The notes beneath the pieces were generated by a model. The model was given only the letters and a program-made list of their open reading frames with translations. It was not told the DNA's origin and did not search any database. From positions 12,928,451 to 12,992,450 of the forward strand of contig NC_134035.1 of NCBI RefSeq assembly GCF_964204645.1: DNA of 64,000 nt, in the 5' to 3' direction. Shown here piece by piece: positions 1-64,000 of the stretch (the stretch's first letter is position 1; each line of letters starts with the position of its first letter). The DNA comes from Tubulanus polymorphus. Its lineage: Eukaryota; Animalia; Nemertea. A program made the position numbers and the translations under genes.

Positions 1-182
1 TGACACTAATGTGTACAGTGACATTATTCATTGATGATGAACTACAAACACCAGATATTAGACATTTTATCAGCAGACTTTCAAAAACTGATCGTCCATA
101 CTTCATACTTAAAAACTATGTAGGCCTACTGAATGTCTCGAAGGGATGGTTCTAGGCTCGAGGCCGCAGATTAAGTACGTAC

Positions 183-510
183 CGGTTATAAGAACTGTTT
201 TTCCCAGCGCAGGTAAATGACTCGCCGGCAATATCGAATATATGAACAGACAACAGACAGCGAACGACATCACACCGGCCGGACCCTTCAGGAAAAAATG
301 ACACGCCGGTTCCCCGACGAATAGAACGGCTAAACTAACAATCGAACGAACTCCGAATCGAAATTCATTCGTAAAGAATTTCGAAAGAATCGCCATCGCG
401 AACACGACAGTTATCAGTGAATAGATGACTGAATAGAATAGAAAATCATCGTCTAATACTAAACCAACAACGTCATCATCATCATCAGCAGCAGCAGCAG
501 CATCGTTCAT
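183..510 (-). CDS. First coding exon of a membrane-anchored short-chain dehydrogenase/reductase (BDH1/HSD17B2/retinol dehydrogenase-like); the gene continues left of the window
   Basis: Hydrophobic N-terminal segments followed by LPALGKTVLITG, the start of the SDR Rossmann TGxxxGxG motif, interrupted by a phase-1 donor GTACGT at 182-177. The remainder of the listed ORF is intronic. Confidence 0.75.
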
Positions 511-905
511 CGTATAACCCGATTATTGTCACAAAACCAAACCCCTACCTACGACACGTACGCAATTATTAATTACAGAGCGCGCTTGCTAATTAGTTAT
601 CACACTACGCTTGCAATCAGCCGAGTTTAATTAATTTCTCGGATTTAGGTCTCGGTTTTCCTAGAAATGTCATATATATATGAGCCATCCACGTTCCCGT
701 CTCGACCCGTTACTGTCTCGACCCGTTCCCGTCTCGACCCTACCGTACAATAGCGCCACCACAGTCGATTATTTGAACTAAAACACTACGGCGCGTATCG
801 GATTCGTTTTTCGCATGTGAACCTACCAACAATTTTAAAAAATCAAATTAGATTTTTGAAAACTTTTCATTGAAAAGATCGAATGATGGAAACGGTATAA
901 GCTTA

Positions 906-1099
906 AGTGCAGATCCGCACCTCCCCGCGTAAACGGTTCAATCAATTACATTTAATATCAACACGTATTTCAGATTCAAAATTCAGCAATTCAGTGGTTT
1001 GCCATTGGTTAATTTTTAGATATCTTCACTAGAAAGATTTTAGCCTGGATTCTGTCATTCAGCAGATTGCGTCAATCACGAGAGGTGTGGATCTGCACT
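906..1099. mobile_element. Small MITE nested in the left arm of the foldback element
   Basis: TIRs AGTGCAGATCCGCACCTC / GAGGTGTGGATCTGCACT (1 mismatch) with TA on both sides; absent from the right arm. Confidence 0.7.
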
Positions 1100-1469
1100 T
1101 ACCAAGAAAACGCCTCCAATGTCAACAGAAGTAAAAATTCAAGATGCGAAGTAAGCAATTTCCCGTCGAGATTTCCTCCCAGAAATAATATATATTTACT
1201 GGTAAAGCTAAACTAATTTCAAATATAATCTTGAATGAATTACACGAGTGTAATTATTTTGGTTTCTAAAAAATAAAATCAACTTTCTTTAAATCTCTCA
1301 AACCGTTTTTTCAAAAAACGACCCGGCCCGGGGCATTTTGTTTGGGGCATGTTTATTGCCATTAATCAATTCGAATTCATCAAATTTATGAAGAAAATTA
1401 ATGTCTGAATTTTGCGAAAAAAATAAAGATGATTGTTAAATTCATGACGCGTTATCTTTCTCTACAGAT

Positions 1470-2453
1470 CCCGTGGGTTTCTCCATGGACCCTATGTTCC
1501 TGTCTCGACCCTTCAAACCTCTCTCTAGTCTCTACACAGTCCCGTGGACACTATGTTCCTGTCTCGACCCTTCAAACCTGTCTCTAGTCTCTACACAGTC
1601 CCGTGGACACTATGTTCCTGTCTCGACCCTTCAAACCTGTCTCTACTCTCTACACAGTCCCGTGGACACTATGTTCCCGTCTCGACCCTTCAAATCTGTC
1701 TCTACTCTCTACACAGTCCTGTGGACACCATGTTCCCGTCTCGACCCTTCAAAACTGTCTCTAGTCTCTACACAGTCCCGTAGACACCATGTTCCCGTTT
1801 CGACCCTTCACACCTGTCTCTACTCTCTACACAGTCCCCTGGACACCATGTTCCCGTCTCGACCCTTCTAACCTGTCTCTAGTCTCTACACAGTCCCGTA
1901 GACACCATGTTCCCGTCTCGACCCTTCTAACCTGTCTCTACTCTCTACACAGTCCCGTGGACACTATGTTCCCGTCTCGACCCTTCAAATCTGTCTCTAC
2001 TCTCTACACAGTCCTGTGGACACCATGTTCCCGTCTCGACCCTTCTAACCTGTCTCTAGTCTCTACACAGTCCCGTGGACCCTATGTTCCCGTCTCGACC
2101 CTTCACACCTGTCTCTACTCTCTACACAGTCCCCTGGACACCATGTTCCCGTCTCGACCCTTCTAACCTGTCTCTAGTCTCTACACAGTCCCGTAGACAC
2201 CATGTTCCCGTCTCGACCCTTCTAACCTGTCTCTACTCTGTACACAGTCCCGTGGACACTATGTTCCCGTCTCGACCCTTCAAATCTGTCTCTACTCTCT
2301 ACACAGTCCCGTGGACCCTATGTTCCCGTCTCGACCCTTCACACCTGTCTCTACTCTCTACACAGTCCCGTGGACCCTATGTTCCCGTCTCGACCCTTCA
2401 CACCTGTCTCTACTCTCTACACAGTCATGTGGACACCATGTTCCCGTCTCGAC
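1470..2453 (+). repeat. 59-bp tandem satellite, about 17 units (left arm)
   Basis: Unit approximately CCGTGGACACCATGTTCCCGTCTCGACCCTTCAAACCTGTCTCTACTCTCTACACAGTC, repeated at a 59-bp period. Confidence 0.97.
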
Positions 2454-3019
2454 ATTTTTAGTGGACACAGGTTTAAGATGTTGGCTGTGTGTTACGTATC
2501 TTGTATCAAGATATTTCGATATAAGTAATGATTTGTCATTCACGATTTGTCGGGCTACAACAGGCAGAAAAAAAAGAAAATTAAGATGAGAATGAAAGCC
2601 TTTCGTATTGAAGACCATGGGATTCAGCCAAGGAACATTGTAGCCTAGTTATACTTCTGATATACCTACCGAATTATCGATTATCAAAAATCTAGAATTT
2701 CGACTATTAGGACAATGTCGGTTGTAATCTTCTGGTTCTTTGAGTTCGTTCTAATGAGTTTTCATGGTAATGTGTATGGTACATATTCCTGAAAATTTCA
2801 CTGAGTTTGATTGAAAATTGTAGAAATTTTCCTTATGTATACATGTATCAATATTCAGTCCGTCGGCATCGATTTTGTAGATTTCTCATCTTTTTAATCA
2901 ATGAATATTCGACCAATTTTAATATTAATTTCCATCTTTTTAAAGGCTCGTCCCACTGAGTGGAAATATTACAAGCCGATTAGATATGTCAGAGTATCCC
3001 AGAAACTGTCTAGAAACGG

Positions 3020-5940
3020 ATGTGAAGGGTCGAGACGGGAACATGGTGTCCGCGGGACTGTGTAGAGACTAGAGACAGGTTAGAAGGGTCGAGACGGGAA
3101 CATGGTGTCCACGGGACTGTGTAGAGAGTAGAGACAGGTGTGAAGGGTCGAGACGGGAACATAGGGTCCACGGGACTGTGTAGAGAGTAGAGACAGATTT
3201 GAAGGGTCGAGACGGGAACATAGTGTCCACGGGACTGTGTAGAGAGTAGAGACAGATTTGAAGGGTCGAGACGGGAACATGGTGTCCACAGGACTGTGTA
3301 GAGACTAGAGACAGGTTAGAAGGGTCGAGACGGGAACATGGTGTCCACAGGACTGTGTAGAGACTAGAGACAGTTTTAAAGGGTCGAGACGGGAACATGG
3401 TGTCCACGGGACTGTGTAGAGAGTAGAGACAGGTGTGAAGGGTCGAGACGGGAACATGGTGTCCACGGGACTGTGTAGAGAGTAGAGACAGGTGTGAAGG
3501 GTCGAGACGGGAACATGGTGTCTACGGGACTGTGTAGAGAGTAGAGACAGTTTTGAAGGGTCGAGACGGGAACATGGTGTCTACGGGACTGTGTAGAGAG
3601 TAGAGACAGGTGTGAAGGGTCGAGACGGGAACGTAGTGTCCACGGGACTGTGTAGAGAGTAGAGACAGGTGTGAAGGGTCGAGACGGGAACATGGTGTCT
3701 ACGGGACTGTGTAGAGAGTAGAGACGGGTGTGAAGGGTCGAGACGGGAACATGGTGTCTACGGGACTCTGTAGAGACTAGAGACAGTTTTGAAGGGTCGA
3801 GACGGGAACATGGTGTACACGGGACTGTGTAGAGAGTGGAGACAGATTTGAAGGGTCGAGACGGGAACATGGTGTCCAGGGGACTGTGTAGAGACTAGAG
3901 ACAGGTTAGAAGGGTCGAGACGGGAACATGGTGTCTACGGGACTGTGTAGAGACTAGAGACAGGTTAGAAGGGTCGAGACGGGAACATGGTGTCCACGGG
4001 ACTGTGTAGAGAGTAGAGACAGTTTTGAAGGGTCGAGACGGGAACATGGTGTCCACAGGACTGTGTAGAGAGTAGAGACAGTTTTGAAGGGTCGAGACGG
4101 GAACATGGTGTCCACAGGACTGTGTAGAGACTAGAGACAGGTTAGAAGGGTCGAGACGGGAACATGGTGTCCACAGGACTGTGTAGAGACTAGAGACAGT
4201 TTTAAAGGGTCGAGACGGGAACATGGTGTCCACGGGACTGTGTAGAGAGTAGAGACAGGTGTGAAGGGTCGAGACGGGAACATAGGGTCCACGGGACTGT
4301 GTAGAGAGTAGAGACAGATTTGAAGGGTCGAGACGGGAACATAGTGTCCACGGGACTGTGTAGAGAGTAGAGACAGATTTGAAGGGTCGAGACGGGAACA
4401 TGGTGTCCAGGGGACTGTGTAGAGAGTAGAGACAGGTGTGAAGGGTCGAAACGGGAACATGGTGTCTACGGGACTGTGTAGAGACTAGAGACAGTTTTGA
4501 AGGGTCGAGACGGGAACATGGTGTCCACAGGACTGTGTAGAGAGTAGAGACAGATTTGAAGGGTCGAGACGGGAACATAGTGTCCACGGGACTGTGTAGA
4601 GAGTAGAGACAGGTTAGAAGGGTCGAGACGGGAACATGGTGTCTACGGGACTGTGTAGAGACTAGAGACAGGTTAGAAGGGTCGAGACGGGAACATGGTG
4701 TCCAGGGGACTGTGTAGAGAGTAGAGACAGGTGTGAAGGGTCGAAACGGGAACATGGTGTCTACGGGACTGTGTAGAGACTAGAGACAGGTTAGAAGGGT
4801 CGAGACGGGAACATGGTGTCCACAGGACTGTGTAGAGACTAGAGACAGTTTTAAAGGGTCGAGACGGGAACATGGTGTCTACGGGACTGTGTAGAGAGTA
4901 GAGACAGGTGTGAAGGGTCGAGACGGGAACATAGTGTCCACGGGACTGTGTAGAGAGTAGAGACAGGTGTGAAGGGTCGAGACGGGAACATGGTGTCTAC
5001 GGGACTGTGTAGAGACTAGAGACAGGTTAGAAGGGTCGAGACGGGAACATGGTGTCCACGGGACTGTGTAGAGAGTAGAGACAGTTTTGAAGGGTCGAGA
5101 CGGGAACATGGTGTCCACAGGACTGTGTAGAGAGTAGAGACAGTTTTGAAGGGTCGAGACGGGAACATGGTGTCCACAGGACTGTGTAGAGACTAGAGAC
5201 AGGTTAGAAGGGTCGAGACGGGAACATGGTGTCCACAGGACTGTGTAGAGACTAGAGACAGTTTTAAAGGGTCGAGACGGGAACATGGTGTCCACGGGAC
5301 TGTGTAGAGAGTAGAGACAGGTGTGAAGGGTCGAGACGGGAACATGGTGTCCACGGGACTGTGTAGAGAGTAGAGACAGGTGTGAAGGGTCGAGACGGGA
5401 ACATGGTGTCTACGGGACTGTGTAGAGAGTAGAGACAGTTTTGAAGGGTCGAGACGGGAACATGGTGTCTACGGGACTGTGTAGAGAGTAGAGACAGGTG
5501 TGAAGGGTCGAGACGGGAACGTAGTGTCCACGGGACTGTGTAGAGAGTAGAGACAGGTGTGAAGGGTCGAGACGGGAACATGGTGTCTACGGGACTGTGT
5601 AGAGAGTAGAGACGGGTGTGAAGGGTCGAGACGGGAACATGGTGTCTACGGGACTCTGTAGAGACTAGAGACAGTTTTGAAGGGTCGAGACGGGAACATG
5701 GTGTACACGGGACTGTGTAGAGAGTGGAGACAGATTTGAAGGGTCGAGACGGGAACATGGTGTCCAGGGGACTGTGTAGAGACTAGAGACAGGTTAGAAG
5801 GGTCGAGACGGGAATATGGTGTCCACGGGACTGTGTAGAGAGTAGAGACAGGTGTGAAGGGTCGAGACGGGAACATAGGGTCCACAGGACTGTGTAGAGA
5901 GTGGAGACAGATGTGAAGGGTCGAGACGGGAACATGGTGT
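3020..5940 (-). repeat. Same 59-bp satellite in inverted orientation, about 49 units (right arm)
   Basis: Reverse complement of the left array; higher-order duplication at an offset of 1888 bp (32 units), for example 3376-3870 vs 5264-5758. Confidence 0.97.
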
Positions 5941-8137
5941 GGGGAACAACGTGATCTAGAAATCAACGCGTCATAAAATTGAACAAGATCTTTATTTTTT
6001 TGCAAAATTTATACAATAATTTTTTTTTCATAAATTTGATGAATTACATTTGAATGGATAAATGGCACAATGAAACATGTCCCAATTAAAATGCCGCGGG
6101 CTGGGTCGTTTTTAGAAAAATGGTTTGAAGGATTTAAATAAAGTTGATTTTATTTCTAAGAAACCAAAATAATTCAACTCGTGTAATTCATTTGAAATTA
6201 GTGTAAAGCTTTTAAACAGTGAATATATTCTTCCCAGATTCTGGGAGGAAATTTCGACGGGAAATTGTTTTTCGCATCCTGAATTTTTACTTTAATTCAC
6301 ATTGGAGGTGATTTCCTCATTCGATCTTTTCAATGAAAAGTTTAAAGAATCTAATCAAGTTCTAAAATTGTTGGGAAGTGTCACTGATCGTTCTGTGAAA
6401 ACCGAATCCGATACGCGCAAGTGTTATGGTTCGAATAATCGACTGTGGTGGCGCTATCGTACGGTAGGGTCGAGACGGGAACGGGTCGAGAGAGTAACGG
6501 GTCGAGAGGGGAACGTGGATAGCTCATATGCAACTCAGAAATGTTATAATAACACGCGAAATGTAGAATGTTGGCTAGAAATTTGTGTCAATAAAGATTG
6601 AATTTAAATTCAAATCAAGATATTGTCATTGATTCAAATCATATAAGAAATAATGAAAAAGTTTCTTTATCTCCAAAATAAACATAAGTAAAATACATAT
6701 TTCTACTATGATGTTTAAAAAAGCGCCTTATGTCGGCCAAACACAAAAGTGTATCGGGTACGTTTAATATTCGTACGTCGATGGAGGAGACTGATGGAAC
6801 GCCGGCGCGCAGCGGGCACTGACTGGTCTGTTGGGGGGGGGGGGGGAACCCTCACAGGGTTAATAGTTCTAAAATCTAACTTTGAAGCTGGCTAAATTTA
6901 TCAAATTAGGTCTAGATCCCTCCGCAATATGCCAAATTTCATGCCAGGTTTAGAACTAACCGATTCACACACAGTACATTTATTTAAGAATTGCCAACAA
7001 CAAACATATGAATTCAACACTGAATTTCATATTTCTGCAATGTTTTTATGGCATTGTGGCATTGGGACTGTGGTATACACGGTGCGGGCCGGTCATCACA
7101 TGAGTACAGCGTGGTGGCCGACTCAGGCTTCAACGGCGTTGTTTCCTGTCCGAGCCCAGGCAAATTATACTCTGGAAGTAACTAACATGGTCAATTCGAA
7201 TCGAAGATGATTGCTTACCTTTTTCGAATATGTCCTTTCAATTGTGGCTTAAATGGAGGGATTTTATGCCCCAATGTGCTTAAAGATTGCATCTCAGAGC
7301 CTCGGAAAATTTTGTGGCAGTGGCCCAGATCCCCATATCTGGCTATGGTGCCTTTCCAGTTATCACCAACCTGTCCGGGTGGTGAAACATAGATCCGTCC
7401 CCGAAGATAACCTTGGTGGCATTACATTATCTACTCAGGAGCTCTAGCCACCAGCCAGCGCATCTTAGTCATCTTAATGTTCAAGTTTTTTTTGGGGAGC
7501 CCCCCAAACCCCCCTTCATGACAACGCACCTTTTGCGCTTGGCTATTTATCATGCGCACGATTTAATGTCGCACCAACGGATTTTCGGAGGCTACGCCCC
7601 CTGGTGCAACAATGAATTTGGTTCCAAACGGGGAGAGGTTGGACTGGATAAAAATTGCTTTGATGACCAACACCTTTAATACAAGAAATTCTAAAAAATC
7701 AAGCGAAAATTTAAAACAAAAAACGTCTAGTTTTTTATTTTCTTTCAACACACACGTAAAAACACACTTCAAATTAAATGGATCCATCAAAAACCTACAG
7801 CAGTATAATAGAAGTTAACAGATTACTGTAAATAAATAGAGATTTTGAACACAATCGCAGTCACTCTTTTCAGCAGGTATGATCATGCGGCTGCGGAAAG
7901 ACAACCCCTGGCAAGCGAGGATGACAGACGGCGATGAAGCAGATTAAAAATGATTCTTTAGTTAGATTTTTAAGCACCAATTATTTCAAACAATTTCGGT
8001 CATTTTTTTTTATTTAGACAATTTCGAAGCGTCCAAATCTTGGACCAAATGAAATGAAAAATAAATTCAGTTGCCCGTTCATTAAAGAATAAATCATTAT
8101 GTTTTCTTAAGATTATTAGTGAATCATCTTCCATTTT

Positions 8138-9589
8138 CTATGATGAATCTCGTCTCAAGGTGGCACTGGGTGTTAACTCAAACGTATTGTAATCCAATTC
8201 ACTATTTCCGGTTCCGTCTTGGAATAACTTCAGATCGTCTGTAGTTCTTTGACGCGCTAGTTTAGATTGTTCATCCCAATCTAAAACAAATATGGCGTAC
8301 GAAAAGAATATGAGCGCATTCAAAACGCACATACTCTGGTATCCTATTATCACACTCAGAGCACCTAACCGAGTAAAATATAATAGAATCAAACCTAACG
8401 ATGTTCCTAGTATTAAATTCACCAAAAACGTTATTGTAATTATAGCAATTTTAGCGCATCCTCGAATTGCAGCACTAAATATAACATCTACAGCAAATAG
8501 GGGCAAAGTTGCTCCAATGTACAGTAAAGTCAATTTCAGTTTGGCTTCGACCGAACTATCGCTAGCAAATCCCCGAGCTAAAACATCGTGAAGCGAACAT
8601 ATCAATACACCGAGAACTACAGTCACCATCACCGAAACACCTTGATAAAAGAACAAAGCTCTTTTGGCTGTCTGACCGTCCCTGGATGATAACAGGAAAC
8701 CGACTCTCATACAACACGCCTCTCCCATACCCCAACATATATTGCGGTTTAAAAAGATTAATTGCATCGAGACACCTAATGCTACAAGTTCGACCACTCC
8801 AAAAGTACCGGTCAAAAACATACCGATTATTAGAGATATACCAACACACATTATTGAGACTGATGACCCGATAACCATTATAGTGATCTCCCATAGATTC
8901 TTAAATATGTCCGTATTAATTCTGTATATAGCGATAGTATCTCTATTAACCAGAGACGATCCAATACCCATGGTAACTGTTCCGATGAAAAAAAAGACAA
9001 TTAAAGAGATGACCACCCCTAGACTGGCCAAACGTAGTACGATAACCGTGACGTAACAGATTACTGCGGTGACAACGTTGTTCAATACTGCTACAATAAC
9101 GACCGGTATAACAATATCCTGGGACATTAAAAAACGCGTTAAAACACTACTCGATAGTATGAAAATGTTATCTGGTGTCATCACCATCAGCATCCTCCCA
9201 GCCTCTTCAGCAACCGTTGCATTTTGTCCGAGAAGCATGAATATTTTGTCAGCAGTGAAATTTAACGGTATTAACAATAAACCGCCACAAATCAGTATCA
9301 ACAATCCTCTCTGTAGCAACAAGCGTAAATAACGATAGTTTTTGGCGCCGAAAGCTTGCGAGAATAATCCTTCTGTACCCATCGCCATACCCATACCGAA
9401 CGCGTACACCAACCAATAAAACGTTGTTATCATCGAAAAAGCGGCTTGCGAAAGTAAATTTGATTGAGCAATCATTAAATTACACGTTATAATAGGCAAA
9501 TCGGTCAAAATGGGAAGCACTACAATCGGCCATGACGTCACAAGAAAGAATCGTAATTCCTCACGCAACCAATCCGGAAGTGGTTTCAT
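8138..9589 (-). CDS. Intronless MATE/SLC47-family transporter, copy 1 (483 aa)
   Basis: About 12 hydrophobic segments; MATE motifs EELR..WP, EGLFSQAFGAKNY..L.LLLQRG, G..EL, A.CMRVG..L, AAIRG. Confidence 0.92.
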   Translation of the reverse strand: MKPLPDWLREELRFFLVTSWPIVVLPILTDLPIITCNLMIAQSNLLSQAAFSMITTFYWLVYAFGMGMAMGTEGLFSQAFGAKNYRYLRLLLQRGLLILICGGLLLIPLNFTADKIFMLLGQNATVAEEAGRMLMVMTPDNIFILSSSVLTRFLMSQDIVIPVVIVAVLNNVVTAVICYVTVIVLRLASLGVVISLIVFFFIGTVTMGIGSSLVNRDTIAIYRINTDIFKNLWEITIMVIGSSVSIMCVGISLIIGMFLTGTFGVVELVALGVSMQLIFLNRNICWGMGEACCMRVGFLLSSRDGQTAKRALFFYQGVSVMVTVVLGVLICSLHDVLARGFASDSSVEAKLKLTLLYIGATLPLFAVDVIFSAAIRGCAKIAIITITFLVNLILGTSLGLILLYFTRLGALSVIIGYQSMCVLNALIFFSYAIFVLDWDEQSKLARQRTTDDLKLFQDGTGNSELDYNTFELTPSATLRRDSS

Positions 9590-10773
9590 TTCTCCTTCCT
9601 GTTGCTTGTTGGTTTTTTTCTTATTTTACTTGTTTAAACTGAACACGCGAAAATGTTGTCTCACTTCCCGTTTATGAATCCACAAGATTTAATGTCCTGA
9701 AATGATCATAACACTCTTTCAACATGATGTGAGAATTCACTAAAACGTCTTGAATTTGAGATATAAACAGACAAAAAGTGTCTTAAAACGGAAACTTTCA
9801 TGATCTCTCTGTCACTTGACATTAGGTTTATTTTCTCGAACGGAAATTTATTCAATATTCTACCGAATAATTTCTAAGGATTTTAGAACAAAGGAATGCC
9901 AATATGGGAGACATGCGGGAGACAACCTGGCTAAAAAGGTGTCTCCAAAAAGAAAGAATGCACGAATTGAACGCTCATTGAATTGAAACATTTGGTTCGA
10001 TTATTCTAGAAAATGATTTAGAATATAAAGATTTGTGATTTACCTCATAATCAATTTCTTCTCGCAATTAAGAATGTAGAAGGCACTTCTTACAGCGAAT
10101 TTCAAACACGCATAAGCCCTCCAACCTCACTATCAAGAATGCAAACGGCACCTGTTCGGTGAAACGGGGTGCTCTTCATTGTAAATGATGTAAAACTATT
10201 TCTATACATTTCTGTACATGACGCATCATTTGAATATATTTTCATATGAATATATACATATATAATCGCGAAATTGATGAACCGCCTGATATTTCTGAAT
10301 GTGATATAATCCGATCATAATTGTGTCGTATATATGCGATGCAGTACCGTATATACAACAATATTTTCAGTTCATAATTCATTTCAACATTTTCGACTTT
10401 CGAAAACAAAGTAACAGTCTTGCAAAATGAATGATTTAATTTTTTCCAAACTTCGCTAAGAGAATCCTCAATCCCAAAATAATATCAACACACACGGCAG
10501 AATATCGTCATATGTTGTTATTTTATTCATCCCTCTCCCGGAGTGTGGCGTGTGACTGGAATTCTCATCTCTTCACAAAAATCCCCCATATCTAAAGCTC
10601 TCGTGATGTACCCTAAACTAAATCATGTTGGTTAATTCTATTTCTAAAATGTGTTTCTATTAGTTAGGTCGATGTGCTGCTGCTGCAACATTTCTTTATG
10701 GATAAAATAAAATAATCGATGCGCTTCACAAAATAAAACACAGTACAAAGAGATCGTTAAGATTATTTCTGAT

Positions 10774-12255
10774 TTATTTTACTGTTTCTGGACCATCTGT
10801 TTTTGATGATGAATCTCGCCTCACGGTGGCGCTGGATGTTAAATCAAACGTGCTGTAACACAATTCTCCATTTCCGGTTTCACCTTGAACCAACTTCAGA
10901 TCGTCTGTAGTTTTGTGACGCGCTAGTTTAGATTGTTCATCCCAATCTAACACAAATATGGCGTACGGAACGAATATCAACGCATTTAAAACACATGAAC
11001 TCTGGAATCCTATTACTACACTCAGAGCACCTAACCGAGCAAAATATAGTAGAATCAAACCTAAAGATGTTCCTATTGTTAAAGTCACGAAAGAAGTTGT
11101 TGTAATTATGGCAATTTTAGCGCATCCTCGAATTGCAGCATTAAACATCATATCTACAGCAAATACGGACAAGGTTGCTCCCATGTACAGAAACATAATT
11201 TTCAGTTTGGCTTCGACCAAACTATCGCTAGCAAATCCCCGAGCTAAAACAACATGAAGCGAACAAATTAATACACCGAGAACTACGGCGACCATCATCG
11301 ATATACCTAGATAAAAGAACAAAGCTCTTTTGGCCGTGCGACCGTCCCTGGATGATAACAGGAAACCGACTCTCATACAACACGCTTCCGATATTCCCCA
11401 AAATGTATTGTAGATGAAAAAAATTACTTGCAACGAGACGCTCAATGTAACAAGTTCAACCACTCCAAAAGTACCGGTCAAGAAGATACCGATTGTTAGA
11501 GCTGCAGTGATACACATTGTTGATGCTGTTGACCCGAGAGCCATACTAGCCACCTCCCATAGATTCTTAAATATGTCCATATTAGTTCTATATAAAGCGA
11601 TAGTGTCTTTATCAACCAGGACAGATCCAATACACATGCAAACTGCATTGAGGACAAAAAATACAAGTAAAGAGATGGCCGCTCCTAGACTGGCCAAACG
11701 TAGTACAATAACCATGACGTAACAGATTACTGCGGTGATTACACTGTTGAATATTGTTGCAATAACGACCGGTAAAACAATATGCTGGGACATTAGAAAA
11801 CGCGTAAAAATATCATTCGCGAGCACAAAAATGTTATCGGGTGACAACATCATCAGCATCCTCCCAGCCTCTTCAGCAACCGTTGCATTTTGTCCGAAAA
11901 GTATAAATATTTTGTCGGCAGTGAAATTTAGTGGCAATAACAATAAACCGCTACAAATCAGTATCAACAACCCTCTCTGTAACAACAAGCGTAAATAACG
12001 ATAGTTTTTGGCGCCGAAAGCTTGCGAGAATAATCCTTCTATACCCATCGACATACCCATACCTAATGAGTAGACGAGTCCAAAAAATGTACATACCAAA
12101 GAAAAGGCGGCTTGCGAAACCAGATTGGATTGAGTAACCATTATAGTACACGTTAAAAAAGGCAATTCGGTTATAACGGGAACAACTACAATCGGCCATG
12201 ACGTCACGAAAAAGAAACGTAATTCCTCACGTAACCAATCCGGAAGTGGTTTCAT
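10774..12255 (-). CDS. Intronless MATE/SLC47-family transporter, copy 2 (493 aa)
   Basis: Full-length ORF with the same motifs; paralogue of copy 1. Confidence 0.92.
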   Translation of the reverse strand: MKPLPDWLREELRFFFVTSWPIVVVPVITELPFLTCTIMVTQSNLVSQAAFSLVCTFFGLVYSLGMGMSMGIEGLFSQAFGAKNYRYLRLLLQRGLLILICSGLLLLPLNFTADKIFILFGQNATVAEEAGRMLMMLSPDNIFVLANDIFTRFLMSQHIVLPVVIATIFNSVITAVICYVMVIVLRLASLGAAISLLVFFVLNAVCMCIGSVLVDKDTIALYRTNMDIFKNLWEVASMALGSTASTMCITAALTIGIFLTGTFGVVELVTLSVSLQVIFFIYNTFWGISEACCMRVGFLLSSRDGRTAKRALFFYLGISMMVAVVLGVLICSLHVVLARGFASDSLVEAKLKIMFLYMGATLSVFAVDMMFNAAIRGCAKIAIITTTSFVTLTIGTSLGLILLYFARLGALSVVIGFQSSCVLNALIFVPYAIFVLDWDEQSKLARHKTTDDLKLVQGETGNGELCYSTFDLTSSATVRRDSSSKTDGPETVK

Positions 12256-13366
12256 TTCTCCTTCCTGTTGCTTGTTGGGTTTTCTTATTCACTTCCCGCT
12301 TGTGAATCCACAAGATTTATTGTCCTGAAATGATCGGAACAACCTCTGAAATGTTTATGTAAGATGTGAGAATTCACCCCCTCCCCTCATTGACATTAGG
12401 TTTATAATCTCGAACGGAAATTCATTCAATATTCTACCGAATAATTTACTAAGGATTTTAGAACAAAGGAATGCCAATATGGGAGATATGCGGGAGACAA
12501 CCTGGCTAAAAAGGTGTCTCCAAAAATAAAGAATACAAGAATTGAAGACTCATTGGATTGAAACATGTGATTTGATTATCCTAGAATAATCAAATTCTAG
12601 GATAATCAAAGTGTTTTTTGTTCTACACTGATTTAGAATATAAAGATTTGTGACTTACCTCACAATCAACTTCTTCTCGCAATTTAGAATGTATAAGGCA
12701 CTTTTTGCAGCGAACGTCAAACTTGCGAGCCTTCCAATCTCACCATAACAGAATGACGTAAACGGCACCTGTTCGGTGAAACGGGGTGCTCTTTGATGTT
12801 AATGATGTAAAACTATTTCTATATGTACACGACGCATCATTTGAATATATTTTCATATGAATATATACATGTTATAATTTGAATGGATGACCTGCCTGAT
12901 ATTTCAGAATGTGATATAATCCGATCATATAATCAGCATGCATTAATTATGTCGTATATATGCGATATGTATAAAGGTTAATATAATCTGTATTATTCAT
13001 CACTTACATGGACTATAAAAAATATCATTCGGGTTTGCGTGATATATGTTTAAAATCCTCTCACATTTCAATACTTCGCATCGCAAATTATTACGCCACA
13101 TATCGTAATTAATCATCTTCCAAATATTCAAATCGTCCCCATCGTTCGTGGTAGTCACAGGTGGTGGTGGACTCAGCTTCTTTTAAATCACTCTCATATA
13201 TTCAGCTTCCATCGAACATAATTCAGACTTTTCAACACAAGGTAACATGTCGATGTGCTGCTGCTCCTGTGAGCGTCACCATCAACATTTCTTCATTCTT
13301 CTTTATCAACTTGTATAACGAGAATTCCACGATAAAGACAAGAAATTCATCAAGTCCGAAAATGTT

Positions 13367-13702
13367 TCCTTGAGCTAGTGTAGTTTGTTCAACGTTTCGA
13401 CTTTATCCTAATAGTCATCTTCAGGAATACTGTATTCCTTGAGCTAGTGTAGTTTATTCAATGTTTCGACTTTGTCCTAATAGTCATCTTCAGGAATACT
13501 GTATTCCTTGAGTTAGTGTAGTTTATTCAACGTTTCGACTTTATCCTAATAGTCATCTTCAGGAATACTGTATTCCTTGAGCTAGTGTAGTTTATTCAAT
13601 GTTTCGACTATATCCTAATAGTCATCTTCAGGAATACTGTATTCCTTGGCCTAGAAGTTTATTCAACGTTTCGACTATATCCTAATAGTCATCTTCAGGA
13701 AT
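13367..13702 (-). ncRNA. Tandem array of five 69-bp units, each a minimal (Penelope-type) type I hammerhead ribozyme
   Basis: The minus-strand unit reads TATTC-CTGAAGA-T-GACT-attaggataa-AGTC-GAAAC-GTT-GAATA: stem I TATTC/GAATA, core CUGANGA, stem II GACU/AGUC, GAAA, palindromic loopless stem III ACGU, cleavage triplet GUU. Units 2 and 4 have ACAU in place of ACGU. Confidence 0.8.
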
Positions 13703-14258
13703 GCTAAAATACGGAAGAAATTGTGAAATATATATTCGATCCAGAACAAACAGACTAATTTCAGTAATCCTCAATTAATCTCCGTGTAAAGGCAGTTACA
13801 ACTTTAGGACATAAAAATGATCGATTTGATTTCAACTATGCAGACTTCACTGAACGAATCCTCAATCCTAACATGATATCAACACAAGCTACAGAATATA
13901 TAGCTCTTTTATTTGTCTCTTGCTCGGAGTGTGACGTCAGTGTGGAAATCTCTACGAAAATCCATTGTAATCAAAACTCACTTGACGCGCCATAAACTAA
14001 ATCCTATTGGTTATATTGTATTTGGAAGATTCATTAGGAAGGTAGAGCTCATGTGGCTATTATATACATTTAATTCTAATACAACAATATCCCAAAAGTT
14101 GATAATAGTTTCGGCCAGGTTTATAGAGAATTTTGGTGACAATCTGGTTTGAGATCTCGGTTGGAAATTGTAATTGTAATCCAAAGAAAGAAGAATTAAT
14201 GAATTAATCATTTGGTATATTAGTATATTTGGGTTTATTTTCTATATTTAGTTTAAAT

Positions 14259-15764
14259 TCATTTTTGATTTATTATTTTTTTCGTTTCTGAACCATCAAT
14301 TATTGATGATGAATCTCGCCTCAAGGCAGCGCTGAGTGTTAAATCGAACGTGTTGTAATCCAAATCTCCATTTCCGGTTCCGCCTTGAACTAACATCAGA
14401 TCGTCTGTAGTTCTTTGACGCGCTAGTTTAGATTGTTCATCCCAATCTAAAACAAATATGGCGTACGGAACGAATATCAACGAATTTAAAATGCACGAAC
14501 TCTGGTAGCCTATTATTATACTCAGAGCACCTAACCGAGTAAAATACAATAGAATCAAACCTAAAGATGTTCCTATTGTTAAAGTCACGAAACACGTTGT
14601 TGTAATTATGGCTATTTTAGCGCATCCTCGAATTGCAGCATTAAATATCACATCGACAGCAAATAGGGGCAAAGTCGCTCCTATGTACAGAAACATAAAT
14701 TTCAGTTTGGCTTCGACCAAACTATCGCTAGCAAATCCCCGAGCTAAAACAGCGTGAAGCGAACAAATTAATACACCGAGAACTACAGTCACCATCACCG
14801 AAATACCTTGATAAAAGAATAAAGCTCTTTTGGCTGTCTGACCGTCCTTAGATGATAACAGGAAACCAACTCTCATAGTACACGCTTCCGATATGCCCCA
14901 TAATAAATTGAGGTTAAAATATATTACTTGCAACGAGACGCTTAATGTTACAAGTTCAACCACTCCAAATGTACCGGTCAAAAATGTACCAACTGTTATG
15001 GCTATGGTAATACACAATACTGATACTGTTGACCCGAGAGCCATACTAGCGACCTCCCATAGATTCTTAAATATGTCCGTATTAGTTCTGTATATAGCGA
15101 TAGTATCTCTATTAACCAGAGAAGATCCAATACCCACGCAAACTGTATTGAAGCCAAAAAATACAAGGAAAGAGATGGCCGCTCCTAGACTGGCCAAACG
15201 TAGTACGATAACCATGACGTAACAGATTACTGTGGCAACAACGTTGTTGAATATTGCTACAATAACGACCGGTATAACAATATCCTGAGACATTAAAAAA
15301 CGCGTGAAAATATCATTCGCGAGCACAAAAATGTTATCTGGTGCCATCACCATCAGCATCCTTCCAGCCTCTTCAGCAACGGTTGCATTTTGTCCGAGAA
15401 GTATAAATATTTTGTCAGCAGTGAAATTTATCGGTAGCAACAATAAACCGCAACAAATCAGTATCAACAACCCTCTCTGTAACAACAAGCGCAAATAACG
15501 ATAGTTTTTGGCGCCGAAAGCTTGCGAGAATAATCCTTCTATACCCATCGCCATACCCATACCAAACGAGTAGAGGAGTTCAAAAACCGTATCTATCAAA
15601 GAAAAGGCGGCTTGCGAAACTAAATTCGATTGTGCAACCATTATAGTACACATTAAAAGAGGAAAACCGGTTAAAACGGGAACAATTACAATCGGCCATG
15701 ACGTCACAAGAAAGGAACGTAATTCCTCAAGTAACCAATTCGGAAGTGCATTTTTTATCGTCAT
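14259..15764 (-). CDS. Intronless MATE/SLC47-family transporter, copy 3 (501 aa)
   Basis: Full-length ORF with MATE motifs as above. Confidence 0.92.
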   Translation of the reverse strand: MTIKNALPNWLLEELRSFLVTSWPIVIVPVLTGFPLLMCTIMVAQSNLVSQAAFSLIDTVFELLYSFGMGMAMGIEGLFSQAFGAKNYRYLRLLLQRGLLILICCGLLLLPINFTADKIFILLGQNATVAEEAGRMLMVMAPDNIFVLANDIFTRFLMSQDIVIPVVIVAIFNNVVATVICYVMVIVLRLASLGAAISFLVFFGFNTVCVGIGSSLVNRDTIAIYRTNTDIFKNLWEVASMALGSTVSVLCITIAITVGTFLTGTFGVVELVTLSVSLQVIYFNLNLLWGISEACTMRVGFLLSSKDGQTAKRALFFYQGISVMVTVVLGVLICSLHAVLARGFASDSLVEAKLKFMFLYIGATLPLFAVDVIFNAAIRGCAKIAIITTTCFVTLTIGTSLGLILLYFTRLGALSIIIGYQSSCILNSLIFVPYAIFVLDWDEQSKLARQRTTDDLMLVQGGTGNGDLDYNTFDLTLSAALRRDSSSIIDGSETKKIINQK

Positions 15765-16477
15765 CTCCGCTTTTAATCCTTTTACTGATGTTTCTCTAAA
15801 TATATCCGTTTTTTTTTTTCTGTTTCGGATATCAGTTGAATCATGGACCCCGAAACGATTTAGAGTCAGTATAGTTTAATTGCGAGTACTGCTCGATGTC
15901 CTATTCGCATTCAGAATGTCTATATTTCACGAGTATAGCTATAGCCAGGTCGTGATCGTGTCATGCGCCAGAAGTTTCAAGGATAATAAACAATGATACA
16001 TAAAAAATCGGTAATTCACTCTTACCAAAAATCTATGATGTATAGTACGCATCTGAATAATATAATGCGGCAGAATTGTTTCTATTAACCTTACATTAAA
16101 ATTCTAATGTTCAAAAAATGCATGGACGATGATCGAAGGGCACCAAACAATTAATTTTAGACGATGATGAAATATTGAGTCTCTTTACTTGTATTTTTGT
16201 CCTCGATGCAGTTCCTCAGTTGTCCTCGATGGCTATTGGATCTGCTCTGGTGAGGATGGGACAGATTAGAAGTAAGAATGCGGAACGGAAGGGGAGAGAG
16301 TCTGTTTGCTGCAATTATAGTTACATCTGTATGATTCTTTGATTCAAAAGGATTATAGTTGAAGTGACATAATACCAGAAATTTGAAAGCTCTAATAAGA
16401 TAAAAACCCACTATTTACAGATTAAAAGAATTAAAAACCAGAATTTATTTATTAAATCTAAAATATTTAAAAGACAC

Positions 16478-16511
16478 GACGTTTCGATCTCACCCTAGAG
16501 ATCATCGTCAG
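16478..16511 (-). ncRNA. Single minimal hammerhead-like motif of a second family (Penelope-like remnant)
   Basis: Minus strand CTGACGA-T-GATCTC-tagggt-GAGATC-GAAAC-GTC with a perfect 6-bp stem II, but stem I does not pair in this copy. Confidence 0.6.
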
Positions 16512-16566
16512 GGGTGAAAAATAGACTTAGTCTAATAAATAGACTCAGTCTATTTATTAGAAATGT

Positions 16567-16839
16567 TCCCTTGAGCTGGTGTAGTTAATTCAACGTTTCG
16601 ACTTTATCTTCAGGAATACTGTATTCCTTGAGCTAGTGTAGTTTATTCAACGTTTCGACTTTATCTTAATAGTCATCTTCAGGAATACTGTATTCCTTGA
16701 GCTAGTGTAGTTTATTCAATGTTTCGACTTTATTCTAATAGTCATCTTCAGGAATACTGTATTCCTTGAGCTAGTGTAGTTTATTCGACGTTTCGACTTT
16801 ATCCTAATAGTCATCTTCAGGAATACTGTATTCCTTGAG
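16567..16839 (-). ncRNA. Second tandem array (4 units, the first internally deleted) of the 69-bp minimal hammerhead repeat
   Basis: Same unit as 13367-13702. Confidence 0.78.
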
Positions 16840-17187
16840 GCGTGTGGAATTCTCATCTCTTTTCAAAATTATTTGAAGCTCTTGTGAAGTGCCATAATCT
16901 AAATCCAATATTGTTTAATTCTGTTTGGAAAATGCGTTAATGGTTAGCTGTATGTGCTGCTCCTATGAACATCATGATACCAAACATATCCCGGTCCCAA
17001 AATCTGTTAAGAGTTTGTGCCAGGTTAGAAGGAGTTTTGGAACATTTTCTCAAGGTTGGAGAATTGTTTTCCGAATCCTAGTTAGTGCTAATTGTAATCC
17101 GAAGAAACTTAAAAGATTGAATAATATGTATATTTAGTTTTAAATCATTTTTTATTTATTTAACTGTTTCTGAACAATTTCCAAATT

Positions 17188-18639
17188 TCATGATGAATCT
17201 CGCCTCAAGGTGGCGCTGGGTGTTGATTCAAACGTACTGTAATCGAATTCTCCATTTCCGGTTCCGTCTTGGATTAACATCTTCTTAGTTCTTAGACGCG
17301 CTAGTTTAGATTGTTCATCCCAATCTAACACAAATATGGCGTACGGAACGAATATGAACGAATTTAAAACACATGAACTCTGGAATCCTATTACTACACT
17401 AATAGCACCTAACCGAGTAAAATATAATAGAATCAAACCTAAAGATGTACCTATTATTAAATTCATTGAACAGGTTGTTGTAATTATAGCAATTTTAGCG
17501 CATCCTCGAATTGCAGCATTAAATATCACATCGACAGCAAATAGGGGCAAAGTCGCTCCTATGTACAGTAAAGTAAATTTCAGTTTGGCTTCGACCAAAC
17601 TATCGCTAGCAAATCCCCGAGCTAAAACAGCGTGAAGCGAACAAATTAATACACCGAAAACTACAGCGACCATCATCGAAATACCTTGATAAAAGAACAA
17701 AGCTCTTTTGGCTGTCTGACCGTCCCTGGATGATAACAGGAAACCAACTCTTATACTACACGCTTCCGATATTCCCCAAAATATATTGAGGTTAAAATAT
17801 ATTACTTGCAACGAGACGCCTAATGTTACAAGTTCAACCACTCCAAAAGTACCGGTCAAGAAGATACCGATTGTCACAGCTGTGGTCAAACACATTATTG
17901 ATACTGTTGACCCGAGAACCATACTAGCGACCTCCCATAAATTCTTTAATATGTCCGTATTTATTCTGTATATAGCGATAATGTCTTTATTAACCAGAGA
18001 AGATCCAATACCCACGCAAACTGCACTGACACCAAAAAACATAAGGAAAGAGATGGCCACCCCTAGACTGGCCAAACGTAGTACAATAACCGTGATGTAA
18101 CAGATTGATGCGCTGACAACGTTGTTGAATATTGCTACAATAACGACCGGTATAACAATATCCTGGGACATTAAAAAACGCATGAAAATAGCATCCGCGA
18201 GCACAAAAATGTTATTAGGCGACATCACCATCAGCATCCTTCCAGCCTCTTCAGCAACCGTTGCATTTTGTCCGAGAAGTATAAATATTTTGTCAGCAGT
18301 GAAATTTAGTGGCAACAACAATAAACCGCTACAAATCAGTATCAACAACCCTCTCTGTAACAACAAGCGCAAATAACGATAGTTTTTGGCGCCGAAAGCT
18401 TGCGAGAATAATCCTTCTATACCCATCGACATACCCATACTAACCGAGCAGAGCAGTCCAAAAAACGTGTTTATCAAAGAAAAGGCGGCTTGCGAAACTA
18501 AATTCGATTGTGCAACCATTATAGTACATGTTAAAAGAGGCAATTCGTTTAAAACGGGAACGACTACAATCGGCCATGACGTCACGAAAAAGAAACGTAA
18601 TTCCTCGCTCAACCAATCCGGAAGCGCTTTCATCATCAT
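17188..18639 (-). CDS. Intronless MATE/SLC47-family transporter, copy 4 (483 aa)
   Basis: Full-length ORF starting MMMK, with MATE motifs. Confidence 0.92.
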   Translation of the reverse strand: MMMKALPDWLSEELRFFFVTSWPIVVVPVLNELPLLTCTIMVAQSNLVSQAAFSLINTFFGLLCSVSMGMSMGIEGLFSQAFGAKNYRYLRLLLQRGLLILICSGLLLLPLNFTADKIFILLGQNATVAEEAGRMLMVMSPNNIFVLADAIFMRFLMSQDIVIPVVIVAIFNNVVSASICYITVIVLRLASLGVAISFLMFFGVSAVCVGIGSSLVNKDIIAIYRINTDILKNLWEVASMVLGSTVSIMCLTTAVTIGIFLTGTFGVVELVTLGVSLQVIYFNLNIFWGISEACSIRVGFLLSSRDGQTAKRALFFYQGISMMVAVVFGVLICSLHAVLARGFASDSLVEAKLKFTLLYIGATLPLFAVDVIFNAAIRGCAKIAIITTTCSMNLIIGTSLGLILLYFTRLGAISVVIGFQSSCVLNSFIFVPYAIFVLDWDEQSKLARLRTKKMLIQDGTGNGEFDYSTFESTPSATLRRDSS

Positions 18640-19203
18640 CGTTATTTATTCTCTTTTTCTCCTTTTCCTGTTGTTGTACGATATGTTTCTCCAATTATCT
18701 TCTTTTGCGACTGTTTCAGAGATAAATTATCAGCTTAGACCTAATCGTTGACGTCGGATCGATTAGATAGAGTACATACTTTATTTCCGAGTATACTGTT
18801 CCGTTTTCTGTTTATTTTCGAGAGAGATTATCTGCATAATCGTGGACCCTGAAACGAATTAGGTTCAGTAGTTAATGTCCAACTACTCGCCGTCCTGCTT
18901 GCGTTCAGAACGATAAATATATTTCACATGTACAGGCAGGCCGTTTTCATTTTATGCGCCAGATTGTTTGTTGATGATAAAAACCAAAATCTGTACTGAT
19001 TTACGTAACATTAATAGAACTATATACAGTGCGTACATACATTAACATTTCATGGTCGGAAGATTGTTTTTGAATGAACCGAAATTTCCAAATATGTACA
19101 TCGATTTAAGATGAAAGATTCTGTAATTCCGACCGCCGATATCTGTACATCGATTTTCGATTTCATTACTAAACCTTTAACAACACTAAATGTCACTGAT
19201 AAT

Positions 19204-19519
19204 TGTTATACATATTTCATCTATATTTCGTATTTCTTTATTGTTTTATGTCTCCATCTTATTACTCATTGTCCTCTGAGACTGTTTGTCTGTGTCGGAA
19301 TGTGTTAATTGTTGTTTGTCTCACTGTCATGTCACTACTCGGCACCTTTGTTTTTGTATCATTTTCCATGTCTCAACCTGTCTGAATCTGTGTTATATAA
19401 ATAGCTATGTGTAAAAATAAAGTCGAGTCCAGTTTTCGTATTCCAAACTGATAGTTCGCTCGTTACTCTTTCGCTCTGCTCCGGATTTCTGACGTCGACC
19501 ATTCTTCGAGAATAGGACA
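19204..19519 (+). mobile_element. Possible solo LTR
   Basis: Starts TGT and ends ACA; contains TATAAATA followed by AATAAA; flanks GATAAT / GAAAAT match at 5 of 6 positions. Confidence 0.35.
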
Positions 19520-20513
19520 GAAAATAGCTTTGCTAAAAACCCCCTGTTTCGCTCCCGGCAGGTGTGGTGGATTTGTATGGGACACTCAATCGAAATAAAT
19601 CAAACAAAATCTACCAATTCAATAGATAACAACGTCAATCCCTATTCTAAGATCAAAAACATTACATAACAATTCTAATGTAAAGTAAGAAATCATGGAA
19701 GAAATCATGGTAATCAAAATTGAAAATTGAAATTGAAAAAATGGAGGGTGGAGGGTCCTAAACTAATCATCAATTTTTGGACGAGGAAGATAAAATTCGC
19801 AGGAAAGATCAAGAAAAATCGTAAAGCGTGTTGACTCGCTTGATCGATCGATGTGGTGCCACGATTAGTTCTCCGATGTACCTTCCACACATGGTGTCAT
19901 GTACACGATGCATGTACGTTTATTTACTGTTGTATTAGTTACTCATTGGCACGGACATTGTTTCGAGTCCAGCCACTAGTTGCCTGATGAACATTTCATA
20001 TATTGTAATAGATATTGATCTTAATTGTTAATCTGTGGAAAGTAAATTTATCAATACTAAAATGTCTTTTATTCGAATGAGCCAATATATATATATGTAT
20101 AAAGGTATAAGCAGTGTACAACAGAAAATAGCAAGGATTTTAGGTATATTCATGGTTTTATATAATTTTCTAATCTTCTTCCAAATATTCAAATCGTTCC
20201 CAACGTTAGTCACTGTGGCGGTGGATTAAGCATATTTGAAATCACTCTCACATACTCGGCTTCTATCGAAAAATTGAGACTTCTTCATCTGGAACCAGTG
20301 GTCCAAGTCGGTGACCTCTTGGCACGAAGGGGGGGATTGCACTGTGTTTAAAAAGGCAGTTACAACTCTAGCACATAAAACAAAGGAATGATTTATTTCT
20401 AATCTAAAGAATCCTCAATACCGAAAGCATTTGCACAAACCGCAGAATATCGTTATATGTGTCGTTTTTTGTATCTCGCTTGGAGTGTGGCGTGTGAACC
20501 ATTTCCTGTTTTT

Positions 20514-21968
20514 TTATGATGAATCTCGTCTCAAGGTGGCGCTGGATGTTAACTCAAACGTGTTGTAATCCAATTCGCTATTTCCGGTTGCGTCTTGGAT
20601 TAACATCAGATCGTCTGTAGTTCTTAGACGCGCTAGTTTAGATTGTTCATCCCAATCTAACACAAATATGGCGTACGGAACGAATATGAACGAATTTAAA
20701 ACACATGAACTCTGGAATCCTATTACTACACTCAGAGCACCTAACCGAGCAAAATATAATAGAATCAAACCTAAAGATGTTCCTATTGTTAAAGTCACGA
20801 AACACGTTGTTGTAATTATGGCTATTTTAGCGCATCCCCGAATTGCAGCATTAAATATCACATCGACAGCCAATAAGGGCAAAGTCGCTCCTATGTACAG
20901 AAACATAAATTTCAGTTTCGCTTCGACCAAACTATCGCTAGCATATGCCCGAGCTAAATCAGTGTGAAGCGAACAAATTAGTACACCGACAACTACAGCG
21001 ACCATCATTGAAATACCTTGATGAAAGAACAAAGCTCTTTTGGCCGCGTGACCGTCCCTGGATGATAACAGGAAACCGATTCTTATACAACACGCTTCCG
21101 ATATTCCCCAATATATATTGTAGATTAAAAAGATTACTTGCAACGAGACGCTCAATGTTACAAGTTCAACCACTCCAAAAGTACCGGTCAAGAAGATACC
21201 GATTGTTAGAGCTGCAGTGATACACATTATTGATACTGTTGAGCCGAGAGCCATACTAGCGACCTCCCATAGGTTCTTAAATATGTCCGTATTAGTTCTG
21301 TATATAGCTATAGTGTCTTTATTAACCAGAGAAGATGCGATACCCAAGCAAACTGCATTCAGGCCAAAAAATACTAGTAAAGAGATGGCCGCTCCTAGAC
21401 TGGCCAAACGTAGTACGATAACCGTGATGTAACAGATTACTGCGGTGACAACGTTGTTGAATATTCCTACAAAAACGACCGGTATAACAATATCCTGGGA
21501 AATGAGAAAACGCGTGAAAATATCATTCGCAAGCACAAAAATGTTATCGGGTGACAACACTATCAGCATCCTTTGAGCCTCTTCAGCAACGGTTGCATTT
21601 TGTCCGAAAAGTATAAATATTTTGTCGGCAGTGAAATTTAGTGGCATCAACAATAAACCGCTACAAATCAGTATCAACATTAACCCTCTCTGTAGCAACA
21701 AGCGCAAATACCGATAGTTTTTGGCGCCGAAAGCTTGCGAGAATAATCCTTCCAAACCAATCGACATACCCATACCTAATGAGTAGACGAGTCCAAAAAA
21801 TGTACATACCAAAGAAAAGGCGGCTTGCGAAACCAGATTGGATTGAGCAACCATTATTGTACACATTATAAAAGGCAAATCGGTTAAAACGGGAACAACT
21901 ACAATCGGCCATGACGTCACGAAAAAGAAACGTAATTCCTCACGTAACCAATCCGGAAGTGGTTTCAT
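20514..21968 (-). CDS. Intronless MATE/SLC47-family transporter, copy 5 (484 aa)
   Basis: Full-length ORF with MATE motifs and a one-codon insertion (GLMLILI). Confidence 0.92.
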   Translation of the reverse strand: MKPLPDWLREELRFFFVTSWPIVVVPVLTDLPFIMCTIMVAQSNLVSQAAFSLVCTFFGLVYSLGMGMSIGLEGLFSQAFGAKNYRYLRLLLQRGLMLILICSGLLLMPLNFTADKIFILFGQNATVAEEAQRMLIVLSPDNIFVLANDIFTRFLISQDIVIPVVFVGIFNNVVTAVICYITVIVLRLASLGAAISLLVFFGLNAVCLGIASSLVNKDTIAIYRTNTDIFKNLWEVASMALGSTVSIMCITAALTIGIFLTGTFGVVELVTLSVSLQVIFLIYNIYWGISEACCIRIGFLLSSRDGHAAKRALFFHQGISMMVAVVVGVLICSLHTDLARAYASDSLVEAKLKFMFLYIGATLPLLAVDVIFNAAIRGCAKIAIITTTCFVTLTIGTSLGLILLYFARLGALSVVIGFQSSCVLNSFIFVPYAIFVLDWDEQSKLARLRTTDDLMLIQDATGNSELDYNTFELTSSATLRRDSS

Positions 21969-23834
21969 TTCTCCTTCCTGTTGCTTGTTGTTTTTTCTTA
22001 TTTCACTGATCGTGTTTATATTTATCCGACCACACGAAATGTCGCTTCACTTCTACGGCTCCACGCGTTTGTTGCCCTAAAATGACAAACTTTCAAATTA
22101 TTTGTTGATAAAACGTTTTGAATATTCGGAGAACAAAGCCGACAAAACGTGTCCTTCAAACAAAAACTTGTTTTATGTTTTCTTTTTCTCTCTCTCTGTC
22201 ACTTGACATTAGGTTTATTGTGTCGGAGAGGAGTTTTTTTCAATTTCGTACCTAATAATTTCTAAAGATTTTGGAATAAAAAGAATGACAGTATTAGCAA
22301 CAAACCGGTTCAAAACATATGTCCAAAAAAGAAAACCTCATTGAATTGAACATTTGATTCGATTATTCTAGAAATAATTTAGAATATACAAATTTGTAGT
22401 TAACGATTTATGGTTTACCGTTCGATTAAGTTTCTATCACTACTTCGGATATAAAATGTACTTTTTGTCGAATAGCGAGCACTACAATAGTTCTACTCGC
22501 CATCTAGAATGTAACGGCACCTTTTCTGTGAATGATTCACTCTATTTCAGATCCCTCAACTATCACTAACGTCCGTTACAAATTACCGAATGGTGAGTGA
22601 TTATGTAAAACTATCTATTTAAGTACATGTAAATTAATCGAAATACATAGTCGTATATATACGCGCCATATCATAATGACACACCTGATATTTTTAAATG
22701 TGATATAATCAGCTGTTGTCGATGTAAGCATATTTGCGATATGTAAATGTAGTAACAGTGAGTCTAGTCGTAGTTTAGATCATGATGTCCAACTTGTTTC
22801 AGCTTTTTACATTGATGTGAATTCTAAAAAGTATAATTCGGTTCGTGTAGTATACCAGGGGCGGATCTGGAATATTTGTAGGGGTGGAGGAGGGGGGGGT
22901 GTGTCCAGGGAAGAAAAAAAATGGACCGTATGAAATGTTACGACAATGGCAAGACGCATAACAGCATAACACTTGTGGCCAACGATTATGAGGGGATACT
23001 CGACAATAGAAATGTTTTGAAATTTTGAGAGGAATTTGTTGAAATTTTCACGAAATTGAACAATGAAATCCATGAAATCAATCATGAAATACACACAATA
23101 CCACGACCACAATCACAATACCATTAACCCTCATTGAAAAAATGTCACTTATGATTTCTTTTCGGGGACCTTCAAATTTACTTCTCCCCACGGAGAGACG
23201 ACTGATACATGGAATAGAGTTATAGGCTGGGGGTAATAATACCAATTTGGGGCGCATTTGAACTGGACTCAGGATACGCGAGCTATATAGATGACAATTA
23301 TTATTATTATTAAGACGAGTCCTTAAAATCATCTTCTTTTCGTTTTAGAACCTGATTCTAAGGTTATTTGTGAGGTTGAATAATTATGTCGCCTGCGCCC
23401 ATTCTTATTTTGAGCATTTTAGAGATATTATGCCGTTCCATCTATGATTTTTAAAGTAAATTAAAACTTATGGTGGATTTCATTATCTAATTTATTTGAT
23501 TCAAAATTTTAGGTCCCTTAAAACCTTCATGAATTAATTCTTTACATTAGAATCGTAATGCAGCATCAGAATATATTCAACCACACATATTATTCATCCA
23601 TTCAATAATTTATGCGTCAATTAAGATTTAATTAGCACATATTCTGATTTATCCACGAAACGTCTGTTGCATTAAATGATCACGGCCTGGCCATAAAGAT
23701 AAAATATATTTGAGCATGAACAGGACGTCGAGCGGTACTCGGAATTAAAATACGAACTCTAAATCGTTCCAGGATCCATGATTAAGCAGATAATCTATTT
23801 CTGAAATGAATAGAAAAGGAGAAAAAAAAAGTAA

Positions 23835-25412
<1,578 letters not shown>

Positions 25413-25999
25413 CAAATGGAATATGATTCACAAATAATGAAATAAATCTTAAAGAAATATAATGATTAATTCATTCATTCTTTGATCGCTCAAATTTCTA
25501 TCATGAATTTATTTTGCATTTCTAAATATCAATGTGTAAATCCTTCCTTGTTCGGTAAAACGTTCGCTGATTGGTCCATTTAACGGGAATTCCAACAGAA
25601 GCCTGACGTCGTTTGTTACAAGCGCTGTGATTGGTATGACCGGATTTTGGTCGGCTAATGACGACTCCAACGACTCATGACTCGTGTGGTCAAGGAAGGG
25701 CTCGGGGAACGGTTTTAGCTTAGCTTAGTGGGTTCGAATCCCTTGACGGGTGAAGATGGGATATGTAGCGGTTTGGAAGAGGAGTGAAAGTAAGCATTAC
25801 TTACCGGGGCACGCACCCGGATCTCGTGCGTAGAAAACCAGCGTGCTAAACCTGTAGAACAATAGACCACTTGGCAGTAGTCGGTGTAACCGCATACAAA
25901 TTGGTGCGATTATAAAAGCTTACCACCAACGCTTAGGTAACTAACTTGGCAAGTGGTAATACAACTTCTTCTAAATGCGTAATACAGTATCATCTTACA

Positions 26000-26680
26000 C
26001 AATCGCCTTCTCCAGCATCACATCATCCATTATCATCTTCACCATCACTATCACCAGTATCACTACTATCATCTCTAACATCACCATCACTATCTCAAGC
26101 ATCTCTCCCATCATCAGCATCACTCTCTCAAACACCACCATCTCCAGTATCACAATCACCTTCCCCAGTATCACCATCACCTTCCCCAGCATCGCCATCA
26201 CCTTCCCCGGCATCGCCATCACCTTCCCCGGCATCACCATCACCTTCCCCAGCATCGCCATCACCTTCCCCAGCATCGCCATCATCTTCCCCAGTATCAC
26301 CATCACCTTCCCCAGCATCGCCATCACCTTCCCCAGTATCACCATCACCTTCCCCAGCATCGCCATCACCTTCCCCAGTATCACCATCACCTTCCCCAGC
26401 ATCACCATCACCTTCCCCAGTATCACCATCATCTTCCCCAGTATCACCATCACCTTCCCCAGCATCGCCATCACCTTCCTCAGTATCACCATCACCTTCT
26501 TCAACATCGCCATCACCTTCCCCAGCATCGCCATCACCTTCCCCAGCATCGCCATCACCTTCCCCAGCATTGCCATCACCTTCCCCAGCGTCGCCATCAC
26601 CTTCCCCAGCATCGCTATCACCTTCCCCAGTATCGCCATCACCTTCCCCAGTATCGTCATCACCTTCCCCAGCATCATTC
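26000..26680. repeat. 21-bp minisatellite (CCTTCCCCAGCATCGCCATCA)n grading into (CAT/CAC)n low-complexity sequence
   Basis: About 25 units at 26155-26670; stop-poor in several frames. Confidence 0.95.
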
Positions 26681-28749
26681 AGTCCTCCAGCTAATTCTGC
26701 ATATATTAGGTAGTGCGGTTAAATATAAATATGTGATTTGTTCTGCAACTACTTAACCGCATTCTACACTTGGGCCCATACACGAGAACTTAATAAAATA
26801 GCAAATAGAATGGTTGTTTTTTCCCTAGGAGAGATTCCAGTCGATAGTTATCTGTACGTCCAGTCTTCATGTTATGTACAGAGGCCGGAAGGTTCCCAGG
26901 ATCCACCGCAATACAAAACACCACGCCATAAAGCAAAGAAATGGCACAAGTGGTTCCTGAATCATCCAACGCCAACGTTGTAGTTGACGTTGGCTTCAGC
27001 AAAAGGTAACCAGTAACCAAACCCTGGCAAGTGAGGATGTCCCTGAATTGGCAAAAGAAATCCTTCAAACACAAACGAACTACACAAATACTTGATTTAA
27101 ACTAGTTTATATAATGAGAGAGAGCCATGTTTTAAATTCCATAATTACTACTAATATTACACAATAGTACAATACTTTCATAGATTACATACAGAATGAA
27201 TGCCAAAACAAACATAGTACGATACACACAGATATTTGCGCTGTCCAAACATAATCAGAGACTGCTGACAAAAAAACCACATATTCATATCTATACTCCT
27301 AGAACTATTTACAATTTAACAGACAGAAAATCACCACAAGTATAAACGATGGGCTATTCGTGTACATTACTCAATATCCACCAATCTCAAGCATTATGTA
27401 CAGTTTCAAAGAAGTAGCAAATTTCTGAACCCTTCCTATCATTGTGGATGCGTGCTATGCACTTCACAAATAGCCCCTTTCCAGGCACAGTAATCATCAC
27501 TCCTGGACACGGAAAATTCAGACATACTGATTGCGGTACAAGCGCACTAAATACAGTAAAAAATTCATAATTCTAAGTAGTTTTCTTTTTTAAGTAGTTA
27601 CAGTTGTCAATTTATTTCAATGACCTATTTCATTCTATCCCTTTCAAAGACAAATTATCATTTTCAAGTTATACACGTTTTTCTTTATCTTCATTAGTTT
27701 GTACGAAAAATAAAGCAATTTACCACGTAAGTCAAGAAGCAAACTATCAAAAAGCAGAATCAGCACAGCCATATTGATAACAGTTATTTAACATATAATA
27801 AACTAATTGAAATTACAGCACTATAGTATAGTTAAACCAGCTTGATAATTCCTATCATTTGGGACCAATGAAATGAATCCAGTCTTTTGAGAAATCCGAA
27901 TCGGACAGAATGAACTGAGTGAATTTAATCTCACGACTGTGGAAGTGGATCAACATATTTTACAGACATCTATCGATAGTTGGACCAATGATAATTATAT
28001 CCCGATTATTGAACTGTTTAAGCATTATGTACAGGTAGGCGACTACAACAAGTGCGTACATTAGTTTATATGTACTTTATGAATGAATGACCCTATTACG
28101 GTACATACTAACAGCCAACCTGCAGCCATGCAATCATCTATTATTCATATAATGTGTGAATAATTCATGGACAGATATTTTTATACCGATCCTCTTACCA
28201 TTTCATATTCAAATAAATCGTTACAATCAATTCTTATGATAGTTTTAATCTGCGCGAAATATTCATGAAATATACGACTTTACAAATGAATGAGATTCAT
28301 TACAGTCGAAACGCTGTGGAGTCGTCAAATAACTGAAGTCGTCTCTACTTTTGAGTCCTAATTTGTATTTCTAATTCGATTTACGAAGTGTAAGTTTTCA
28401 TTTGGATGAGTCTTCAACGTAACGATCATCTCAACTAAGACTAACAGTTGAACGTGGTTCCACTGTACTGCGATTGAAAAGGACTCAAGCTGTATCTCCC
28501 GAGTTTTAAAAACTAAACACCCATCTCGAGATAGACGGAGATATTCCGAACCAACAACAGTAGACCGTATGTAAAACATGTAATACACGTAATATATGAA
28601 ATATTGTTCTGTAATACATGTAAAAGACTCTTATATCAAAATCTTACACTGAAATGTTAAACTACTTCGGTATAATTAACCGTATGCATCCTTTGTCCAG
28701 CCCACGTACCCCGCGACCCCTCCTGCAGTGTCCCCGCGCCGATTGCTGA

Positions 28750-48425
<19,676 letters not shown>

Positions 48426-48899
48426 TTAGTTATTTGTCGTGCGTAACCTTAAATGTAAAATGAAGAAATTGTTCGCAGAAAGTCTTTAACTACTATATTC
48501 TATTATTGACCAGGAACTATTCCTTCATTAATTGAGTAATGATAGGCCTACACCAAATAAATCCATTAAATGAATCTTTGCAGAGAGAGAGAGAGAGAGC
48601 GATGTGACACACTGATAGAACATTGACAGCACGGAATATTTCTTTAACTTTGATGTGATTTGAGTTTTTCACAAATTACACATTTTGTTATAAATTACAG
48701 ACAGACAGACAGACTGTATGTCGCCATCGGAGTGATGATTTCTTATTCAATAAACACACCACCGTCCGATTTTAAGCCAAGGCCCGACGACAACGTCAAC
48801 AACACGAACGAATTGGTCTGTAGGCTGTCGACTCTGACAGTTCTCAGAGGCGACAATAAGAAAAACCTACAATAAATGGGAATAGCGAATTTGAACATG

Positions 48900-49040
48900 G
48901 ATACCTTATTTATGTCAGACGTGAGGGGGCTGTGAGTATTCCTGTGTTCGATTCGTTTCTATATTTTTTTCGATACTGTGTGTCATCCATGAAAATTTTC
49001 AAAACCCACGTGACCTATTGGCGCGCTGATTGGCTGCGGT
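48900..49040 (-). promoter_or_regulatory. Probable CKAP5 non-coding first exon and promoter
   Basis: Donor AAG|GTAT near 48904 that could join an acceptor near 48448; two CCAAT boxes (ATTGG near 49017 and 49029) and a CACGTG E-box near 49007. Confidence 0.5.
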
Positions 49041-51126
49041 GTAGTAATGGCTAAACCTCGGCATGTGGACTCATAAGTCCAGTAGTAATCTGGGGATTCG
49101 AACTCACCTGAAGCTAGGGTTAGGGTTAGATGGTAAATCCACCTGCCAGACTGTGAAGCTAGGGTTAGATAGTGGTTACTGGTGGACCGGCTTCACTGTT
49201 GAAACAGGGACTCGAACCCAATAATATTCGGCCTCGGCATTACGATAGAACTCTAAAACTTTACATGAGTGGACATTCGAATACAATACAAACATGCTCC
49301 CTTGCCAGGGTTTGTTACTGCCGCTGAGAATGCCTTTTCTATCGTCAGCTGCTTGAATTAGAAAGCACAGTCAGGAAGACTCCGTTGATGGGCAAGGTGC
49401 TTAGTCCTTACTACTTGAAGCTCACTAACACTGGCTAAAAATATTCCTCTCCTTTCCGCCAAAAAAACTAATAAGAACACGTGAATTTTACATACAAATA
49501 CAATAAGGATAATCTAATTTATTCTCGTTTTAAAAACAGCCAAGCAATAATAATAACCATTTAAGAACTATTTGTTGATAGTAGAATTAGTGAATTAGAT
49601 ACAACCGCGTAGAGCACAATATACAAAAACATCTTTTCGTTTCGTTCAAAATGTTCCATTAATTACTCATGATCTTAAACTGATCTTATTATTATTTAGT
49701 TGTAAATAGCATAAATAATTATAACTTTACAAAATATACTTATAATCAGAGCTCGTAATTTTACTAAGTTTTTACAGTTTTCATTGAGGATAAAGTCAAA
49801 ATCAGTTCAAGTGAAATTTTTACTGATTCAGAATCTTTACTTAACTGCAGAATCATTTTTCAAATTCAAAGGATAGAAGATAGATAATAGTGGGATCTAT
49901 AAGTTGTGAAACTAAGCTCTGATGGTGTTTACAGAGCTGCCAACCTCTTAATGAGTACTATAACTAATGAATTTTTTTCAGTAACATGTCATTGAAATAT
50001 GAAAGAAAATGTTCAAATTAATCAGTAATCGACAGTAAGACCCTCAGTAACATCTTTCATATTTCTTTATGCATCAAATTAATCAAATCGGTATTTCTAG
50101 TTATAAAATAGCAACAAATGCTGAAAATCAAGAACATTTGGCAGCTCTGCGATTATGAAGTTATTTTTTTTACAGAACCACAACCACTGTTAGACATAAG
50201 CTATAATACATGCTACTAACATAGCTTTCGAAATCATGACGTGTTCCATTTTAATTACATTGTGTCATGTCATGGGATCATTAATTACAGAGAACAGTTA
50301 TCGTATATTTGATAAGACGTACATAAACGAAACATTTATTTATCAAAAAGAAAATGCAATATAGACGATGAAATAAAATCCGAGTTGGGATCAAATTTAC
50401 TGAACTCTCACGCGTTTATTGTTCACTATTATCAAAAAGATCGCAACAGTTTACTTGCGGTATCATTTATAAGCCTTTAGAAAATGTCGGTTCAAAATAT
50501 TCTTCATCAATGGCCGAATGATTTTTTAAAAAGAAAACGTGTGTCTAAAAAAAAAAGTTTATAGTCCCCGAGTGTCGATGTACGCGAGGTGACGTTTTAC
50601 TAATTTGCGACTGCATGAACAATTCAAACACATCAACACCGAGAATATTCGCTGAATTGTTTTTGATGGCGCGTCATGCGGAAATGCTGAAACAGAAACA
50701 ACCAATGTTGTGTTAAACGCAAATGCAGTTATTCATTATCAGATAAGCGAGTATCGTCACATCATTGAAGTCACTATTTTTGAGAATCTACGCAATATGC
50801 ATGATCGATGCCAGTTTGGAAAACACTTGTCATCACTATGAATATATTAATAGCTGATCCGTCCTATTTTACGGTTACAGCAGATATTTGCACAGTGGCA
50901 CACCGTGAATGACACAGTTCTGGATTGGCCGGCAATGTGCTTCATTCTCAATCCTCATTGCTCAATTGAGCATAGGTTGACTGTGTAAAAGCTTCAGTAC
51001 CAACCTACATGTATACTACTAATAATTGCAATTAAGCGAGTTTCAGGACCCAGTTCAACGGTTGTGAGTGTAAATTGACTCATCAATTCATTTTCAATTT
51101 GAGCTTATCAACATAGTCAAAATTAA

Positions 51127-51348
51127 GGCACAAAAAAAAATGGATACCTTGTTTCTCCGCTCTGCTGAGCTTAAATGTTGACCCGGCCGGCCGCCTATCT
51201 ACCCTATACATTACTTTTTTTAAAATCGTGATCAATTTTACCATAACAGACCCGGCCGCTGTAGAAATGAACTGTTTATAAATTTTATCATATTTTACAA
51301 AAATGACCCGGCCGCTGCGGAGAAACAAGGTATCATTTTTGTTTAGCC
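51127..51348. mobile_element. Tourist/Harbinger-like MITE in the 3' UTR intron of the SR gene
   Basis: GGC...ATACCTTGTTTCTCCGC / GCGGAGAAACAAGGTAT...GCC TIRs with TAA on both sides. Confidence 0.75.
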
Positions 51349-51453
51349 TAATGGTGAAACTGAGTCCTGATGATCAACATAAATACACGAGACAATGTTT
51401 GATACTTACAATGCGGAGACTTTATATAGAATGAAATATCGAATGAATGTCAA

Positions 51454-54400
51454 TCACCATCGATCATCGGAACGCCTATAAATATAAATGGCACCCGTTT
51501 TTAAATCATACCAGTCTAAGCTCATTTTGGTTCTATGACAAATGTTACTTCTGAAGACTAGTATAAGCTAATTTTGGTTCTATGACCAATCTTACAACTT
51601 AAGACCAGTCTAGCTCATTTTGGTTTTATAGCCAATCTCAGAAGACAAACTAGAAATTATATAATGAGCATACAACTGCCTCTGGTCAAAATTTCAATAG
51701 CTTCTTAATACTAACTTCAGATTTGACACAGAGCATCATAATTTAATTTTGGGCAGCTGCTTTTTTTTCGTGCCGAGTAGTACACGGAGCTGGGCACTAC
51801 TTGGCCCAGCGAGGGGGGAGAGAGGGTGTACTGTACCTGTATCTATCCGAGCGGTCTCGACTCCTACTGCGACTTCTCGAATATCGATTATACCGGTCAT
51901 TGTAGCCTCTGTCGTCATAGTTACGACCGTAACTACGCCTGTATCCGTAGTAACCGCTGTTGTAACCCCTGTAATACACAACGGACGAACCGCGGTTAGT
52001 CAACAGACGATCGGGAGTCGACACGAAAAATTCTTATCGGTTAAATAGAAATAAATCCTGAAAATGAACTCCATTCGAACACATCAGACCAGACTACACC
52101 TGATATCTCTCTAATCGTAGTAATTTGATATCGAAAACAGTAGTTTTAATTGGAAATTAACTGGAAATTATTCTCATAAAGTAATCATAGACTGACCAGA
52201 AGATATTTGATGCAAAAAAAATCGGACAGCCAATTCTCGATTATCCGCACGACACATATTGTTGGTCGACAGTTGAACATCAATTTAATCAATTGATGTT
52301 GTAGTAGATTGTTGTAATCAGACTGCGAGTGGCTGATAATCAAGGGTTGACTGTCCTTTGATTGAAATGGCATCAGAAATCATTTCGATTTTCAAGATTA
52401 TTTTGATATTTTTTTGCAGTTTTGAAGTTTGACATTAAAAAGAGTAGAACTACTCTTTTAAGTAGTAGGTATTTTTGGTAGTAGTCAAGTCTTAGTTGGG
52501 TCTGTAGTAGAACATCTCACATCTAATCATACCCCTAAATCAGAACGTCGCTAATTCATGTCGCTTTCTTTCGAAACCCGCGATCCCAAACAACAGTCGT
52601 CAACGCCAGGTTTCACGATATCGACCGTCCAACAAACGAAGGTCGGCACGTGTTAATCCAAGGTCGGTGCGGAGCCGATGACTTGGTATAAATACTTACC
52701 TCGAAGGAGAGATAGAAAGACAACAATACTCATATTGACCAATCATTTAACACACCGCACCATTGATTCATTGATTGACCATTTATCTGTGCCATAATTA
52801 CAACTCTCTCTCACTATCAACACGTTATTGAATATAACACACACTGGGTGGCGCCACTGTTTAATGAACCATCACCCAATGTCACGACCAGGCCATTTCT
52901 TACGTATACCATACCAATAACACATCACACTAGCCCTGGGACATAGTGGAAAACATACAAGTCAGTAATAGAATAATTTCAACAAATCTAGATCGTGTTT
53001 CTTTTTAGCGTAGGTTTTGATGCCGAAAGCCGAGGACAGGGCGCGATGGAATAAGTTTTAGGGTCATTTCATATTATTACACGGGGATTAGAATAAATTT
53101 GACGAGACATCAAAGAGATCGCCATTGTCGACGGAGATTTTGCAACAATTAAAATCCGGAATGTTGTAAGACTGATGCCGTTCACATACTGAACATGCTG
53201 AAAAGTTCATGCCCGACAAATCCCTCCCTAAGAAAAGGGTCTCCAAAAATTGGACGACCCTCATAGCCAGGCTATATATATATATATATCGAATACAATA
53301 CGCTTACATATACATTGATAGGGGGAGCCACCTCCTGCGAATGAAAAAGCTAGTGCAAAGATTGCGGCGGACATAAAAATAAAGATAGCAAAAAGAGACA
53401 TTTATGAGAAATAAACAGCTTAAGATGGATTTCACTATCGAGTGTGTTTTATATCGGACCCTCGCAGACTACTAACGTATCCAATTATTGATATATCGAG
53501 TTTGATTTTTGTTTTTAAATTTGAGATCTCAATCTAGAATGATATAAATACGAACCTTCGTCGACGACAGTCTCTCGAGAAATGGCCCTTCTCTCCGCAC
53601 TGGTAACAACGTAGGTTCGGGTCGAAACCGCGTCTTCGGCGCCCTCTGGTTCTCGGACGGGCGTAACTCACTCGCACGCGACCTCCGCAAACAACTCTGT
53701 AAAAACATTCAGTTTTATGCTGAATCCAATCTCGACTTTTCAATATGAACCTTTTATGCCAATTTGTAAGATTCACAGCATTTTCTTCCATTATTATTCC
53801 AGGGTTCTTTGAGCATGATCTGTGACTCAGTCATTTGTAACATTGTATAAAAACAGAAGAGGAGACGGCAGTTCTATTTATAGCTACCTTTATAAGACAC
53901 ACAGAGCTCGAGTAGTAACACAAGAACACTGCACTGGTGCCAAAATTATCAATCTATCGCCTGCAGTGTTCAGGCTTTAACCCTTTCAGTGCTGACTAAT
54001 TAATACCCTATAGTGCTGAATATAATTTGAAAATTTTTTAAAAATTCCACCCTTGTGTGTTGAATAACGGGAATATCACTATAATGCGTCTACACCGTGG
54101 TGCGGTGTATCGTTAGTTACTAGTATTTCACTATGTTTGACAGGTGCTGCCATCTTTCAAGAGAGATAATTACTAATTACTAATTACATCAATACACCGC
54201 AGTGTGGTGTACTAGCAAAATCCATCACCGATTTATACACCGCACTGCGGTGTAGATGCACTGAAAGGGTTAATAGATAAATAAATACATTAAGTGGTTG
54301 AATGATAAAATTCGTTGGTCATAAGTTAATTTACTCATCGTCTTAAAATGACATTGCAAAAATGTTATGATGGCGTCTTGTCCATCGAATGAATTAATTA

Positions 54401-55033
54401 TTTGCTATGACATGTTTGAAATTGATAAATGCTGCAGGTTTTCAAACAATCGCCGTGGGTTACTGTGGCCACCCCTGATAGAATTGCTGTAGGTCAGATT
54501 TGGCCAAATTCGGTAACAACTCCTGATTTCCCTGATTTACAAGAACTACTGATTTCCCCAATTTGCGACAAACCCTGATTTCCCCAATTTGCGACAAACC
54601 CTGATTTCCCTGATCTGCAAGAACCCCTGATTTCTCTGAATACTTACTGTCCGTCCATTTCCTTAATGGCTTCATCCGCGTCCTCTTTCCGTTTATAGAC
54701 AATGAAAGCGAAACACGGAGGATTCCTAGCGAGCCAAACTTCGATCATCTCTCCGAACTTCTCGAATATCTTCTCGATCTCTCGTTTCGAACAGTCGATA
54801 CCGAGGTCGGCGACGTGTACGCGATATCCGTCGTCGTCGGGAGTCATACTACGACTGTGCGACCGACTATGACTCCGCGAATGACTGCGACTGTGCGAAC
54901 GACTCCGGCTGTGACTGTGGTGATGATGGTGGTCGTGATGACTCCCGCTGCGACTGCGACTCCTCGACGGAGACTTCGTTTTCGATTTCGACCTCGATCG
55001 AGACCGCGACCTTGAATTACTCTTATCCGGCAT
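51454..55033 (-). CDS. SR splicing factor, SRSF7/9G8-like (N-terminal RS/His tract, RRM, CCHC zinc knuckle, RY/RS tail)
   Basis: Exons 54648-55033, 53556-53696, 51837-51968 and 51454-51475 splice in frame (all phase 2). RRM motif VWLARNPPCFAFIVY and zinc knuckle CYQCGEKGHFSRDC. 5' UTR donor GTAAGT at 55370, 3' UTR donor at 51409, AATAAA near 49520. Confidence 0.88.
53981..54269. mobile_element. piggyBac-type MITE (second copy)
   Basis: TTAA-CCCTTTCAGTGC...GCACTGAAAGGG-TTAA. Confidence 0.85.
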
Positions 55034-55176
55034 TGTGTGAGCTAAACAAGTGAATGATTAATGAAAATGACCAAAAACAACTTCTCTATTAAAAAGAGTA
55101 AGATTTTATTTAAAATCGAAATTAAGTTAACTTTACTTTGAGATTGATAACATCGATTGCGTGAAATGAAAAAAAA

Positions 55177-55229
55177 GAGGCCGGGTCGCCCAGGCACGAA
55201 CGCCCGGGAGGAACCCCGACCCCGGCCTC
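55177..55229 (-). other. GC-rich intronic hairpin with a UUCG loop, followed by U8
   Basis: Minus strand GAGGCCGGGGUCG-ggguuccu-CCCGGGCG-UUCG-UGCCUGGG-CGACCCGGCCUC-UUUUUUUU. Confidence 0.55.
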
Positions 55230-57107
55230 GCCTCACACCACAAGCAAGTTACCATTTAAATACAGTGATTTCCTCGATTAAATAAATCGCTCCGGTGATT
55301 TTTTTATATTTTCTAAATGAACCGAAATCTAATCGTTCGCTAAATGTTCAAATTTTCTCTCAAAACTTACGTTTTTCCGTGAAATTCGGCGTAAAAAAAG
55401 CGAGCTTTCCAACAGTTTTCTATCTCGGGTGGGCAAAAGGTTGAAAGCCTGTTTTGGTCGATGGCTAGTGACGTCATCAAGATCGCCTTTTTGTTACTCC
55501 CACAGCTAAACAACTCACTTTTGACGGTTAACCGCTGAATTTGAATTTGCTGTCAAGTGTATTCTTGCTGGCTGTTGATTAAAAGATTGTGAATCATGTT
55601 TTCCGAACGTGTTAAGCTTGTCTCCGGACCAGTTGGTGGGTATATTGGTTTGAAAAAAGAGGTAGATTGCAAGATTATAAAAAACTCACTGGGTAACACT
55701 GGTGAACGCCGCGAGCATCGTGCACGGTGGTGCAGGCGAGGCGTCGCGACCGCGCGGCGGCAGGGCTTTTTAATTTTGGCTTTTGCCAGTTTTGGAGTCT
55801 TGTTATTGCCACCACGGCCACGTTACCACCACACTCACATTGTCGCTAGGCCTACTGTACTGCCACTACTTTACTTGCTACTTACTCGGCTAAATTAATT
55901 TGTCTTCATCCACGCTTACTTCCCCCCTCCCCCCCCCCCCATGTTAACAAGTAATTTCTGCCAACCGAACCACCAGTCGCAGTAGCCGTAGGCAGTATAC
56001 TATAGTGCAGTAGTGGGTACCCAGTGGCATGCCATTGCCATGCCACTGGGTATAGGCCTATGTTGCCCGTACACAGTCACCACCTACTAGGCCTTAAATA
56101 TTCCAACAACCATTCCAAATCCAGCAACAAAAAATAAACAATAAATTTTAAGGCATCGAAACAGAAGAATGGTAGTTCCCTGTATTCAGAGTCAATGAAA
56201 ATGTATTTCTTGTTGCAGATAGATAGCCTAACCAATTTCAGGATAAGTACTTTTCATTCCTTTATTTATATACGTAGCCTAACTGTTTAATCCTGGCCCT
56301 GGCCACTGAGGGTGTATGCATTAGGTCTGGTCCCAGTTTCACTGAGCTAGTTAGCCAACAATTAAGCTGAGAAATTTTGTTAAGTGGCAATTCAGGGGCA
56401 GATCAGGAGAGTATACAGGGGTGTACACCCCTTAAAACTTTTAAGTTGCACTGAAATTTAAAGGGAAAATTAAAAATATCAACAAGTATTTTTAAAAAGC
56501 TTATATTCCAAAACATGTTCTCTGTAGGCCTACTTCCAAAATATAGGTATTATGTTTTCTGATGATCTGGTGCCCTTTTGATTTTTAATTATATATGATA
56601 CTGATACCTATGCCCTATTTTGGGCTGCACCCCTCCCTGAATCAGTCTGCCAGCAATTAAGAGGATGTTTATAGATAATTTGATTTAGAGGAATCTTTTA
56701 ATTTAGTGCCTGATGTTAGGCCTTCCACAGCCTGGTAGAGGTGGTTTAGGTGAACAAGTTAGTCTTTACACCGCAGGACTTTTAGGTGAAGGTGAAACTG
56801 GCCCTTGTTTATGCATAGGCTACTGTGTGTGCACGCTTATCTTTATGCTTATTCAATTAGAATACCCATGTAGCTACCAAATAAGCACCGCTTCAGAGGA
56901 TTTTAGAAATTTTCACTTCAATAACACTGTGTTCTATTTTTGGGCACTAGCTACTATTATGCACAATTTTTTCAATCAATTCTATCACATTGATATACAT
57001 ATATGTGTCACTTCTTTTGCATATAGTAGGGTCTTACAGTAACCAGTGTGCTCTCTCACACCTCCCTGTGATATTGGCCTGAGACTGACAAATAATCTTT
57101 TTTGTAG

Positions 57108-59439
57108 CGTATTGGTCTCGTAGCAGACAGCATTTTAAAGTATGCTGGGCTAGATGGTGTAGGCTTATTTGAATGGACAAGGATCGTGTGCCCCGGAGGA
57201 ACCATTGAAACATTGATGGAAGGTAATTTCTCGGTTCAGTACTGATTTATATTGTTCATTTTCATTGGGTTACTGATTAGTTGTATATTACAGAATTGAA
57301 AAAGTGAAGATGCTGAATGTGGAACAACTAATCGTCCATGTTGGAACAAATAATATGACGCGTGATGTCCCGCTTGAGATTGTTCTGCGAAGACACGTTG
57401 AATTAATTCGATTGTTGCTCTATAAATGTACTGGGACCATCATTGTACCAGCTCTTTTTCCTCGATGTGATGAGTAAGTATCAAGAATAGATTTTTCTTG
57501 AAATACTATATTTATGATCGATGTTATGATTTTTAAATTTCTTTCTTTTTTAAAGTTTCGATGCTGACACAAAGATATTTCATTACAATGAAATGCTGCA
57601 CCGCGAATGCTTTACACTTGGTGTAAAGTTCGTTGATTTTCACTTCTCAAGAGATCTCCTTTCACCGTAAGTAATCGTTTAATTTTAATAAGCCCAGTAG
57701 GTTATGTGCATTTTTTCGCGATTTAAACTAACTTGTTTTTTTCTAAATTTTGTGATCTAGGACTGACTTGTTACACCCCAGCCGTAAGGGAAATCAGTTC
57801 ATAAATAACAGGATAATGGAACTACTGCTATTGAAAGATGAAGATGAAATGTACGTAGAATTTTTCAATGGTGATACTCAATATACATTCAATCAGCTTG
57901 ATGTTTTAGAAGAAAGATTCCCCGATAAAGTATCAATATCCGAGGAACATTCATATGACATTTCAAAAAAATGCCGAAGGTACATAGGAAATTTAGATTC
58001 AATATCCAGTCGTATCTTATTCAATTACGTTATTACAATCGTTCCTGAAAATTGTCTTTCATACGTAGATGGTAATTGCCATTTAATCAATTTGAAACTA
58101 GGTATATGTACTTGTGAAGCTTTTATAATGATTGGACAACCATATTTTTGCAAACATCTTTTTGCCTGTTTTGCCCAAAAAAACAATATAACCACAACGA
58201 AGGCTTTAATTGATGCATATAAATTCCACATTGTGGAGCCTCTGCCAACTTACAATTTTACTCGACAAAATAGTTCTGTTTCATCTACCCTCATTGATAA
58301 GTTAAAAGATCATTCCCACATTGCTAGCTCGAATGATATCAATGCTGCTCGGAAAGGGCACATTCTAAGTATTTTACATAATGAAAGCCACTGTGGAATT
58401 AAGTTAATAAGCGGACGACCTGCCAAACGACAACCTCACAATATGGCTCATAGGCGTGCTGAGGGTCCAATCAAGGACAATCAGGTTGCCATAAACCTTC
58501 CTGAACTTGAAGTGATAGACCCTTACTGCCCTAAGGTTACAATGCCTAAAGATGCTGAGAATGCAAGACACGGAGGGCGAAAGATAATTAGACCTGCTAA
58601 CAGAGGTGTATCCTTTTCTGCTATGGTTGAAAATGCTGCTATGAAACTAGGTTAAAAAAGCTAAAATATCAGAAATTGAAACCATAGACTCCACTGATCC
58701 AGATCCTGGCAATGATATCGAATTTTCAGCAGATATTTTAAGTCAGAATAAATCATCCTTACCGAAAAAATCAAAAGATACCAAACCAAAAGATATTAAG
58801 TCATAACCAGTTGTTAAAAATGACTCGAAGTCTGTTTTATTTGAAAAAAGTATTGTCTGTTCCTTTTGTATTAAAGACAAAATAAATCCTCCATATCTTT
58901 GTTCATGTCGCAGGGAACTAGATAGGCACATATCCACTTCTCATTCATCTTTGAAACCTATCTCATGTGCTATTTGTTGGGCAGATGGGGTTATTAATTC
59001 ATATGCAAGTGAAACATTCCTTCAAAAGCACATTCGTATTGAACATAATCATCATAAGAAAAAATCTATTGTAATCGATTATAATAATAGAGATGATTAT
59101 CTCAACAGTTCTCCTATTACAGAAATCAATAATTCCAATACTGAAAAAGAATTAGAAATTCTTATAGATCAACCTGGAAATGCAGGCCTCCAAAACCTAG
59201 CAAAATTGAAACTAGATAATCTTTTGCCATCAAAAGTTGAAAAAACCCCTCCTCAGTTAGTTGCTGAAACCTGCCCTGTCTGCCACAAAAACTGCAATGC
59301 TAATCCTAAGAAAAAGTCCACATTCTCAATTGAATGTGATAATTGCCATAGATGGTATCATTGGAAATGTGCTCCAATCAATGAGGCTCCTCCTGAACAT
59401 ATCAGGTGGTTTTGTTTTCATTGTGACCCGATTTCCTAA
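57108..59439 (+). pseudogene. Spliced transposon-borne gene: SGNH/GDSL hydrolase, SWIM finger, two C2H2-like fingers and PHD finger; apparently disabled
   Basis: Exons 57108-57222 (IGLVADSILK...CPGG), 57294-57473 (LIVHVGTNN...ALFPR), 57556-57666 and 57761 onward (TDLLHPSRKG; CTC..CKH SWIM). C2H2-like CSFC..H..H and CAIC..H..H, then PHD C4HC3 at about 59270-59425. Lesions: phase mismatch at the first intron, a frame change near 58650, and an in-frame TAA at 58804-58806. Confidence 0.78.
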
Positions 59440-60179
59440 ATAGTTTGTATTGAATATTATTGATCGGGTTTCGAATGAATCCCTGACGTTAGAAATATTT
59501 TCATTTCCCATGGTGAACGTAGAAGCCGTCACTTAGTCACCTATATATTTACTCGATTACATATAAGGTTAAGAAGCGATGTATATGCACTGGTGTTTAT
59601 AGTGCTCTATTTCAGGTTTTTTCTTTCAGGAAAATATATTTTGTGAATAGATTACCGCTTGATTTTTTATGTTACAGGTTACTGCAAAATCATCAGTTAT
59701 TGTGATGCGTGCCGATGTCTCTGGATGATTCTGACCATGTCTAGAACTTCAACATCCTTGACTTATCATCAATTGGCAGCAGTATACATACATGCATGTT
59801 CAGAGAGTGTATGGACACATCAACCTCGGTTCAAGGCTGTCCTTGTATAATCCATATATAATATATATAGATTGGTCCCATTTTAACTTACTCAACTGCT
59901 TGAATGTCTTGTTTGTTATTCGTAAATTTTCACTTATTCATTGATTGTTTCTGTAGAATTTTATATGTGATATATAAACGTGGAAACCAGGGCCCATTGC
60001 ACTATGAAAGACACTTGACATTTTTTTGGGACAGATCTTTCTATATGTTTATGTCCTCGAGGCATCTGAAGTTAAGAAAATTCCCTTTGAAAACTGGAAA
60101 TGACATAATGAAATAAGTTGTGGAATGTTTAAATTCGACAAAATGAATGTATTTTGCATTCCTAAGGCCCTATATATTT

Positions 60180-61205
60180 ACTGCAGTTAGTCCTGTATGT
60201 CTTTTTTATCGCAATTTACTGTGGTTTATTCCTGTTTGTCCTGTATGTCTTTGTGATCGCAATCGCAATTCATTGGTTGCATTGTTTACTGTTAATCCTG
60301 TATGTCTATCGCAATTAAGTTAGTCCTGTATGTCCTGTATGTCTTAGTTAATCGCAATTCATTGGTTGAATTGTCTGCTGTTAGTCCTGTATGTCCTGTA
60401 TGTCTTAGTTAATCGCAATTCATTGATTGCATTGTCTACTGTTAGTCCTGTATGTCCTGTATGTCTTAGTTAATCGCAATTCATTGGTTGCATTGTTTAC
60501 TGTTAGTCCTGTATATTCTGTATGTCTATCGCAATTAAGTTAGTCCTGTATGTCCTGTGGTTTAGTCCTGTATGTCTTAGTTAATCGCAATTCATTGGTT
60601 GAATTGTCTACTGTTAGTCCTGTATGTCCTGTGGTTTTGTCCTGTATGTCTTTGTGATCGCGATCGCAATTCATTGGTTGCATTGTTTACTGTTAGTCCT
60701 GTATGTCTATCGCAATTAAGTTAGTCCTGTATGTCCTGTATGTCTTAGTTAATCGCAATTCATTGGTTGTTGAATTGTCTACTGTTAGTCCTGTATGTCC
60801 TGTATGTCTTACTTAATCGCAATTCATTGGTTGCATTGTTTACTGTTAGTCCTGTATGTCTATCGCAATTAAGTTAGTCCTGTATGTCCTGTATGTCTTA
60901 GTTAATCGCAATTCATTGGTTGTTGAATTGTCTACTGTTAGTCCTGTATGTCCTGTGGTTTAGTCCTGTATGTCTTAGTTAATCGCAATTCGTTGGTTGA
61001 ATTGTCTACTGTTAATCCTGTATGTCCTGTATGTCTATCGCAATTAAGTTAGTCCTGTTTGTCCTGTATGTCTTAGCTACGAGCAATTATCAAACTTGAT
61101 AATTGCTCGTAGGTCTTAGTTAATCGCAATTCATTGGTTGCATTGTTTACTGTTAAAGCTGTATGTTCTGTATCTCTATCGCAATTTCATTGGTTGAATT
61201 GTTAA
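60180..61205. repeat. Complex satellite inside the MULE (modules GTCCTGTAT and ATCGCAATTCATTGGTTG, period about 60 bp)
   Basis: Reiterated TTAGTCCTGTATGTCCTGTATGTCTTAGTTAATCGCAATTCATTGGTTG units. Confidence 0.93.
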
Positions 61206-61353
61206 CAGTCCTCTGTATGTACATGTAAAAATAATTAAGGTTCTGACAACAGGTTTGTAAAGTAATCAGCTATCTGTTTTGTCTATCGTTGCTTAAATTG
61301 TTAACTGTTGTTTTAGAGTTCTGTATGTCTTTGTCGATCATTTTGTCTGCACT

Positions 61354-61594
61354 CAGGGGCGGATCCAGCATTTTGAAGGGGGGGGGGCAAATGAAAGCAA
61401 CAACAGATGGCTGTAAGCCATTCCAGAGCAAGCACCGATAACGCGAAGACCCTCCCTAAAAATTTTTTGGAAAAATAGATGCAAGCAGGTGCATTCTGAG
61501 CATTACTTAATAGAAAGATTTCATTCGGTTTTTACTCAGTAACGCATAGATTTGCGGCTACATCGGTAAAAATAGAGGGGTGGATCCGCCACTG
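61354..61594. mobile_element. MITE-like insertion within the MULE
   Basis: CAGGGGCGGATCC...GGATCCGCCACTG ends; a similar end occurs near 22857; no TSD found. Confidence 0.55.
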
Positions 61595-63781
61595 AATAGC
61601 TATTGTTTTGTGTAGGATTGTATCTGTGAATTAAGTAAAGTTACTTACTCCAGTCTGATGTTATTGCTTATTGCTCGTATTTTATTGTTTTAAGTGTGCG
61701 AATACTTTTCTTAGATTTATGGAGATCAGGATGACGAGGGTTCGATTTGAACCAACAAATAAACAAAAACATTCAAACCTCAAATTAATCCGTTTACTTG
61801 TCTTTATTTTTGGGGAACATTTTTTTACCTAGTTCAGATTTGATAACACAGTAGTCGCTTGTTCCAAAGCGATGTGCCGTTGAAGACAGACCTGAAGGTC
61901 TTTGCCGATAGCGATGCTATCCAGGATTTCAAAGGATGTGAAGAAGGTGCATCTTCGACAACCATAGTTTGCAGTTTTAACAATTTAAAACAATAATAGT
62001 TTCATTAAACAACTTAAAATTTAAAGATTTAGTGGACTTACTGTTTAACCAGGGCAGGGATTTCTCGCAACCGTACATGATATATACATACACTAGCAGT
62101 AAATACAATGTACTTCTAACCCTTATAAAACTTAAACTATTATTAGTTATTTTACAATTATTGAACGGCAACGTTGAAATGCGATGTGCGCTCAGAGCGG
62201 CCGTAGTGATTTTGGCGTATTGTGGGATTCGAACCGCTCGGAATTTGTACTAGTGACGTCACTCGCCATCGACCAAAACAGGCTTTCAACCTTTTGCCTC
62301 GGGTGGGCGAATACAAGATGGCGCACGCTACGTGGGTCTAACTAATTATTGAATGGAACCGATTCAATTTCAATAGCGGGCGGCTCCAAGATTATCCAAA
62401 TGAGCTTGGGGAAGCTCCGTGTATGTGCAAATCAGGGTATCCAGAAAGCTATATAGACTGGTTGCCTGTCCCATAGACCGGTAACCAGTCTACTAAGCCA
62501 TAAAAAGACCAGCGGTCAAACCGACCTACCATGCAACAACCAAAAACTTGACCGACATGAAATGATATTGAACTGAATGAATTTGGGGATGTAAGGCTGA
62601 TTATGATGTCACGACGGACTCGTCTCAAAGATCATCAGAGACATAACCAAAACCGCCCCCCGCGGCCGCAGGTGACCCGAAACGGCGGGTCTGATAAACT
62701 TTTTCCTTCCAACATTAATATGTTTTGAACCCGTGACACCCTGTACATCCTCTATTCAGCATCATGATCACTCTGAATCAGTATCAGTAATTACTGGGTT
62801 CGAACCGGGGACACCCCTGTACTACATAATCAGTAGTTTGAGTCTCAATTTGTATATCTAATTCAATTTACTATGCGTAAAGTTATCATTTGGATAAGTC
62901 TCTAGATTAAACTTTTTTTCTGCTCGTTTTTTCACTGAATTTGTTCCACAGGCGGGAATGAAAATTTAAAAAATATTTTTTCTTTATTCGACTTTTCTTC
63001 AAATTTCGGGAGGCGGATCCCGTAAACCAAGCTATCAAACAGGCCTTATTCATTGTGTATTTGAATGACAAGACGCGTGCAGATTTCGATAAAAACATCA
63101 GATTTCAGTTCTTTACAATTAATAGGAAGTCACTGATGATTGGGATTTTTCGTTCGTTTCTAAAGTATCGAACACCATAGAATTTATCGTCAGAAGTTCA
63201 TTTTTAGCGAGTAACATTTTTTTCGTCGAGTTTGATGTGACCCAGATGTGAAAAAAGCATATTCTATAAAACGTCACGTCATTACCACAAGCTAAAAACC
63301 AGTAGCGTGACGAAATCAAATCAAATCAAAAGTATCAGGTCGAACTTAGCAAGGCGAACTATTCTAACTGTAGTCATGCGTCATCCAAATATTGCTGGTC
63401 AGTTCTTGAATTAACAATCTGATACGAATTTTTTCGACTGGGAAACCAAATAAAGTCGACTAAATGGTTCACCATATACGAGATAGCTCACGGCCAGAAT
63501 TTTATAGTTTTTGGCATAAAAAGGAAATAGAAACAAACAAGAGAGATGAAAGTTGTTTGCAAGTTGCCGTTGAAAGGTTTGAGCTATTCGTGGTAGCGCC
63601 ATTCCATCAGAGTAACTCTGCTCAAGGACACTTCGTATCAGATACTGATTCAGATTTACAGGTTGCAGCTAGCGAGCGGAGCGCACATTTCCATTCAGAA
63701 AATTACACACTATTATTCTACATCGTGAAAGGGGCGTTACATGACGAGAGAAGGATATTCCACGTCTCTGCCGAGCATTGA

Positions 63782-64000
63782 ATGATGAGTTCTTCAAACG
63801 TTACCACTGTTCTGTTGCCTACTGTAAGAACCTACGCGGGAGCATGCGATTATGTACGGAGTAACTTGGCAATACGCTGGGAATATCAGTTCAGCGTTTA
63901 TATGTACATCTTCTTTTACGGACCAGTCACAATACTCGGTATCATTTTGAATATCATAACGCTTCTAGTTTTGAGGAAGATGAACAATAATGCGTATTAT
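63782..64000 (+). CDS. 5' part of a rhodopsin-class (probably neuropeptide) GPCR; runs off the window
   Basis: Open frame absent from the ORF track: MMSSSNVTTVLLPTVRTYAGACDYVRSNLAIRWEYQFSVYMYIFFYGPVTILGIILNIITLLVLRKMNNNAYY, with an N-glycosylation sequon NVT and a TM1 G..xN..L.VL.R pattern. Confidence 0.75.
   Translation, partial: MMSSSNVTTVLLPTVRTYAGACDYVRSNLAIRWEYQFSVYMYIFFYGPVTILGIILNIITLLVLRKMNNNAYY

Follow-up and report, generated by a model that had tools for sequence, protein, structure and literature searches.

A probable internal-deletion derivative of a Rehavkus-like Mutator transposon in Tubulanus polymorphus, and the SGNH esterase exons that it shares with its autonomous relatives

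The window analysed here, a 64,000-nucleotide stretch of the genome of the nemertean Tubulanus polymorphus, contains a 6,865-bp segment (55433-62297) that has the termini of a Mutator-like element (MULE) and a reading frame running from an SGNH esterase motif into a SWIM-like finger. An earlier note, made from the sequence alone, saw no visible DDE transposase and took this arrangement either for a MULE subgroup that encodes an esterase-bearing accessory protein or for a MULE that had shuffled a LINE-ORF1-like esterase next to its SWIM finger. The question is whether such a gene exists or whether the locus descends from something more complete. In our assessment (probability about 0.9), the segment is a non-autonomous, coding-dead internal-deletion derivative of a ~12.1-kb autonomous T. 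polymorphus Mutator (MULE) transposon with a Rehavkus-like build. The autonomous element is a cut-and-paste DNA transposon with one 13-exon gene.

Elements of the Mutator superfamily carry terminal inverted repeats (TIRs) and generate target-site duplications (TSDs) of 9–11 bp. The near-perfect TIRs and the 9-bp TSD described in the earlier note were both recovered; the two 44-bp repeats differ at 1 position (98% identity when computed over 45 nt). Exon coordinates were set on the full-length copy L001 and moved to the window by string match, giving the following features.

55424-55432, no strand: left TSD, 9 bp, CTCGGGTGG, read directly and identical to 62298-62306
55433-55476, forward strand: 5' TIR, 44 bp, its inner end the palindrome TGACGTCA (55469-55476)
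56246, forward strand: end of exon 1
56707-56785, forward strand: exon 2, 5' leader (joints 916>1377 and 1452>1774, run X4 on L001)
57108-57222, forward strand: exon 3, with SGNH block I (ADS, 57123-57131) and block II (PGG, 57192-57200)
57294-57473, forward strand: exon 4, with SGNH block III (GTNN, 57343-57354); the window copy has a frame-shifting 1-bp deletion after 57303
57556-57666, forward strand: exon 5, SGNH domain
57761-57850, forward strand: exon 6, with SGNH block V (DLLH, 57765-57776) and donor AAAT/GTACGT
57851-57862, forward strand: 12 nt left of intron 6, up to the 5.36-kb deletion junction
57863-59439, forward strand: 3' part of exon 13 (transposase), stop at 59437-59439, broken by +T at 58652 and TAA at 58804-58806
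58107-58157, forward strand: SWIM-like motif, CxCx11CxH
58858-58941 and 58966-59046, forward strand: C2H2-like motifs
59272-59424, forward strand: PHD finger, with PDB matches to the PHD fingers of TAF3 and BPTF
60226-61076, no strand: minisatellite with units of ~61-74 bp and a 153-bp higher-order unit, ~1.2 kb before the 3' TIR
62254-62297, reverse strand: 3' TIR, 44 bp
62298-62306, no strand: right TSD, 9 bp, CTCGGGTGG

A genome search with the TIR, proposed in the earlier note, found its 33-nt core 65 times (58 exact; none for the reversed control), and about 30 copies of the element were identified in the T. polymorphus genome, with 9-bp TSDs that are perfect and all different in 20 of the 26 bounded copies. 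Seven copies of ~12 kb are 99.8% alike and each retains an intact frame of 1918 codons; the DDE-bearing autonomous partner that the note had wished to find is thus present in at least seven intact copies. When mapped by BLAST to ten 12-kb copies, the window copy proved collinear with them apart from one deletion, in which window position 57862 corresponds to reference position 2532 and the alignment then jumps to 7893. This deletion took exons 7–12, the initial 4.16 kb of exon 13 and, with them, the Ulp1-like, GATA and DDE domains. The lack of a visible DDE domain consequently applies to the window copy, where the deletion has removed that domain, but not to the family, whose 12-kb copies keep it intact. 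The same comparison showed that the minisatellite differs in length among copies; WGATAR motifs are not enriched in it (2 in 955 nt versus 16 in 5,910 nt). A 258-aa ORF of a 4.77-kb subfamily, considered as a captured gene, turned out to be translated satellite.

The window copy carries three further lesions, namely the 1-bp deletion after 57303, the inserted T at 58652 and an ATA>TAA change at 58804-58806. The deletion junction is identical in copies L029, L030 and L039, and because the window copy and these three have the deletion, the frame-shifting +T and the TAA stop in common while each lies at a separate site within its own TSD, the dead derivative must have been mobilised in trans; it has moved to at least four sites. 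The transposase of the intact copies would bind the shared 44-bp TIRs and mobilise the derivatives, presumably with target cuts staggered by 9 bp.

Contigs of run X4 contain 12 consecutive GT..AG joints that lead into the big exon, and the RefSeq models agree with them; it is from these joints and models that splicing was deduced, run X4 not being recorded as RNA. Exons 1–2 form the leader, exons 3–6 encode the SGNH/GDSL esterase, and exons 7–12 encode a linker with a C2H2-like motif; exon 13 (5.7 kb) encodes, in order, the Ulp1-like protease, a Ser/Thr/Pro-rich repeat, the GATA finger, the DDE domain, the SWIM-like motif, two C2H2-like motifs and the PHD finger. From exon 3 onward the implied phase stays open through every exon (6,699 nt in total), and the ten splice junctions between exons 3 and 13 hold the esterase frame joined to the transposase, so that the spliced product of ~2200 aa comprises SGNH esterase, Ulp1-like protease, GATA finger, MULE-type DDE, SWIM-like, C2H2-like and PHD modules. 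RefSeq isoform X1 (P0151, 2196 aa) begins exactly 201 residues before isoform X2, as the exons predict. Since matches run exon by exon, the assembly shows no intronless copy. The suggestion that the introns reflect long residence in a DNA element is only hinted at by a divergent locus (C7:9.33 Mb) that seems to share one intron position.

This structure bears directly on the gene that the earlier note had proposed. Its four SGNH blocks (ADS, PGG, GTNN and DLLH) do lie on small exons bounded by GT-AG, its PHD finger passes Pfam (25.8 bits versus a threshold of 24), and the SWIM-like CxCx11CxH and two C2H2-like patterns can be seen by eye. A natural gene for an SGNH-SWIM-C2H2-PHD accessory protein, in a MULE subgroup lacking its own transposase, would account for the frame that, in the window, joins SGNH block V to the SWIM-like motif without a break. 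That frame (ORF 57768-58655), however, reads through 12 nt of retained intron (57851-57862) and across the deletion junction into the tail of exon 13; its SWIM-C2H2-PHD part is the C-terminus of the 1918-codon transposase exon, the copy carries its three further lesions, and intact DDE-bearing copies have the same termini. The in-frame SGNH-SWIM fusion is a by-product of the 5.36-kb deletion and not a natural gene, and the junction, the lesions and the intact copies together refute a DDE-less gene of this kind, to which we attach almost no probability. Equally negligible is the view that the window copy alone picked up a fragment of a LINE or host esterase, as a Pack-MULE would. Capture of gene fragments is known from MULEs (PMC6431247), but here the esterase exons are found in most derivatives and in every full-length copy, where they are spliced to the transposase, and are missing only where deleted, which refutes a one-off capture. 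A Pack-MULE is likewise ruled out, the window copy containing nothing that the 12-kb copies lack. For the family as a whole, an origin of the esterase by capture is likely.

The identity of the transposase was approached through its fold and its relatives. The catalytic residues are D1343, D1435 and E1566 (RefSeq protein numbering), with an invariant CCHC insert, and 24 relatives conserve the D, D and E as well as a CxxH motif. An AF2 model of the domain (pLDDT 84.7) retrieved the IS256-family transposase ISCth4 as the best Foldseek match (2e-4), followed by Hermes, and all ten ESM Atlas rows for the domain were PF10551 MULE clusters (TM 0.46-0.59). Pfam matches among the 24 relatives were sub-threshold only, to ZSWIM1-3_RNaseH-like in 10 of 24 and MULE in 5 of 24; the Pfam SWIM model was matched only in relative P0004 (17.1 bits versus a cut-off of 19.6), and another relative, P0166, is named as a SWIM-type domain protein in UniRef. 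For the 1915-aa ORF itself, Pfam returned the PHD finger and a weak GATA match and nothing else. Upstream of the DDE domain, a profile of nine relatives matches yeast Ulp1 (1euv) at 1.2e-6 and SENP1, 2 and 5 at 0.002-0.04. The His-Asp-Gln-Cys order is kept, with His and Asp invariant and YPxQxCxxxCG (QxxxxxC motif) conserved; the Pfam C48 model gave no match to this domain. The protease may cleave the polyprotein or desumoylate host factors, element DNA may be bound by the GATA and C2H2 fingers, and the PHD finger may steer insertion to promoter chromatin.

Membership of the Mutator superfamily is supported, and has to be set against the Zisupton/KDZ superfamily, whose members also combine SWIM and Ulp1-like domains. 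A large multi-domain transposase that does not pass the Pfam MULE model would suit Zisupton/KDZ, but the TSDs of the element are 9 bp whereas those of Zisupton are 8 bp (PMC12730594), no KDZ family is among the Pfam matches of the 24 relatives, and the structural neighbours are IS256 and MULE; we regard a Zisupton/KDZ affiliation as very improbable. The element agrees with canonical MULEs (MuDR MURA, FAR1/FRS and ZSWIM1-3) in its catalytic fold, in the CxxH that follows its second Asp, in the length of its TSDs (9 bp) and in insertion close to a gene's 5' end; a SWIM-like pattern lies downstream of its DDE domain. It differs from them in being too distant for the Pfam MULE or SWIM thresholds, in the invariant CCHC insert that separates the first catalytic Asp from the second and in its far larger protein (~2200 aa). 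Among plant MULEs, the Kaonashi/KI-MULEs carry an Ulp1-like protease. The element resembles these in tying an Ulp1/C48-like protease to the Mutator superfamily, but here protease and DDE lie on one polypeptide, in an arrangement conserved across animal phyla.

The closest described build is that of Rehavkus, a Mutator-superfamily group in Repbase (Dupeyron et al. 2019, PMC6446971), which is characterized by a 9-bp TSD, one ORF, a PHD finger and a minisatellite before the 3' TIR (PMC6446971, Table 1). The 9-bp TSD, the single transposase gene with PHD and the minisatellite before the 3' TIR are all found in the element, which in these traits of build looks Rehavkus-like. Rehavkus of Tribolium has long inverted termini with tandem repeats (bioRxiv 10.1101/2024.12.02.626372); no such repeat-bearing termini were found here, the TIR being 44 bp and the array lying on the 3' side only, with no inverted counterpart. 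Further differences are the 13 exons and the N-terminal SGNH esterase, as well as the host, since Rehavkus has so far been reported from arthropods and annelids (PMC6446971), whereas the element resides in a nemertean and has relatives in molluscs, crustaceans and a priapulid.

That the N-terminal domain is an SGNH esterase, on which the earlier note had made its proposal depend, is confirmed by profile. Searches for profile and structure used the RefSeq proteins P0151 and P0153 and not home-made exon joins; P0153, which includes exon 3, reaches 39.2 bits against PF13472 (cut-off 32.9) and 5e-5 against OSK, and residues 1-330 of P0151, which lack blocks I and II, score 32.3 bits on PF13472. 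Pfam matches of single window exons are weak or absent, significance being reached only with the RefSeq spliced models. In the PDB, the esterase matches the OSK domain of Oskar (0.002, over a part) and, over its full length, the esterase of ZfL2-1 ORF1p (4c1b, 0.013; Schneider et al. 2013, PMC3905857), with GDS, HVGTND and DxLHPS aligned between the latter and the element. In the ESM Atlas, the clusters closest to the esterase are SGNH or Lipase_GDSL_2. The catalytic Ser (block I), Gly (II), Asn (III) and Asp-x-x-His (V) all lie in the open frame of exons 3–6, with Ala in place of Gly in block I; the single-sequence AF2 fold is poor (pLDDT 51.3). Judged from sequence, the domain appears most like the L2/CR1 LINE ORF1p esterase and the OSK domain of Oskar. 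A search of the T. polymorphus genome itself found no close LINE or Penelope-like esterase.

Two readings were weighed of how much of the esterase is made. At the observed junction of exons 2 and 3, a TAG stands in frame immediately before the esterase, and blocks I and II both lie upstream of the first AUG; the AUG of exon 2 (56713) opens a short upstream ORF that, at the observed splice, is out of frame with the esterase and overlaps its start. The main product at this junction would lack the Ser nucleophile, and the esterase may therefore be a relic: a captured fragment that now serves as leader, with translation starting after blocks I and II or later and a working protein of Ulp1-GATA-DDE-SWIM-PHD, like that of other phyla. 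Five RefSeq models begin MEELKKV and isoform X2 omits the esterase entirely, in keeping with this reading. The SGNH part is also absent from the relatives in Patella, Oratosquilla, Scylla, Priapulus and two further eukaryotes, and a protein search found no other long protein that shares the N-terminal region (word-indexed protein searches returned only Priapulus, then the element's own cluster). Among other repeats, no TIRs could be singled out for the Patella and ENA relatives. Against a relic stand the retention of all four catalytic blocks in an open frame, the ten junctions that keep this frame joined to the transposase, and the encoding of the whole domain by one RefSeq isoform (P0153), as well as a further AG, 16 nt past the observed acceptor, which, in a scripted check of the local join of exons 2 and 3 only, would bring the exon-2 AUG into frame (...AGLLADSILKY). 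Use of another acceptor, or of a different first exon, could thus restore a full esterase. The 'MWPN' start of P0153 was not found contiguously in the C8 copy and its 100-bp flanks, and is probably encoded by a flanking or split exon. At the divergent C7 locus, SGNH exons (49-59% identity) are again paired with Ulp1-like domains (38%), which likewise speaks against a relic and suggests that the pairing has been kept. This locus (C7:9,327,000-9,336,000) has two Ulp1-like domains and gave no DDE match, and a second intact family (C6:15,721,000-15,732,000) gave no SGNH match. We consider the relic reading a serious possibility, at somewhat less than even odds.

Retroelement-type SGNH esterases have so far been known from LINE, Penelope-like, LTR and Ngaro retroelements. 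That such an esterase is here a working module of a DDE transposase polyprotein, taken up by a cut-and-paste DNA transposon and kept beside the Ulp1-like protease in two divergent Tubulanus lineages (the present family and the C7:9.33 Mb locus), is possible but less likely than not. Counts of synonymous and non-synonymous differences among the copies (e.g., 2 versus 2 in the esterase exons) come from sequences too alike for a test of selection. Our best guess is that the domain, derived from a retroelement-type esterase, acts as a lipid- or membrane-binding module or as an OSK-like RNP-binding module, and that it may be made only in truncated form. If the esterase does work, it would serve a step common to RNA- and DNA-based transposition and not RNA packaging, candidate steps being membrane- or lipid-dependent nuclear entry and OSK-like germline-granule targeting.

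The element shares with the L2/CR1/RTEX ORF1p esterases (Kapitonov and Jurka 2003, as cited in PMC5408684) an SGNH fold, the GDS-like, HVGTN(D/N) and DxLHPSxxG motifs and a mobile-element carrier, and its protein resembles CR1-like ORF1p, for which esterase and PHD domains are both reported. Unlike the LINE domains, however, the esterase resides on a DNA transposon, is interrupted by three introns and has a DDE transposase as its partner, where the LINE domains precede a reverse transcriptase; the element showed no coiled coil, and the similarity is weak (E 0.013). Other DNA transposons with accessory enzymes or cargo include fungal KDZ, hAT and EnSpm elements with a TET/JBP dioxygenase, oomycete MuDR with SET, and VANDAL with VANC (PMC12730594). 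The element is similarly a cut-and-paste transposon with an extra enzyme, of a kind thought to aid in coping with the host, but this enzyme is an SGNH esterase, without a known chromatin substrate. In the literature searched, no cut-and-paste DNA transposon with such an esterase was found.

The window copy is thus an ordinary dead derivative, and recognizing it as such averts false records of a "DDE-less MULE" and an SGNH-SWIM fusion. The family looks currently active, given its seven near-identical intact masters, near-perfect TIRs, apparently spliced transcripts and trans-mobilised derivatives. It extends the known range of Rehavkus-like elements to nemerteans, and that of their relatives to molluscs, crustaceans and priapulids, and it defines a conserved animal transposase build of Ulp1-like protease, GATA, DDE with CCHC insert, SWIM and PHD. 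Splicing joins to this build an esterase otherwise described in retroelements; a DNA element that needs no RNA packaging would ease the study of what TE-borne esterases do.

Although genuine, the element at 55433-62297 is an unremarkable non-autonomous derivative of a transposon family of the nemertean Tubulanus polymorphus. Its structural features are as follows:

55424-55432 and 62298-62306: direct repeat CTCGGGTGG, the target site duplication (TSD), read from the sequence
55433-55476 and 62254-62297: terminal inverted repeat (TIR) pair, 44 bp with one mismatch (45 nt at 98% by a longer alignment)
57123-57131: SGNH block I (ADS), on a small exon with GT-AG borders
57192-57200: SGNH block II (PGG), likewise
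57343-57354: SGNH block III (GTNN), likewise
57765-57776: SGNH block V (DLLH), likewise
after 57303: single-base deletion within the second esterase exon
58652: +T frameshift
58804-58806: ATA>TAA stop

The TIRs, the 9-bp TSD and the four SGNH blocks on small exons are thus present as the earlier note described them. A genome search with the TIR, which that note had proposed, recovered full-length copies: there were 65 hits (58 exact) to the 33-nt TIR core in the genome and 0 to its reversed control, so the termini are not a product of chance. Among 26 bounded copies compared (the window copy and 25 further ones fetched), 20 carry perfect 9-bp TSDs, every one different. A CRE-like palindrome, TGACGTCA, lies at the inner end of each TIR (55469-55476 and 62254-62261). 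A 543-bp palindromic MITE-like insertion near reference position 758 marks a subfamily of five copies (L007+L008, L009+L010, L011+L012, L033, and L034), nested in their 5' region. Copy L026+L027 (C2:19705419-19722669), 17.25 kb long, keeps its transposase frame intact and holds a 5.5-kb insertion, probably a nested element, at reference position 390. Four copies of 4.77-4.79 kb (L024, L028, L035, and L038) retain family sequence only over ~415 bp at the 5' and ~1.24 kb at the 3' end, around an unrelated, satellite-rich interior of 3.1 kb; a 258-aa ORF there was rejected as a gene, being a translated tandem repeat.

By BLAST, the window copy is collinear with ten ~12-kb copies save for one internal deletion, at which the alignment jumps, between window position 57862 and the base after it, from position 2532 to position 7893 of the full-length reference copy (L001+L002, C2:2994177-3006473). 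The left edge falls 12 nt into the intron after the last esterase exon (donor AAAT|GTACGT) and the right edge within the large last exon, so ORF 57768-58655 reads through the intron remnant and over the junction, and the in-frame SGNH-SWIM fusion formerly proposed for it is an artefact. The supposed lack of a transposase has the same origin, as the DDE domain is intact in full-length copies. The deletion, the +T frameshift and the TAA stop are common to the window copy and those at C3:6.47 Mb, C3:19.92 Mb, and C6:22.71 Mb, each of which has its own TSD; copies of one coding-dead derivative thus occupy at least four sites, and their spread requires a transposase acting in trans. In other derivatives the breakpoints lie elsewhere; these measure 2.1-9.7 kb. 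Next to the window copy, an exon of an SR-protein-like gene (RRM, then an RS/HS-rich tail) lies at 54644-55033 on the minus strand; 400 bp separate the ATG of this gene from the 5' TIR, so the copy falls in the upstream or leader region of the gene.

The intact, DDE-bearing autonomous partner that the earlier note had sought exists as seven ~12-kb copies with an uninterrupted 1918-codon frame (99.8% identical), the C-terminal third of which is the SWIM-like, C2H2-like and PHD part seen in the window. Contigs from the public run X4, aligned to a full-length copy, gave twelve consecutive joints, all GT..AG and on the plus strand, that chain two leader, four esterase and six small linker exons to the large exon. 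Run X4 is not recorded as RNA, and splicing was read from the GT..AG joints; the assembly matches the esterase exon by exon and yielded no intronless DNA copy that would account for the joints. Exon-by-exon translation in the implied phases found every exon open from the first esterase exon onwards, up to the last stop (6,699 nt in total), and RefSeq isoform X1 (P0151, 2196 aa) is longer than isoform X2 (P0002, 1995 aa) by 201 N-terminal residues, exactly as the X4 exons predict. RefSeq proteins served as the spliced references for searches and folds, and the frame across exons 2 and 3 was checked by script.

The large exon encodes a multidomain transposase. For its Ulp1-like protease, a profile of nine relatives, in which His and Asp are invariant and QxxxxxC is conserved, matched yeast Ulp1 at 1.2e-6 and SENP1, 2, and 5 at 0.002-0.04, and the GATA finger matched GATA1 and GATA3 at ~1e-6. 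A full HMMER search returned 177 relatives, and the 24 that were aligned conserve the catalytic-domain residues D1343, D1435, E1566 (P0151 numbering) and a CxxH motif. Between the first two catalytic Asp residues lies a Cys-Cys-His-Cys cluster (PCxxxxCxHP...C, P0151 1395-1422), invariant in 24/24 relatives and probably a zinc-binding insert that typifies this transposase group. The confident AlphaFold model of the catalytic domain (pLDDT 84.7) has as its best solved neighbours the IS256-family transposase ISCth4 (2e-4) and then Hermes, and 10/10 rows of an ESM Atlas search were clusters with a Pfam MULE domain (TM by query 0.46-0.59). Sub-threshold Pfam matches among the 24 relatives were to MULE (5/24) and the ZSWIM1-3 RNaseH-like domain (10/24), and none was to a KDZ family. 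The C-terminal part carries a SWIM-like motif, two C2H2-like motifs and a PHD finger, the last scoring 25.8 bits in the window copy (Pfam threshold 24), as the earlier reading would have it, with TAF3 and BPTF as its best solved matches.

The SGNH assignment also withstood profile searches: P0153, a RefSeq isoform with the whole esterase, scored 39.2 bits against Lipase_GDSL_2 (Pfam cut-off 32.9) and 5e-5 against OSK. The best solved structures were the Oskar OSK domain (0.002) and the ZfL2-1 LINE ORF1p esterase 4c1b (0.013), the latter over its full length with GDS, HVGTND and DxLHPSxxG aligned; the nearest ESM Atlas clusters were SGNH or GDSL. A search of the Tubulanus genome itself gave no LINE or Penelope-like esterase closely related to this one. 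The sole tested precedent for such an esterase is the ZfL2-1 domain, which shows ester hydrolysis and acidic-phospholipid binding but no RNA binding (PMC3905857). Esterases of this kind have been described in LINE, Penelope-like and LTR elements (PMC5408684; PMC6431247), and a literature search found no cut-and-paste DNA transposon with one.

A one-off capture by the window copy is contradicted by the presence of the esterase in every full-length Tubulanus copy, and also in older copies (86-95% identity). Beyond this family, no GDSL match was found in eight long relatives, no tblastn match in the 10 kb ahead of the Patella, Oratosquilla, Scylla, and Priapulus genes, and no other long protein sharing the N-terminal 330 residues. 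A second, divergent Tubulanus family (C6:15723173-15728272, minus strand; intact-looking 1787-codon frame; 36% identity in the Ulp1-like domain, 54% in DDE, and 41% at the C-terminus) gave no detectable esterase match. The one exception within Tubulanus is C7:9329196-9334270 (minus strand), where divergent SGNH exons (49-59% identity, apparently the same intron position) are followed directly, on the same strand, by two Ulp1-like domains (38% identity, 884-codon open frame), with no DDE, SWIM-PHD or C-terminal match nearby; the locus may be a divergent-family derivative, a domesticated gene or the donor. Two tandem Ulp1-like domains, as seem to be present there, also occur in the ENA relative P0012 (residues 130-435 and 640-965). 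On the ENA contig of another relative, P0008, an intronless gene for SGNH (Lipase_GDSL_2) and NADAR (L044 15-593, minus strand) lies on the opposite strand to a related transposase gene and 9.4 kb upstream of it; the SGNH-NADAR gene is 21% identical to the Tubulanus esterase (E 1e-4).

On the spliced RNA read from X4, the first esterase exon comes directly after an in-frame TAG, and no in-frame AUG occurs until past blocks I and II, where five RefSeq models start; the exon-2 AUG (window 56713) begins an upstream ORF of 45 codons, out of frame with the esterase and overlapping the start of its frame (56713-56785 with 57108-57170; L001 1383-1455). An AG 16 nt 3' of the observed acceptor (ctcgtAG|CAGACAGC) would bring this AUG in frame with block I, and by the frame check the product would read MLGLPQ...AGLLADSILKY, Ser nucleophile included; one RefSeq isoform from a copy on contig C8 has a further different start and the full esterase domain. 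The family copies are too similar for a selection test. We give the reading of the esterase as a truncated relic a probability of about 0.4, and consider a working module somewhat less likely.

The data show the copy structure, TSDs, splicing, domain identities and trans-mobilised derivatives; for the mechanism, known families suggest DDE cut-and-paste in which target cuts are staggered by 9 bp. The termini would be bound by the GATA or C2H2 fingers, and the PHD finger may guide insertion into promoter chromatin, beside which we cite the insertion 400 bp upstream of the SR-protein gene start codon. The Ulp1-like protease might process the polyprotein or strip SUMO from host factors.

The Ulp1-like/GATA/DDE/SWIM/PHD build recurs in Patella caerulea, Oratosquilla oratoria, Scylla and Portunus crabs, Priapulus caudatus, and further eukaryotic contigs. 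According to Dupeyron et al., Rehavkus elements have a 9-bp TSD, a single transposase gene with a PHD finger and a minisatellite ahead of the 3' TIR, form a sister group or outgroup of MULEs, and are reported only from arthropods and annelids (PMC6446971). The Tubulanus family shares all three traits, whereas its termini are short and those of beetle Rehavkus are long and repeat-bearing. The family is young and probably active, and is a Rehavkus-like MULE by the traits described: a variant of a known group, with a retroelement-type esterase in its transposase gene.
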